A stretch of DNA of 64,000 nucleotides from Promethearchaeota archaeon Loki_b32. GTDB lineage: Archaea > Asgardarchaeota > Lokiarchaeia > Sigyniarchaeales > SOKP01. The DNA lies in the NCBI GenBank assembly GCA_005223125.1, contig NJBH01000003.1:128001-192000 (forward strand), written 5' to 3'. The notes below the pieces were generated by a model that made no database searches, was not told the origin of the DNA, and saw only the letters and a list, made by a program, of their open reading frames with translations. The first letter of the stretch is position 1. Each line of letters opens with the position of its first letter. Below, piece by piece: positions 1-64,000 of this stretch. The position numbers were made by a program, and so were the translations under genes.

Positions 1-2
1 AC

Positions 3-3000
3 ATAAGATTTTTTAAATTATCTGAATTAGTTAGTTGGTTTCTATTCTCATTGCTTTTATCTTATTATATTGCTTCAATCTTTATTATTGAATTAGTGCT
101 AACCCCTACAAATTTACTAATACTAAGTTGTTCCTTGTTTGTTTTTTTTATTTTAAGTGTTTATACATTAGTTCTGGTATCTTCTTCTATCCCAAAACTT
201 TCAAACTTAATTAAGTATCAAGATATCATTATTTACGGAATAATTCTTTCGATATCATCTATATTTACTTTTTTAAGTCTTTCAACCAATCTTTTTGCTT
301 TTATATTTCCAGGACTAGTATTATTAGAATCATCAATGCTTATTGGTTTTTTTGCAACTTTATTTCTCTTGTTTTTAATTCTGTGTGATAACTTTATAGA
401 GTTTAAACTTACTCAGGTAAAGATTATCTGTGAGTTAACCACATGGCTGATTATAAAAATAATATTATGTATTTTCATTTCTTCTCTTATAGAAATTTTT
501 GCATATCAATTTTTTATTATAAATAAAATATTTTTGTTTTCATTAATTTTCACATTTCTTACACCCATAAGTCTTTCACTATTAGAGAATTCGAGGTTTA
601 TTTCAACAAAAAATAAATTTTTAATGAAAAAAATAACTGTAATTGCATTTGCGATTTTTTTACTAAGTTTATATATTGAAGTCCTATACATTTTAACATT
701 ATCGATTCCTATCTTTTATCAAAATACATTATTACAAATCACATCTATTACAGCTAATCTGGTTATATTTGTATATTATTACTTTTTAAGGTTTAATGAA
801 GTAACAGAAGAACCTTCTACTTCTAAAATATATAAGTTATATTTTTTATCATCGATATTATTCGTGTGTCTTCTTTATTCAAACTCAATTTTGATGATTT
901 TTCTAATATTTTTCTCATATACAATTGTTCTATCGCAGAGAAGTATAATTCCCATTACACGATTTCTATTGTATTTTTTACTAAGTTTTGTTGCTTTCAT
1001 TGAAATTATTATAATTCTAAATTTTTATGAAGTTATAACTGGATTTGATATAGTGTTTGTTGGTATTTTCATAGATATTTATATTTTAACCACAATTTGT
1101 GTTTTGTTTTTCTCAATCTTGTTAAATATAAAGAAGAAGAATAATCTAGAAAAAATTGCTTTGTATGCGCTCATTTCTCTTTTAACCTTCTTTACTTTGA
1201 TGATCTTTACCAACATCTTAGTAATTTACAATATAACAATTTCAATTTTTGTATTTTTGCTATTCATGGGAATTTTCTTCTACCGTCAACAAGATGAGCG
1301 ATACAAATGGTTTACTAAACCCTGCGTAATTTTATTTATCTTTGATGCTATCAGCTTTATGTCATATTCTTGGCTTTTTAATAATCAAATTTTTAGGGCA
1401 TACAATCCTATCCTAACTTTTACTCTTACTATGAGTATAACAGGATTGGGATTTGTTCTTTTGTATAATTCTGCACCTGCACGATTTAGGAAGAAATCCT
1501 TCTATATTGTATTAGCTTCGATTGTTATCTCTTTTCCAACTTTTATATATTTCCTTATAATCTCTTCCTTATCTATGTCTTTTGGAGCTGTAGTCCCTTT
1601 AATAGTAGCAATTAATTTAGGAGTTTTTCTATTTTATCTTTGTATTGGAATTTATCAATGGAAAATATCATGGGCGATTTGGAAATCTGGATGGTATATT
1701 TGGAACATTCTACCCTTTGTTAACTTTTTAATCATCTATGAAAGTTTTACAGGGATAGATGTTTTTACTGATTCATTGCAATTTGGATTATATAACGTTC
1801 ATGGTTCATTAATTATATCGATAATAATATCCTCGTTATTCTTTTTACCAGTATTGTACACTAAAATAAAGAAATACTTTTTTCAAATCATATTTATTAT
1901 TTGGGGAGAAAGTTTATTCTTGCTCTATTGGCTTAGCTTAAACTTATTTGATTATGATCTTTTATTATTAAGGAATTTATCTTTTATTTTATTTTCAGTC
2001 ATTCTTTTGATGCCCCTATTTGCGGGATTTAAATATTGGAAAATTGTGTCAATTTTATGGCTATTATTAATACTCATTAATGCAACTTTTTTGTTATTTT
2101 ATTTATCATCAATTGGTATCATTATGGAAGTTACAATTTCAATTGACATCTTAGTTATAGGGTTATTTTTAATTGTCTATTCATTTTTCCCTAATATTAG
2201 GTCAATAGGGGTCGTTTTGATAACTGCGTATTTCATAACTTTATCAGGTATATTCTTTACAATTTATTTTATTCTCTATTCTATAATTTTAAATCCCTTA
2301 TTTTCTGTGAATATTAGTTTTATTGTAGTTGGATTTAGTCTTTTTTCCTCAAAATATATAAAATTATCAAAAAGAATTATAGATTTATGTCTCTCCTGGA
2401 TTCTAATTTTTAATTTCTCATGGCTGACTTTCAACACATTTAGCTTATTTCCAGGGTTAATTATATTTGCATTTTCTCTAGCTTTAACCGTTTTTGGATG
2501 CTCCTTTTTTATATTTAATCGTTATAAAATGAAAACTAATATTAATATTATAATTCCATACTCAATTATTACCATTGGAGCATCATTGTCAATAACTTCC
2601 CTAATTTCAATTATTTTCAAAGCATCACCAGGGGTTTTAGTTTCTACGTTTTCTTCAGTGTTTATTCTGTTTTTGTACTTTCTAATTAGGGAGTATCGAT
2701 ATGTATTGTGGTTTGGTTTTCCAATTCCTATAACATCACCGATATTAGAATTATTGTTAAGATTTGATGTTATCCAACCTTTTTGGTTTTTAACTTGGGC
2801 AATGTTATATCTCATTACATTTCAGATTTTAATTAATATGTTCAAAAATTATATAAAAGAAGACATACCAGATTCTATAGAAGAGGAAAAACCAGATTCT
2901 TCAAAAGAAGAAAAATTAGATTCTATAAAAGAGGAAACACGGAATTCTGTGAAGGAGGAAAATCCAGATTCTGTAAAAAATGAAAAACCAAAAACAAAAA

Positions 3001-5804
3001 ACAGCTTATTTAAGATTTATGAGGATAAAAATCAATTAAAATGGTTTAACTTTACATGTTTTCTATTAAATTCAATTTTTATTTCACTATTTATATCAAT
3101 CATTTTCCCATATTTAATTAAACAGATAATTTTTACTCAAATTCTATTAATTTACCAGATATGCGATTTTCTAATAATATGGTCAATATTATTTTTATTT
3201 TGTATAAAATATGTCGAAAAATCAGAATTAGATATAAAAATAAAGGACCAATTAATCTATTTCAATAAATTTAGTATTGTACTTTATATTTTAATTCCAT
3301 TGTCTTCAGGAATTAATCTTTTGCTTTATCTTTTTCTTATAAACACAGATTTTCTCATTTTAATTTATTCATTTTTATTATTAGGAAGTGGAATTGCTTT
3401 TATAGAGGGATACATAATTGATAGACGCCACTTTTATTTTCTGTTTGATTCAACACGAAATAAGTTTACATTGTGGTCATGGTTGGTTTTCAGTAATACA
3501 TTTGCACTCTTCTTTTATGTATTATATTCAAATATATTCTTCTTGGTATTAACAATTTCAATCTTAAATATTATCTCTGTTCATTTCTTATCTTATTTAG
3601 ATATTGGACAACCAAAAATTTCTACTTACCGATTAATTCTTATTTATAATTCATTCATTTGGAGTTCTTTTTATATAGCTTCTCTAATTTCAGAAGGATT
3701 ATTAATTCTTTTTGAAGGATTAAATGAATTCACTTATTATTCAATGTTATTTCAAAACTCTTTTCTATTCTTATATATTTTCAGTCATTTTTTCATTAAA
3801 TTTGAAAAAACTCTTAAAAATTGGGTTGAATTTACTCTTTTCATCACTTTCCAAGGATTACTAGCAATTAACCTGATCCTCATATTCACAATATTTACTC
3901 CCTTAAATTTTCTCATGGTAAATTTAATTATTTTAGTAGAAATATGTCTTACATTTAATCCTATTAAGTTATTTGACAAAATTTTGTCAGAACAAAAATA
4001 TCCGAACTTCTTGGATAAAATGTATTCGATTTTAGTCTTGTTCTTATACTGTGAAATAAGTCTAATGGTTTATGGGTTAACCTTTGAAGTTATTGGAGTA
4101 TTTGAGAGTATACTTTCTTCTCTATCGATATTATTAATTTTAACGTTATTTGATATTTATTCAATAAAAAAAATAAAGAGAAGCTATGCTACATTTGTTC
4201 ATACGATTAGTTTTTTTACGATCTCAATCATGCTACTTTTAATTTTAAATCAATTTGTAAATCAATATCCATTCTTATTCAGTTTGGAGTTTTTTATTTT
4301 TCTAATTATGCAATTCTACACGAATTTTTCTCTTTTTAATTCATTAAAATTATTTTACCAAAATAAAGTGGATGCTCTTGAAAAACTTCAAAGCTCAATT
4401 CAACGCATATTAGGGACTGCATTCTACGCTATGCTATGCTTTTTTATATTACAATCATTAATTTTACAACGGATTGAATTCCAATTGATCTTGTTGATTT
4501 TGAGCATCGTAATCCATGTGCTAATGATTATTGATAACTCTCTTTTAAAATTTATTGGAAAGGCTACTAGTTATGCAAAGTTAATATCCTGGATCTTTAT
4601 TATGACATTTACATCAACTTATCTAATCTGGATTTATAATACTTATTTTATATCATTCTTCTTTACAGTTATACCCATCGTTATTATTATTCTTATCCTT
4701 GAGCTCGCATATCTTTTTAGACTATTTTCTTTTTGGCAGTTAATTGCTTCAAATAAAGAAAAAATTCGATTTAATCTAATTCTTGTCTCTTATGTCAATT
4801 TTATTACATGGCCTTTGTATTTTTCTAGCTTAAATCCATTTCTTATTCTTAATCTATTTCTAGCTTCTTTTTTCATTATGTTATTAATTACTTTAATTGA
4901 TAATATTTTAAAAGAGAAATTCCGAAAACTTTTGAGATCCTACTCATTTCTAATGGTTGGGGGGTTAGTGTCCATTGATTTGTACATATTATTAGATACA
5001 ATTCCAAATTTCAATATTTTCCTAAATTTAAGCATATCATCTTTAATCTTTGTAATCTTCTTAATTATCTTAGTCAAACCATTTAAAGAGCATTCGGTTG
5101 TAGCATTCGTCTATTGGATTGTAACTTTCTTTTTACTGAGTTCAATTATTTATCATGTTTCATTAACTTTTATCTTTAGTGGTGTAATTTTTGGCTTATT
5201 GTTTTTAGCCTATCCATTTGTTTTCCTTTTGGAAGAATTAAGAGAGCTCTTTAATAAATTTATAGATATTATAGCTAAATTCTTTAAAAAACTCAAAACC
5301 CTAATTAAGACCATCTTTAATAAGATAGGCAATTTTATAAAAACTCATTTCAGATTAATTTGGGCAATTATCAATTTATTCATTTCAATATTCCTTGGTG
5401 TTCTTTTTTCACCCAACGAATATATTGGATTAAATTTATTAAATTGGATCCACTCCACACTTTTAATTTTTCCTCTTTTTGGCCTGCTATGCTCACTCAT
5501 ACCTTCTAAAAAGTCTGACGATGCCGATATTAGATTTAAACGTAGAATGTTTCGTTTAGTTATCAGTTGGGGAAGTATTATTATAGTGATGTTTGCTTTT
5601 ATAAACCCTGACTGGTATATATTTACTATTTGGATATCAATTTGGATTATAGGGGCCATTCTATTACCCTATATGATTTTTAAAGAAAAAAGAGAAAATA
5701 TTTCAATAAAATGGCGCTTTTATACACTCATTATATTAATATTCCTTCTTGTTTTATTTGGAATAATATTTGGGACACAAGTTTATGTGAATTTATTTTC
5801 TTAA
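3..5804 (+). CDS. Giant polytopic membrane protein, 5' partial
   Basis: Frame is open from base 3 (ATA AGA TTT...), so the true start lies upstream of the window. More than 1900 aa of near-continuous hydrophobic segments. Confidence 0.85.
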   Translation: MRFFKLSELVSWFLFSLLLSYYIASIFIIELVLTPTNLLILSCSLFVFFILSVYTLVLVSSSIPKLSNLIKYQDIIIYGIILSISSIFTFLSLSTNLFAFIFPGLVLLESSMLIGFFATLFLLFLILCDNFIEFKLTQVKIICELTTWLIIKIILCIFISSLIEIFAYQFFIINKIFLFSLIFTFLTPISLSLLENSRFISTKNKFLMKKITVIAFAIFLLSLYIEVLYILTLSIPIFYQNTLLQITSITANLVIFVYYYFLRFNEVTEEPSTSKIYKLYFLSSILFVCLLYSNSILMIFLIFFSYTIVLSQRSIIPITRFLLYFLLSFVAFIEIIIILNFYEVITGFDIVFVGIFIDIYILTTICVLFFSILLNIKKKNNLEKIALYALISLLTFFTLMIFTNILVIYNITISIFVFLLFMGIFFYRQQDERYKWFTKPCVILFIFDAISFMSYSWLFNNQIFRAYNPILTFTLTMSITGLGFVLLYNSAPARFRKKSFYIVLASIVISFPTFIYFLIISSLSMSFGAVVPLIVAINLGVFLFYLCIGIYQWKISWAIWKSGWYIWNILPFVNFLIIYESFTGIDVFTDSLQFGLYNVHGSLIISIIISSLFFLPVLYTKIKKYFFQIIFIIWGESLFLLYWLSLNLFDYDLLLLRNLSFILFSVILLMPLFAGFKYWKIVSILWLLLILINATFLLFYLSSIGIIMEVTISIDILVIGLFLIVYSFFPNIRSIGVVLITAYFITLSGIFFTIYFILYSIILNPLFSVNISFIVVGFSLFSSKYIKLSKRIIDLCLSWILIFNFSWLTFNTFSLFPGLIIFAFSLALTVFGCSFFIFNRYKMKTNINIIIPYSIITIGASLSITSLISIIFKASPGVLVSTFSSVFILFLYFLIREYRYVLWFGFPIPITSPILELLLRFDVIQPFWFLTWAMLYLITFQILINMFKNYIKEDIPDSIEEEKPDSSKEEKLDSIKEETRNSVKEENPDSVKNEKPKTKNSLFKIYEDKNQLKWFNFTCFLLNSIFISLFISIIFPYLIKQIIFTQILLIYQICDFLIIWSILFLFCIKYVEKSELDIKIKDQLIYFNKFSIVLYILIPLSSGINLLLYLFLINTDFLILIYSFLLLGSGIAFIEGYIIDRRHFYFLFDSTRNKFTLWSWLVFSNTFALFFYVLYSNIFFLVLTISILNIISVHFLSYLDIGQPKISTYRLILIYNSFIWSSFYIASLISEGLLILFEGLNEFTYYSMLFQNSFLFLYIFSHFFIKFEKTLKNWVEFTLFITFQGLLAINLILIFTIFTPLNFLMVNLIILVEICLTFNPIKLFDKILSEQKYPNFLDKMYSILVLFLYCEISLMVYGLTFEVIGVFESILSSLSILLILTLFDIYSIKKIKRSYATFVHTISFFTISIMLLLILNQFVNQYPFLFSLEFFIFLIMQFYTNFSLFNSLKLFYQNKVDALEKLQSSIQRILGTAFYAMLCFFILQSLILQRIEFQLILLILSIVIHVLMIIDNSLLKFIGKATSYAKLISWIFIMTFTSTYLIWIYNTYFISFFFTVIPIVIIILILELAYLFRLFSFWQLIASNKEKIRFNLILVSYVNFITWPLYFSSLNPFLILNLFLASFFIMLLITLIDNILKEKFRKLLRSYSFLMVGGLVSIDLYILLDTIPNFNIFLNLSISSLIFVIFLIILVKPFKEHSVVAFVYWIVTFFLLSSIIYHVSLTFIFSGVIFGLLFLAYPFVFLLEELRELFNKFIDIIAKFFKKLKTLIKTIFNKIGNFIKTHFRLIWAIINLFISIFLGVLFSPNEYIGLNLLNWIHSTLLIFPLFGLLCSLIPSKKSDDADIRFKRRMFRLVISWGSIIIVMFAFINPDWYIFTIWISIWIIGAILLPYMIFKEKRENISIKWRFYTLIILIFLLVLFGIIFGTQVYVNLFS
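2856..2990 (+). repeat. Degenerate 24-bp coding tandem repeat (~5.5 units)
   Basis: KEDIPDSI/EEEKPDSS/KEEKLDSI/KEETRNSV/KEENPDSV/KNEKP. Confidence 0.8.
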
Positions 5805-5833
5805 TAGACTCCTAACATTTAAAAATAATGACT

Positions 5834-5855
5834 TAGGACCGGTTAGACGGTTCTA
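5834..5855. promoter_or_regulatory. Inverted repeat upstream of the liv operon, possible operator
   Basis: TAGGACCG-gttaga-CGGTTCTA, GC-rich in an AT-rich spacer, about 40 bp before a TTTAAATATA TATA-like box. Confidence 0.4.
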
Positions 5856-5989
5856 GCGATTTTTTACATATCTTCTCTAAAATGAAAAGTTGAAAACTTT
5901 AAATATATGTTAAAATGAACTAATATTTGTAGATATTAATTTAAACATAAAAATTTAATAAAAAAAATAATAAAGAAGTGATCTAATAT

Positions 5990-7429
5990 ATGGAAAAATT
6001 AGCAAAAAGAATAATAGCAATTGTTATTATTGCGGGTCTTGGTGTAGGAGGAGGATTAGGAGCTTGGTTTCTCTTTTTAGCACCAGGTGCTGGGGAATAC
6101 TCTTGGAGTTCCAAAGATTGTCCTGGAGCTCCATCAGGAATAAGTTCTGATCAAATAATTAAGTTTGGAATTACAGGTGATGTGGGTGAAATAACTGGAG
6201 ATGGTGCTTGGGAAGGGTGTTATCTTGCTGCAAAAGAAATAAATGAAGCAGGTGGTATTAAAATTAATGACACTACTTATTATATTGGGGTTACAAGGGA
6301 AGATAGTGATGAAGCTAATCCTAATTTAGTTACATCAAGAGGAATTGCTGCTGCAGAGAGATTAGTTTATAATAAAAAGGTTCAATTCGGTATTGGAGGT
6401 TTCAGATCAGAAGCATTATTGGCATATCAAGAAGTTTTCATGGATAATGAAATCATCTTTATTAATACTGGTGCTGCCACTGATGTTTTCTGTGAAAATG
6501 TTAGATCTTGGTATACGAGATACAAGTACTTCTGGAGATCCATGCCTATAAACTCATCTTCATTGGGTGAACAAATCTTTAATTATCTTTTTAGGTTGAT
6601 ATATGTTTTGAACGCGACATATTCTGGAGAAATTGCAAATGTTGGAATAATTTACGAAGATTTGACCTGGACAGAAGACTTGGTTACAGGGATTGAATAT
6701 TACTTTGGTCCTTATGGACCTTTGCCAGCATATAGAAATATGCTTACGGCAAATATCCCATATGATGTTACCTTAACTGCTGCAGACATGCTTACTCATG
6801 TGAATACACTCATGGCAGCTGACTGTGATATTGTAATACCCATAATATCCGCTCAAGGTGGACTCATGCTGATGCAACACTACGCCACTCTTCAACCAAA
6901 TTTTTTGGTCGTTGGTATTGATGTACAATCGCAGTTGGATACATTTTGGACGCAAACTAATGGAGATTGTATATACGAAATTCAGATGCAGAGCATACAC
7001 GTAACCAATAAGACTCCTACTACAATACCATTTTGGAACGCTTTTCGCGCTGAGTGGGGGCACGACCCACTTTATACAGCTTCAGGTTCTTATGATGCTT
7101 TAAACTTTATTGTATGGGCAATCAACGAAACTCAATCATTACAGGCATATCCAACCCTTACTCAAAAGATGGAGACAGCTACTAAAGCAAATATACTAGC
7201 AAATCCTGAACTATTCCCATCAAGTGTTGGTGGACTTGGGGCTTACTGGCCTACTACTCATGATCTTGTAGCAGGATATCCATTTGGGTTTACTCTATTT
7301 TGCCAATGGCAAGCAAACGCAACTAAAGTGATCATGCCATCATATAACTCTGTATACATTGATAGTCAACTTTCAAACATAGGAACATTGATATTACCAC
7401 CATGGCTTATTACAGATTGGACTACATAA
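5990..7429 (+). CDS. livK: ABC transporter substrate-binding protein, LivK-like, N-terminally anchored
   Basis: LAAKEINEAGGI motif, N-terminal hydrophobic anchor, upstream of livHMGF-like genes. Confidence 0.85.
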   Translation: MEKLAKRIIAIVIIAGLGVGGGLGAWFLFLAPGAGEYSWSSKDCPGAPSGISSDQIIKFGITGDVGEITGDGAWEGCYLAAKEINEAGGIKINDTTYYIGVTREDSDEANPNLVTSRGIAAAERLVYNKKVQFGIGGFRSEALLAYQEVFMDNEIIFINTGAATDVFCENVRSWYTRYKYFWRSMPINSSSLGEQIFNYLFRLIYVLNATYSGEIANVGIIYEDLTWTEDLVTGIEYYFGPYGPLPAYRNMLTANIPYDVTLTAADMLTHVNTLMAADCDIVIPIISAQGGLMLMQHYATLQPNFLVVGIDVQSQLDTFWTQTNGDCIYEIQMQSIHVTNKTPTTIPFWNAFRAEWGHDPLYTASGSYDALNFIVWAINETQSLQAYPTLTQKMETATKANILANPELFPSSVGGLGAYWPTTHDLVAGYPFGFTLFCQWQANATKVIMPSYNSVYIDSQLSNIGTLILPPWLITDWTT

Positions 7430-7467
7430 TTAAAGAAATGAAATTATAATTTAAATAATAAATATCA

Positions 7468-7476
7468 TTTTTTTTT
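7468..7476 (+). terminator. Oligo-T archaeal terminator candidate
   Basis: T9 run shortly after the livK-like stop codon. Confidence 0.35.
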
Positions 7477-7644
7477 ATATTTTACTAAAATAAAATTCCC
7501 TCTTAATTGTATTTTTTTTACTTCTTTAAATAAATTTGACAACATTTTTGTCTAGAAATAATCAAAAGGTTAGCTTTATAAAAAATGAGATAGAATTATA
7601 TTTATCAAATATAAAATAATGAACAATCACCAGAGTAAACAATT

Positions 7645-8535
7645 ATGATTGTAGATATAATGAATATGTTATTTAATGGCACCTTAACTGGTGCTGTATA
7701 TGCATTAATTGCTATGGGATACTCCTTAGTCTATGGTGTAGGAGGTATCATGAATTTATCTCATGGAGCATATTTTATGCTAACAGGGTATTTACTATTA
7801 TGGATGTTACAAACTCCATTTTTCATTGGTCTTGAATGGTTAACTGTTGTTTTTGCTTTAATTATAATAACGGTTATTGGAGGACTTACATTTTTACTCC
7901 TAGTAAAGCCTCTACAGGATTCCCATGTAGCTGTTGTTATTGTTACTTTTGGATTAGCGTTCTTGTTGGAACAAGTAGTATTAATTTCTCCCTCCGGAAC
8001 TGAAGTATGGTCTATTGGTCAATTACGATTGTTCCAAGGATATACGATGGTTTTCGGATATCCTATTGTTCATCAGTATGTTTTTCTCATCGTTATGTCA
8101 ATCGTAATTGTTTTATTATTTGCATTATTCATTAACAAATCCAAACTCGGGAAATCAATTAGAGCAGTCTCACAAGATCGTGAGGCTGCTGGACTTATGG
8201 GGATAAATGCTAGTAGAATTCTCTTATATACTGTTATGATTTCAGCACTTCTAGCAGGTTTAGCTGCTTTTCTGTATTTGCCAGGAGCTTCATTAGATGG
8301 CCCTTCTATGGGTTGGGGATATTTACTAAATTCATTTGCAGTTGTGATTCTAGGAGGGATGGGTAGTCTCATAGGAAGTGTAGCTGGAGCATTCATTGTT
8401 GGTTATACGATCAGTTTCACTAATGTCTTCGTTCCTTACGGTCCATCTTGGGCTCATTTGGTACCAATAATAATTATAATTGTAATACTTTTAATAAGAC
8501 CTCAAGGGTTATTTGGAAAGAAAGAACTTAGGTAA
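7645..8535 (+). CDS. livH: Branched-chain amino acid-type ABC permease
   Basis: YALIAMGYSLVYG..NLSHG, GKSIRAVSQD, RPQGLFG. Confidence 0.9.
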   Translation: MIVDIMNMLFNGTLTGAVYALIAMGYSLVYGVGGIMNLSHGAYFMLTGYLLLWMLQTPFFIGLEWLTVVFALIIITVIGGLTFLLLVKPLQDSHVAVVIVTFGLAFLLEQVVLISPSGTEVWSIGQLRLFQGYTMVFGYPIVHQYVFLIVMSIVIVLLFALFINKSKLGKSIRAVSQDREAAGLMGINASRILLYTVMISALLAGLAAFLYLPGASLDGPSMGWGYLLNSFAVVILGGMGSLIGSVAGAFIVGYTISFTNVFVPYGPSWAHLVPIIIIIVILLIRPQGLFGKKELR

Positions 8536-8555
8536 TAGATGAAAATATTAATGAG

Positions 8556-9623
8556 ATGTATATAAAAATGTTAAATTTAAAAATAGTAAAGGAAAAAATG
8601 AATGAATTTCCAAGTTACTTAAAGTCTTGGGTTAAAACTTTCACTGGAAGCTTAACGATATTTTGTTTACTCATTCTTTTTGTCATGCCGTTTCTTTCTG
8701 CTAATCAAAGTTTTACACATGTGTTCCTGCGCCAATTTTCTCTTGCAATGATATTTGCAATTTTTGCCGCAAGTTGGGATCTTCTAACCGGCATCTCTGG
8801 ACAAATAAGTTTTGGGCATGCAATATTTTTTGGAATATCAGGATATATTTGTGCTTACTTAATTAAATATCAATCCTTCCCGATATGGATATCAATAATT
8901 ATTAGTACAGTTGTGGCAGTATTTTTTGGTTTAGCGATAGGATTTCCATTATTAAGGCTAAAAGGTCCATATCTAGCATTAGGAACTCTCGCAATGAGCT
9001 TAATTTTATTAAAATTATTTTTAATGGGTTCATTAGCAGATTGGCTTTTTGGTTCAGAAGGGATATCAGCGCTTCCGGGTTTGGCTGCAACCCCAGTGAT
9101 AGAATATTTTATATTATTTATTTTTATGATACTTACATTTGTAATTTTAATTCAAATATCAAAATCTAAATTTGGTACAATTCTAAAATCTATTAGAGAT
9201 GACGAGGTAGGATCTGATGCATCAGGAATTAATACAACTAAATATAAAATTTATGCTTTCATGTTAAGTTCTTTCTTCGCGGGACTTGCAGGTGGTTTCT
9301 ATGCTTTGTACATTGGAGCTGTAAATCCTACAGGAAATTTTGGTACCGTCCTTTCATTTTTCGCAATTCTAATGGCATCCTTAGGTGGATTAGCAACAAT
9401 TTCTGGAGCAGCTTTAGGAGCATTTTTCTTTATCTTTCTTGAATATGCCCTTATTGAGATTGGAGTTGTTGAGATTGGTAATCTTGCAATTGATTTTGGT
9501 CTTTACAAATTTGCAATATTCGCAGTAATTTTAATTGTTATTATTCGGTTTGCTGAGCATGGTATACTAAAACCATTGTTGGAACGTTTAAAAGATCTAT
9601 GGGATTTGTTGTTAGGAAGATAA
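8556..9623 (+). CDS. livM: Branched-chain amino acid-type ABC permease
   Basis: GQISFGHAIFFG, LRLKGPYLALGT, SIRDDE. Start may be a few codons downstream. Confidence 0.9.
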   Translation: MYIKMLNLKIVKEKMNEFPSYLKSWVKTFTGSLTIFCLLILFVMPFLSANQSFTHVFLRQFSLAMIFAIFAASWDLLTGISGQISFGHAIFFGISGYICAYLIKYQSFPIWISIIISTVVAVFFGLAIGFPLLRLKGPYLALGTLAMSLILLKLFLMGSLADWLFGSEGISALPGLAATPVIEYFILFIFMILTFVILIQISKSKFGTILKSIRDDEVGSDASGINTTKYKIYAFMLSSFFAGLAGGFYALYIGAVNPTGNFGTVLSFFAILMASLGGLATISGAALGAFFFIFLEYALIEIGVVEIGNLAIDFGLYKFAIFAVILIVIIRFAEHGILKPLLERLKDLWDLLLGR

Positions 9624-9657
9624 AATATATAGGTGACTTTATCAGAGGGATTTAATT

Positions 9658-10398
9658 ATGGGTGTTATTTTAGAAGTTAAAAATTTAACTAAGAAATTTG
9701 GTGGCTTAACGGCTGTCAACGATTTCAGCTTTGAAATCAAACGAGGAGAATTTATAGGGTTAATTGGTCCAAATGGAGCTGGGAAAACCACAGTTTTTAA
9801 TTTAATTAGTGGATTTGAGAAACCAAGCTCTGGAAGAATTAGATTTAATGGAATTGATATTACTGGAATGAAACCTTATAAAATTGTAAATTTAGGAATT
9901 GCGCGGACTTTTCAATTAGTAAGATCGTTTAAATACTTAAGTTTGCTTGATAATATAACAGTATCGTGTCTCTCAAAAAGAGGTAAAGAGGTTTCAAAAA
10001 AAACAGGTACTGATAATTATGCAAGTTCAATTCTTGCTTCAGTTGGTCTTATTGATAAAGCTAGAATACCACCAATCATATTACCTCATGGAGACTTAAG
10101 AAAATTACAGATTGGTAAAGCTGTTGGTACTAATCCAGAATTACTTCTGCTTGATGAACCATTTAGTGGTCTTTCTTTCGAAGAACAATTAGGAATTACT
10201 GATTTGATAAAAAAATTGCATGCTGATGGTGTGACTATTTTTATTACAGGTCATGTTCTTCGTGAACTTATGACATTAGTACCAAGAGTAATAGCAATGC
10301 ATCAAGGTAAATTCATTGCTGATGGACCTCCGGTACAAGTTGCAAATAATAAAATTGTTCTTGAAGCATATTTAGGAAGAGGTGTAAAAATTGCTTGA
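9658..10398 (+). CDS. livG: ABC ATP-binding subunit
   Basis: GPNGAGKTT, IARTFQ, LLLDEP. Confidence 0.9.
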   Translation: MGVILEVKNLTKKFGGLTAVNDFSFEIKRGEFIGLIGPNGAGKTTVFNLISGFEKPSSGRIRFNGIDITGMKPYKIVNLGIARTFQLVRSFKYLSLLDNITVSCLSKRGKEVSKKTGTDNYASSILASVGLIDKARIPPIILPHGDLRKLQIGKAVGTNPELLLLDEPFSGLSFEEQLGITDLIKKLHADGVTIFITGHVLRELMTLVPRVIAMHQGKFIADGPPVQVANNKIVLEAYLGRGVKIA

Positions 10399-11095
10399 AA
10401 TAAAAAAAATTTATCATTACTATGGAAAAGCAAAAGCCCTTGAAGAAATTAGTTTAAAAATTGAGGAAAAGGCTCTCGATGCCGTTATCGGTCCAAATGG
10501 AGCTGGAAAATCTACCCTTCTCAGAGTTATATCTGGTTTAGAAGAACCAGATAGAGGAAAAATCGAATTCCTAGGTGAGAGGATAGATAAATTAAAAGCT
10601 CATAAAATAACAAAAAAAGGAATTTCTCATTGCCCAGAACGCCGTCGGCTGTTTTTTGATATGAGTGTTGCTGATAATCTCAAAATGGGAGCATACCCCG
10701 TAAAAAATAAGGAGGTGTATAAGGCGATGAAAAATTTTGTTTATGAACTATTCCCCCGATTAAACGAGAGACGAAAACAGCGAGCTGGAACACTAAGTGG
10801 TGGGGAGCAACAAATGCTTGCCATAGCACGTGCATTGATGTCAAAACCAAAACTTCTCTTGCTGGATGAACCCTCATTAGGATTAGCTCCAAAAATAAAG
10901 AAAAGAATATTTGACGTAATCGAAAAGATAAAACAAGAAGGTACGACCACCCTACTAGTAGAACAAGATGCAGTTTTAGCAATGGATATTGCTGAAAATA
11001 TTCATCTCCTCGAAGAAGGGAAAATAGAAATGAGAGGAACTAAGAAGGAATTGGAAAAAGAACCTCGAATAAAACAAGTTTATTTAGGAATTTAG
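10391..11095 (+). CDS. livF: ABC ATP-binding subunit
   Basis: GPNGAGKST, LSGGEQQM, LLLDEPSLGLAP, VEQ. Overlaps the livG stop. Confidence 0.92.
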   Translation: MLEIKKIYHYYGKAKALEEISLKIEEKALDAVIGPNGAGKSTLLRVISGLEEPDRGKIEFLGERIDKLKAHKITKKGISHCPERRRLFFDMSVADNLKMGAYPVKNKEVYKAMKNFVYELFPRLNERRKQRAGTLSGGEQQMLAIARALMSKPKLLLLDEPSLGLAPKIKKRIFDVIEKIKQEGTTTLLVEQDAVLAMDIAENIHLLEEGKIEMRGTKKELEKEPRIKQVYLGI

Positions 11096-11105
11096 GTGAT
11101 TTAAA

Positions 11106-12566
11106 ATGTCAGCTTCATTAGACAAATTGTTAAGAGATGCTAGAATCGATCTGGTATTATCAAGGATCGAAAAGGACTTATCAGTAATAAATAAGGTTAT
11201 TAGCCATTTAAGCAGTGAAATCAGATCTATAAAATTCAATTCAATACACGTTCTAGGACTCTTAGAGGAAAGATCAGAAAAAGGAATCCCAAAGTTAATC
11301 GAACTCTTAGGAAGTGATGACTGGAGCATCTGTCGCGAAGCAGTACGCTCATTGGGGAAGATTGGGAGCATTGCTAAAAATGCAGTACCAAAATTATCGG
11401 ATTTATTAAGTAATAAAGAAGTATCAATCCGAAAAGAAGCTGCGATTGCTCTCGGCAAAATTGGAAATGCTACAGATCAATCAATTCCTAGTTTAATCAT
11501 GGCATGCAATGATGAAGATGAAGATGTGAGAATGGAAGTAGCCAAAACTATCGGTGAGTTAGGTGCAGATGCTCAAGGAGCAATCCCTGAATTAATGAAG
11601 TGCCTTAAAGATGTAAACTGGAAAGTTAGAACTGCTTCTGCTCAATCAATTAGTCAAATAGGGAGAGAATCTATAACAGCAATACCGAGTTTGATTAGTG
11701 CCTTGGATGATAATGATTGGAGAGTGCGATATCGAGTTGTAAATACTTTATCAGAAATAGGAGAAGAAGCTGTTCCACATCTTATAAATAAATTGACTAG
11801 CAAAAGTGCGATAGTTAGAAAAGGAGCAATAGATGCATTGAGCGAAATGAAAATTGCTGATCCTAAAATCATCAATAGTATCTCTCTTTTACTCACTGAT
11901 AATGTAGAAGCGGTTCGAGGTAAAACTGCTGATGCACTTCGGAATATCGGTAAGGCAGCTATTCCGGCATTAATTGAAATATACGATTTTTATTCTAAGA
12001 ATTATGTCTTTCATTTTATCATTCCTATCTCTAATAAAGAAATGCAAATTCTCGTTATTTCAGCTATTGGTGGAATTGGTGAGGAAGCAAAAGAAGCAAT
12101 TCCTTTTGTTATTGAACGATTAACAGATAAAAGAAAACTGATTCGTGTTGAAGCTGCACGAGCATTAGGAAGAATAGGTACAGAATCTGGATTAGCTGCT
12201 GTCGCTCTATTTCATGCACTAACCGATAAAAAAAGTTTAGTACGCAAGGAAGCGGCTCTTGCTTTAGGAAAAGTGGGGTACTCTGCTGGATTAGCAATCT
12301 CATCGTTAATAATCACTTTAAGGGATAAGAACCCAGATGTTAGGTGGAGAGCATCTGATACACTAGGGATTATCGGAGAGAGTTTTTCAGATATAATAAA
12401 AAGAGCTCTTGAATTAGATGATAAAGAAGCAATTTTTAAGGCAGTTGAATTACTTAGAATAGGATTAAATGAAATTATTTCGAGCTTAACAGATTTAAGG
12501 CAAGATGAATGTGATTATGTATGCGAAGCAGCTCTAAGCGCTCTAGATACTTTGACTGAAGAATAA
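11106..12566 (+). CDS. HEAT-repeat (PBS lyase-like) protein
   Basis: Repeated L.D....VR..AA.ALG.IG....A+P.L units. Confidence 0.9.
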   Translation: MSASLDKLLRDARIDLVLSRIEKDLSVINKVISHLSSEIRSIKFNSIHVLGLLEERSEKGIPKLIELLGSDDWSICREAVRSLGKIGSIAKNAVPKLSDLLSNKEVSIRKEAAIALGKIGNATDQSIPSLIMACNDEDEDVRMEVAKTIGELGADAQGAIPELMKCLKDVNWKVRTASAQSISQIGRESITAIPSLISALDDNDWRVRYRVVNTLSEIGEEAVPHLINKLTSKSAIVRKGAIDALSEMKIADPKIINSISLLLTDNVEAVRGKTADALRNIGKAAIPALIEIYDFYSKNYVFHFIIPISNKEMQILVISAIGGIGEEAKEAIPFVIERLTDKRKLIRVEAARALGRIGTESGLAAVALFHALTDKKSLVRKEAALALGKVGYSAGLAISSLIITLRDKNPDVRWRASDTLGIIGESFSDIIKRALELDDKEAIFKAVELLRIGLNEIISSLTDLRQDECDYVCEAALSALDTLTEE

Positions 12567-12650
12567 CTTAAAAAATCATTAACTTTTTTTAAATATAATA
12601 TAGATCATTGAAATTAAATTAAAACTAAAGAATAAGAGGAAATTAAAAAA

Positions 12651-14348
12651 ATGAGTGAAAACCCCTACGCTGAAAAGCCTTGGTTAAGTAGTTATGACGA
12701 AGGCGTTCCAAGTCACATTGATTATCCTGAAATGAATATCTATGAGTTTCTGGATAATTCAGCAAAAGAATTTGGCTCACGAACAGCCATATGGTTTTTA
12801 AAAAACAAAATATCATATAAAAAATTAAAAGATATAACAGATAGACTTGCTACTGCACTTGTTAATTTAGGGGCTAAAAAAGGCGACGTTATTGCTATAA
12901 TGATCCCAAATTTTCCCCAATTCATAATGAGTTATTATGCTATCTTAAAAGCAGGGTGTATTTCAACAGCAGTTAGTGTTCTCCATACTGAATACGAATT
13001 AGCTTATCAGTTAAACGATTCGGGAGCCAAGATATTAATTGCTTGGGATAATCAAGTAGAGAAAATAAATAAAATAAAAGATAGAACACCGCTTAGGCAT
13101 ATAATAATAACGAATTTATTCGACTATGCTCCCTTAGCTAATCCATTGGGTAAAAAAGATCCCCCTGAAATTGCAGGAACATTACAATTCCTTAATTTAG
13201 TTAATAAAACAAAACCTAATCCACCTAAATTTGAAATCAATGCTAAAGAAGATGTAGCATGCCTCCAATACACAGGAGGAACTTCAGGATTACCTAAAGG
13301 AGCAATGCTTACACATTATAACATTGTATCTAATTGTACCGCTATTTACATTTGGAATATTTCAGAAGTCCGGAAGGGCAAAGATACCGCTCTCACAAAT
13401 TTACCACTATTTCATATATATGGTCAAACTGTTTGTATGAATTTTGCGATTTCTACAGGTACTACTATTGCTTTGAATCCCGATCCTCGAGACCAAAAAT
13501 CTTTATTTGAGATAATTCGAGCAACAAGACCTGCTTTATTCCCCGGTGTTCCGACAATGTACATGCGTTTATTAGAACGAGATGATCTTGAAGACTATGC
13601 TAAGGATCTTAAATCGATTAGAGTATGTAATACCGGTGCAGCCCCCATGCCTCCTGAAGTCTTAAAAGAGTTTGAAGAAAGAACTGGAGGTAAAATAATC
13701 GAAGGATATGGAATGACAGAGACATCACCAGTAACTATTGTAAATCCTATAAATGGTGTAAGAAAAATAGGTTCAGTTGGATTTCCTTATCCCGATACTG
13801 ATGTTAAAATAGTCGATATTGATGATTATACTAAAATTGTTCCACAAGGGGAATCAGGTGAAATTATGATAAAAGGACCTCAAGTTATGAAAGGATATTG
13901 GAATAAGCCTGAAGAAACTGTTAATCAATTGAAGGGGGATTGGCTTTTAACTGGAGATATAGCAAGAATGGATGAAGACGGCTATTTCTTCATTGTAGAT
14001 AGAAAGAAAGACATGATTAACGTTAGTGGATTTAAAGTATACCCCAGAGAAATCGAAGATGTGTTATTTGAACACGAAGCTATTGAAAATGCTGCCATAA
14101 TAGGAATTCCTGACCCTAACCTTCCTGGAAGTGAAAAAGTTAAGGGTTTTATCGTGTTAAAAGATGGTTATAAAGAATCAGATGAAATGACAGCCGAAAT
14201 AAAGGAATTCTGTCGAAAAAATGTGTCCCCATATAAAGTTCCTAAGTTTATTGAATTTCGTAAAGAGCTACCAGAGACACTTGTGGGAAAAGTATTACGA
14301 AAGGACCTGAAAGTAATAGAGGCTAAGCGCAGAGGAGAAGAAGTATAA
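12651..14348 (+). CDS. fadD: Long-chain fatty acid-CoA ligase
   Basis: QYTGGTSGLPKG, EGYGMTE, TGD, DRKKDMI. Confidence 0.9.
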   Translation: MSENPYAEKPWLSSYDEGVPSHIDYPEMNIYEFLDNSAKEFGSRTAIWFLKNKISYKKLKDITDRLATALVNLGAKKGDVIAIMIPNFPQFIMSYYAILKAGCISTAVSVLHTEYELAYQLNDSGAKILIAWDNQVEKINKIKDRTPLRHIIITNLFDYAPLANPLGKKDPPEIAGTLQFLNLVNKTKPNPPKFEINAKEDVACLQYTGGTSGLPKGAMLTHYNIVSNCTAIYIWNISEVRKGKDTALTNLPLFHIYGQTVCMNFAISTGTTIALNPDPRDQKSLFEIIRATRPALFPGVPTMYMRLLERDDLEDYAKDLKSIRVCNTGAAPMPPEVLKEFEERTGGKIIEGYGMTETSPVTIVNPINGVRKIGSVGFPYPDTDVKIVDIDDYTKIVPQGESGEIMIKGPQVMKGYWNKPEETVNQLKGDWLLTGDIARMDEDGYFFIVDRKKDMINVSGFKVYPREIEDVLFEHEAIENAAIIGIPDPNLPGSEKVKGFIVLKDGYKESDEMTAEIKEFCRKNVSPYKVPKFIEFRKELPETLVGKVLRKDLKVIEAKRRGEEV

Positions 14349-14364
14349 ATTTCTATAAATGTTT

Positions 14365-14535
14365 TTAATTTAAATTATTTTTCTTCCATTTTTTTAAAAA
14401 GTTCTTAAAGTTATCTTCAGAAATACCAATAGAAGTAGTTGATTGTGTTTCAATCTTTTTTTCTGATTCAGACTTAATCTTGAACGATTTTTCCCAATCA
14501 TAAAAAGAATCATAATTAGAAATTGCTTTTGACAT
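14365..14535 (-). CDS. Small hypothetical protein (56 aa), below the ORF-track cutoff
   Basis: Manual translation: MSKAISNYDSFYDWEKSFKIK...FKNFLKKWKKNNLN*. Fills an otherwise empty gap. Confidence 0.5.
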   Translation of the reverse strand: MSKAISNYDSFYDWEKSFKIKSESEKKIETQSTTSIGISEDNFKNFLKKWKKNNLN

Positions 14536-14562
14536 AATATTATTATCAAATTTTATACAAAT

Positions 14563-14585
14563 AAACCGATACAGTGTATCAGTTT
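14563..14585. promoter_or_regulatory. Palindromic operator candidate
   Basis: AAACCGATACA-G-TGTATCAGTTT, 10/11 arm match, about 30 bp upstream of the small ORF at 14535. Confidence 0.5.
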
Positions 14586-14739
14586 TCTAATAGGCATACA
14601 AATAATACAAATTTGTCTATTTAGATTTAAGTCTTATAATCTATAATTCGTGCCAAAAGCACAAAAAAATGAATTTAACAAAGATATATAAGTGAGAACT
14701 TTCACGGACTATATAGTAGTAAAGTATCCGACAAAAATA

Positions 14740-15765
14740 TTAGATTTTTAATTTGCTGGCTAGAGTGTATTCCTTTCTGGGTTTACCAGTGGCTCCCTTT
14801 ATCTCTGATTCTTTAATAATACCCTCATTAATTAAGAAATTTAATATTTCTCTTAGTTTTCCCCCTCCCACTCTTGATTGAGTACTTAATTCTCTTGTCA
14901 TTATAGGTTGTTTTGCTTTGATTACATCTAAAATAGTTTGAATAGGTTCAGGGAATTCAATTTTTATCTGTTTCTCAACTGTTTTAATCTCCATAAACCG
15001 TTTCGACTGCTCTACAAATGTAGGCCCATAAAAACCATCAAAATGAAGAATATCATCATCAATAAAATTTATTGCATTTAAGTATTTTCCATCAATAAGT
15101 ATTACACCTACATTGACTAAAATATCATTGTATCTAGCTCTCTGACAAGTACGTTCTTTAGTTTGAATTATAGTTATTTTGACTCTACTTAAAATATCTG
15201 TAATTAAATTAAAATAATTGTTAATTGAATCGAAATCTGCATTAGAGAAATATAATTTGATTTGCACTCCTCTCATATATGCATTATATAGAACAGATTC
15301 GATTTTTTTTAAAAGTATTGGCGGTAAAGAAGATAAAACAATCTCTTCCATGGAATTTTCAATTAATTCAAAAAAATTATTCATAGCTAAATTTAAATCC
15401 GAATAATGGTAAAAAGGAACATTCTTAAGGCAAACTCCTTGAACACTTTCTTCAATATTAACCTTTTCTTCTATCTTATCTATTTGTTTTTTGAAATTTT
15501 TTACTCGATCTTCCAAGACTTTCGTCAAGGCTATTTTTGGATCAATTCTATAAAATTTTTTATTTTTTTCACTCTTAGTTGAGAAAATCAATCCCATGTC
15601 TTCTAAAACTGACAAGTTGTAATTTACTTGGGAATAAGAGAGATTCAATTCTTCCTTCAATTCAATAACCGCCCCACTTTTATTCTCTATAATATAATCA
15701 TACAATTTAATTTGTACTTCAGATAATCCAATGTCTCTTAAGTAAGGATGATATTTTTTAAGCAT
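14740..15765 (-). CDS. TrmB-family transcriptional regulator with extra C-terminal wHTH
   Basis: GLSEVQIKLY...L..LEDMGLI N-terminal wHTH, PLD-like middle (ILIDGK), C-terminal GKPRKEY wing. Confidence 0.75.
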   Translation of the reverse strand: MLKKYHPYLRDIGLSEVQIKLYDYIIENKSGAVIELKEELNLSYSQVNYNLSVLEDMGLIFSTKSEKNKKFYRIDPKIALTKVLEDRVKNFKKQIDKIEEKVNIEESVQGVCLKNVPFYHYSDLNLAMNNFFELIENSMEEIVLSSLPPILLKKIESVLYNAYMRGVQIKLYFSNADFDSINNYFNLITDILSRVKITIIQTKERTCQRARYNDILVNVGVILIDGKYLNAINFIDDDILHFDGFYGPTFVEQSKRFMEIKTVEKQIKIEFPEPIQTILDVIKAKQPIMTRELSTQSRVGGGKLREILNFLINEGIIKESEIKGATGKPRKEYTLASKLKI

Positions 15766-15902
15766 AATTAAATTTTCAACTTTCAGGTGTTAAAAATAGT
15801 ATGTGACACAATTAAGAAGTAATTTACAATATATATTAGTTTTTTATGAGTAAGATTATTCCTTTAAATTAATAGAAAAAAACAAATTTAATGTGAAAAA
15901 AA

Positions 15903-16040
15903 ATGGCTCAATGTAAAGATTGCAAATTTTATAAACCATTAGATGATACGAAAGGCGATTGTTTTGGCCATGAAGTTCCTGCGGGCTTAGATTCAGATAA
16001 ATGCCCTACAAAAAGCTTCCAACCGCGAGACCAGATTTAA
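15903..16040 (+). CDS. 45-aa four-Cys miniprotein, benzylsuccinate synthase gamma subunit-like
   Basis: Manual translation: MAQCKDCKFYKPLDDTKGDCFGHEVPAGLDSDKCPTKSFQPRDQI*. Confidence 0.7.
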   Translation: MAQCKDCKFYKPLDDTKGDCFGHEVPAGLDSDKCPTKSFQPRDQI

Positions 16041-16066
16041 AATGGGAGATATTTTTTATAATAACT

Positions 16067-16375
16067 ATGATTACACAGTTCTTTTATTCATTCGAAGTTT
16101 TACAGCAGAATGAAGAGAAGTTTGTAGAGTATATGAACAACTATGGTATACCAGTAATGTCAAAATACTGTAAAAATTGGCAATTATTCAAACAAAAAGC
16201 GACATTAAGAGGAAACAATGCTCCTCAATATATCGGTTATTTTGAAATTCCTGATATTGATTCTTTCTTTAAAACTGATCCACCTGAAGAAATGACAACA
16301 ACAATAGAAGAAGCTTCAAAAGTTTGCTCAAATGTAAAGGAATGGATTGCAGAACAAATAGCTTCAAATATTTAA
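16067..16375 (+). CDS. Hypothetical protein, possibly EthD-like dimeric alpha/beta barrel
   Basis: Start moved to ATG 16067 because 16001-16040 belongs to the upstream miniprotein. Motif F.EYM...GIP...Y.GYFEI. Confidence 0.55.
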   Translation: MITQFFYSFEVLQQNEEKFVEYMNNYGIPVMSKYCKNWQLFKQKATLRGNNAPQYIGYFEIPDIDSFFKTDPPEEMTTTIEEASKVCSNVKEWIAEQIASNI

Positions 16376-16389
16376 TAAAAGGTTAGAAG

Positions 16390-17022
16390 GTGAAGATTAT
16401 TCCAGCAAAAATAGATTTTAAAAAAACTCAAAAAGAATTATATCAACCTAGTTCTAAAGAAGTTGTAATGATTAAAGTACCTGAAATGCAATTCTTGATG
16501 ATTGATGGTATGGGTTCACCTGGTGATTCCCAAGAGTACCAAAACGCACTTGCTGCTCTATATCCTGTAGCGTTTAAAACGAAATTCTTAAGCAAAGCAA
16601 AAGGAAAAGACTATGTTGTACCTCCTTTAGAAGGTCTCTGGTGGGCTGATGATATGAATGATTTTCGATCAGGAAACCGAGACAAATGGAAATGGACTAT
16701 GATGATAAGGCAACCAGATTGGATCACAGAGAAATTTATTGAAGAAGCAATTGAAATAACTAAAAAAAATAAACCGGAACTTTCTGAACTACTTGATAAA
16801 CTACGTTTTGAAAGATATAATGAGGGTCAGTGTGCTCAAATTATGCATCTTGGTCCTTTTTCAGAAGAAGGACCTACAGTAGATAAAGTTCATAACTTTA
16901 TAGAAGATCAAAATGGGAAATTTGATGGGTTTAATCAAAAACATCATGAAATATATCTAAGTGATCCAAGAAAATCAAAACCAGAAAACATGAAAACTGT
17001 AATAAGACAACCGTTTGATTAA
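16390..17022 (+). CDS. GyrI-like small-molecule-binding protein
   Basis: FLMIDG.G.P, PPLEGLWW, HHEIYLSDPR. Confidence 0.88.
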   Translation: MKIIPAKIDFKKTQKELYQPSSKEVVMIKVPEMQFLMIDGMGSPGDSQEYQNALAALYPVAFKTKFLSKAKGKDYVVPPLEGLWWADDMNDFRSGNRDKWKWTMMIRQPDWITEKFIEEAIEITKKNKPELSELLDKLRFERYNEGQCAQIMHLGPFSEEGPTVDKVHNFIEDQNGKFDGFNQKHHEIYLSDPRKSKPENMKTVIRQPFD

Positions 17023-17133
17023 AATTTGGAAAGTATAAAATAATTTTTTCTTTTATTCTATTTTAATTCATTGTTCTCAAAATATAAAGCATTACCTAAA
17101 TTTAATTTGTTTCATTAAATTTAAAATAATAAG

Positions 17134-19722
17134 ATGTTTATTTATTTAGAGAATTTAGATGTATCGGAAGATATCGAAAAAGATTTATTTTTAATTCCTC
17201 AACCTCGTTACTTTAAATTTAAAAATTTTAAAAAATCCAAAATTACAGACCAATCTAAATTATTCACAGACTTAGAAGAAGACTATTCTTTTATTATTAA
17301 ACAGTTTCAAGAAAAATTAGAATATTTTGGTTTAAAAAAAGAAATAGAAGTTCACTATGTCCATGATGTTAATAGATTTCCAAAAATTGAATCGTTTTTA
17401 GAAAATAATAAAAAATTATTTCCAGATAAGCTTTATCAGAAAATCTTAAATGAACAAAATTATACTGATCAAGGATACATTTTAGTTTCTCAAGAATCTT
17501 CTATATATATCGAAGCACCCTCATACCAAGGGATATTCTATGGTATCCAAACATTAATTCAATTATTAAATTCAAGTCAGGATAAATTATCTATAAACGA
17601 AGTAAGAATAATTGATTATCCTGCATTAAAAATTAGAGGTGTTTCAGATGATATTTCAAGAGGTCAATCACCTACTATTGCGAATTTAAAGAAATTCATC
17701 AAAGAATTAAGTCACTACAAAATTAATCAGTATTTTTTAGTATACATGAATGATATGTTTAAATTTTCTAATCACCCTAAAATTGGAAAGGATCGAGGGG
17801 GTTTCTCAAAAGAAGATATCATAGAATTATTGGTTTTCGCAAAAGAACACTTTATTGAAGTGATTCCAGTTTTTCAAACTATTGGTCATTGGGATAATAT
17901 TCTAAATAATCCAGATTATTGGGAGTATGGGGAATTTCCCGGTTCTAATAGTTTAAATATAGCTAATGAAAAGATCTATGAACTTTTGGATGAAATGATA
18001 GGTGAATTGAGTACTGCTTTTAGTTCTGAGTATTTTCATATTGGAGCAGATGAAAGTTGGGATGTTGGAAAACTAGGTTCAAGAGAAATGGTGGAAAATA
18101 TTGGCATTGGACAGGCTTATCTTAACCATTATAAAAAAGTATATGAAATTGTGAAGAAATATGGGTATAAGAAAGTGATTATTTACCATGACATTCTCTA
18201 TAAATATAAAGAAGTCCTCGAAGGTTTACCAAAAGATGTAATAATAATGTACTGGAAATATAATACCCACAAAAATCATCCTATAATAAAGAAAATTAAA
18301 AAATATAATTTTCCATTAATAGTAAGCCCATCTATTATGGATTATAATCGGATTTTCCCTTCTTTTGATAAATATGAAAAAAATATTATAAATTTAATCA
18401 AATTTGGTTATGAAAATGGCGCAATTGGAGAAATAACCTCGAGCTGGGGCGATTATCGGAATAAGGAAATTCGAGAAAATCGATTTTATGGATTTATTTT
18501 TTCTGCTATGATTGGATGGGATCCAACTAGAGAAATTAATACTTTTTATTTTTGGAAGGGTTTATTTCTTCACTTTTTTGGTATTATAGATATCAAACTA
18601 ATCCATATTTTAAGCAAATTTCGTTCAATCCAAGATAGAAGCCTTTTATTTGTGCGTCCTACTGCATACTTTAATCACTTTTTTGCTCATCCATATTCAA
18701 ATAACACGACGAGACATAAAAAAAATATAAAAACTTCCAAGTTTGATAGGTTGGTAACTGATTTGAATGAAATTGTAAAAAATTGTGAAGAGTTAGAAGA
18801 GAAAGTCCTCAGAAATAAAATTAATATTAGAAATCTTGCGTTTGTTGCAAAACACAATAGATTTTTCTGCAAAAAAAGATTGAATTCAAAATCCTTGGTA
18901 GGAGTTAAGTTTTTTAGTGAAGATTATAAAGATCAGAAAATCAATGAAATTAGAGATTTATTATCTGATTTAACATTATTATTAGAAGAATATGAAATTT
19001 TGTGGTTAGAAAGTGCAAAAAAGGAAGGATTTGAGTCAATTAAAAGGTTATATTTATGGTTAATAAAGTTTTATGAAGAAAAAATTGAACAATTACAAAA
19101 TAATATAAATTGGAAAAATCCTAATATCCCTAGTGAGTTAATATATCTAGATAATGAATCTTTACAGACAGTTCATACAACTTATTATAAGTATGTGATA
19201 AATATTGAAGGAAAAATAGAAGCTGCTTATCTACAGGTAATTGCAGGTACTTTTGCCAAAATTTTCGTAAATAACTCATATATAGGGCATACAATTACAA
19301 GACATTCACTTAATTTTATTGTAATAGAAAATAATATTCAAATATTTGATATAAAGGAATGTCTCAATCAAGGAGAAAATGAAATTAGAATTGAAAATTC
19401 TGATTTTATTGGTGGTATAGGTCCTATAAATATTTATGGCGAAATTGAATTATTGAATGAAGAAAGAATTGAAATATCGACTGATAAGACATGGTTGGCT
19501 ACGAGAAAATTAAATGGAGAGTGGAGAGGGGTAAAAAGTTTTGGTAGGCCTCCTAAAGGTACTGGAGGTTTATATTATCCAGATTTTAAAAATTCCCTAC
19601 ACTCAAAAGAAAATGATGCTCTAGCATTTTTAAATTCAATTGTGAGTAGAAAATCTAGAAGATCTTTTTGGCTATTAAAAATGGTATTTAGGCTTTTTTA
19701 TCGCTTAAGTATTTTAGTATAA
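17134..19722 (+). CDS. Glycoside hydrolase family 20 (beta-N-acetylhexosaminidase-like) with C-terminal beta-sandwich
   Basis: DYP...RG..DDISR, catalytic HIGADE. Confidence 0.85.
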
Positions 19723-19815
19723 GAAAGTATATGGAATTTCTAACAATAACATCAAAATTTATATATTCCAACCATATAGTAATTTTAATAAAAACATAAT
19801 TTATTGGTTTAGAAA

Positions 19816-19965
19816 ATGAGTAATCAAGAGCGAGAAAAAATCAATGTAAGAGATTGGATAACACTTAGCACAGTTATGACTGGTGCTGTTTTAACAATTC
19901 TAGCTTTAATTTGGCAAGTTCCACCACCTACTGCTAATCTTTTACATTATTTAATTAAAAAATAA
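19816..19965 (+). pseudogene. Short ORF with one TM segment, probable truncated N-terminus of a membrane protein
   Basis: MSNQEREKINVRDWITLSTVMTGAVLTILALIWQVPPP, then AT-rich sequence and a stop just before maoC. Confidence 0.4.
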
Positions 19966-19978
19966 TAAGAATCTGAAT

Positions 19979-20446
19979 ATGTCAAAATTAAAATTGAAGC
20001 CTTCTGATTGGAAGGATTATATAGGTAAAGAGATAGGAATCTCTGATTGGTATGAGGTAACCCAAGAGGAAATTACCGAATATGGAAAGTTAATTGGCGA
20101 TATGCAATGGATACACACCGACCCCTATCGGGCTAAAAAAGAATCTCCTTATGGAACAACTATAGCACATGGGAACTGGTTAATCTCTATTGTGGTTCCA
20201 AAATTGTTATTTCCACTTTATCGACCAATCAATACTGGAATGATCATTAATTATGGTTGGAATAAAATTAGATTCCCTGCACCAGCGCCCGTTGGAAAAC
20301 GTATTAGAAGTAATATGAAAGTGACTGACGTAAGAGAGATCGGTAATGATGCTTATGATGTAGAATACGAAATGACAATCAATGTTGAAGGAGAAAGTAA
20401 ACCATGTTGTGTAGCTAGCAAAATTACTAGGTATTATCCAAGTTAA
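19979..20446 (+). CDS. MaoC-family dehydratase
   Basis: GD.QWIHTDP..A...PYGTTIAHG, NYG.NKIRFPAP. Confidence 0.9.
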   Translation: MSKLKLKPSDWKDYIGKEIGISDWYEVTQEEITEYGKLIGDMQWIHTDPYRAKKESPYGTTIAHGNWLISIVVPKLLFPLYRPINTGMIINYGWNKIRFPAPAPVGKRIRSNMKVTDVREIGNDAYDVEYEMTINVEGESKPCCVASKITRYYPS

Positions 20447-20514
20447 AATGATACAATAGAAAAATTCAGTAATCTATTTTTTATTCATCTTTTATTTATT
20501 TTTAATGGCTACTC

Positions 20515-21306
20515 TTATTTACCAACAAAATCAGGCTCTTTTTCTTCAATTAAAGCATAAACACCTATCTTATAATCTTCGGTTTCGGCAGATTTAACTT
20601 GCATTTGTTTTTCATTTTCGAGATGATTTTCAAGGGGGGTGCTTAGAGAGTTAAAGAATAATTTCTTAGTTCTAGCATATGCTAATGTTGGCCCTCTAGC
20701 AAGTCGTTGTGCCCATTTTAGAGTAACTTCTTCTAAATTTTCATGAGAAGTAATTTCATTTATAAAACCAAGTTTAAACATTTCTTCAGCAGAATAGGTA
20801 TCTCCAAAAAAAGACATTTGAGTAGCTTGCTGCCATGTAAGTTGGCGACTGAGCAAAATTGTTCCAGCAAATCCAGGTATTAAACCAAGTTTACTAAAAG
20901 ATTGTCTAAATTTTGCATTTTCTGATGCGATAATGAAATCGCATGATAACGCAAGATTCATTCCAGCACCAATAGCCCATCCATTCACGGCCGCTATTAC
21001 TGGCTTTGGATAAAGTCGTAAGGTTATCGCAATCTTATACAAATCATTCAATGTTTCCTCCATAACTTGACCTGGCGTACCATTTTCTATACCTGATTTA
21101 AATTGCTTTATATCCCCACCAGCAGAAAAAGCTCTCCCAGAACCTATGATTATTAAACATCTCACTCCATTATTATCCTTAAGAATTTCTAAAGCATCAT
21201 ATAATTCTTTTCCAGTTTCTTTGTTTAGTGGATTTAAATTTTCAGGATCCATTAATTTTATAGTAGCAATATTGTCTCTAATTTCTAAAGTAATTTTATT
21301 TCCCAT
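20515..21306 (-). CDS. Enoyl-CoA hydratase/isomerase
   Basis: AFSAGGDI, AAVNGWAIGAG, LGLIPG. Confidence 0.9.
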   Translation of the reverse strand: MGNKITLEIRDNIATIKLMDPENLNPLNKETGKELYDALEILKDNNGVRCLIIIGSGRAFSAGGDIKQFKSGIENGTPGQVMEETLNDLYKIAITLRLYPKPVIAAVNGWAIGAGMNLALSCDFIIASENAKFRQSFSKLGLIPGFAGTILLSRQLTWQQATQMSFFGDTYSAEEMFKLGFINEITSHENLEEVTLKWAQRLARGPTLAYARTKKLFFNSLSTPLENHLENEKQMQVKSAETEDYKIGVYALIEEKEPDFVGK

Positions 21307-21310
21307 GGCT

Positions 21311-22531
21311 TTACTTACCCCACATTCTTATCATTTCTCTTGAAATTAAATACTTCATTATTTCAGTCGATCCCGCTGCTATTTGCCCTACTTTAGCATC
21401 TCTGTAATAGCGTTCTAAGGGATATTCTTCAGAATAACCTAAACCACCAACAATCTGAATAGCATCTTGTGTAATTTTTACAGTAGCATCTGCAAGCTTA
21501 GCTTTAACCGCAGCAACTGATGCTCTACAGTAATGCCCTTCATCAAGCATTCTCGCTATTTGCGCCATAGCCATCCTATTTAATTCTATGTCCATAAACA
21601 TTTCACTTAGTTTGAACGAAATTCCTTCAAATGAGTAAATTGGTTTTTTAAATTGAATCCTCTTATGAGCATACTTGTATGCCACTTCGAACGCACTTCT
21701 TGCTAAACCAACATATTGAGATGCAGTAAAGGTTCTCTCACCATCAAGTCCAAACATCAATACCTCAACTCCTTCATTTTCCTTATGGATTAAATTTTCG
21801 ACTGGTACTTTACAATTATTAAATTGGAGATGAGAATTTGGCATTCCTCTACGGCCCATATGATTATAATCTTTGATAACCTCAAATCCTGATGTCTCCG
21901 TCTCAAAGATGAAGGCTGAAATACCTTGATGCCTTCTAACTTGGTCATTAGTAACTGCATATAAACAAATGTAGTCTGCAACACTTCCGTTAGTTATAAA
22001 TCTTTTTTCTCCATTTAGTATATAGTAATCTCCCTGTTTCCTGGCTCTTAGATTCATTCCTCCTACAGCATCAGAACCTCCTGTAGGTTCTGTTATCCCT
22101 ATTGCCCCAATTTTTGTACCATCAGCAATACCTGTAAGATATTTCTTTTTTTGTTCAGAAGTTCCATATTCAATAATAGGGCCAGTAAATAGACAAGAGG
22201 AAGCGCCAAATATTGTTGCGATGGAATAATTAAAAGCAGATAACTCTTCGCCAAAAATCGTACGGTACAGTATTCCCTTACCTAATCCCCCAGCTTCTTC
22301 AGGAATTACTATGTTTAGATATGGTTTCATTTTTCGTAGAGTTTCCACAGCTAATTTTGTATTTCTTTCCTTATCAATCTTATCAGAAACGGGTTGTATA
22401 TTTTCTTCGCACCATTTACGCACTTCCATGCGGAATTCGTTTTCTTCTTCTGAATAATAATATAATCTATCAGGCATACAAGAATATCCAAAATTTAAAT
22501 TTAAATCCTCAAATTGTATATTTCCAACCAT
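21311..22531 (-). CDS. Acyl-CoA dehydrogenase
   Basis: ITEPTGGSD, NGEKRFITNG, GGLGYSEEYPLERYYRDAK. Confidence 0.92.
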   Translation of the reverse strand: MVGNIQFEDLNLNFGYSCMPDRLYYYSEEENEFRMEVRKWCEENIQPVSDKIDKERNTKLAVETLRKMKPYLNIVIPEEAGGLGKGILYRTIFGEELSAFNYSIATIFGASSCLFTGPIIEYGTSEQKKKYLTGIADGTKIGAIGITEPTGGSDAVGGMNLRARKQGDYYILNGEKRFITNGSVADYICLYAVTNDQVRRHQGISAFIFETETSGFEVIKDYNHMGRRGMPNSHLQFNNCKVPVENLIHKENEGVEVLMFGLDGERTFTASQYVGLARSAFEVAYKYAHKRIQFKKPIYSFEGISFKLSEMFMDIELNRMAMAQIARMLDEGHYCRASVAAVKAKLADATVKITQDAIQIVGGLGYSEEYPLERYYRDAKVGQIAAGSTEIMKYLISREMIRMWGK

Positions 22532-22710
22532 TTAAATCAATTTATTATTAATTTTAGAGATAGTTAAAAATTAATTAAAAACCTCAATGAAATATCAAAT
22601 TATAAGTTTGTTACGTATAAAATCTCTCTAATTAAAATATTTTATTTCGTATAATGCTCTTGCTATTGATTCTTAAGGAAATAGAAAATATTAAAGTCAA
22701 GAAATATAAT

Positions 22711-25125
22711 TCATTCAGTAAAACACAGTAAATCCTTCTGGATGGATTTATTATTGAAATCTAATTTCAGAAGCGCTTCAAGTTCGGGGAATTTAAAAGG
22801 AAAAATGTTTTCAAACGCTCTTTTTAGCAGTTCAACATATTTCTTTCTGTCGTATTCGTGCCTTTTCTCATCATACAAATCTGAAAGTATTACTTTTTTT
22901 TCAGGAAAATCAGCATCAGCATCAGCATTAAGAATAATATATCTCACATTTTTCCCAGCAGACGCTACTACACCTGATCTTTCTAACTGTCTAGCAGCAA
23001 CCGCTTGGTAGCTATTTACTTTGTATTGATTTGGACTTCGAGAGATCTTTTGTTTTATCGTTAGCTCATCTCTTGATACTTCTCCTGAGTACACCCTCTC
23101 CACATATTCGAAGAGCTTTTTCTTTGCTTGAGGAATTCTTTCATTGAACTCATCAGCGGTCTTTGCTCCTTGAAATATGTCAATAAAAGCGTATTGAGCA
23201 TCTTTCACAATTTTGGGCGTATCTCTACGTCTCACTTCAATGCCTCTCACCTTAATCTCTCCGTTACTTTTTATCCCCCAGTAGTGATTTAGTGTCGGAA
23301 TGTCGTGTTCTGCTCGGGAAGGTAAGAAAACGATTACATTATATATCCCCTCCCAATTCATGGGAATTTTCATCTCTCGTGTGATTTTTTCCGCAATACC
23401 TTTTGTCAACTTTTCAAATTCTTCTGGAGTTCTTCCTTTCGTATCTTGGAGCCACAATGAATCCACAATTCCATGAATAATTCGGCATCCATGCTGTTCG
23501 GCAATCTCAGCAGAGCGCATTAGAAATTCTCGAGCAAAAGCACATACCGTTTGGTGGGCTTCGATTTTTCCAAAACGTGCATTCTTGAATCCTAAATAGC
23601 CAAAACTTACAACAAGTACCCATTTTAATGCAATATCCGTAAATTTATAACGAAGATCATCATGAGTTTTGTTATAATCTTTATACTGGAGACGTTTTCT
23701 TAGCGGTAGGCTGATTGATTTTGAGATGATTCCTTGCCTTTTGGAGCAAATATGAAAACTTCCACCCCCTGGCACTCTAAGTCCTGTTCCATCATCTTTG
23801 CAACATTTACAGTTTATTGTCTCTGAAGAAATGTTAAAATTTGCCATTAAAGATGGATACATTGAAGAAAAATCTAACTCTACGACTTGATCGAAGACTC
23901 CAATTAACGGTTCGAATATATGTCCTCCTCGATCATTTGTAATCAAATCCATACCACTTCGAAAATCTTCTGGACTCTTCTTGAAAGGGGGGATAAGATG
24001 ATCTAGTTTATATGCATTATAATATTGGATAGATTGAAGAGCACCTCCAATTGTTATTCTGCATAACCTCTGCATTGGTACACGTGAAATACGTGCGACT
24101 TCGATCACACCAGGGATATTACCCTCGCTAAAATGTAAACTGCCATAAGTCGTAGTGTCTAAATGAAAACGCCCTGTAAAGTAAACTTGTGTTTTCGAAC
24201 GTCGCATTATTATTCCATAAGACATGTAATGATCTGAGTTTCCTGAAAGGTTGAAGATACAATTTCTAAGTGGTGTTTTAGTACGAGAAAAATATAGATC
24301 CTTTGATACTCGATTCACTGATGCTCGAGCAGCCAAGTAAGGAAATACGAATTCATCTCCTCCATGTGTCAATATTATATCTGGATTTAATCGCTCAATC
24401 ACCTTACTAATTGTCTTGATGGTTTCAGCTTCATCAGCTTTATCGATTAGAATCTTTCTTTTCCTCTGTCCGTCTGCTCTTGGGATGTTGGCTTTTTCAT
24501 CTTTTTCAACAATACTAACTTCTGCATATAGCAGAGGGTCGTTGTAATATGATCTCATTCCACGTTGCTGTATTTTAATATCCAACCACACAGCTTTTAG
24601 AGGAGGTAAATCGTAAAACAATTCTTCGTTGTTGTCTTTTAATTCTAATGATATTAAACGCATTGAGTGCTCGTTTGCTTTTTTCTTCTTTTCAAGTTTG
24701 ACCTTTAAACCGCATAAAGACATTGGAAATAAGTCATTTACATAGAAATACATCTGAGAGATTGGAAGATCTGTATTATATGTTGTAAAAAGACCAATTT
24801 CATCGATTTCTTTTATTGTTTTCTTGAACACCGAAGGTTTTACTACAGAAACTCCAAATATTTTTGCTTTTTCATGATCTTCCAGCTTCACATATTTTTC
24901 ACAGATTCTCACACCTTTTATATTGTGATGAGATTTAAGAATCTGTTTTAGTCTCTTAAAATCTTTGCCAACATGTCGTTTTGGCACGGCGAAAAACTCG
25001 GGGTGGAAGTCATGGAAAATTTTTACTACCTTTTGCTCTTTTACAGTTTTCACCCAAAGAATGACTCCATTGTTATACGTGGTGACATCTAACAGCCAAC
25101 CATCAAATTGATCTTGGAAATCCAA
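22711..25125 (-). CDS. polB2: Family B DNA polymerase, PolB2 group
   Basis: Motif A DFSSMYPS, motif B KWVLVVSFGYLG, motif C altered to HGIVDS, degenerate exonuclease motifs, adjacent MGRTVPS small gene. Confidence 0.88.
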   Translation of the reverse strand: MDFQDQFDGWLLDVTTYNNGVILWVKTVKEQKVVKIFHDFHPEFFAVPKRHVGKDFKRLKQILKSHHNIKGVRICEKYVKLEDHEKAKIFGVSVVKPSVFKKTIKEIDEIGLFTTYNTDLPISQMYFYVNDLFPMSLCGLKVKLEKKKKANEHSMRLISLELKDNNEELFYDLPPLKAVWLDIKIQQRGMRSYYNDPLLYAEVSIVEKDEKANIPRADGQRKRKILIDKADEAETIKTISKVIERLNPDIILTHGGDEFVFPYLAARASVNRVSKDLYFSRTKTPLRNCIFNLSGNSDHYMSYGIIMRRSKTQVYFTGRFHLDTTTYGSLHFSEGNIPGVIEVARISRVPMQRLCRITIGGALQSIQYYNAYKLDHLIPPFKKSPEDFRSGMDLITNDRGGHIFEPLIGVFDQVVELDFSSMYPSLMANFNISSETINCKCCKDDGTGLRVPGGGSFHICSKRQGIISKSISLPLRKRLQYKDYNKTHDDLRYKFTDIALKWVLVVSFGYLGFKNARFGKIEAHQTVCAFAREFLMRSAEIAEQHGCRIIHGIVDSLWLQDTKGRTPEEFEKLTKGIAEKITREMKIPMNWEGIYNVIVFLPSRAEHDIPTLNHYWGIKSNGEIKVRGIEVRRRDTPKIVKDAQYAFIDIFQGAKTADEFNERIPQAKKKLFEYVERVYSGEVSRDELTIKQKISRSPNQYKVNSYQAVAARQLERSGVVASAGKNVRYIILNADADADFPEKKVILSDLYDEKRHEYDRKKYVELLKRAFENIFPFKFPELEALLKLDFNNKSIQKDLLCFTE

Positions 25126-25128
25126 TCC

Positions 25129-25401
25129 CTAACCTTTTCTTTTTATCATTTTTTCTAATTCTTTTACTTTCTCTTCTAACATCTCGATTTTTTTTTCTTG
25201 TTCAACTGCAAAGGAGATGAATAATACTTCTGATAGCAGTGGACGTGCACTCAAACTCCCCGCATCTGCGTGTATTCGAGCAAAATTCATCAATTTATCA
25301 AATATTTTCTGTTCTTCTGGACGCAATGCTCTTTTGAAGTCCTTCCAGCTTTCAATTTCATGCTCCAAAGCAGGTCTAAAAGAAGGTACAGTTCTACCCA
25401 T
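25129..25401 (-). CDS. Small PolB2-associated protein (arCOG07300-like)
   Basis: MGRTVPSFR...W..F.RAL...Q..FD signature, 3 bp upstream of polB2. Confidence 0.8.
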   Translation of the reverse strand: MGRTVPSFRPALEHEIESWKDFKRALRPEEQKIFDKLMNFARIHADAGSLSARPLLSEVLFISFAVEQEKKIEMLEEKVKELEKMIKRKG

Positions 25402-25591
25402 TTTTTATTTCATCCGATTCTGTTAGAATCCCAGAGAATAAGTATTTCGATAAATTAAAAGGAGAATACATTACTAATTTTCTAATTTCTGAGACAATCT
25501 AATTCACTAAGATTTATTCCATCTAAATAAATAGAATCCTTAATTACTATTTCTTATAAATTTGATTATAAATAATGTAAGCACGATAGAA

Positions 25592-26562
25592 ATGAGTTAT
25601 AAAATCATTGATTCTCTTTGTTATGTTCCTACTGAAGAAGTGTTCGTTGATCTTTTAGTATCTTTGCCTCCACAAATGACTAGATACCTAAAAGATGTTT
25701 TTGGTCCAAGAGTAGCCCCTCTCTTAGGTATTACATCAGATGAACTATATAAAATAAAATCAACTCTAAGTACATTCGAACTTAAGAAAGCAATTAAACC
25801 TTATTTACCCAAAATAAGGAAATTAACTATGTCAGTTGAAAAATTTGTTGAACTACTCAATAAAATGGGAGTAGAAAAAGCAGTGATCTTCAATTTAGAT
25901 GAAGAAACCCCTAGTGGTATCGCTGGGCTTCCAAATGATTATTATGCGGAGATAGTAAGACAATTTCCAGACAAGTTCATAGGATTTGCTGGTATTGACC
26001 CCTGAAAAAAAAGAAGGCTATTCAAGAAATTAAGCGATCGTATGAGTTAGGTCTAAGAGGGATCGCAATCAGACCTTTTATGTTTCAAATCCCTCCCACT
26101 GATAAAAAAATGTATCCAATTTATTCTACATGCGTAGAATTTGATATACCTATTTGGTTTCATATATCTATTAATTATTCAACAAATACAATGGGAGTCG
26201 AACGTCCAATCTATCTTGATGTTGTTGCTCAAGACTTTCCTGAATTAAAAATAATTGCCGGACATGGAGGATGGCCTTGGGTAAATGAAATGGTTGCTGT
26301 TGCCTGGCGTAATCCTAATATTTATATTGATATTGCTTCTTACTTGCCTAAATATATAGGCATGCAAGGAACAGGATGGGAACCCCTAATGCACTTTGGT
26401 AATTCTGTTTTACAAGATAAAATCCTATTTGGCTCCACTTGGCTTTTCATGGGAATGTCAATAAAACAACTTGCAGATGAAGTCATGAAATTACTTTTAA
26501 AGGAAAAAGTAAAAGAAAAATGGCTCTATGGTAACGCGGCTCGACTTTTGGGTATAAAGTGA
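25592..26562 (+). pseudogene. Amidohydrolase-2 family gene split by a 1-nt frameshift
   Basis: ...FIGFAGIDP* continues in the -1 frame as LKKKKAIQEIKRSYELGLRGIAIRPF...MYPIY...IIAGHGGWPW...KILFGS. Confidence 0.8.
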
Positions 26563-26579
26563 ACAATTATTTTATATTT

Positions 26580-26717
26580 TTACTCTTTATCTTCACACTC
26601 AGGACATTTTATCTCATCAAAATCTTCTAAATCACTTCTCCAAACATAAATTATACTATTACCTTCACATAATTTACATTTTTTCACATCGCCTTTAGGG
26701 TATACAATATAACTCAA
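26580..26717 (-). CDS. 45-aa zinc-ribbon miniprotein
   Basis: TTG start with AAGGTGA SD. MSYIVYPKGDVKKCKLCEG...IKCPECEDKE*. Confidence 0.65.
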   Translation of the reverse strand: MSYIVYPKGDVKKCKLCEGNSIIYVWRSDLEDFDEIKCPECEDKE

Positions 26718-26919
26718 ATTTTTATTTCACCTTCCAAATGAAATCAAGCTACAATATCTATACCTAATTCCAACAAACTATGATAATTTTACCTATTTAA
26801 ATGTTTTCATATTTTTTGAAACTTGAGAAGATATTTCTTCTTAAAAAATATAAAAAAATATTAATTAATCTCGAAACTTATTAGTTTAAAACAGAAAAAC
26901 AAAGCATAATGATGTAGCA

Positions 26920-27339
26920 ATGGTTGAAGACATAAAAAAATGGCATGCTCCTTGTGGCATCTATTGCAAGAGATGTCCTGGTGTAGAATCTTTTGGATGT
27001 AATGGGTGTCGTGATCAAAAAGGCCAAATATTAAAATTTCCAGTTTGTAAAACTTATGATTGTGTTACTAGTAAGGGTTATGAATTTTGCTATGAATGTG
27101 CTGATTTTCCTTGTGAAATGTTGCAGCCTATAGTAAATTTTGAAATCTTTAAACCCCATAATTCTAAAGTGTACAACTCAATTATGATAAAAAAGTTAGG
27201 TTTAGAGGAATGGAATAAAATCTGTGATTATAAAACTACCCTTTATTACCAGGGGAGAAAAGTACAATATGGTGGCGATCCTCTCACTTTAGAGGAAAAG
27301 GACCCTAATATGTATAAAAAAAAGAATGAAGAAGACTAA
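26920..27339 (+). CDS. Cys-rich protein, DUF3795-like
   Basis: APCGIYCKRC...CNGCR...C..Y.C....G.EFCYEC.DFPC. Confidence 0.8.
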   Translation: MVEDIKKWHAPCGIYCKRCPGVESFGCNGCRDQKGQILKFPVCKTYDCVTSKGYEFCYECADFPCEMLQPIVNFEIFKPHNSKVYNSIMIKKLGLEEWNKICDYKTTLYYQGRKVQYGGDPLTLEEKDPNMYKKKNEED

Positions 27340-27435
27340 ATTCATTTTAGGTTAGTTATATGCTACAAATCTCCTAAAATACCTAGACTATCACTAATCC
27401 TCGAAAAAGTAAATCAAATTATACTATCAAAAAAG

Positions 27436-27984
27436 CTAAGTTTTCTCTGCTTTCGTCTTAGCTTCCTCCTTAATTCTCTCAACTCCCTTCGTAGCTTTCT
27501 CAGCCCTCTTCTTAGCGCCCTCAGCAACCTTCTTAGTTTTCTCTGCTTTCCGCTTAGCTTTCTCAGCTGCCTTCTCAGCTGCCTTCTCAGCTTTCTCAGT
27601 TGCCTTCTCAGCTTTCTCAGCTACCGTCTTAGCTACCTTTTCAGCTTTCTCAGTTTCCTTCTCAATATCCTTACTTTTTTTAACTACTTTCTCAGATACA
27701 TCCTTAGCTTTTATCTCAGCTTTCTCAGCAACCATCCTAGCTTTCTCAGCTACTTTCTCAGCTCTCTCAGCAATCATTTTAGTTTCCTCAGCTGCCTCAG
27801 ATCCTATTCGAGATTTTTTAGCGACTCTTAGTGTTTCCATTTCATATCTCGTATAATCCTCATTTGTTGCCTTCCTTATAGTCTTTACACCACATTTTTC
27901 ACAATATTCTGTTACTGTAGTTGTAAATTCTCCACATTCATCACAGACAAATTTAAATGTCTTTTTAAATGTTTTCATGTCCAA
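27436..27984 (-). CDS. Zinc-ribbon protein with K/A/E-rich repeat tail
   Basis: CDECG...YCEKCG followed by KAEK/AAEK repeats (GCTTTCTCA-type units on + strand). Confidence 0.7.
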   Translation of the reverse strand: MDMKTFKKTFKFVCDECGEFTTTVTEYCEKCGVKTIRKATNEDYTRYEMETLRVAKKSRIGSEAAEETKMIAERAEKVAEKARMVAEKAEIKAKDVSEKVVKKSKDIEKETEKAEKVAKTVAEKAEKATEKAEKAAEKAAEKAKRKAEKTKKVAEGAKKRAEKATKGVERIKEEAKTKAEKT

Positions 27985-28146
27985 AATTCTTCACATCTCT
28001 AAAATTTTTTTTTCTATACAATACTGACTATTCTTTACATTATTTAAAAATTGTTCACAATTATATATTTATTCGCATGGTATAGATAAATTCATGTTTT
28101 CTTAATAGATATAAATCGCATGAAATAAATTTAAATTAGAGGAGAA

Positions 28147-28254
28147 CTAAACTTAATAATCTAATGTCGTATTTTTTAAAGAAACTTTTCTCTTGGATAT
28201 ACGAGGTTTCCACCTTAACAACTTATTATCTGAAAGATATGGGTGTTGGACGAG
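28147..28254 (-). pseudogene. Remnant of a second RadA-like gene (C-terminal ~33 codons)
   Basis: LVQHPYLSDNKLLRWKPRISKRKVSLKNTTLDY* versus LVQHPYLPEKGLKKWKPRKSKKKVPLKNTTIDYWF (23/33 identical). Confidence 0.85.
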
Positions 28255-28354
28255 AACTAAAAAAGAAAATTTAAATTTTCAGATAATCAACAAATTTAAT
28301 CTATAATTTTTAAAATAAAATTTTAAATTAGACTTATTTTGATATTATTATATT

Positions 28355-29089
28355 ATGGTTGATTTAATCATATTTCTAAATTTTATTGGGATGATCTTTG
28401 AAATTTTTATCATCATTTTTGCTGCGATTTTACTAATACTTATATTAAAAAAGTATTTCATTAAGCGTCATAAACTAACTCGGCTGCTTTTAATAATTTT
28501 CACTTGCTATTTTCTTGCAATTCTCTTTTCTTGGATATCAAAAGTTTTTGTAGTTGTACAATTAAATGTGGTCCAGGATGGATCTATAATTACTTGGATG
28601 TATAATATAATATTAGGCTTTAGATTAAGTGAATTCTTCGTGACGATTGCCATTTTCTTATCTTATATATTAAAAGTAAATGTATTTGAAAAAGGATATA
28701 ATACCTTACAAAGATATATCATAATAATATATGGAATATTCGCATGCGTTTATGTTTTTATTTTCTATGAAGACGGTAATACTTTATTAGATATTATTGC
28801 GTTCTTAATTGTTTTCATATATATGGTTATGGTTTACGCACCCTTTTTACGAAGAGCAATAGAATCTTATCGTGGAGTAGATGTGAAGATTTATAAACAA
28901 GCCTTTTTATCATTAGCAATCATGTCTTTTAGTTTTATATTGATATTTCTCAATTTTGCAATCGACCGAGTATTAATCTTTTTAGGGAGCCCTGGTTTTA
29001 CAGTGTTTTATTTTCTAGCGTGGATTTTTGCTATAGTCGGAATTTTTGGAGCATATTATGGATATATTAGACCAAAATCTATTGAATAA
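28355..29089 (+). CDS. Multi-pass (about 7 TM) membrane protein
   Basis: About seven hydrophobic segments, no catalytic motif seen. Confidence 0.75.
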   Translation: MVDLIIFLNFIGMIFEIFIIIFAAILLILILKKYFIKRHKLTRLLLIIFTCYFLAILFSWISKVFVVVQLNVVQDGSIITWMYNIILGFRLSEFFVTIAIFLSYILKVNVFEKGYNTLQRYIIIIYGIFACVYVFIFYEDGNTLLDIIAFLIVFIYMVMVYAPFLRRAIESYRGVDVKIYKQAFLSLAIMSFSFILIFLNFAIDRVLIFLGSPGFTVFYFLAWIFAIVGIFGAYYGYIRPKSIE

Positions 29090-29178
29090 TAAATATTAAT
29101 TTTTTAAAAATTAAACATTAAATATTTTATATATATTTTTTTTTATTAACTTCATAGTTAATTTAAATATAATAATCT

Positions 29179-29601
29179 GTGATTTCTGTGGAAAAGGTAA
29201 TACAAGATATTTGGATATTAAATGATGCTGGCGCTGTCTTATATCATCGTATTTTTAATAAAAACGTTGATGACCAATTAATTGGTGCATTAATGTCTGC
29301 GTTAAACCTACTAGCGGAAGAATTAGAAAGAGGAGGTTTATCTAATTTCGAGATAAAAGACAAAAAATATATTATCCTGAAACAGCATGGATTATCTTTT
29401 ATTGTAAACTCTTCGAAAAAGACTAAGGAGAAAAAAATTAAAGAGGAAATGAAAAGTATTGTAAATAAATTCTTTAATTTATATCCAAAAGAGATGCTAA
29501 ATAACTGGGATAATGATGTAAGTATTTTTACTGATTTTGAAAAGCATATTAAAGATAGTTTGCAAGATACTATAGATAAATTCGAAAAAGCTTTTTGGTG
29601 A
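29179..29601 (+). CDS. Longin/roadblock-like small domain protein
   Basis: IWIL.DAG.VLYHR.....DDQLIGALMSAL..LA.E.....L..FE pattern. Confidence 0.7.
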   Translation: MISVEKVIQDIWILNDAGAVLYHRIFNKNVDDQLIGALMSALNLLAEELERGGLSNFEIKDKKYIILKQHGLSFIVNSSKKTKEKKIKEEMKSIVNKFFNLYPKEMLNNWDNDVSIFTDFEKHIKDSLQDTIDKFEKAFW

Positions 29602-29606
29602 TATGC

Positions 29607-30374
29607 TTAAAACCAGTAGTCTATCGTTGTATTCTTTAAAGGAACTTTTTTCTTAGACTTACGGGGTTTCCACTTTTTCAGCCCCTTTTCAGGTAAGTAG
29701 GGATGTTGAACAAGTGTATATTCTACATACCGATCATCATCATTTATCATTACTAGCACGTTTCCAAAATGAGAAAGGATTTTACCTCCTTTTGGTCTGA
29801 ATAGGGAATGCTCATGTAAGGGTGCTGTTATAATAATTAAAGGTTTTGTTTTCTCGAGCATTTGTTTAATTCCATCTATTGCTCGTAGCAGGTCTTCAAA
29901 AGTCTGTTTTTCATAGTTTTCGAACATGGTTGTAATCCCAGAGATTAACACAACTTTCACATCTTCAAGTGTAGAAAGTTTATTCTCCAATATTTCAACT
30001 GTTTGGTCCCAAGTAAAGGCCCTAGAGATCAGGATACTTTCCAAAACTTTCCGAGGAGACAAATTTTGGGAAACCGCAAACTTGCTTACATTATAAGGAT
30101 TAAACCGATTGTTTCCATCTATAAAGGCAACTCTAATACCTTCTCCAAGGCCTCCATTGATAAAAGCTTTCTGAGCAATAACAGCCGTTGTTAATAGAAT
30201 ATTGGTTGTAAGCTTCTTGTCTCCATAGAGCAGATAAACTAAATCTCTGTGAAACCCCCCAGAAAGCAACTCGTCTAGAGTAAGATCCCCACTTGAAACG
30301 AGTGGATAATGACTGTTTCTTTTAAACACCTTAAATCCATCATCATATGAGAGTAACGATTCTTCGAACGTCAT
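29607..30374 (-). CDS. RadA/RecA-like protein with degenerate Walker A (PolB2-associated type)
   Basis: LDELLSGGF, LLYGDKK (no GKT), FIDGNNRFNPY, ISRAFTWDQ. Likely start is ATG 30374. Confidence 0.8.
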   Translation of the reverse strand: MTFEESLLSYDDGFKVFKRNSHYPLVSSGDLTLDELLSGGFHRDLVYLLYGDKKLTTNILLTTAVIAQKAFINGGLGEGIRVAFIDGNNRFNPYNVSKFAVSQNLSPRKVLESILISRAFTWDQTVEILENKLSTLEDVKVVLISGITTMFENYEKQTFEDLLRAIDGIKQMLEKTKPLIIITAPLHEHSLFRPKGGKILSHFGNVLVMINDDDRYVEYTLVQHPYLPEKGLKKWKPRKSKKKVPLKNTTIDYWF

Positions 30375-30716
30375 TATATGGAGTAAGAATTCTTCAAAAT
30401 AAAACAAAGATACACCGACAATTTTCTAAAATACATGCAATTTCTCCATAGTTTAGAAATATCATTTCTATTTTCAAGAAAAAGTGTTCTCTTAAAAGAA
30501 ACATTGTTTCATGGAGACGGAGAGGGGTAATTAAAAGTAAAAATAAAGTATAGAAAATATCTGAATATGGCTTAAGGGCGACAAAATTGATAAAATATTT
30601 TTGATCATATTTGGCAATATGGAGGATAACTAAAATCAAACTTTATAATAAGTGTTACAAAATAATATATTATCATTTTTTTAAATTATAAAAATCAAAA
30701 AAACCAATATATTAAA

Positions 30717-32429
30717 ATGTCATATAAAGATAGGTTTTGGAAGTCAAACTGGGACTCACATATTAAGGATTTGGATCCTAGAGAGTTCAATACTTCTTTT
30801 AACGAAACAATAAGAAGAACTTTTGAGGAACTTCCTGAAAAATTAGCTATTGCTTTTTATGGAACAGAAATTTCATACGGAGAATTGGATAAGCTATCTA
30901 ATGAATTTGCTCATATGCTTATTGAAAATGGAATGAAAAAAGGGGATGTTCTAGGAATAAATGTTGCTAATATTCCTGAATATGTAATTGGAATTTTGGG
31001 AGCAATGAAGGCAGGAGTAATTGTTTCTGGGGTTTCACCTCTTCTCTCAGCTGTTCAGATACAATATCAATTAAATGATTTAGGATCTGGTGGAAAACAA
31101 GTTGCACTTCTCACTTTAGATGCAATATTTGCAGGTCATATTACTAAAATTTATACAAAACTTCCTTCGTTAAAATTAGTCATAACCACAAGTGTGGGTG
31201 GTTTTATGCCAAAAATGTTAGCCAAGCTAGGAAAATTAGTAGGGAAAATCCCAAAAGGAAAAGTAACTCCATTAGAAGGAAAAACTGTCCTTGAATATCA
31301 TAAAGTCGTTAAAGGAAAATATTCTGATGAACTACCTGATGTTAAAATAAGTCCAGATGATATTATATTTATTCAATATACAGGTGGAACAACTGGTCCT
31401 CCAAAAGGGGCAAGGTTGAGTCACAGAAATTTCGTTGCAGATATTAAAATATTCCAACACTGGCTTAGTTGGGAATTTGGAACGGGTTTTGGATTATCAG
31501 GATTTCCATTTTTCCATATAGCAGGCGTATTTACTTGTGCGAATGTGATAATGTTAGGTTGGAGTCAGGTTCTAATCCCAAATCCAAGAGATACTGACCA
31601 TATTATAAAAGAAATGTTAAAATACAGACCCAATGTCTTAGCAAACGTGCCTACATTGTATCAAATGATAATAAAGAATCCTAAATTCAAGAAAATCGAT
31701 AAAGATATGATTAAGTATGCCGTATCTGCCGCTGCTCCTTTTCCAAAAGAATCACAGGAAATATTTGAAGGTGTTATAGGTAAAGGAAAAATAATAGAGT
31801 TATATGGGATGACTGAAACTTCACCATTAACAATAGGTAATCCTTCAAGAGGAACAAAGAAGTTAGGACATGTTGGTTTACCCTTCCCAAATGTAGAATT
31901 TAAATTATTAGATCCTGATACTGGTAAAGAAGTACCTTTAGGGGAACCTGGAGAAATCTGCATTAAAGGCCCAATGGTTATGGAAGGTTATCATAATAAA
32001 CCAGAAGAAACGAAAAAAGCTATTGATTCTGATGGGTTCATGCATTCTGGAGATGTTGGAATAATGGATGAAGAAGGCTATGTAAGAATCGCCGATCGAA
32101 CTAAAGATATGATTATCGTTGGAGGTTTTAAAGTATTCTCTGCAAAATTAGAAGATACTTTAACCAAGCATCCAGCTATTGAGATGATAGCCACTATCGG
32201 CGTCCCTAACCCAGATAGACCCGGCTCGGAAATTGTAAAAGCTTTTATCCAAATAGCTCCAGATTATGAATTCGATGGAGACAAGGAAGCATTAAAAGAA
32301 AATATAACGGCATTTGCTAAAGAAAAGTGTTCACCTTACGAAGTACCAAAAATAATTGAATTTACAGAAGAATTGCCACTTACAGTAGTTGGCAAGGTAG
32401 ATAAGAAAGTTTTACGAAAGAGTGAGTAG
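30717..32429 (+). CDS. Acyl-CoA synthetase (AMP-forming)
   Basis: QYTGGTTGPPKG, YGMTETSP, SGD, DRTKDMI. Confidence 0.9.
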   Translation: MSYKDRFWKSNWDSHIKDLDPREFNTSFNETIRRTFEELPEKLAIAFYGTEISYGELDKLSNEFAHMLIENGMKKGDVLGINVANIPEYVIGILGAMKAGVIVSGVSPLLSAVQIQYQLNDLGSGGKQVALLTLDAIFAGHITKIYTKLPSLKLVITTSVGGFMPKMLAKLGKLVGKIPKGKVTPLEGKTVLEYHKVVKGKYSDELPDVKISPDDIIFIQYTGGTTGPPKGARLSHRNFVADIKIFQHWLSWEFGTGFGLSGFPFFHIAGVFTCANVIMLGWSQVLIPNPRDTDHIIKEMLKYRPNVLANVPTLYQMIIKNPKFKKIDKDMIKYAVSAAAPFPKESQEIFEGVIGKGKIIELYGMTETSPLTIGNPSRGTKKLGHVGLPFPNVEFKLLDPDTGKEVPLGEPGEICIKGPMVMEGYHNKPEETKKAIDSDGFMHSGDVGIMDEEGYVRIADRTKDMIIVGGFKVFSAKLEDTLTKHPAIEMIATIGVPNPDRPGSEIVKAFIQIAPDYEFDGDKEALKENITAFAKEKCSPYEVPKIIEFTEELPLTVVGKVDKKVLRKSE

Positions 32430-32643
32430 AATTAATTAAAATTTTATTTCAACTTAATTTTTTTATTTTTCTTATTTTTTATTTTCATTAATATAATGAT
32501 ATGTATTCTACAATAAATGTGTTTAGGATATTGTAATTAGGTTTGATGAAAGATTGGACTATTGAAATTTCAAATAGAATTTTATTTTCCCAATCCTATA
32601 AATAAATATATTTCTAATTTAATTATGATTTGAGGTTATAACC

Positions 32644-33105
32644 ATGAAAAAGATTTGGATAATTCATAACTCTATGCATGGAAATTCTGAGAAGATTTCA
32701 CAACAACTTGCTGAAGGTTTAAAAGATAGTTATGATGTAAGTGTAGATAGTATTAAAAACATATCACCTGAAGATATAGCTAAAGATGAGCCTTATGGCT
32801 TGATCATTGCTGTTCGAATCGTCGCTTTTGGGTCAGATAAAGAGATTCGAAAGTTTACCAATAATTTAGATAAAGCCATAACTAAACCAATTTCGAAAGT
32901 CGCCTATTTTTCTACCCATGCATTGGGTTGGAAAAAATTCTTTATAAAGGGAATGAAAAAGACTCTTGAGAAAATTGGATGTGTTGAAGAAGTCTGTCCT
33001 GAATATCTTGAAGTAAAAATGCAGGGGCCTGAAGGACCAGCTGTAGAAGGGGCCGATGCGAAAATTGAAAATTTTATTTCTACATTAAAGGAATTTATGA
33101 AATAA
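32644..33105 (+). CDS. Flavodoxin-like protein
   Basis: IIHNSMHGNSEKI phosphate-loop-like motif, VAYFST. Confidence 0.7.
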   Translation: MKKIWIIHNSMHGNSEKISQQLAEGLKDSYDVSVDSIKNISPEDIAKDEPYGLIIAVRIVAFGSDKEIRKFTNNLDKAITKPISKVAYFSTHALGWKKFFIKGMKKTLEKIGCVEEVCPEYLEVKMQGPEGPAVEGADAKIENFISTLKEFMK

Positions 33106-33148
33106 AATAACTAACAATAGTTTTATGAGTTTTATAATTAAAATTTTT

Positions 33149-33397
33149 TTAATTCCTACTTTTTAAAATTTTCTCATGTAAAATCTGAAAATCTTTTTCA
33201 GGTATTTTATTTCTTAAATCCTCTCTTAAAACAATTTTAATTGCATCATTAGAACACTTAGAAACACATACGCCACATCCTATACACCAGTTATTATCAA
33301 TTTGAGCAATTTCATTTTCTAAGTTTACCGCATCTACTGGACATATTTCAATACAATTACCACAACCTACACACTTATCATTTAATGTCTCACATAT
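33149..33397 (-). pseudogene. C-terminal 2x[4Fe-4S] remnant of an Fe-S binding protein, no start codon
   Basis: ICETLNDKCVGCGNCIEICP...CIGCGVCVSKCS...KSRN*, abutting the 29-bp repeat. Confidence 0.85.
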
Positions 33398-33422
33398 TAA
33401 ATCGTTTCGGTTTTGTTTTTAA
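33394..33422. repeat. 29-bp direct repeat, left copy
   Basis: ATATTAAATCGTTTCGGTTTTGTTTTTAA, identical to 34306-34334. Confidence 0.95.
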
Positions 33423-33545
33423 ATTAATAAAAAGAGAAAGAAAAAGTATAGAAAATTTAAAAGTATAAATAGAAGAATTGGATTAGTATAACTTAATACA
33501 ACTTTATTTAAAGTCCAAAGAAAATTTCATTTGAGAGTGATTGAC

Positions 33546-34226
33546 ATGAAAAAGTTAATGAAAATAACTCTATTTTTATTTTGCACTACTTTATTCTTAT
33601 TTCCCTTTATATTTAGTGCTACATGTACCACTACACAAGGGGATACAACATTTGGTGTAGATGAGGGAGAAACTCTTGTATGGACAGCTACTAGCGGGTC
33701 ACCTGAATTTGTTGGAAATAAGTATAATATAACTATTGAGGACATTTATAATGGAACCTACATGACAGTAGATTCATACTTAATAGATGTTACTATGAGT
33801 GAATACAATAAAACTGCAGATAAATGGTCCATTTGGATTAATGATGACTTTTTTGTCGCAGCTAACGAAACTCAGAATTTCATTGAATATACAGGTACTC
33901 TTTCTGGGGCACCATTATGGTTTATAATCCCTACTCCAATAAATTTAACCATGCTTGGTGAATACCTTGTATCCACAGGATCTTATACAGATTATACTGT
34001 TAGTGGAAACAGAATTGAAATCATGGGTTTTGGAACTTATAAATTAACTTATAATTCAGATGGTATATTGACAAAACATGTAACTGAATTCGTTGGAGTA
34101 GTTATCTTAGTAATGGTATTAGGTGGAGGAGGTAAAGATGCGATACCATATGGTTATTCTTTCCTGATTTTCACCGTAATTGGAACGATGGCACTAATAT
34201 ATCTGGAAAAAAGAAAAACTAAATAA
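33546..34226 (+). CDS. Secreted/cell-surface protein with signal peptide and C-terminal TM anchor
   Basis: MKKLMK plus hydrophobic leader, FGVDEGE, Gly linker then IPYGY-TM-KRKTK tail, SD GAGAGTGA. Confidence 0.8.
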   Translation: MKKLMKITLFLFCTTLFLFPFIFSATCTTTQGDTTFGVDEGETLVWTATSGSPEFVGNKYNITIEDIYNGTYMTVDSYLIDVTMSEYNKTADKWSIWINDDFFVAANETQNFIEYTGTLSGAPLWFIIPTPINLTMLGEYLVSTGSYTDYTVSGNRIEIMGFGTYKLTYNSDGILTKHVTEFVGVVILVMVLGGGGKDAIPYGYSFLIFTVIGTMALIYLEKRKTK

Positions 34227-34305
34227 TTGAGTAAATACTAATTTTTTATCTTTTTATTTCTTTTATTAGACTTCTGAAAGAATAACACCCAGATTTATTT
34301 TTTTT

Positions 34306-34334
34306 ATATTAAATCGTTTCGGTTTTGTTTTTAA
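34306..34334. repeat. 29-bp direct repeat, right copy
   Basis: Identical to 33394-33422. Confidence 0.95.
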
Positions 34335-34452
34335 CTTCTTCCTCGGAGAAGTTTGATTTCAATATTATAAGTAAATCTTCTCTAGGTGGACACATCATCC
34401 CCATTGAGGATAAATGGTCCATAAATTGTTTGTAGATATCTTGTGTCATCAT
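34309..34452 (-). pseudogene. N-terminal remnant of an Fe-S binding protein gene
   Basis: MMTQDIYKQFMDHLSSMGMMCPPREDLLIILKSNFSEEEV runs into the repeat and stops. Confidence 0.6.
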
Positions 34453-34557
34453 GGGAATTGATTAATTTTATTATATTTATGTGAATGGAGCGATAAGTGC
34501 ATAATTGTTCTTGTCTGTTCTTTGGTTACAATCTTTTGGTTGAATCTATATTTTCAA

Positions 34558-34938
34558 TTATACCTTCCCATTCAATCTCATCGCAAAAGTTTTAAGAAAA
34601 TATAAAGCTTTGGGTGGATCTGCTCGAGGCATGGCATATGATACAAGTACGCCTCCTTGAAAAGGAGCGAATATTACATGTCCCAACCCACTCTCGTTGG
34701 TGCCAACAATTCCTTCAGTAGTAGTTTCAACAACCGAAAATTCTAAATCGTTTAAAACAAATGAGCAGTCTCCTTTAATGACATTCAATATAATGTTCGT
34801 TTGATTGGTTAGATCCCAATTGTCTGTCTGGAAAACCATATTTCCCGAATCAGACACAACTGCGATGCCAGCAATTTTTATGTTAGTCTCTAGCGCAACA
34901 ATTCCCAATTCGTCAATAATCTTTTTTATTTCATCCAT
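34558..34938 (-). CDS. Asgard profilin-like protein
   Basis: GIAVV...G..VFQTDNWD...VE.T.E.IVGTN..G.GH....P...G.LVSY..P.A.P, the pattern of Loki profilins. Confidence 0.8.
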   Translation of the reverse strand: MDEIKKIIDELGIVALETNIKIAGIAVVSDSGNMVFQTDNWDLTNQTNIILNVIKGDCSFVLNDLEFSVVETTTEGIVGTNESGLGHVIFAPFQGGVLVSYAMPRADPPKALYFLKTFAMRLNGKV

Positions 34939-35050
34939 ATTAAGTATTCATAAGGTTTATTGTTTTTAGATATTATTTTTACTTTTTACTCTTAAATTTT
35001 TCTTATTTTGCTCTTTTTTTGTTATTCAACTTTCATCGAAAAATTGCTTC

Positions 35051-35512
35051 TTAACTTAATTTTACGATTTCTATCTTTGAGTATTTCAACAAATCTGCTT
35101 TTACGATATTTTCCATATTATAACCTTCTTTATAGATTAATCGCTTAATTTTTGCGTTGATAATTAGTTTTAAACAGCTCATACAAGGAAATGTTGTAGT
35201 ATAAAGAGAAGTATTACCTTCAATTGTCGTTCCATGGAGTGCTACTTGAATAATACAATTAATTTCAGCATGAACACCCCTACACAATTCTGGTTTTTCA
35301 CCAGGATTAAGATGTTTCCGAACACATGTATCTGGAGTACAATGTGGTAATCCTGTTGGGGCACCATTATACCCTGTTGACAAAATATGGTTATCTTTAA
35401 CAAGTACAGCTCCAACATTCCTACTTATACAAGTTGATCTCATTGAGATCACTTCAGCTATCTTCATAAAATAGTTATCTTTTGAAATTCTTTGATTAGT
35501 GGACGTATTCAT
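35051..35512 (-). CDS. dCMP deaminase family protein
   Basis: RSTC...VGAVLV, TGYNGAP, HAE, PCMSC. Confidence 0.9.
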   Translation of the reverse strand: MNTSTNQRISKDNYFMKIAEVISMRSTCISRNVGAVLVKDNHILSTGYNGAPTGLPHCTPDTCVRKHLNPGEKPELCRGVHAEINCIIQVALHGTTIEGNTSLYTTTFPCMSCLKLIINAKIKRLIYKEGYNMENIVKADLLKYSKIEIVKLS

Positions 35513-35549
35513 TTCTTATATTCACTCTAAACATAATTTTAAAAAAATT

Positions 35550-36332
35550 TTATTGCTTATTTTTATTAATTTTTTCTTCAACAATAGAAACTACTTTTGG
35601 AAGTACGTCTCCAATTTTATCATGAATAACGACTTCAGCTGCTGAATCCATATCAGTCTCCTGAATATTTATAATAGCTAATTTTGCGCCAATTGATAAT
35701 ACTTTTTGAGGATAGAACGCAACAGGGTAAACCACAAGGGAAGATCCAAGGACAAGAAATAAATCGCACTTAGCAATCATTTGATCTGCGGCTTCGAGTG
35801 TTGTAGACTCAAGTGGTTCCCCGAAAAATATAGCGTTTGGTTTTAGCATTCCTCTACATTTTTCACAAGATGGCGAATAATTCCCTTTCATAACTTGATT
35901 AACCATAAATGTTATTTCATAAATTTGGCCACAAGTCATACATTTTGCTTCATAAGCATTTCCATGAAATTCTACGATGTTTTTAGTCTTTGCTTTATGA
36001 TGTAATCTATCAATATTTTGAGTAAGAACTCCTTTTAATTTGCCAAGTCTTTGAAGTTTAGTCAAGGCTTTATGACCTTTGTTTGGTCGTGCTTTAAAAA
36101 TTGCCTTTCCTGTTTCTAACATAAATTCCAAATTTTTAGCAGGATTTCCTACGTACGAATGAATCGAGGCAAATTCATAAGGATCTACCTTTTCCCACAA
36201 TCCTACACCTGGTGAACGAAAATCTGAGATTCCACTTTCTGTACTCATGCCAGCTCCTGTTAATGCTACTATATTGTTAGAGTCAACGATTAATTCCGCT
36301 AATTTTTCAACTTTTTCTTCTAATGACTCCAT
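35550..36332 (-). CDS. cobB: NAD-dependent deacylase (sirtuin)
   Basis: TGAGMSTESGISDFRS, TQNID.LH, HG, two CxxC, GSSLVVYP. Confidence 0.93.
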   Translation of the reverse strand: MESLEEKVEKLAELIVDSNNIVALTGAGMSTESGISDFRSPGVGLWEKVDPYEFASIHSYVGNPAKNLEFMLETGKAIFKARPNKGHKALTKLQRLGKLKGVLTQNIDRLHHKAKTKNIVEFHGNAYEAKCMTCGQIYEITFMVNQVMKGNYSPSCEKCRGMLKPNAIFFGEPLESTTLEAADQMIAKCDLFLVLGSSLVVYPVAFYPQKVLSIGAKLAIINIQETDMDSAAEVVIHDKIGDVLPKVVSIVEEKINKNKQ

Positions 36333-36424
36333 TTTGTAATATTTCTGATTTTATTAATAAAATATTTTATTGTCTTATGATTTTATTGTATTAATGCTTA
36401 CAGAAGAATTTAAACAAATTAAAT
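36298..36424. repeat. Diverged direct repeat of the sirtuin/hydratase divergent promoter region (copy 1)
   Basis: Aligns with 38063-38219 apart from a ~30-bp indel. Contains hydratase stub MLTEEFKQIK at 36394. Confidence 0.85.
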
Positions 36425-36483
36425 CGATGCGAATTCATACGGATCTACTTTTTCCCATAAGCTTGTTCTTGGAGTTCGAAAAT
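36422..36483 (-). pseudogene. Internal fragment of a second sirtuin copy (codons ~37-57)
   Basis: FRTPRTSLWEKVDPYEFASI versus FRSPGVGLWEKVDPYEFASI at 36162-36223. Confidence 0.85.
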
Positions 36484-36736
36484 TTTTATACACAATAGAA
36501 AATATTTATGAATTCTTTTAACTGTTTTCTAATATATGAGTCTATCTTTTATCTCTTTACCCTTTTTATTCAAAAGTTTCAAAAATAAGTGGTGCTTCCT
36601 CCTTAAACTATTAATGAAATCTACCAAATCATCATTTTTGATTTTCATCAACTGCTTGTAAACTCTACTACATAATAGGTTTTTAAAAACTCCATAACCG
36701 ATATTATTTAAATATACAGTTAATTATATTAAAAAT

Positions 36737-38002
36737 GTGAAGGAATTTAAAATAAATGATTACTTGACACTAAGACTTCAAGACTATAGAACATTTATTT
36801 ATATAGCTGGAAAAAAGTTTAGACAATGTAAGTTCTTACTTCTTAATATTCCCGCAGACGAGATAAAGTTATTGGATGAGGTTCAATCTATTGACGAGGC
36901 TACTGAAAGGTTAAATAATTCTTTAGAGAGAGATGATCAGACTAAAATTACTATTGACTCAAAAACGGAGTTTTGGGCACATTGTTCTAACTTACAAGTA
37001 TGGTATGAACATAATTATGACACACGGTTGCTCCATAGCAATTTAGCATTCCCCTTACTGCACGCTCTTACTAAAGCTGGTGATCCGATTGCGAAAAAAG
37101 TCTTTAAAGAAGAAATTGCAAAGCGTATTAGCTCAGGTAATGAAAAAATAATAGAGTTCTTGGTGAATGAGCGCTATATCGACTTTCTGGAAAGGGAACA
37201 ATATTTGATGTCATTATTAAATCCAGCCGAAGCAGAAATTTTAATTAAACTTGAAAAATTTACGGACCAACAATTTACACAAATTGGAAGGCGAAAATAT
37301 TTCGATAGTGGAGTGGAAGAATACATCTATCCTCAATTTATGGCAAGAAATAAATCTGTATCAGCATTACTGATTTATTGGTATAATAAACCTCCTAAAC
37401 CTCTCCCAGAATGGATATGCAATCTAAAAAACCTTGAAATCTTTCACTATTTCGGAGATAATATACCTTCACTACCAAAACATTTTAGTAAACTAAAAAA
37501 TTTAAAAGAATTGGCAGTAGATAGTGAGATTTTAGAGAAAATATCCAGCTCAATTACACAACTTCCTCACCTAGAAGAACTATATATAAAAAGCGGGCTT
37601 TTAAAGACAATTCCAGAAAATATTGGAGATTTAAAAAAATTGAAAATCTTTTCTGTTGGAAATATGCTAACTACTCTTCCCGAATCTATAACAAAATTGA
37701 AAGAACTTGAATATCTTTATATAAATCATAATCGGTTATGTCAGTTACCAGAATCTCTTTATTCTCTTAAAAGCCTAAAAGAATTAAACATAAAGAATAA
37801 TTCTATTGAAGAAATATCAGAATCGATCAGTGAACTAAAAAACCTTGAAGTATTTATTATAAAAAAAAATAAAATAAGAACCCTACCAGAGTCGTTGTTA
37901 CAACTTAAAAAACTAAGAATTTTATTTATTGATAACGAAATAATAGAAAAAAATAAAGATATTATAAAAAAATTAGAAACTAATGGTGTAATGATATCTT
38001 AA
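36737..38002 (+). CDS. Leucine-rich repeat protein, Loki-type N-terminal domain
   Basis: EFKINDYLTLRL...EFWAHCSNLQVW N-domain, then LPES+..LK.L..L LRRs. Confidence 0.9.
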   Translation: MKEFKINDYLTLRLQDYRTFIYIAGKKFRQCKFLLLNIPADEIKLLDEVQSIDEATERLNNSLERDDQTKITIDSKTEFWAHCSNLQVWYEHNYDTRLLHSNLAFPLLHALTKAGDPIAKKVFKEEIAKRISSGNEKIIEFLVNERYIDFLEREQYLMSLLNPAEAEILIKLEKFTDQQFTQIGRRKYFDSGVEEYIYPQFMARNKSVSALLIYWYNKPPKPLPEWICNLKNLEIFHYFGDNIPSLPKHFSKLKNLKELAVDSEILEKISSSITQLPHLEELYIKSGLLKTIPENIGDLKKLKIFSVGNMLTTLPESITKLKELEYLYINHNRLCQLPESLYSLKSLKELNIKNNSIEEISESISELKNLEVFIIKKNKIRTLPESLLQLKKLRILFIDNEIIEKNKDIIKKLETNGVMIS

Positions 38003-38062
38003 TTCTTTATAGGAATTATTGTCTTTTTCCTCCTAATAGCAGATCTAAGATGTCTCTCATAA

Positions 38063-38219
38063 GCTAATTGTTCAATTTTCTCTTCAAATGATTTCATATG
38101 TTAATATTTCTGATTTTATAAGTTAAAAAAGTATTACGATTATATTACCTTATAAAATATTTTATTGTTTTATGATTTTAATGTATTAATGCTTGTAGAA
38201 GAATTTAAACAAATAAAAT
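38063..38219. repeat. Diverged direct repeat (copy 2) with sirtuin N-terminal stub
   Basis: Minus-strand MKSFEEKIEQLA from 38097 versus MESLEEKVEKLA. Confidence 0.85.
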
Positions 38220-39010
38220 ATGAAAAAGAAGAAAACGGAATTTTAACGGTTACCCTAAATTGGCCCGAAAAAAAAAATGCTCTTTCACCATTAGGTCTTT
38301 TAGAGCTCTGGTATGCAGTTGAGCATGCCGATAAGGATAAACAAGTTAAAGTTATGATATTAACAGGGTGTGAGGAAGCAGGAGCTTTTTCTTCAGGAGG
38401 GTATTTTTCAGATGAAATATTGAAAGATATACCTGAAAAGTACAGGACAGAAGTTAATTTAAGAGACATGGCATCAAAAAAGTTGTGCCTTAAGTTTTGG
38501 GATTTTTCAAAACCTTTAATATCTGTGATTAACGGTTTTGCTGTGGGTGGTGGATTTACACTTCCTGTGATTTGCTCAGATTTGGTCTATATGGCTGAAG
38601 ACGCATGGTGGGCATTATATTTTGTAAAAAGAGCGGTTATGCCTGATTTTGCTACTACAGTTCTTTTACCTTTAATGATAGGTTTGAACAGAGCTAAAGA
38701 ACTGTTCTATTTTGGCGACCGGATGACTGCCCAAGAAGCAGAAAGATTAGGTCTCATTAATAAAGTATTGCCCAAAGAGAAATTAATGCCTTATGCGAGA
38801 AATCAAGCCTTAAGACTTATTCCCCCCAAGGGTCCATCACTTTCAATTAAATTAATGAAAAAAACCATGCATACATATTTCAGGGATATAATAGAAAAAC
38901 AACTAGATTTAGAAAATAAAATGTGGACCAAGGCAATTCGAAGTAAAGATTTTGGAGAATCTTTAAAAGCTTTAAAGGAAAAAAGGGATCCAACTTTTCT
39001 GGGAAGGTAA
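38189..39010 (+). CDS. Enoyl-CoA hydratase/isomerase
   Basis: PEKKNAL, AFSSGG, INGFAVGGG. Start ATG 38189 is supported by the duplicated stub. Confidence 0.88.
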   Translation: MLVEEFKQIKYEKEENGILTVTLNWPEKKNALSPLGLLELWYAVEHADKDKQVKVMILTGCEEAGAFSSGGYFSDEILKDIPEKYRTEVNLRDMASKKLCLKFWDFSKPLISVINGFAVGGGFTLPVICSDLVYMAEDAWWALYFVKRAVMPDFATTVLLPLMIGLNRAKELFYFGDRMTAQEAERLGLINKVLPKEKLMPYARNQALRLIPPKGPSLSIKLMKKTMHTYFRDIIEKQLDLENKMWTKAIRSKDFGESLKALKEKRDPTFLGR

Positions 39011-39305
39011 ATTCATATTTTTGAAAAAAATCAAAGGAATATTCGATAATTATTTTTTATTTAGGATTAAATTAGGTAGACTTTCGACTTTTTAATCTAA
39101 ACTATTCATATGTATAATGACCTTAAAAAGTGAATTTAAAAAAAAAATTAATAACGATTATTTTTATTTATTGAATATAATATATTATTATTAATATTAC
39201 TCAAACATGCAAAATTCACTGTTTTAAAAATATTAATTTATTTAAAATGATGGATAGAAACATGATTAAAATTAAGATAATTAACTAGAACGGTGAAATG
39301 GTAAA

Positions 39306-39854
39306 ATTTCTGCGACCAAATCGTTTATCTATAAGGTTGTAGTTGTAGGTGACGGTGGTGTAGGGAAAACATCTATGGTTCTCCGCTACTGTGAGAATAC
39401 CTTTAAAGAAAATTATATCATGACTATTGGCTCTAATTTTTCGACGAAACAGATTGAGCTGGAAGAGTATCCAAATTATTTGGTTAAGCTCCAGCTCTGG
39501 GATTTAGCGGGACAGAAACATTTTAGCTTTGTACGGCCACCATTTTACCGAGGAGCTACAGCAATCGTATACGTATTCGATCTCACACGAAGAAGTTCAT
39601 TTCAAAACATTTTAGACTGGAAAATTGAGGTAGAAAAAGTGATTGGCGATGGAAAGCCAACTGTGCTCGTCGGGAACAAAATTGACTTAGCAGAACAAGG
39701 TAACAGGGAAGTCGGGGAAGGTGATGGGGAGGCCCTAAAGGATGAGATAAACTCGATAGCTTATTATGAAACAAGTGCTAAGCAAGATATTAAAGTCGAG
39801 CCTGTCTTTAAGAATATTACAATGGCTATTTTAGAAAAGACTAAAAAGATTTAG
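39306..39854 (+). CDS. Rab-like small GTPase (Ras superfamily), probable ATT start
   Basis: G1 GDGGVGKTS lies upstream of the track's ATG. TIG, WDLAGQ, NKID, ETSAK present. In-frame TGA at 39294. Confidence 0.9.
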   Translation: MSATKSFIYKVVVVGDGGVGKTSMVLRYCENTFKENYIMTIGSNFSTKQIELEEYPNYLVKLQLWDLAGQKHFSFVRPPFYRGATAIVYVFDLTRRSSFQNILDWKIEVEKVIGDGKPTVLVGNKIDLAEQGNREVGEGDGEALKDEINSIAYYETSAKQDIKVEPVFKNITMAILEKTKKI

Positions 39855-39958
39855 CTTTTTATTTGTTATAAACAATAAATTAAAATTTTGGAAAATATTT
39901 GCAATAATTATCACATAAAATCATTAAAGTAATTAATTAAGATAATAAGGTAATATGT

Positions 39959-40678
39959 ATGTTTGGTGGAGCTCAGCGCGCATATGATCGTGCACTTACT
40001 GTTTTTAGCCCAGAAGGAAGGTTGTATCAGGTAGAGTATGCATTAGAGGCAGTTAGAAGAGGAACTCTTGCTGTAGCAGTAAAATCTAAAGATGATGTCT
40101 GTATAGCAGCCCAAATTAAAATACCATCAATATTAATAGATGCTGATGCAATAGATAAAATTTTTCAAGTAGATGAACATATCGGAGTAGCAATTTCTGG
40201 TTTACATGCTGATTCTCGAGCACTGATTAATTACTCCCGAGTCCAAGCTCAATCATTTAGATTGACATATGATGAACCAGTAAGGCTTAACATGTTGGCC
40301 AAAAGCATTGCTGATTTAACTCAGCAGTATTCTCAGTTTGGAGGTATTAGACCTTTCGGATGTGCGCTTTTTTTCATTGCGATTGATGCGGGGGGCCCAC
40401 AAATTTATACTGTTTCACCAAGTGGAATATATCGTTCATTCAAATCATATGCGATTGGAACAGGAGAGGCAAGTGCGAGAGAATATCTTATTGAGAATTA
40501 TAAAGAAGAAATGACTTTTGATGAGCTTATAAATTTTACTTTAAAAACACTTAAAGAATCGATTAATGAAGATGCCACTAAAGAGAATATTCGATTGGCA
40601 TATATTAAAGGTGAAGACAAAAAGTTTCATATGTGTAATAAAGAAGAAGTAGAAGAATTTTTGAATAAATTATCATAA
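39959..40678 (+). CDS. psmA: 20S proteasome alpha subunit
   Basis: YDRALTVFSPEGRLYQVEYA, RPFG. Confidence 0.95.
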   Translation: MFGGAQRAYDRALTVFSPEGRLYQVEYALEAVRRGTLAVAVKSKDDVCIAAQIKIPSILIDADAIDKIFQVDEHIGVAISGLHADSRALINYSRVQAQSFRLTYDEPVRLNMLAKSIADLTQQYSQFGGIRPFGCALFFIAIDAGGPQIYTVSPSGIYRSFKSYAIGTGEASAREYLIENYKEEMTFDELINFTLKTLKESINEDATKENIRLAYIKGEDKKFHMCNKEEVEEFLNKLS

Positions 40679-40787
40679 TCTTTCTTTTTGAAATCATCAT
40701 AAAAGAATTTATTTTTGGAATCTATATTATAGATATTAATATAATATCTAGAATTTTTCTTATATAACGAAAAAATAGGCAACCGTC

Positions 40788-41180
40788 ATGGCTAAGAAGA
40801 AGATTAGAGAAGAGTTCGATAAACTTTTTAAGAAAGGCAATGAAAAAGCAATTAAAAAGATGTTAGATAAGAATCCATGGCTACTTAACGAAGTTTCGCA
40901 TACTATGGGCGCGGGAATGGTAGAACAATCTCAAATTATTGCGGCTTTAGGCGTAATGGAAGATGAACTTGGAGGTCCCGTACCAATTGATGAGATTATA
41001 TTTAGTTTAAGAGTTGATTTTAATATTCGAAAAAGTGAGGATGAAGTACATACGATTTTAACTAGTGCTGAAAATCTGCATCTTGTAAAAAGAGATGCTA
41101 ATGGGTGGAGTTTGACAAATGAAGGAGGTAGAATTTGCGACGATTATCTAAATAAAAATCTAGGTAAATTTGATTTATAA
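40788..41180 (+). CDS. Hypothetical protein with C-terminal winged-helix-like region
   Basis: DEI...L......EV..IL..AE..HLV......WSLT.EG. Confidence 0.6.
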   Translation: MAKKKIREEFDKLFKKGNEKAIKKMLDKNPWLLNEVSHTMGAGMVEQSQIIAALGVMEDELGGPVPIDEIIFSLRVDFNIRKSEDEVHTILTSAENLHLVKRDANGWSLTNEGGRICDDYLNKNLGKFDL

Positions 41181-41294
41181 TTGCTTAAATATTTATTTTC
41201 GTTAAATGATTTTTAAATTATAACTAAATTATTATATAAATTTGTATTGAGATTTTTGTTTAATAAGTTCATTCTTAATTCTTCTTAAAAATAG

Positions 41295-44200
41295 GTGAAA
41301 TTTATGGAAGAGAAAAGAGAAGAAGATTTAGATCAAGAATTCGATGATGAGGAGTTAGATTTAACGAAGGATGCTTTTTTTGCCGATATGATAGAGATGG
41401 AGGAAGAGATTGCTACAGAAGCCTATGAGTTAGTGGAACATGCGCTTAATTTAATAACGTCGCATTATTATGATGATGGCATTGAAATTCTTCGTCAGGC
41501 TATAGGACTATATACCCAGATAAATAGAGAAGATGAAATTAAAGCTATAAATGAAAAAATATCAGAGGTTTACATACTAAAAGAACAAGCATTCAGGGAA
41601 GTTGAAATTGAAGCAGATAAAGTAGTTGAAAAGTTTGAGGAAATTGAAGAAGTTGAGGTTACTGAAGAAGTTGGAAAGATTGAAGAAGTTGGACGGGCTG
41701 AAGATTTGGAAGTAGAGGTAGATTTGATTAAGAAAGCAGACCAATTAGTAGTTGAAGCCCATCAATTAACAAAAAATAACAGATTTGAGGAATCTCTTGA
41801 TAAATATGATGAAGCGGAAAAAATTCTTGAAGAGTTAGGTAAAACAGATGAAGTCGAAAGATTATATTCATTAATTGAAGATTGTTATAATAAAAAGGCT
41901 GACTTCTTACGGAGCGTTAAGAAAGAAGAACTAGAAGAGGAACTAGTGGTTAGTGAAGAATTAGAAGCGCCACGAAGTGAGGAGCAGTTAAAAGCTAAAA
42001 GATTAAAAAAGTTTCTTGAAACAAAAAAGCATGAGGAAGAGATCTCCTCTAGGGCGTATGAAGTATTAGACAAAGCGGTAGAGTTAGCTAAATTACATGA
42101 ATATGATCAAGCTTTGAGTTTATATGAAGAAGGAGCAAATTTGTTTAAAGAATTGAACTGGACTTATGAAACCAAGAAAATTAGGGATACAATAGAGCAA
42201 TTAGAAAAAGAAAAATTTAGGCATTTTCAAGCTCTTGAAAAAGAAAAAGTACAAATTGAGCAAAAAATTGAAACTGAACTTCAAAAAGAAAAACTAATTG
42301 ATCAGCAGGTAAAAGAAATAGAGGAGAAGAAAAAACTTACTCAGATGGAAAGGATAAGAGGAATAGAATTTCAAAAAATGGAAACCGAATTCTTCAAAGT
42401 ACAAATTGATAATATGGTAACTGAAGCTGCTAGAATGGCACGCGAATATGAATTGGCAATGCAGAAAGCTATAAAAAAAGGAAGATTAGTAGAAGAATGT
42501 ATTTATCCTAAAGTTATTGAAATTTATAAAAAAGTAAAGGAATTACTTATTGATAAAGGTTGGAATAATGAAGCAGCTATTTATGATGATACAATAAAAG
42601 TTTATATTCAGAAATTTGAAAAGGATCAAAAGGTAAGACAAATCGAAGCTGAAAAGACTATAAAACAGAAAGAAGCGGAAGAATTGATTAAGTTTAAAAA
42701 AGAAGATGTAGAAGCGGAATTGAGCGAAGAGCAATTAAGAGCTAGAGAAAAACACCGTCAAGGGGAAATAGAAATACAAAATATTCGAAATAGCATAGAA
42801 GAAATGACAAAAAGAGCCGAACGAGTAGGAAGAGAGTATGAAGTAGCGTTAAGGAAAGGGAAATTTGAATTAAAATGTCCATACCCTGAAATTATCAATA
42901 TCTATGAAAAAGCCAAAGAAATGGCACAAGAAAGAGGATGGGATACAGATGTAGCAATTTTCTTAAGTCAGATTAACAAATTTAAAGAAAAATTAGAGAA
43001 AGACAAAAGATTACGACAAATAGAAGCTGAAAAGGCAAAAAAGCAAGAAGAAGTAGAAGAAATGCATAAAGTTAAAAAAGAAGAACTTGGAGTAGGTTTA
43101 AATGCTGAGAAGCTCAAATTATTAGAGGAACAAAGAAGATTAGAAGAAGAAAAAGAAGATTTTGATGAAATTTTAAATACAATGATAAATCGAGCCGAAA
43201 AAATGGCTCGGGAATATGATGTTGCTATGAAAAAAGCCATAAGAAAGGGGGAATTGGCAGAAAACCCTCCATTTTTAAAGATTATTAGTATTTATGAAAG
43301 AGTAATACGAATGTTACTTGATAAAGGAAGAAATGAAGAAGCTGCCACATATGGAAATCAAATAACTTTTTACAATCAAAAATTAGAAAAAGATAATAAA
43401 TTAAGAGAAGTTGAGGCGCAAAAAGCCCAAAGAGAAAAAGCACTTGAAGATATGCACAAAGTAGGAAAAAAAGTCGAAATTGATCAAAAAAAATTAAGCA
43501 CTGTTGAGAAAAAAAGAGAAGAAAAAGAATTTCAGAAATACATTATCAATATGGCCAATAAAGCAGAAAAATTAGAGAGAGAATTTGATTCATCAATGAA
43601 AAAAGCTGTAAAAAAAGGGGGTGTAATAGAACAAACACCATATTCCGAAATAATAGAAATATATAAGCAAATTAAAGACAATTTATATGAGAGAGGCTGG
43701 ATAGAACAATCACAAATTTATTCAAACCAAATAAAGATTTATCAAGAGAAATCAGAGAAACATGAAAAATTACTAAAAATTGAAGCTCAAAAAATTCAAA
43801 GAGAAAAGGAGTTTGGAGAATTACAAAAAGTAGGTAAAAAAGAAATTAAACCTGCTAAACCTGAAAAAATAAAAGAACTTGAAACTGAAGACAAAGAAGA
43901 AGATATATTTTTAGATAAAGCAATGAACCTGATTGATGAAGCTGAAAAAGATGTTAGAAGCTATGAACTAAGTATCAAAAAAGATATTTTGGTATATGAG
44001 AGTCCTTATATTAAAGCAATTTCTAATTATGAAGAAGCTAGAGAATTATTCAAAAAAATAGGATGGAATGATGAAGCTAACAGATTAATTAAAACTATTA
44101 AATTTTATAAGGATAAAAAAGAAAAAGATGATAAATTAAGAATAATTGAACAAAAGAAATTAGAGAAACCAGAAATTAAATTGGAAGCGGTTAAGACTGA

Positions 44201-45866
44201 AACTGAAAAAGAATTTTTAAAAAGGCAGGAGAGGTTGGCAGAATTTGAAGAAAAACAGAAGGAAGCTGATGAGATTGCTGTAAAGATCTTCAGTATGATT
44301 CAAAATGCTGAGAGAATGGCTCAAGAATACGAATTAAAACTAAAATCTGGAGTTTTTGACTATGAAGCCCCTTATGAAAAAATTATTGATATATATCGCG
44401 AAGCACGAAAGCGTTTTGAAGAAGTCAATTGGAAAGAAGAATCCGTAAAATTAATAGATACTGTTAACTTTTATAAAGAGAAACTGGCGCAAGATAAAAA
44501 AATTCGCGCTTTAGAATCAGAGAAGGCTAAAAAAAGAGAAGAAGAATTGATGCTTCAACAGGACCTATTAGAGCAAGCGAGATTGGAACAAGAAAAATTG
44601 ATACAACAGAGAAAAGAATCTTTACATTTAAAAAAAGAACGTATAGCTCAGTTTGAAACTTATAAAGATAAAGCCTTTCGGTTAATGGATCAAGCTAAAC
44701 GTGAATTAAGACAAAGTAATTTTGTGAAAGCTATAGAATTTTATAAAGAGAGTGAAAAAATATTCATTGATATAAAATGGGAAGAAGGAATTAAAATGGT
44801 TCGAGATTCAGTCGTAATGATAAGTGGCAAGAAAAAGGCTTATGAACTCGAACAAAAGTCGATTGAAGAAAGAAAAGTTGAAAAATTACTAATAGAAGAA
44901 AAGATAGAAGCAAAATTAGCGGAGGCTCAAGATATAAGAAGAAAACAACAAGAAAAGAAGAGAAGAGAATTTTTAAAAATTCAGAGGGGAAAAGAACAGG
45001 AAAGGGAGATTTCTACAGAGGCGTATGGACTTTTGGAAGAAGGAACCGCTTTAATGGCACGCAAAAATTTCACAGAAGCTTTCGATAGATATATGGAAGC
45101 TCGAGAATTATTTAAAAAAATTTCTTGGCAACGAGAGGTTTCGAGAATAAATAATGAACTATTATTCAAACTTAAAAGGGAGAGGAAGAACGCTGAGATT
45201 CTAGAAGAGATCAAAGTAAAGAAAGTTGAAGAAGAGAAAGAAATAACACTATTAAAAGAAGAAGCAAAGAAAGACCGTAGAGAATTTGAGAGAAGAAAGA
45301 AAGAAGAAAAACGTAAACGCGCCAAAGAAGAACTTGGTAGAAAGATTTCCATTAAATTAGATAAAGCAAGCAAGTTAATCGATGGTTTTAGATATAATGA
45401 GGGAATATTAATGATGCAAGAAGAGCTCCAAAGATTAACAAAATTAGAAAAACATGATGAAATAAAGAGAATTCAGGAACAAATTGATAATTTAAAAGAT
45501 GGAGCGGAAATTCCATTAATAACATTAGACGTTAATTCTAAAGATGTTCAAAATAAAAATTTTAAATCTGCATATAAAGCGTTAGATGAAGCTTATGTAT
45601 CAATTGCTAATAATCTCTTCAAGAAAGCGATTTCTGAATTAAGTGAAGCCAAATTTAAACTCAAGGAACTACACATTGGAAAAAAATTCATGAAAGAAAT
45701 TGATAAAAAAATCAATGAATTCAAAAGTAAAGTTAGTAAAAAACCAATCAAAGAAAAAGAAGAGCCTGTTGAAGACGAAATGGAAATTCTCAGAAGACGT
45801 GTTGCTGCAAGACGGGAAGAGAGAAGGAAAAAGGTATTAAATTTATTGGGAAAGCATGAAGAATAA
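41295..45866 (+). CDS. Giant E/K-rich helical repeat protein (MIT/TPR-like units with charged linkers)
   Basis: Six AE+..REY....KG....PY..II.IY......GW..E units plus flanking three-helix-like units. Confidence 0.8.
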   Translation: MKFMEEKREEDLDQEFDDEELDLTKDAFFADMIEMEEEIATEAYELVEHALNLITSHYYDDGIEILRQAIGLYTQINREDEIKAINEKISEVYILKEQAFREVEIEADKVVEKFEEIEEVEVTEEVGKIEEVGRAEDLEVEVDLIKKADQLVVEAHQLTKNNRFEESLDKYDEAEKILEELGKTDEVERLYSLIEDCYNKKADFLRSVKKEELEEELVVSEELEAPRSEEQLKAKRLKKFLETKKHEEEISSRAYEVLDKAVELAKLHEYDQALSLYEEGANLFKELNWTYETKKIRDTIEQLEKEKFRHFQALEKEKVQIEQKIETELQKEKLIDQQVKEIEEKKKLTQMERIRGIEFQKMETEFFKVQIDNMVTEAARMAREYELAMQKAIKKGRLVEECIYPKVIEIYKKVKELLIDKGWNNEAAIYDDTIKVYIQKFEKDQKVRQIEAEKTIKQKEAEELIKFKKEDVEAELSEEQLRAREKHRQGEIEIQNIRNSIEEMTKRAERVGREYEVALRKGKFELKCPYPEIINIYEKAKEMAQERGWDTDVAIFLSQINKFKEKLEKDKRLRQIEAEKAKKQEEVEEMHKVKKEELGVGLNAEKLKLLEEQRRLEEEKEDFDEILNTMINRAEKMAREYDVAMKKAIRKGELAENPPFLKIISIYERVIRMLLDKGRNEEAATYGNQITFYNQKLEKDNKLREVEAQKAQREKALEDMHKVGKKVEIDQKKLSTVEKKREEKEFQKYIINMANKAEKLEREFDSSMKKAVKKGGVIEQTPYSEIIEIYKQIKDNLYERGWIEQSQIYSNQIKIYQEKSEKHEKLLKIEAQKIQREKEFGELQKVGKKEIKPAKPEKIKELETEDKEEDIFLDKAMNLIDEAEKDVRSYELSIKKDILVYESPYIKAISNYEEARELFKKIGWNDEANRLIKTIKFYKDKKEKDDKLRIIEQKKLEKPEIKLEAVKTETEKEFLKRQERLAEFEEKQKEADEIAVKIFSMIQNAERMAQEYELKLKSGVFDYEAPYEKIIDIYREARKRFEEVNWKEESVKLIDTVNFYKEKLAQDKKIRALESEKAKKREEELMLQQDLLEQARLEQEKLIQQRKESLHLKKERIAQFETYKDKAFRLMDQAKRELRQSNFVKAIEFYKESEKIFIDIKWEEGIKMVRDSVVMISGKKKAYELEQKSIEERKVEKLLIEEKIEAKLAEAQDIRRKQQEKKRREFLKIQRGKEQEREISTEAYGLLEEGTALMARKNFTEAFDRYMEARELFKKISWQREVSRINNELLFKLKRERKNAEILEEIKVKKVEEEKEITLLKEEAKKDRREFERRKKEEKRKRAKEELGRKISIKLDKASKLIDGFRYNEGILMMQEELQRLTKLEKHDEIKRIQEQIDNLKDGAEIPLITLDVNSKDVQNKNFKSAYKALDEAYVSIANNLFKKAISELSEAKFKLKELHIGKKFMKEIDKKINEFKSKVSKKPIKEKEEPVEDEMEILRRRVAARREERRKKVLNLLGKHEE

Positions 45867-45909
45867 ACATCTTTTTCTCCAATATCAAAAAAGAATAAAA
45901 AAAATTATT

Positions 45910-46131
45910 TTAATTTACTAAATTTTCTTGAAGTTCGTTTTCCAACTCAGATTCTATCAAACTAGGAGAAAGACTCCTATTTATAGATTCTTCTATCAAA
46001 TATTCTGTTCTAATTAAGTCTCGAATCGCCACTCGAATCGCTTCACTCCTATTCGGGAATTTTCCGTCAACGACAAGGATCTCTAATACTTTTAGATAAG
46101 ATTCAGGTAAGTTTACTGAAATTAGTTTCAT
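45910..46131 (-). CDS. Ribbon-helix-helix regulator, CdrS-like
   Basis: MKLISVNLP...G.FPNRSEAIR.AIRDL. Confidence 0.85.
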   Translation of the reverse strand: MKLISVNLPESYLKVLEILVVDGKFPNRSEAIRVAIRDLIRTEYLIEESINRSLSPSLIESELENELQENLVN

Positions 46132-46152
46132 ATTTATACATACCTCAGTGAT

Positions 46153-46219
46153 ATATTTAAAGGTTTAGTGGAAATCGACCCCAAGAAATCCGACAGAATG
46201 CATGAATGCCTTTAAATAT
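46153..46219 (-). promoter_or_regulatory. Structured leader candidate upstream of the RHH gene
   Basis: Perfect 11-bp inverted repeat ATATTTAAAGG/CCTTTAAATAT enclosing a G.U-rich CUUG-capped hairpin on the minus strand. Confidence 0.45.
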
Positions 46220-46318
46220 GCATCTAGAATAATTTCCTATCAGTCATTTAACAATTGGTCATCTTATAAAACATTTAGTAAATTGTGATATTTCAATTCA
46301 TTCCCAAAATTTTTATAT

Positions 46319-46341
46319 ATGTACTATATGTAACATGTAAC
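46319..46341. promoter_or_regulatory. ATGTA(A)C direct repeats in a divergent promoter, possible RHH binding sites
   Basis: ATGTAC-tat-ATGTAAC-ATGTAAC next to TTTTATATAT. Confidence 0.35.
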
Positions 46342-46403
46342 ACTAGATAATTAAAAAAATATTAGGAAAAAAAAATTTTACGGAAAATATTACATAAAAA
46401 GGG

Positions 46404-46727
46404 ATGAAAATGTCAAATATTGAAAACCAATTAGAAGATCATTTAAAAGGTGGAGCAGACTGGGAAAAAATGGAAACTCCTATTCCAGGTGTTTTTGTAG
46501 TCAAGGTTCCTGCAACAAAAACCAAACCAGCATTATTGTTCTTAGAGGTTAATCCTTTAAAGGATGATGGAAAGCCCCTAAAAAAGAGAGGGTTATTTAT
46601 AGGCTCTAAAGAAATGCTTTTAAAATTTAGTGAAGCGTTGAATGACGATAAAACCTTTCAATTGATTGGAGAATTAGAGAAAATAAATCCTGAAGTTAAA
46701 ACAAAAGCCAAAAAATTAAAGATGTAA
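46404..46727 (+). CDS. Hypothetical archaeal-type protein
   Basis: Clean ORF, DWEK..T.IPGVFVVK.P...LEVNP...GKP.KKRGL. Confidence 0.7.
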   Translation: MKMSNIENQLEDHLKGGADWEKMETPIPGVFVVKVPATKTKPALLFLEVNPLKDDGKPLKKRGLFIGSKEMLLKFSEALNDDKTFQLIGELEKINPEVKTKAKKLKM

Positions 46728-46921
46728 TGATGAAATTGTTTCTTATAATTCATCAATGCCAATTTAGTTTTAACTTTTAAGAAAATATTTTATTTATTAA
46801 ATTTATTATTAATTTAATATTACTATAGAGGAAAAGTATAAATTTCAATTACTTTAAACCTATAATATAAAAAAATTGTCAAATTAAAGAAATCATTAAA
46901 AATTAGAGTTGAAATAGAAAA

Positions 46922-47235
46922 ATGTCAGAAGCAGACGGAATTCACTGTCAAGTTTGTGGAAAAGATCAATTTTCTCTTGCTCACGATGAGTTAAATTCCT
47001 AAATCAGGTTTTACGTCATTGGATGAGAAGGGCATTTCCCTTTGTCGAGCAAGGTCAATTAAAAATGTGTGCTGGATGTGGAGCAAAATATCTGGTTTGT
47101 GAGAGTTGTGGAGGTTTATATTGTCGAATTCATCCAGCTTTAGAGAGTTGGGAACTTCCTGATAAATGTTCTAAGTGTGGACATGTAAATAAAGATGTAA
47201 CTGCCTGGGATGGTACATCTGCTCGTCACTTCTAA
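46922..47235 (+). CDS. Double zinc-ribbon protein (94 aa when spliced; exons 46922-46990 and 47020-47235)
   Basis: Exon 1 MSEADGIHCQVCGKDQFSLAHDE plus exon 2 WMRRAFPF...CAGC..CESC..CSKC gives four CxxC. SD-like GAGTTGA precedes ATG 46922. Confidence 0.75.
46991..47019 (+). other. Candidate 29-nt bulge-helix-bulge mRNA intron
   Basis: Central helix GAUG/CGUC, 3-nt bulges AGU and AUU, inner helix UAAA/UUUA. Cutting after nt 2 of each bulge removes exactly 29 nt and the in-frame TAA. Confidence 0.7.
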
Positions 47236-47417
47236 TATCCTTATATTACTTCGTTTATTTAATTTTAATTTTTTTAAAATGCTATTATTTTAATTAAAAG
47301 CTGTATTCTTTAATATCTCATCTGTTATTTTATTAAATTTAAGTCAAGAAAATTTAAATTTTAAAATTGCAATAATAATGTTAATAAGAAAGTTTATGAC
47401 ATACACGATGATTTAAC

Positions 47418-47900
47418 ATGAGTTCAAATATTAAAGTACAAGTCGCGAATCCTGAAGACATTGATGATTTAAGAGATTTAACAAAGCAATTAATTGAAGG
47501 ATTGGGGCAGAAATTTGATCCAAAACGCTTTGATTGGGGAATTCGACGTCGTCTTTATGATCCTCTTCAACGCCATGGAATACTATTAGCTTTAGATGAA
47601 GATAATGATGATTTTGTGGGAATGATTATCGCAGAACTTAGAATTGATCCATTTGGATCATCAGAAGGAGCTATCAAGCAATTTTTTCTGAAAGAACCTT
47701 ATCGTAAGAAAGGAGTGGGGAGTCTTCTATTAGAAAAAGCATTAGAACATTTGAAAAAAATAAAAGTGGAGAAAATTAGGGTAAATATTAAGGAAAAAGC
47801 CGTAGGAGCAGCTAAGTTATATGAAAAAATGAACTTTAAAAAAGTTTATGAAGTCTTAGAATTAGACTTAATGAAAGAGAGCAAGTGGAATAAAGAATAA
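47418..47900 (+). CDS. GNAT-family acetyltransferase
   Basis: YRKKGVGSLLL acetyl-CoA motif, A.KLYEKMNF. Confidence 0.88.
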   Translation: MSSNIKVQVANPEDIDDLRDLTKQLIEGLGQKFDPKRFDWGIRRRLYDPLQRHGILLALDEDNDDFVGMIIAELRIDPFGSSEGAIKQFFLKEPYRKKGVGSLLLEKALEHLKKIKVEKIRVNIKEKAVGAAKLYEKMNFKKVYEVLELDLMKESKWNKE

Positions 47901-47909
47901 TTTGAAAAG

Positions 47910-48881
47910 ATGAGTTTAGAAATACCATGGGTCGAGAAATATCGCCCAAAGACATTTAATGATATTGTGAGTCAAAGTATTGCAATTAATAATCTTAAAA
48001 AATTCGTACAGAATACTAATATACCACACCTTATTTTTACTGGCCCTGCGGGAACGGGAAAAACTAGTACTGCTTTAATAATAGCAAGACATTTTCTTAA
48101 AAAAGAAGAGTTAGATACCAATCTTTTAGAATTAAATGCTTCTGATACAGTTAGAATTGATTTTGTAAGAAATGTGTTAAAGAATTTTGTTAATCAAAGT
48201 CTTTTTAAAGATGGGTCTTTAAAATTTATTGTTTTAGATGAAGCAGATAATATTCCAGGACAAGTCCAACAAGCACTTAGAAGAATCATTGAAAAAACGT
48301 CTAATAACATAAAATTCATTCTTTTATGTAATTACATAAATAAGATAATAGATCCAATTATATCACGATGCGCTGTATTCAGATTTGTATCTTTACCAAA
48401 GGAGAAAATAATAGAAAGATTAAAATATATTAGTGAAGAAGAGAAATTAAAAATACCTTCTGAGAAGAGAGAAGAATTTTTTAAGCATTTGTTTTTTATT
48501 TCAGGAGGGGATTTAAGAAAAGCGATAAATACCCTTCAAATGTCGGTCGCTCTTGAACTTCTGGAAAATTTAGACTTAAATGAGATTTTAAAAATTTCAG
48601 GATTTTTAGATGTGGGAACTTTGGAAAATCTAATTACAGCAATTAAAAATAAAGATTTTATTAAATCTAAAGAGATTATTCGGTTAATTGAAACCCTTGA
48701 TAGCCGTAATTTCATAAGACAAATATCAGAAGTTTTACCATCACTAAATATTGCCCCTGTAAATATTATTAATTTAAAAACATATATTGGAGATATAGAT
48801 TATCGAATAAGCCAAGGAGCAGATGAATTTATACAGATTTCGGCACTTCTAGCAATGATAATTGAAAATGTTCAATCTTAA
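47910..48881 (+). CDS. rfcS: Replication factor C small subunit
   Basis: PWVEKYRP, GPAGTGKT, LELNASD, LDEAD, SRC, GDLRKAIN. Confidence 0.93.
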   Translation: MSLEIPWVEKYRPKTFNDIVSQSIAINNLKKFVQNTNIPHLIFTGPAGTGKTSTALIIARHFLKKEELDTNLLELNASDTVRIDFVRNVLKNFVNQSLFKDGSLKFIVLDEADNIPGQVQQALRRIIEKTSNNIKFILLCNYINKIIDPIISRCAVFRFVSLPKEKIIERLKYISEEEKLKIPSEKREEFFKHLFFISGGDLRKAINTLQMSVALELLENLDLNEILKISGFLDVGTLENLITAIKNKDFIKSKEIIRLIETLDSRNFIRQISEVLPSLNIAPVNIINLKTYIGDIDYRISQGADEFIQISALLAMIIENVQS

Positions 48882-48923
48882 TTAATCATGAATACGAAAT
48901 TTTAGAATCGAAGGTAATCAAAC

Positions 48924-49970
48924 TTGAATGAAGAAATCCCTATTTGGAGAATTAAGTACCATCCTAAGAATTTAGACCAAATTTGTGGAAGAAAAGAGGT
49001 TAAGGAAACCCTAAAGCACATCATTCAACAAAAAAATTTTCCACATATGTTATTTGTCGGATCGAAAGGTATTGGAAAAACATTAATTGCTCAATTATTT
49101 TCAAAAGAGTTTCTTGATAAAGATTATAATGCAAATTTTAAATTGATTTATGCTAATGTGCCACTAAATGAAGAAGAAAGGAAACAAGCGAGAGCTGATG
49201 CGTATGTTTCTACAAGTAAGATAGGAAGTAGTGCTGGAAGAAGAATAACGACTCCGGCTTTCATTCAAGCACGAGTAAAGCCTTTTGTTCAAGTGAAAGT
49301 TTTAGGAAGTGCCCCTTTTAAAATTTTAATAGTGAAAAATTTTGAAGCATTGGGTCAAAATCAACAAGGCTTTAGGAGATTAATGGAAATATATGGTAGA
49401 AATTGCAGGATGATTTTAATTACTACTAAAATTTCAAGTATAATTAGCCCCATTGTTAGTAGATGTCAAATTGTATTAATTTCTGCTGTAAAGTTGAATC
49501 ATTTTAAAAATTTGATAAACAAAATTGCCGTCCAAGAATCTTTAGAGGTCTCTGATGAGGTTGTTGAAGTTTTATATAAAATTTCTGAAGGAAGAATATC
49601 TCGTGCTATAGATCTATTACAATTGAGCAGCATTTCGGGAAAGAGTATTGATATGGAAAAATTATATGAAAATTCTCAACAATTTAGCAATGATAATATA
49701 AGGAGCCTATTAATGGTAGCTTTTAAAGGAGACTTTCCAAAAGTTCGAGAATTATCGCGCAAAATCATTTCTAGCTATAAGTATGATATTCATGAATTTT
49801 TTAAGTTCATTATTGACGAAATTAATAAATTACCTTTAAGCAAATTTGTCCGGAGTAATTTAATAAATTTCATTGCAGATTCTGATTTCAGAGCACTTGA
49901 AGGGAGAGATATAGATATTCAAATATCTGCTCTGTTATCAAAGATTTGCCTGTTTTCAGAATTTATGTAA
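48924..49970 (+). CDS. Divergent second RFC small subunit (degenerate Walker B)
   Basis: W..KYHP, GSKGIGKT, IVKNFE in place of LDEAD, SRC retained. Confidence 0.82.
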   Translation: MNEEIPIWRIKYHPKNLDQICGRKEVKETLKHIIQQKNFPHMLFVGSKGIGKTLIAQLFSKEFLDKDYNANFKLIYANVPLNEEERKQARADAYVSTSKIGSSAGRRITTPAFIQARVKPFVQVKVLGSAPFKILIVKNFEALGQNQQGFRRLMEIYGRNCRMILITTKISSIISPIVSRCQIVLISAVKLNHFKNLINKIAVQESLEVSDEVVEVLYKISEGRISRAIDLLQLSSISGKSIDMEKLYENSQQFSNDNIRSLLMVAFKGDFPKVRELSRKIISSYKYDIHEFFKFIIDEINKLPLSKFVRSNLINFIADSDFRALEGRDIDIQISALLSKICLFSEFM

Positions 49971-49982
49971 GGAGGTTAAAAT

Positions 49983-51338
49983 TTGTCAAAAGTGAAGACT
50001 GAAATTCCTTGGGTCGAGAAATACCGTCCAAATAGTGTCAAGGAAATGGCTTTACCCACAGCAAGGCTGGGGGGTCAAAGGGTGAGATTAGCTGAAGAAT
50101 TAATGAATTTTATTAAGTTATTTTTTGAAGAACGGAAACGAGTTAATGCAGAAAACAAACAGATTCGAGAGTTTAATAGAACTGTTATTGAAAAAGACCA
50201 AAAAGAAGAAATTAAAATTCCCTCTGAAAAAGCTGCGATTTTGTTAGAGGGTCCTCCGGGGATTGGAAAAACATCAATTGTTTACGCTCTTGCTAATGAC
50301 TTCAATATGGACGTAATAGAAACAAATGCGTCTGATACACGAACAAGAGCTACGATAGAAAGAAGATTAAAGGAGACCACTAAGTCTCGTGGAATTATGG
50401 ATTTTATTACAGAATCTAAAGAGAAGTTAATTCTTATTGATGAAATTGATGGAATATATGGAGTTCAAGATAGAGGGGCAATACCTACTGTAATTGATCT
50501 AGCTCAGAATACACAATTTCCCATTATAATGTGTTCTAATGAATATAAAACAAATTTGCAGCAACTTTATAAAAAAGTTAGAAGATATGAAGTTCACCCA
50601 TTACCCAAACAAGAAGTAATAAAGATTGCTAAAAACATTCTTAAGAAGGAAAAAATCATAAATCTTAAAGAAGAGGATTTAGAATTAATTATTGATAAAA
50701 ATAATGGTGACTTAAGAGGAGTAATTAACGATCTTCAAGGAATTGGCCAAGGTAAGGTCAATGGAGATGTAAAGGAATTAATTCTTAGTTTACGCCGAGA
50801 TAATATAGAAGAAATATTTTCTCTAATAAGAAATTTATTTCAAGTAACCTCTTTAAGAGAAGCCCGCAACCTTATGGATAAATCTGATGTAGATTATAAT
50901 TTCTTATATAAATGGATAAATGAGAATCTTTTAACATTCATAAAATCTAAAAGAGAACTTTCTGTTGCTTTTGAAAATCTTTCAATAGCAGATGAAATCT
51001 TCGGAAGAATTCGTACTAATCAATATTGGGGATTATTACCTTACTTTTTTGACCTTTTTGCGGGAGGTGTTGCTCTATCCAGAAAAGAAACTCCTGCTCC
51101 CAAAGGTTTTCGAAGAGTAGTATTCCCTAGATATACTACTGGTACTTACTTCTCTTTAACGAATGTAGAAAAAGAATTTATTGAGAAAATTAATAGAAAG
51201 TATGAAATTTCACAAGTTGATTTCATTAAAGATTTTCTTCCATTCTTAAAAATCTTATGTGGAACATCAAGAAAACAACTCAAAAGCATAAGTGATTGGT
51301 TAGAATTAGATGCAAAAGAAAAAAAGTTATTGAAATAA
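49983..51338 (+). CDS. rfcL: Replication factor C large subunit
   Basis: PWVEKYRP, GPPGIGKT, ETNASDTR, IDEIDG, GDLRGVINDLQ, WINEN. Confidence 0.92.
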   Translation: MSKVKTEIPWVEKYRPNSVKEMALPTARLGGQRVRLAEELMNFIKLFFEERKRVNAENKQIREFNRTVIEKDQKEEIKIPSEKAAILLEGPPGIGKTSIVYALANDFNMDVIETNASDTRTRATIERRLKETTKSRGIMDFITESKEKLILIDEIDGIYGVQDRGAIPTVIDLAQNTQFPIIMCSNEYKTNLQQLYKKVRRYEVHPLPKQEVIKIAKNILKKEKIINLKEEDLELIIDKNNGDLRGVINDLQGIGQGKVNGDVKELILSLRRDNIEEIFSLIRNLFQVTSLREARNLMDKSDVDYNFLYKWINENLLTFIKSKRELSVAFENLSIADEIFGRIRTNQYWGLLPYFFDLFAGGVALSRKETPAPKGFRRVVFPRYTTGTYFSLTNVEKEFIEKINRKYEISQVDFIKDFLPFLKILCGTSRKQLKSISDWLELDAKEKKLLK

Positions 51339-51725
51339 CCTATAATTATCAAAAAATTATAAAAAAAAATTTAGTTTGCTCGATATTTGGCAAGTTGTTC
51401 TGCATAAATTTTCCAAGCTTCATCATAAAATTATATGCAAATCAGATAGATTTAATAAAAAATTAAACATCTCTCCAAAAATGAGTAGATCAATTAGTTC
51501 ATAAAGTATGATCTAAAAGAATAACAATTATCATATTTAAATGTTTAAAGGTAAAAGCCCTATTAGGTTTATCAGTTTTATAATATAGTCCACATTTTTT
51601 ATTCTTAACATTAACCCACGTTTATTATTCCAAATAGCCTTTTCACTAGAATATTTAAATATTCAAATACACTCTCTAATCCAAGAATTTAAAATAATAA
51701 GTAAATTTTTATTTAAAGGGTAAAA

Positions 51726-52343
51726 ATGACTGATATTGAAGCTGTTAAAGAAGTTGAAACTTTTTTATCTAGAAGTACCCGATTGACCATACAAATAGTG
51801 GGGGCTGCAATTTTTGGTGCATTATCTTTGGTTTTTTCGCTTTATGTAGTACCATATTTACCAAGAACCCCAGAAGGTTTTGCGTTTTTTGATCCTGTAT
51901 CAATTATATGGGTAACATGTTTTCTAATATTTGGTCCTTTAGCAGGAATTTTATGTTCTTTAATTGGAATGGTTGCTCTTTTTCCATTTGATCCATTTAC
52001 TCCAATTGGCCCTCTAATGAAGTTTTCAGCAACATTTTCATTAATTATTGTTCCAATAATATTGTTATACTTGTTTAAAAGACAAAAAGGAGAGAGGTTG
52101 AGTCAAAGATTAAAAGAACCTAAAACGTATATTATATATGGAGCTTTAGGTGTTGCACTTAGAATAATTGTAATGGTAATTTTAAATATTATAGTTTATT
52201 TACATTTCTACGGCTCTGAAGGATTAGAATACTGGATAGTACTAGTAATTTTACTTAATGCTCTAACTAGTGTATGGGATTTATTATTTTCCTACTTACT
52301 TGTATTCACATCTAAACTTGATGAAAAATTCGAAATTTGGTAA
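51726..52343 (+). CDS. ECF transporter S-component-like membrane protein
   Basis: AAIFGALS..., FDPVSI......FGP..G, about 6 TM. Confidence 0.7.
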   Translation: MTDIEAVKEVETFLSRSTRLTIQIVGAAIFGALSLVFSLYVVPYLPRTPEGFAFFDPVSIIWVTCFLIFGPLAGILCSLIGMVALFPFDPFTPIGPLMKFSATFSLIIVPIILLYLFKRQKGERLSQRLKEPKTYIIYGALGVALRIIVMVILNIIVYLHFYGSEGLEYWIVLVILLNALTSVWDLLFSYLLVFTSKLDEKFEIW

Positions 52344-52394
52344 TTTCTTTATTATTAATCAATTTTTTTCTTCTTTAAACTCATTCCAAAAAGA

Positions 52395-52507
52395 AATCAA
52401 AAAATCGTGCACAATGAAAATGAAAACTAAAAAAAAGGCAATTATTCGGAGCCAATCGATATCATAACGTCTTTCATACTTAACTGTACTTTCAATTAAA
52501 TTTCCAT
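52395..52507 (-). pseudogene. Decayed N-terminus of an acyltransferase-3 (OpgC-like) gene
   Basis: ERRYDIDWLRIIAFFLVFI, then (frameshift) FHCARFFD. The ATG is one base out of frame. Confidence 0.65.
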
Positions 52508-52664
52508 TATTTTTTGATTTCAATAAGTTCACTTCTCATAGATCCTTAAACTAGGACTATTATGACAAAATCATTTATATACTTTTAATTAATACATCAT
52601 TGGATTATATTATATTTTTCAAACCAATTTTAAAATTAAAAAAGAATAGGAGGGGAATTTTACT

Positions 52665-53462
52665 ATTTTAGAAAAGGAATTTAAATATATTTTGTATAAA
52701 AATGAAAATGGAATAGGAAATATTATACTTAATCGCCCAGCAAAACTAAATGCCTTGCAATATCCATTATTAATGGAAATTGTGAACGTTTTGGAATCTT
52801 TTAAAAAAGATAAAACAGTTCGGGTAATTGTAATCGAAGGAAATGGTAAAGATTTCTGTTCCGGTGACGATTTGGAAAGCATGGGACCAGAGGGCGTTAA
52901 ATCTGCTCCATTAGAAGATGGTTCAAAGATGCCTCATCATAGGGTTGTAAAACTAATAAGAGAAATAGAAAAGCCAGTTATAGCTTTATTGCATGGATAT
53001 TGCCTAGGAGCAGGATTTGATATTGCCCTTGCTTGTGATTTTAGATTAGCAGCAGATAATTTGAAAATTGGGGACCATCGTACTACAAGAGCTCATTGTG
53101 TCTTAAGCGGGGCAAGTTGGTTTCTTCCAAGAATTGTTGGTTTTGGAAGAGCAACAGAAATAATCTTAAGTGGCAGACATCTTGATGCAAAGGAAGCTCT
53201 AGATATTGGTTTGGTAAATCAAGTATACCCCTTTGAAAAATACAAGCAAAAATCATTGGAATTTATAGAAAAAATAGTTAATATGCCAACAAAATGCCTC
53301 GGTTATAATAAAGCTATGCTAAACTTCTCACAATATAATGAATTATTTCCATCATTACAAAATGAGTTTAGATTATATTGTAAAAATATAAGAACTAAAG
53401 ATTTCGGAGAAGGAATGAAATCATTTATGAAAAAGAGAGATCCTAAATTCATTGGAAGGTAA
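52665..53462 (+). CDS. Enoyl-CoA hydratase/isomerase, probable ATT start
   Basis: LNRPAKLNAL, FCSGDDL, HGYCLGAG. SD GGAGGGG sits 9 nt before ATT 52665. Confidence 0.88.
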   Translation: MLEKEFKYILYKNENGIGNIILNRPAKLNALQYPLLMEIVNVLESFKKDKTVRVIVIEGNGKDFCSGDDLESMGPEGVKSAPLEDGSKMPHHRVVKLIREIEKPVIALLHGYCLGAGFDIALACDFRLAADNLKIGDHRTTRAHCVLSGASWFLPRIVGFGRATEIILSGRHLDAKEALDIGLVNQVYPFEKYKQKSLEFIEKIVNMPTKCLGYNKAMLNFSQYNELFPSLQNEFRLYCKNIRTKDFGEGMKSFMKKRDPKFIGR

Positions 53463-53547
53463 ATATTCAGTAATTTATATTGTTAAACCATAGTATTTTT
53501 CTAAAAATACTATTCAAATTTAAAATTTAAGATTAATTTTCAAGGAT

Positions 53548-54810
53548 ATGGAACTTACAAAAGAGATTCAAAAATTTCTTCTTAATGATGCATTAGAGCG
53601 TTTTTTACGGTATGTGAAAATTTGGACTACCTCCGATGAGAGTGCAGAATCGGTTCCATCTACAAAAGTCCAATTAGATCTAGGAAAAGTGTTAGTCGAG
53701 GAATTGAAAGAATTGAACCTTGATAATATTGTTCTAGATGAATATGGATTTGTTTATGCATATCTCCCTCCAAGTAAGGGTTTTGAAAACGTACAATCTT
53801 TTGGTTTATTAGCTCATATAGATACATCCCCCGCAGTAAGTGGAAAGGATGTAAAACCTGTTATCCATCGAAATTATGATGGAAAAAATATAAAATTTGC
53901 TCAAGATAAAGATTTAATTTTGACTTTTGAAGATTCTCCTAATTTAGAAGAATATATAGGGCTAGATATTATTACATCTGAGGGAGATACTTTATTGGGA
54001 GCAGATGATAAAGCAGGTATTGCAGAAATTATGGCTGCTTGTAATGCCTGGAGAAAATTCGATAAGTTAAAACACGGTCCAATATATATTTGTTTTACTC
54101 CTGATGAAGAAATTGGACTAGGAATTGATAAAGTTGATAAAAATAAAATCCCTGAAATATGTTATACAGTAGATGGCGGTGAAATGGGTGAAATGGAATT
54201 CGAATGTTTTGATGCATGGTTAGCTCAATTTAAATTTAAAGGTTTAAGTGTTCATCCTGGCCACGCAAAAAATAAGATGATTAATGCAATTCAAATTGCG
54301 AGTCGGTATTTTAGTGAACTACCAGAATCTGAAGCACCAGAAAGCACAGAGGAAAGGGAAGGATATTTTCATTTAGCTAAAATGCAGGGTGGTGCAGAGG
54401 AAGCGACAGCAAGAATGATAATACGAGACTTTATTTTAAAAAATAACCAAAGACGTATGGATTACATAAAAAGTTTAAAACAAACATATGAGATTCGTTA
54501 TCCTGGGTTAAAAATTGAAATAGATTTCAAGTATCAGTATCAAAATATGGTTAAATATATTGAGAAAAAACCAATTGTTGTTGACTTAGTTAAACAAGCA
54601 ATGGAAAAGGTTGGATTAGAAGTTAAAACTCACCCAATAAGAGGAGGTACAGATGGAGCCCGATTAAGTGTTGCAGGAATTCCAACACCAAATATTTTTA
54701 CAGGAGGTCAATTATTTCATTCTAGAAAAGAATATATACCCACTTTAGCATTACAAAAATCAGCTGAAGTTCTATTATATTTAGCCCATTTATGGACACA
54801 GCAAAAATAG
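53548..54810 (+). CDS. pepT: Peptidase T
   Basis: AHIDT, LLGADDKAG, FTPDEEIG, PIRGGTDG. Confidence 0.95.
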   Translation: MELTKEIQKFLLNDALERFLRYVKIWTTSDESAESVPSTKVQLDLGKVLVEELKELNLDNIVLDEYGFVYAYLPPSKGFENVQSFGLLAHIDTSPAVSGKDVKPVIHRNYDGKNIKFAQDKDLILTFEDSPNLEEYIGLDIITSEGDTLLGADDKAGIAEIMAACNAWRKFDKLKHGPIYICFTPDEEIGLGIDKVDKNKIPEICYTVDGGEMGEMEFECFDAWLAQFKFKGLSVHPGHAKNKMINAIQIASRYFSELPESEAPESTEEREGYFHLAKMQGGAEEATARMIIRDFILKNNQRRMDYIKSLKQTYEIRYPGLKIEIDFKYQYQNMVKYIEKKPIVVDLVKQAMEKVGLEVKTHPIRGGTDGARLSVAGIPTPNIFTGGQLFHSRKEYIPTLALQKSAEVLLYLAHLWTQQK

Positions 54811-54824
54811 AGTTTATAAACAGG

Positions 54825-55622
54825 TTACATCTTATTTAATCTTCCTATCGTAGCTAAAGCAATATCTCCTTCAAGATTTACGCAATCTTTATAACGTTCA
54901 TCTCTCCAAGATATATTCCAACCATCAAGAGGGTTATAATAACTATAAAAGATTGCACCAAATTTAGTATTAGTTTGATTACATATTGTTGCTAAAACAT
55001 TAAATTCTCCATTTTCCATTGAGATACAGCCCTTCTTTTGTAATTCATCGATTTCTTGTTTATTTATCCGATAGAATGCTTCTTTACTATAATTTTTACC
55101 AACATGGTAGTTGTTTGTTCTTTTCTCTGTTTCTGCTGTGAGAGTTTCTACAACTTCTTTATTTACTTCAATTTCTTCATTTAACTCTCTACCATAATGT
55201 ATCGTTGTTCCATCTGGTCCTAAACCATGTGTAGGTATAATATAATCAAGTAATTTTACTTTCTCTCCAATCCCCCACGAACCACAAACAAGAAGAATCA
55301 CTTTTGCTCCACAAAATATTAAATCTTCTGCAATTGAAGCCATAGGTGAAGCCCCCATTTGTGGTAATATTACTGTAATTGATATATCTTTATACTTACC
55401 TCGATGGATTTTTTCACCGCCATATGGGTGAAATGGTAATAACCATTCTGATTCTTCTAAATTGGCTTTTTCCTTTAAATAAGTTAATAAACCTCCAGAA
55501 AAAATAATCATAACATTAGGATCTATCTGAAAGTCCTTCAGTTTTTTATTAGAAGCTTTCATTGCAGCTTGAATTACATCTTTAGAAGTAAGACACAAAT
55601 TATCTTTCATAGCCTTTAACAC
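54825..55622 (-). CDS. Nucleoside phosphorylase family protein
   Basis: MGA......EDL...G......GSWG, DGTT.HY, SMENGE. Confidence 0.7.
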   Translation of the reverse strand: MLKAMKDNLCLTSKDVIQAAMKASNKKLKDFQIDPNVMIIFSGGLLTYLKEKANLEESEWLLPFHPYGGEKIHRGKYKDISITVILPQMGASPMASIAEDLIFCGAKVILLVCGSWGIGEKVKLLDYIIPTHGLGPDGTTIHYGRELNEEIEVNKEVVETLTAETEKRTNNYHVGKNYSKEAFYRINKQEIDELQKKGCISMENGEFNVLATICNQTNTKFGAIFYSYYNPLDGWNISWRDERYKDCVNLEGDIALATIGRLNKM

Positions 55623-55692
55623 CTTTTACAACCAATTTTCCAAGCTATTTAATTGTTTAGGTAATCTCTGGAATAATTTGTAATAAACAAAA

Positions 55693-56943
55693 TCAATTCT
55701 TTTTCTGGAGAATTTTAGAAAAATCAGTGAAAGCAAACACAATTATACAAATAAATAATAAAATTGAGACATAAATAAATGCCCAAGTATATGAAAAGAA
55801 ATCGTAAATTAATCCAAAAATAAGAGATTCTGCCATAGAGATAAGTCCTACAGAGAGGTAATAATAACCATAAGCCCTACCTCTTTTATTTTTTCCTGCT
55901 AAATCGGCGATATAAGCTCTTGAAATTGGGTCAACAGAAGACATGTAGAAACCATATAATATGTAAATTATAATAATTAATATCAATGAAAATGATGATG
56001 TTTCAACAGGGAATATCAAGATAAGGCAAGAAAATAGTAACATGGATAAACCGATAATAATTACAGGCTTGCGTCCGATTTTATCTGAAACTGTTCCTGT
56101 AATTGGTGAAAAAAACATATAAACGACATTACTAAGGAGATAAAGCAGCGGTATTAAGAAAATTAATGGCCCGATATAATCATTGGATCTAATAATAAGA
56201 AATGATACATCTAAGCTGGCAAACTCTATTACTCCTAAAATGATAATTAATTTTATAAATTTTTTGTCGATTTCATCTATTTTTGGTATTCCATAATACT
56301 TTAGCTTTTTTTCATCCAATTTTGTTGGATCAATATCTTTCACCATTAAAATAAAAAAAATAGCACAGAACCCTGGAAATATAGAAAAAAAGATTATTTG
56401 TGAGTATGTCCATGCCCAAATTAAGAATAGAGATGCTAAGAGGGAGCCAACAACAGCCCCAAAAGTATCCATCGCACGGTGCATTCCAAAAGCTTTTCCT
56501 GTCTTAATAGCATGATAAGAAATTAATGTATCTCTAGAAGAAGTTCTTAACCCTTTACCAATGCGATCAGTAGCTTTTAATCCTAATATATACTGCCAAG
56601 AAGGACTAAAACCAATAAAAGGCTTTGAAAGATTAGAGATAGAATATCCTGCAACGACAAATGGCTTTCTTTTGTTTATTTTATCACTTAACCACCCTGA
56701 AAAACCTTTCAAAATATTTGAGAGTGCCGTAGTAACTCCAGAAATTAATCCTAAAATGAACACTGTTCCACCAATAGAAATAATAAATAAAGGTAAAATA
56801 GCTTGGATCATCTCTGAAGAAACATCAGTAAAAAATGAAACAATGCCCATAATGAAGATAGGTACTGAGACCCCTAAAATCATTTTCTTTTTTTGAGTAT
56901 CTTTTTCATTTGAATCGTCATTTTTAGGCTTTGACATTTTCAA
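55693..56943 (-). CDS. MFS transporter
   Basis: SFFTDVSSEMI, GWLSDKINKRK, DRIGKGLR, GMHRAMDT. Confidence 0.9.
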   Translation of the reverse strand: MKMSKPKNDDSNEKDTQKKKMILGVSVPIFIMGIVSFFTDVSSEMIQAILPLFIISIGGTVFILGLISGVTTALSNILKGFSGWLSDKINKRKPFVVAGYSISNLSKPFIGFSPSWQYILGLKATDRIGKGLRTSSRDTLISYHAIKTGKAFGMHRAMDTFGAVVGSLLASLFLIWAWTYSQIIFFSIFPGFCAIFFILMVKDIDPTKLDEKKLKYYGIPKIDEIDKKFIKLIIILGVIEFASLDVSFLIIRSNDYIGPLIFLIPLLYLLSNVVYMFFSPITGTVSDKIGRKPVIIIGLSMLLFSCLILIFPVETSSFSLILIIIIYILYGFYMSSVDPISRAYIADLAGKNKRGRAYGYYYLSVGLISMAESLIFGLIYDFFSYTWAFIYVSILLFICIIVFAFTDFSKILQKKN

Positions 56944-56976
56944 TCAATCTTTTTTATCATTAATGAATTTGTTTAA

Positions 56977-57004
56977 TATCGATTACCGATATCGGTTTTC
57001 GATA
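56977..57004. promoter_or_regulatory. 28-bp palindromic operator between divergent MFS and PadR genes
   Basis: TATCGA-TT-ACCGATATCGGT-TT-TCGATA. Confidence 0.7.
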
Positions 57005-57066
57005 ATATTAAATTTGAATAATAACTTATTAATATTATTGAATTTCAAATTTTTCTATAAAAAAAA

Positions 57067-57390
57067 ATGAGTCCACAAATCAAATCAATAAATCCTTTAA
57101 GAAGATTTCAAAAAAGCTCCATTTTAATACATATTTTATATCACGCTAGTAAGGAACCATTTTATGGTTCATGGTTAAAAAATGAGCTAAATATAAATGA
57201 TTATAATATTTCAGATGGAACTTTATATCCATGGTTAAATAGATTAACATCTTCTGGTTTTTTATCTTTGGAAAAACGAAATGTTGAAGGAAAAATTAGA
57301 AAATATTATTCTATTACAGAAATGGGCAAAACTCATTTTGAGAAAATTAAAGAATATCTTAAAGAACTATATAATGAAGTTATTGAGTAG
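57067..57390 (+). CDS. PadR-family transcriptional regulator
   Basis: YG....EL......SDGTLYP.L.RL...G......RKYYSITE.G. Confidence 0.9.
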   Translation: MSPQIKSINPLRRFQKSSILIHILYHASKEPFYGSWLKNELNINDYNISDGTLYPWLNRLTSSGFLSLEKRNVEGKIRKYYSITEMGKTHFEKIKEYLKELYNEVIE

Positions 57391-57495
57391 TGTGAAGAAG
57401 AGAAGAAATTTTGATTCTTAATTTAGATTTTTTTTTATATAAGTTTATAATTAGACAATGAATTTTTATTCATACCGAATTAAAAAATAACAATT

Positions 57496-58188
57496 GTGAT
57501 TCCAATGTCAAATGAAGATAAAACATTGAATGTTATTGACGAAACTATTCAAGCAGCTGAAGCCAGTTTCAAGGATTTTATAGAAGTTCTGGAAACTTCT
57601 AGAACAGCATTAATTAATCTTGAAACAGATAAAGTAGAGTTAAGTAATGAAAAAGAAAAACTTGAACTAGAAAAAAATCAATTAGAAGAAGCAAAAAATA
57701 AATTGGAAAGTGAAAAGAAGTTATTAGAAACAGACAAGAAAAAATTAGAAGAGGAAACAAAGAAACTTGAATTGGAAAAAGAAGAAAGAGATCAAAAAAT
57801 CGGCTCTTTAACAGAAGAACAAATGAAATTATTAGATGAGTACCAAAAAGTTAAGGTCGAATTAGAAAAGTTTATGAAGGTAGCTGAAGAAGCTGGAGAA
57901 GCTGAATATAATTTTGAGAGAGTTCGTGCTTTATTATCAATTTATAGTGTTTTAGTGTCAGAAATTTGGCAAGGACAGCCCCATTATCGAATCTTAATGA
58001 CACTTCACGGTGAGAAGGAGGAAATGACGAGAGAGCAAATAAAAACCACAACTGGAATTGGAGGTGCTTTTGTATTGCATTCAGTTCAAGAATTAGCCAA
58101 AGTCGGATTAGTAGAATATGATATGGACACTAGTACAGTGAAATTAATAAAACGCTTATTTCCAAAAAAAGCTTTAAAACAAAAATAA
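57496..58188 (+). CDS. Coiled-coil protein with C-terminal winged-helix-like domain
   Basis: Heptad LE.EK..LE repeats, then RIL..LH.....TREQI...TGI....V...V.ELAK.GLVEY. Confidence 0.7.
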   Translation: MIPMSNEDKTLNVIDETIQAAEASFKDFIEVLETSRTALINLETDKVELSNEKEKLELEKNQLEEAKNKLESEKKLLETDKKKLEEETKKLELEKEERDQKIGSLTEEQMKLLDEYQKVKVELEKFMKVAEEAGEAEYNFERVRALLSIYSVLVSEIWQGQPHYRILMTLHGEKEEMTREQIKTTTGIGGAFVLHSVQELAKVGLVEYDMDTSTVKLIKRLFPKKALKQK

Positions 58189-58218
58189 ATAAAAAGTTAC
58201 TTAGTCAAACTATTTTTT

Positions 58219-59265
58219 TTATTTAGTGATAACCATTTCATGAAGGGTACTTCCCTTTTCTAGATATGATTTTCCATCATATTTTATTTTGAGGGTAAAG
58301 TCAGAATTTAATCGAAAATAGCCTGGTTTTAATTTTAAGATGTTTTTTGCTAAGAAACGAGTTATGGGCCCTAATTCATAAAGTAAGTTATCAGCGTCAA
58401 TAATCTCTTGAACTTCGAGAATAAATTCATGTTGGTTATTAATATTAAACTTTAAAACTTTTGGATACTTATTTCCGGCTTTTTCATTATATTCAAAATT
58501 CTCTTGAATTAATTCGTATTCACCAGTACTGAGAATTACATTTTCATTTTTCGCAAGCATTAGAACTTGGATTGGGTAATTATCCATTCTTTTATTGCAT
58601 TTAATATAAGCAAAAATAACGGTAAAATTATCAGAGTATATCCTACCCCAATACCAATAGTCTATTATCAAGGCAAAATTAAAATCTAACCAATTATGAT
58701 CATGATATCCTATTCCCTTCACTTGCATTGTTTGGTTATCAACCTTAATAGTTCCTTCAACATCTGCTCGAGGAAGAGCTATGCACCACCCAAAATAATT
58801 TGATTTGCCAAATTCAATATGTCCGTTTCCAGGCTTCCAACCATGAACTAAGGCATTATATTTTAAATGAAGCCCATATTCACCTTCATCTAAGAAAATC
58901 TCATAGTTTGGTAATTCTTTGTTAGAATAATCAACTTTTATATAGTTTTTTCCAATTTGCACATCTGGAAAATCTTGAGAAGCTATAAAATCAGAATGAA
59001 GATAATCAATTACTTTCTGTATTTTTTCTCCATTGGGTTTATAGATCGTAATTTCTACACCAGTTTTGCCAGTTCGTTCATGTTTTGCACGAAAAAATCC
59101 TACTACTGTATATCCATTATCAAGACGTGCGTCAAAATACCACCATTCTCTAGTACCTTTCTTTTTCATATCGATGTGTAACGCATCATCTTTTGGTTGG
59201 ATTGGTTTAATTTCGCCATCTTTTCGACCTGGCCCTAACCAGGCTTCCTTAATTTTAGTACTCAT
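58219..59265 (-). CDS. AttH/CrtC-like lipocalin-fold protein
   Basis: EWWYFDA, G.GYHDHNW, WYWGR, YP. Confidence 0.75.
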   Translation of the reverse strand: MSTKIKEAWLGPGRKDGEIKPIQPKDDALHIDMKKKGTREWWYFDARLDNGYTVVGFFRAKHERTGKTGVEITIYKPNGEKIQKVIDYLHSDFIASQDFPDVQIGKNYIKVDYSNKELPNYEIFLDEGEYGLHLKYNALVHGWKPGNGHIEFGKSNYFGWCIALPRADVEGTIKVDNQTMQVKGIGYHDHNWLDFNFALIIDYWYWGRIYSDNFTVIFAYIKCNKRMDNYPIQVLMLAKNENVILSTGEYELIQENFEYNEKAGNKYPKVLKFNINNQHEFILEVQEIIDADNLLYELGPITRFLAKNILKLKPGYFRLNSDFTLKIKYDGKSYLEKGSTLHEMVITK

Positions 59266-59292
59266 AATAATATTTCTTTCATTTCTTAATAA

Positions 59293-59709
59293 TTATTCAT
59301 TATAGATTGTTAAAAATTTGAACATTTTTAATAAGATGAGCAATTTTCTTATCCCACGCATTTTTACTTTACCAGTTAACCATTTTTTCGCAACTCCAAG
59401 TAGTGAAAGCCGATTCATAGCAATAGCGAGAAAAGTTTGGGTATCCATCTCTAAAAAAGCATTCCACCCTATCTTTCGCTTTTTTAAATTTTCTTTTGGT
59501 TTATTAAGTATACTCTCAACTCTCACAAATCCATGATCAATAACAATTAGAGCCGCATATTTTAAGTTCGAAGCATTTAAGAGAATTCTAGAACTAACAT
59601 TTTGAAATTTGTCTTGAAACCTTTTATTTTCATTTAGGGGTGTGAGGATACTATTGATAAGAACTGCAAAACCTCTTATCTCATTATTTTCTTGGTTTGA
59701 CTCTACCAT
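59293..59709 (-). CDS. SCP2 sterol-carrier-like protein
   Basis: LEMDTQTFLAIA..RLS......LTGKVKMRG. Confidence 0.7.
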   Translation of the reverse strand: MVESNQENNEIRGFAVLINSILTPLNENKRFQDKFQNVSSRILLNASNLKYAALIVIDHGFVRVESILNKPKENLKKRKIGWNAFLEMDTQTFLAIAMNRLSLLGVAKKWLTGKVKMRGIRKLLILLKMFKFLTIYNE

Positions 59710-59733
59710 GATATTAGTCTTGAATTTGTTTTT

Positions 59734-61302
59734 TTATTTGTTTTGTGGTGTAATGTAAAATCCGGAATCAGATATATTATTTGGGTCAAATATTTCTTTA
59801 ATTTTTCTTAACCATATATGATAGTTAGACATATGAGGTCCAAATAGCTCATGCATGCGGGTACCTTCCACGAAGAATGGAGCACCAAGATGTTTAAGTA
59901 AATCTAATTGATTACTTTTTTCCATGTACTCGGCCATTCCACTTACACTTTGTTCCGTTGTTTGATCAAACATAGTTGGCGATTCCATATGAAAATAATG
60001 ACCTGATTCATATGATGTCATCCATGTTCCTTCTCCAAAATCGTTCACAATTACACCTTGCTTAATAAATCCCTTCTTTAGAGGGATATTCGATTTAGTA
60101 CTTCGAAGACATACATTCGCTGTGTCTGCGACTCCTTTAGTAGACTGAAAACCTCCAGTAGCTATAAATCCATGTAATCCCAAATTCGAGCGGAGAGCTT
60201 CAGCATAAAATGTGGGATTAGGAGTATATATTTTTCCGATAATATTTTTTATTTTAAATTTCTTAAGTAAAAAATCCATTACCTTCTGTTTATAATAAAA
60301 TTCTCGTTGCGTACGAGCAGCAATAATTACAACTAATGGAGCTTTCATCTGCCCTATTGCTATTTTATCCATCAAACTTTCAATTGAATTTGAAAAAATA
60401 GCCATCACTGCAAAACCAGATAAATAACTACACATAAATGATATTTCTTGCTCTTCCACCCTCAACATAACAGTTTCGAGTTTCTTGAAATTTCCACAAT
60501 CCATAACATATAACTTCATAAACTCTGGGATTTCAAAATCGTAGTTAGGAGAATATCCTTTGACACTATATTCTGTACTACAAGGATATGGAAATAATTT
60601 TACAGCTACTTTGGTAAAAACACCAAGCCCTGATTTTGTGCCAGCCCAACCTCTCATAATGCCTCGTAAACTAGGTCCTGGACCATCTCCATGAAAAAAG
60701 TCAGGATTATTTTTTAATCCATAAGCCCCTAATTTCATAATTTCTCCATCTGGTAATACCCATTCTACAGCTAAAACATTTCTTGCACTATGTCCTGTAG
60801 AAGGAGATGTAAAACCCGGACCATTCATAGATGTAGCACTCGCAAGAGGAGAAACTTGGGGACCTGCTCCTGGCATGTGACAATTAAGCCCATATTTCAT
60901 TATTTCAACTTGTAACTGTGATCCACTTACATAGGGTTCAATAACAGCATAAAGGTTTTTCTCATCAATTTTCACTATTTTATTCATTCGGCGAAGATCT
61001 ATAATAATAGAATTATCCGTTGAAGGTTGATTCCAAGGGCCAAGTCCCGTGCTTTGAGCTTTAAATACAATCCTATATTTATTACATAATTTAACTATTT
61101 GCTGGACTTCTACTGTAGAAGATGGCAAGACAACTGCTTTAGGAATAGGAGAAAATGGAATTGGTTCTTTTCCTTCCATATAATTAAAAATTTCCATACA
61201 CCAATTATAAGCATAAACATTAGTAATTACCTCACCGTCATCAATATTCCCTATACCAACAATATCCTCAAATTCTTTAAAAATATCTTTTTCAAGAACC
61301 AA
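59734..61302 (-). CDS. FAD-linked oxidoreductase (VAO/GlcD-like)
   Basis: AVVLP.ST.EVQ.IV, IDLRRMNKI, EWVLPDGE, LGVFTK, K..FDPNN. Confidence 0.88.
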   Translation of the reverse strand: MVLEKDIFKEFEDIVGIGNIDDGEVITNVYAYNWCMEIFNYMEGKEPIPFSPIPKAVVLPSSTVEVQQIVKLCNKYRIVFKAQSTGLGPWNQPSTDNSIIIDLRRMNKIVKIDEKNLYAVIEPYVSGSQLQVEIMKYGLNCHMPGAGPQVSPLASATSMNGPGFTSPSTGHSARNVLAVEWVLPDGEIMKLGAYGLKNNPDFFHGDGPGPSLRGIMRGWAGTKSGLGVFTKVAVKLFPYPCSTEYSVKGYSPNYDFEIPEFMKLYVMDCGNFKKLETVMLRVEEQEISFMCSYLSGFAVMAIFSNSIESLMDKIAIGQMKAPLVVIIAARTQREFYYKQKVMDFLLKKFKIKNIIGKIYTPNPTFYAEALRSNLGLHGFIATGGFQSTKGVADTANVCLRSTKSNIPLKKGFIKQGVIVNDFGEGTWMTSYESGHYFHMESPTMFDQTTEQSVSGMAEYMEKSNQLDLLKHLGAPFFVEGTRMHELFGPHMSNYHIWLRKIKEIFDPNNISDSGFYITPQNK

Positions 61303-61303
61303 C

Positions 61304-62608
61304 TTAAGCTACCTCCGTCGATGATTCTTTGATTGATTTATTTGGTGAACCTATTGCCATTAAAAGTAACTCACTTATATCATAGAACGTTAGATTAGAA
61401 CCTTTTTCAATGATTCCATCATTTAAATTAGTGTAACAAAAAGGACATGCGGATGTGATTATTTCTGCTCCAGTATCTTCAGCTTCTTCTATCCGAGTTT
61501 TAGCAGTTTTAAGAGCAAACTCTGGAAATGCTGATTTTACACCTCCTCCAGCACCACAACAATAGGAATATTCTTTTATTCTTTCCATTTCAATAAAATT
61601 AATCCCTGGTATTTTTTTTAAGATATCTCTTGGAGATTCATAAATGCCATATGTTCCACATCTCTTAGGTTTTTCAGGCATATTAAGAGATACAAGAGGC
61701 ATCATCTGTAATGCTTCACCATCCCATTCTTCATATGGTTCAGAATTACGCCCTAAATGACAAGGATCATGGTATGTTACTGTTTGAAGGACTTGATTAT
61801 TCAATTTCAATTTAGAATTGTCGATAAATTCATTAAATAATTCTGTTGTATGAAGTGTTTTAAAGTTATATTCTCGTTCTAATGGATAATCAACCTTAAA
61901 GGTGTCATAACATCCTGCACAACTAAAAACAACAGTATCTATATTTTCTTTTTCAATAATATCAAGATTCTTATTTACTTGGTCAATAAATGATTTTTTA
62001 TCTCCAGTCCTTAAAATTGGACTTCCGCAGCAATATTCATATTCACTTAGGATTTTAAATGGATAACTTGCAGCATTCATTATGCGAGCGGTGGCAAGTA
62101 CTATTTCTTTTCTTCGGTAAGAGGATGTACATCCTACAAAATATAAGACCTTTGCATCTGGATCAATTTTAATATCATTAGATAACCAGTCTAATCTGTT
62201 TTCATGAAGTTCATTATAAGGATTATTATTGCTTTTAATTGATTCAATATATTGCTGTTGTTTTGGCATTGGCCCATATCCTAAGGAAACTAATTTTTCT
62301 CTGAGTTTAACTATGATTTCAAGGGGTTCTAGCGTATTTAAAAATTTACAAGCAACAGCACATCCTCCACATTCAGTACATTTATATACAATATCCAATA
62401 ATTCTTGAGACGGTTTCAATCTTCCCATTTCTAATGCTAAAGCTATGATTATACGACCTCCTCCACTATATGCATGAAAATTAAACATATCTATTGATGG
62501 ACAAATTGTAGCATACTTTTGACTTTTTATTTGCAGTTGTGGAATCCACTTGCATATTGAGCAACGGAGACAACGTTTTATCATTTGATTATACTCTTTC
62601 TCATTCAA
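61304..62608 (-). CDS. Fe-S oxidoreductase (GlpC/HdrD-like, CCG domains)
   Basis: CLRCSIC, CTECGGCAVAC, YFVGC, CCG twice, YHDPCHLGR, SACPFC. Confidence 0.9.
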   Translation of the reverse strand: MNEKEYNQMIKRCLRCSICKWIPQLQIKSQKYATICPSIDMFNFHAYSGGGRIIIALALEMGRLKPSQELLDIVYKCTECGGCAVACKFLNTLEPLEIIVKLREKLVSLGYGPMPKQQQYIESIKSNNNPYNELHENRLDWLSNDIKIDPDAKVLYFVGCTSSYRRKEIVLATARIMNAASYPFKILSEYEYCCGSPILRTGDKKSFIDQVNKNLDIIEKENIDTVVFSCAGCYDTFKVDYPLEREYNFKTLHTTELFNEFIDNSKLKLNNQVLQTVTYHDPCHLGRNSEPYEEWDGEALQMMPLVSLNMPEKPKRCGTYGIYESPRDILKKIPGINFIEMERIKEYSYCCGAGGGVKSAFPEFALKTAKTRIEEAEDTGAEIITSACPFCYTNLNDGIIEKGSNLTFYDISELLLMAIGSPNKSIKESSTEVA

Positions 62609-62778
62609 TAATGTAAAAACTCCCCATTTTATTTATGGTAACTAATTTAAAACAAATTTTAGCAATGAAATAAATTAATTTTTAATCTAATAAAACAATA
62701 ACTATTACGAATTTCAATATTGTACTTTAAATTTTAAACATTTTTTTAGAAAGAGCTAATAAAATAAGTAGGATAAAT

Positions 62779-63666
62779 TCATACAATTTGGGATAACTCT
62801 TCCCAATATTCTTTTATACTCCACTCTCTATTTGCTTTTATATTAAAAGCTATTTTTGCTAGGATTTCTCTAATCCTTTTAGAATTTAGATAATGAAAAT
62901 TGGGTGTTATAGCACATACCATAAATGTTCCTTTACCACTTTCGGGAGCTATTATCGAACTATCTTCCATTTTATCTATCAAAGCATATGCGTCTATGAG
63001 ATCTTTTACAATCCTCATAATAAACTGGTTTTTCTCTAGAACTTGTTCAAATTCATAAATTTTTATCAGAGTAGAGTATAAATGAGTCGTTAGGTCTTTA
63101 AGATTGAGGGAAGGAATTAAGTTTTTTGGGAAATAATCCAAGATTACAGGTCCTTTATCATCCTCCCAACTCATATTAAAAATATAGTAAAAATCCGCTT
63201 TACTAAATGTTTCGAGAGATGGTTCTTCGAATTTTAATATGTCCTTAAGCTTTTTCTCAAGTATTTTGGAATTTTTTTTAATTTCTCTACTTTCTTTTAT
63301 TTTGATTTTGATTTTTTCTAATAAATCTTTTGGGCTAAATGGTTTTGTTATGTAATCATCTGCTCCAAGCATTTTACCAAATCTAACATCATCTGGTTCT
63401 GTTTTACCAGATAGAAAGAAAAATGGAATTCTTGACAACTCAGTTTTTTCTGAAACCTTCATATAGAATTCATATCCATCCATTTCGGGCATTAAAATAT
63501 CACTTATTATAATATCAGGGGGATATTCAAGTTTCGAAAGAACTTCTAATCCTTGTTTACCATTTAAAGCAGTGGCTAAATCGTAGTCATTCATTTCAAA
63601 GAATATTTTAAAATTCTTTATTAGAATTTCATCATCTTCAACTAAAAATACGAGAGGTTTCATCAT
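62779..63666 (-). CDS. Response regulator with C-terminal longin/uDENN-like domain
   Basis: VEDD, ISDILMPEMDG, GADDYITKPF. C-domain begins F.MSWEDDKGP.ILDYFP. Confidence 0.8.
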   Translation of the reverse strand: MMKPLVFLVEDDEILIKNFKIFFEMNDYDLATALNGKQGLEVLSKLEYPPDIIISDILMPEMDGYEFYMKVSEKTELSRIPFFFLSGKTEPDDVRFGKMLGADDYITKPFSPKDLLEKIKIKIKESREIKKNSKILEKKLKDILKFEEPSLETFSKADFYYIFNMSWEDDKGPVILDYFPKNLIPSLNLKDLTTHLYSTLIKIYEFEQVLEKNQFIMRIVKDLIDAYALIDKMEDSSIIAPESGKGTFMVCAITPNFHYLNSKRIREILAKIAFNIKANREWSIKEYWEELSQIV

Positions 63667-63832
63667 TCCTAAGTCTTTTTCTTAATATTGAAATTATTGA
63701 TTCTCACTTATAATAAAAAATTAAATATTTAATATTTATGAAAATAAAAATAAGTCTAAATTCGTTTCCAAATATTATAAGAAAAAAATATTCAAATTTT
63801 GCTATAAAATATATTAAGGAAATTTATTTAGG

Positions 63833-64000
63833 CTAATCATCAAAACATAAAACTCCAGGATTTAAGACATTATTTGGGTCAAAAATTCTTTTCACCTTTT
63901 TTAAGGCTCTATAAGTGGAGTCTTCATGTCTTTCATAAACCTCTTTCGCCCATAGACCATAAGGTCTATTAAAAAAAGCACCAGAATTCATTAGATCAAT
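63833..64000 (-). CDS. C-terminus of another FAD-linked oxidoreductase (partial)
   Basis: GAFFNRPYGLWA...LKKVKRIFDPNNVLNPG...*. Confidence 0.8.
   Translation of the reverse strand: MDLMNSGAFFNRPYGLWAKEVYERHEDSTYRALKKVKRIFDPNNVLNPGVLCFDD

Follow-up and report, generated by a model that had tools for sequence, protein, structure and literature searches.

The gene considered here raises a simple question: how can a protein be made from a coding sequence whose reading frame is broken? In the window, that is, the whole 64,000-nt stretch of DNA that was analysed, the open reading frame (ORF) beginning at ATG 46922 encodes 26 amino acids and ends in LNS-stop (TAA at 47000-47002), and the remaining 70-aa ORF, 47023-47235, is in a different frame. 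The initial annotation interpreted the break as a bulge-helix-bulge (BHB) intron of the type cut by the splicing endonuclease EndA, and its coordinates, both ORFs, the SD-like GAGTTGA and the elements of the fold were all recovered when the sequence was read again. When a cut is placed after the second base of each bulge, 46991-47019 (29 nt) is taken out, GAG is joined to TGG, and a 94-aa protein with four CxxC pairs results that is collinear with its orthologues; the predicted junction of the spliced form joins CACGATGAG to TGGATGAGA, and the junction peptide would be DQFSLAHDEWMR. In our judgement, 46991-47019 is very probably a BHB intron that was gained sporadically and is removed constitutively by EndA and RtcB. 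Below, G000 denotes the source genome (4.1 Mb), which belongs to a Loki-type Asgard archaeon, and C its contigs, the window being C24:128001-192000; other G numbers denote the genomes of relatives, L loci, and P proteins. The features of the gene are as follows.

46829..46846, + strand: BRE/TATA-like element AAAAG-TATAAAT, a putative promoter as judged from the sequence
46906..46912, + strand: SD-like GAGTTGA, 9 nt ahead of the start codon; similar GAG(T/C)TGA in several relatives
46922..46990, + strand: exon 1, 23 codons with the first CxxC, ending in HDE; defined by orthologues and by purifying selection in carriers
46980..46984, + strand: 5' strand of the exon-exon outer helix, CUCA and then C pairing with G47021
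46985..46991, + strand: 5' strand of the central helix, GAUG, and 3-nt bulge AG^U; 5' cut at 46990/46991
46991..47019, + strand: 29-nt BHB-type intron, frame-shifting, with in-frame TAA at 47000-02 and inner hairpin at 46992-47013; absent in 60/68 inspected orthologue loci
47014..47020, + strand: 3' strand of the central helix, CGUC, and 3-nt bulge AU^U; 3' cut at 47019/47020
47020..47235, + strand: exon 2, 71 codons plus stop, with three CxxC; at most 96% identity to intronless orthologues
47022..47027, + strand: second GAUG plus two bases, corresponding to the central helix of the relatives' second intron site (after 47027), which is empty here

The core of the BRE/TATA-like element lies near 46832-43, and with a strict pattern a motif of this kind is seen ahead of the gene at 12 of the 30 genus loci; a sigma-70 promoter scan of the locus is uninformative for archaea. 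Downstream, the gene adjoins GNAT-RFC, with 182 T-rich bases in between. The adjacency described previously holds, and the gene precedes the GNAT gene in 29 of the 30 genus loci.

In the predicted BHB conformation, all four pairs of the central helix GAUG (46985-88)/CGUC (47014-17) are formed, one of them as G.U, and the bulges AGU (46989-91) and AUU (47018-20) are 3 nt each and lie on opposite strands. The inner helix consists of UAAA/UUUA and CCU/AGG (4 bp + 3 bp), in which relatives show covariation. The outer helix, already described as imperfect, is relaxed: a single pair, C46984-G47021, is followed by a 2-nt bulge and then by 4 bp, CUCA/UGAG. By itself, such a fold is weak evidence, because the strict BHB motif (16-90 nt) is common genome-wide, with 155,877 matches in the 4.1-Mb genome, or about 2,000 per length. 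A self-splicing group I or group II intron was also considered and rejected, since the core of such introns needs hundreds of bases and the insert has 29 nt; an Rfam search of the insert gave no match up to E = 1.

Stronger evidence comes from the orthologues, for which the DNA of 68 Promethearchaeota genome loci was inspected across the site. Contiguous genes, which the initial annotation had anticipated, are the rule: 60 of the 68 loci are unbroken and read through as HDE-WM[KR]R or close variants. Inserts are carried by 8 of the 68 genomes, at two sites 8 nt apart. Site 1 is occupied in G000 (29 nt) and in G005, G027, and G093 (30 nt), and homologous introns of 29-30 nt are also found at this site in loci L084 and L093. 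Site 2, within the codon following Met, is occupied in G012 and G094 (30 nt), G153 (28 nt), and G157 (29 nt), and assembly GCA_048882145.1 has a 32-nt insert there. The orthologues fix the junction to within a 1-nt slide, with the same product either way, and the EndA rule selects one of the registers.

Public contigs were also searched by a motif-free procedure that required conserved codons and 26-41 extra bases between DE and R. The search gave 19 matches (12 from metagenomes and 7 from genomes, several of them redundant), all with inserts of 28-30 nt, and in all 19 the protein-restoring register has a 4-bp central helix, two 3-nt bulges, and the first outer pair. Counting L031 and G000, there are 14 distinct insert sequences (5 at site 1 and 9 at site 2); in every one, a central helix lies between 3-nt bulges and the cut rule gives the junction of the intronless orthologues, and in 12 of them the inner helix has at least 4 bp. 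When inserts are shuffled at the boundaries defined by the alignment, the strict motif arises in 0.02-0.2% of cases and the central helix alone in 3-5%; note that these probabilities are not simply multiplied, since inserts at the same site are partly related.

Inserts that vary at one site, with compensating changes in their pairs, had also been expected, and the 14 distinct sequences provide them. Pair counts, taken from 5 related sequences at site 1 and 9 at site 2 and scored on a structure derived from those sequences, give 100% paired cells for the central helix at both sites. At site 1, the central pair joining an exon base and an intron base is exchanged among U-A, U.G, and C-G, and 94% of cells are paired versus 31-45% in slid registers (11/500 shuffles, which with five sequences is suggestive only). 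At site 2, 13 double-sided changes are counted in the inner helix (0/500 shuffles).

The same comparison bears on whether the segment could be an assembly artefact, or the footprint of a mobile element that was removed at the DNA level. The exact 29-nt sequence occurs in one assembly only, which would suit an artefact; however, independent assemblies have homologous inserts at this site, there is no target-site duplication, a search of G000 for a second copy of the intron found none (best 22/29), and the Rfam result is likewise negative. We give this explanation almost no chance of being correct.

The nearest relatives (G032, L074, and L073) are intronless, and the carriers are scattered over the gene tree, which is based on about 270 nt and is too short for counting gains and losses. 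The introns of G005 and G093 (L012 and L033) are nearly identical and both proteins have the unusual start GKTCDVC, yet the two exon 2 sequences are far apart (dS 1.3); this pattern suggests that recombination may have moved exon 1 together with its intron. At L078:1001-1258, on a low-coverage contig, an orthologue (P0008) is missing the 10 residues that follow HDE; this in-frame loss of 30 nt at the intron site may represent an assembly slip or imprecise intron loss. Two proteins considered as spliced copies of the present gene, P0015 and P0002, were rejected as such, since they come from intronless relatives, with DNA identities of 91% and 87%.

The interrupted gene is maintained by selection. 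Pairwise dN/dS among insert carriers is 0.03-0.12, similar to that of intronless pairs, and the G000 gene has values of 0.06-0.08 against its nearest relatives with both exons intact, although a recent loss of splicing would leave no trace yet in such ratios. For exon 1 alone, seven disjoint carrier pairs give pS 0.54 versus pN 0.11; thus, a segment that would otherwise be a useless unspliced 26-aa fragment is under selection.

Translational recoding (frameshift, readthrough, or hopping) could in principle restore the protein without splicing, and the stop right after the break together with the hairpin does resemble bypass signals, which are known from T4 gene 60. However, the inserts of 28, 29, 30, and 32 nt cover all three frames and need different shifts, every 30-nt insert contains an in-frame stop, and some inserts contain two stops, so that no single frameshift or readthrough rule fits. 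Moreover, the take-off and landing codons are unmatched, GAG preceding the insert and CAT preceding TGG; the GAT GAG further downstream is out of frame; the orthologues leave no space for added residues; and the paired 3-nt bulges would be unexplained. We therefore regard recoding as vanishingly improbable. At the level of sequence, these comparisons show that the insert does not belong to the coding sequence and is BHB-bounded at the register that restores the protein, and that the gene is under selection. The claim of an EndA-type BHB intron with this exact junction in an Asgard protein-coding gene is strongly supported by them.

A problem arises when the energy of the fold is considered, a point that was missed earlier. 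The predicted minimum-energy fold has a slipped register, in which 46985-89 pairs with 47016-20 and both bulges are hidden. The BHB conformer lies 6.6 kcal/mol above this predicted minimum (P about 4e-5 at 37 C), in an energy model that leaves out enzyme binding and co-transcriptional folding. The gap is the largest of the 17 introns tested, the other 16 having gaps of 0-5.8 kcal/mol, so that this allele may splice poorly or more slowly. For the G093 allele, the gap is 0.2 kcal/mol.

It could accordingly be asked whether the intron class is real and this allele is poorly spliced, in a gene that was lately inactivated or split, ATG 47023 then serving as the restart codon of the 70-aa ORF. Besides having the worst energy gap of the set, the locus offers this in-frame ATG as the second codon of exon 2, with a weak AGGT 13-14 nt upstream. 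On the other hand, both exons are intact and conserved at the low dN/dS given above, and all central and inner pairs are retained despite about 11 differences between the G000 and G005 introns. Introns of the G005 type, with a gap of 5.8 kcal/mol, persist in several assemblies with intact exons, and restart at this ATG cannot explain site 2, since the site-2 introns lie past it. A dead or split gene is, in our estimation, very unlikely.

The slipped fold also bears on whether the intron gates expression, either through the fold itself or through EndA availability. A competing fold of this type hides both bulges in the other site-1 introns as well, and early termination would follow in 11 of the 12 introns that were translated in unspliced form. 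Against gating, the energy gap varies over the set (0-6.6 kcal/mol) instead of being conserved, and no dedicated nuclease is seen. In addition, only 8 of the 68 inspected genomes have an intron, at one or the other of two sites; these carriers are dispersed in the gene tree, and the nearest relatives are intronless. The initial annotation had gone further and compared such splicing-gated expression to that of XBP1; this part of its interpretation is not supported by the distribution just described. In the IRE1/XBP1 system, a short frame-shifting intron is likewise ligated by RtcB, the enzyme and RNA motif being different from EndA and the BHB; XBP1 also has a dedicated stress-activated nuclease, two separate stem-loops, and a conserved position, none of which is seen here. 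We consider gating unlikely, and there is a correspondingly low probability that the slipped fold is a control point, with the output of the zinc protein set by RNA refolding or by spare EndA/RtcB capacity. If it were one, regulated splicing that depends on RtcB would have an archaeal precursor, as far as its logic is concerned.

The reading that we prefer, a constitutively removed BHB intron, can be stated as a series of predicted steps. The gene's own BRE/TATA-like promoter would drive a message that folds into the BHB; a two-subunit EndA would cut past the second base of each bulge; and RtcB would join the exons as GAG and UGG, from which the 94-aa zinc-binding protein would be made. An unspliced message would be stopped at codon 27 and give the 26-aa fragment. 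The intron would then be a tolerated passenger for the housekeeping tRNA-splicing machinery and not a regulatory device. G000 encodes two EndA paralogues (PF01974) and one RtcB (PF01139). By motif reading only, one EndA has the Tyr/His/Lys triad and the other is without the His, which fits the two-subunit EndA linked to cbf5 splicing (PMC2738675). ARAGORN finds only 13 tRNA genes in G000, and in most of them the introns are garbled, which is to be expected if the tRNAs are heavily interrupted; a clear 28-nt BHB tRNA intron is present at C48:141179-141282.

The zinc protein gene is not the only one of its kind in this genome. The only uL11 gene of G000 is split by a 28-nt BHB insert between Pfam positions 26/27 (C57:12438-12465, + strand). 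A deletion search scored by protein similarity places inserts at the same 28-nt site in 12 relatives, where one of the equally best-scoring registers has all four pairs of the central helix, and seven other relatives have inserts at two further uL11 sites (35 and 36-37 nt); the uL11 loci are L079, L080, and L103-L121. Several genomes with a uL11 intron do not have the zinc-gene intron, and thus the introns come and go gene by gene. As a side observation, the uL11 intron of G097 (L120) shares 12 bases, TTAAATTCCTAA, with window 46991-47002, which may be an AT-rich chance match.

Four more genes of G000 are interrupted by BHB-type inserts, and in each of them conserved motifs are regained on removal of the insert. 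A paralogue of EF-2 (C3:75804, + strand) has a 30-nt stop-rich insert in the P-loop, the canonical EF-2 at C22 being intact; removal of 29 nt from a proteasome alpha gene (C4:22685, + strand) gives a gap-free 227-aa alignment to a paralogue; and removal of a 33-nt insert from cdhD (C45:47178, + strand) and of a 53-nt insert from gyrB (the sole match, C56:37059, - strand) restores conserved motifs. Counting only such genes, that is, those supported by homology or conserved motifs, the zinc gene would be one of at least six with predicted mRNA introns of this type in G000. The genome-wide scan for BHB-bounded frame breaks that had been proposed was productive in part: it found uL11, but ab initio scoring (motif, coding score, and energy) was noisy and gave no length peak at 29-33 nt. 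Further candidates that rank high in the ab initio scan are C20:13225 (- strand, 30 nt), C27:21006 (+ strand, 32 nt), and C31:1271 (- strand, 36 nt).

The nearest known case is the cbf5 pre-mRNA intron of Desulfurococcales and Sulfolobales, for which splicing inside an archaeal coding sequence was proven, introns in other archaeal protein genes having been predicted earlier (PMC2738675). The two cases have in common a short intron in the coding sequence, BHB boundaries, a cut between the second and third bulge bases, a two-subunit EndA, and a lineage-specific distribution. The present introns differ in belonging to another phylum and gene, in occupying two sites 8 nt apart, and in being scattered within one genus, where cbf5 has a single ancient gain; in addition, five or more further genes of G000 are interrupted, and the present introns are predicted from sequence, whereas cbf5 splicing is proven. 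A second case is the 46-nt BHB intron in the 5' UTR of Haloferax HVO_1309 (PMC7714728; PMC10485636), for which cbf5 was named as the sole other example (PMC7714728); a 2023 review counts two genes with such introns (PMC10485636). It is likewise an EndA-cleaved BHB intron in an mRNA, but it lies outside the coding sequence, whereas the present intron breaks the reading frame, so that the protein requires splicing. In Asgard archaea, tRNA introns have the same motif, a similar size (28 nt in G000), repeated independent gains, and a two-paralogue EndA; the two studies concerned (PMC11291895; bioRxiv 10.64898/2026.10.13.758758) treat tRNA genes only, and the term 'mRNA' is absent from the preprint. 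In the literature that we searched, which was largely freely available papers, archaeal coding-sequence splicing by the endonuclease is documented for cbf5 only, plus the one 5' UTR case, and no paper on Asgard mRNA splicing was found.

Should the inserts prove to be spliced, splicing of protein-coding messages would be routine in the closest archaeal relatives of eukaryotes, with gain and loss of introns inside a single genus and on two occasions no more than 8 nt apart in the same small gene. Current annotations would then miss or mis-call such genes; P0003 and P0005 would be mis-calls, and uL11 falls below the Pfam cut-off. The gene would also offer a natural system for the origin of short introns at exon motifs, the exon GAUG being used at both sites, and for how splicing copes with ribosomes on one transcript.

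As for the protein, which is conserved throughout Promethearchaeales, its gene has a match in 133 of the 161 genomes of the class, some of these matches being paralogues; in the single-contig genomes G044 and G055, the matches are contiguous. The four CxxC pairs are invariant, as is an R-x-H-P-x-L-E-x-W stretch, which suggests a protein with two zinc sites. Pfam and NCBIfam give nothing above the cut-off; there are sub-threshold zinc-ribbon matches, DZR (PF12773) not being among those listed, and weak DZR-containing Atlas clusters at 0.86-0.87, so the label 'double zinc ribbon' rests on the four CxxC pairs. An AlphaFold model is modest (pLDDT 69.5, from 9 sequences), and Foldseek finds no match for it at E <= 0.001 (best Z 3.0), so that this model demonstrates neither a known nor a new fold. 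Over the profile, Atlas, and structure searches, no family, solved structure, or named cluster was matched. In other genera and families, a divergent tandem paralogue (30-43% identity) is found (G069:C168, G070:C116, G041:C75, G039:C49, G045:C1, and G055:C1).

The gene has a fixed setting that consists of a CdrS-like ribbon-helix-helix (RHH) gene, a small unknown gene, the zinc gene, and GNAT-RFC. Purely by association, this neighbourhood would fit a function in replication or in control of the cell cycle. In the window, the RHH gene is at 45910-46131 on the - strand, oriented divergently to the two small genes ahead of GNAT-RFC, and it matches the CdrS-like NF058555 at E 6e-10, below the cut-off. 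On the other side, window 48924-49970 (+ strand) encodes a second RFC small subunit, in which KNFE stands where the Walker B motif is expected.
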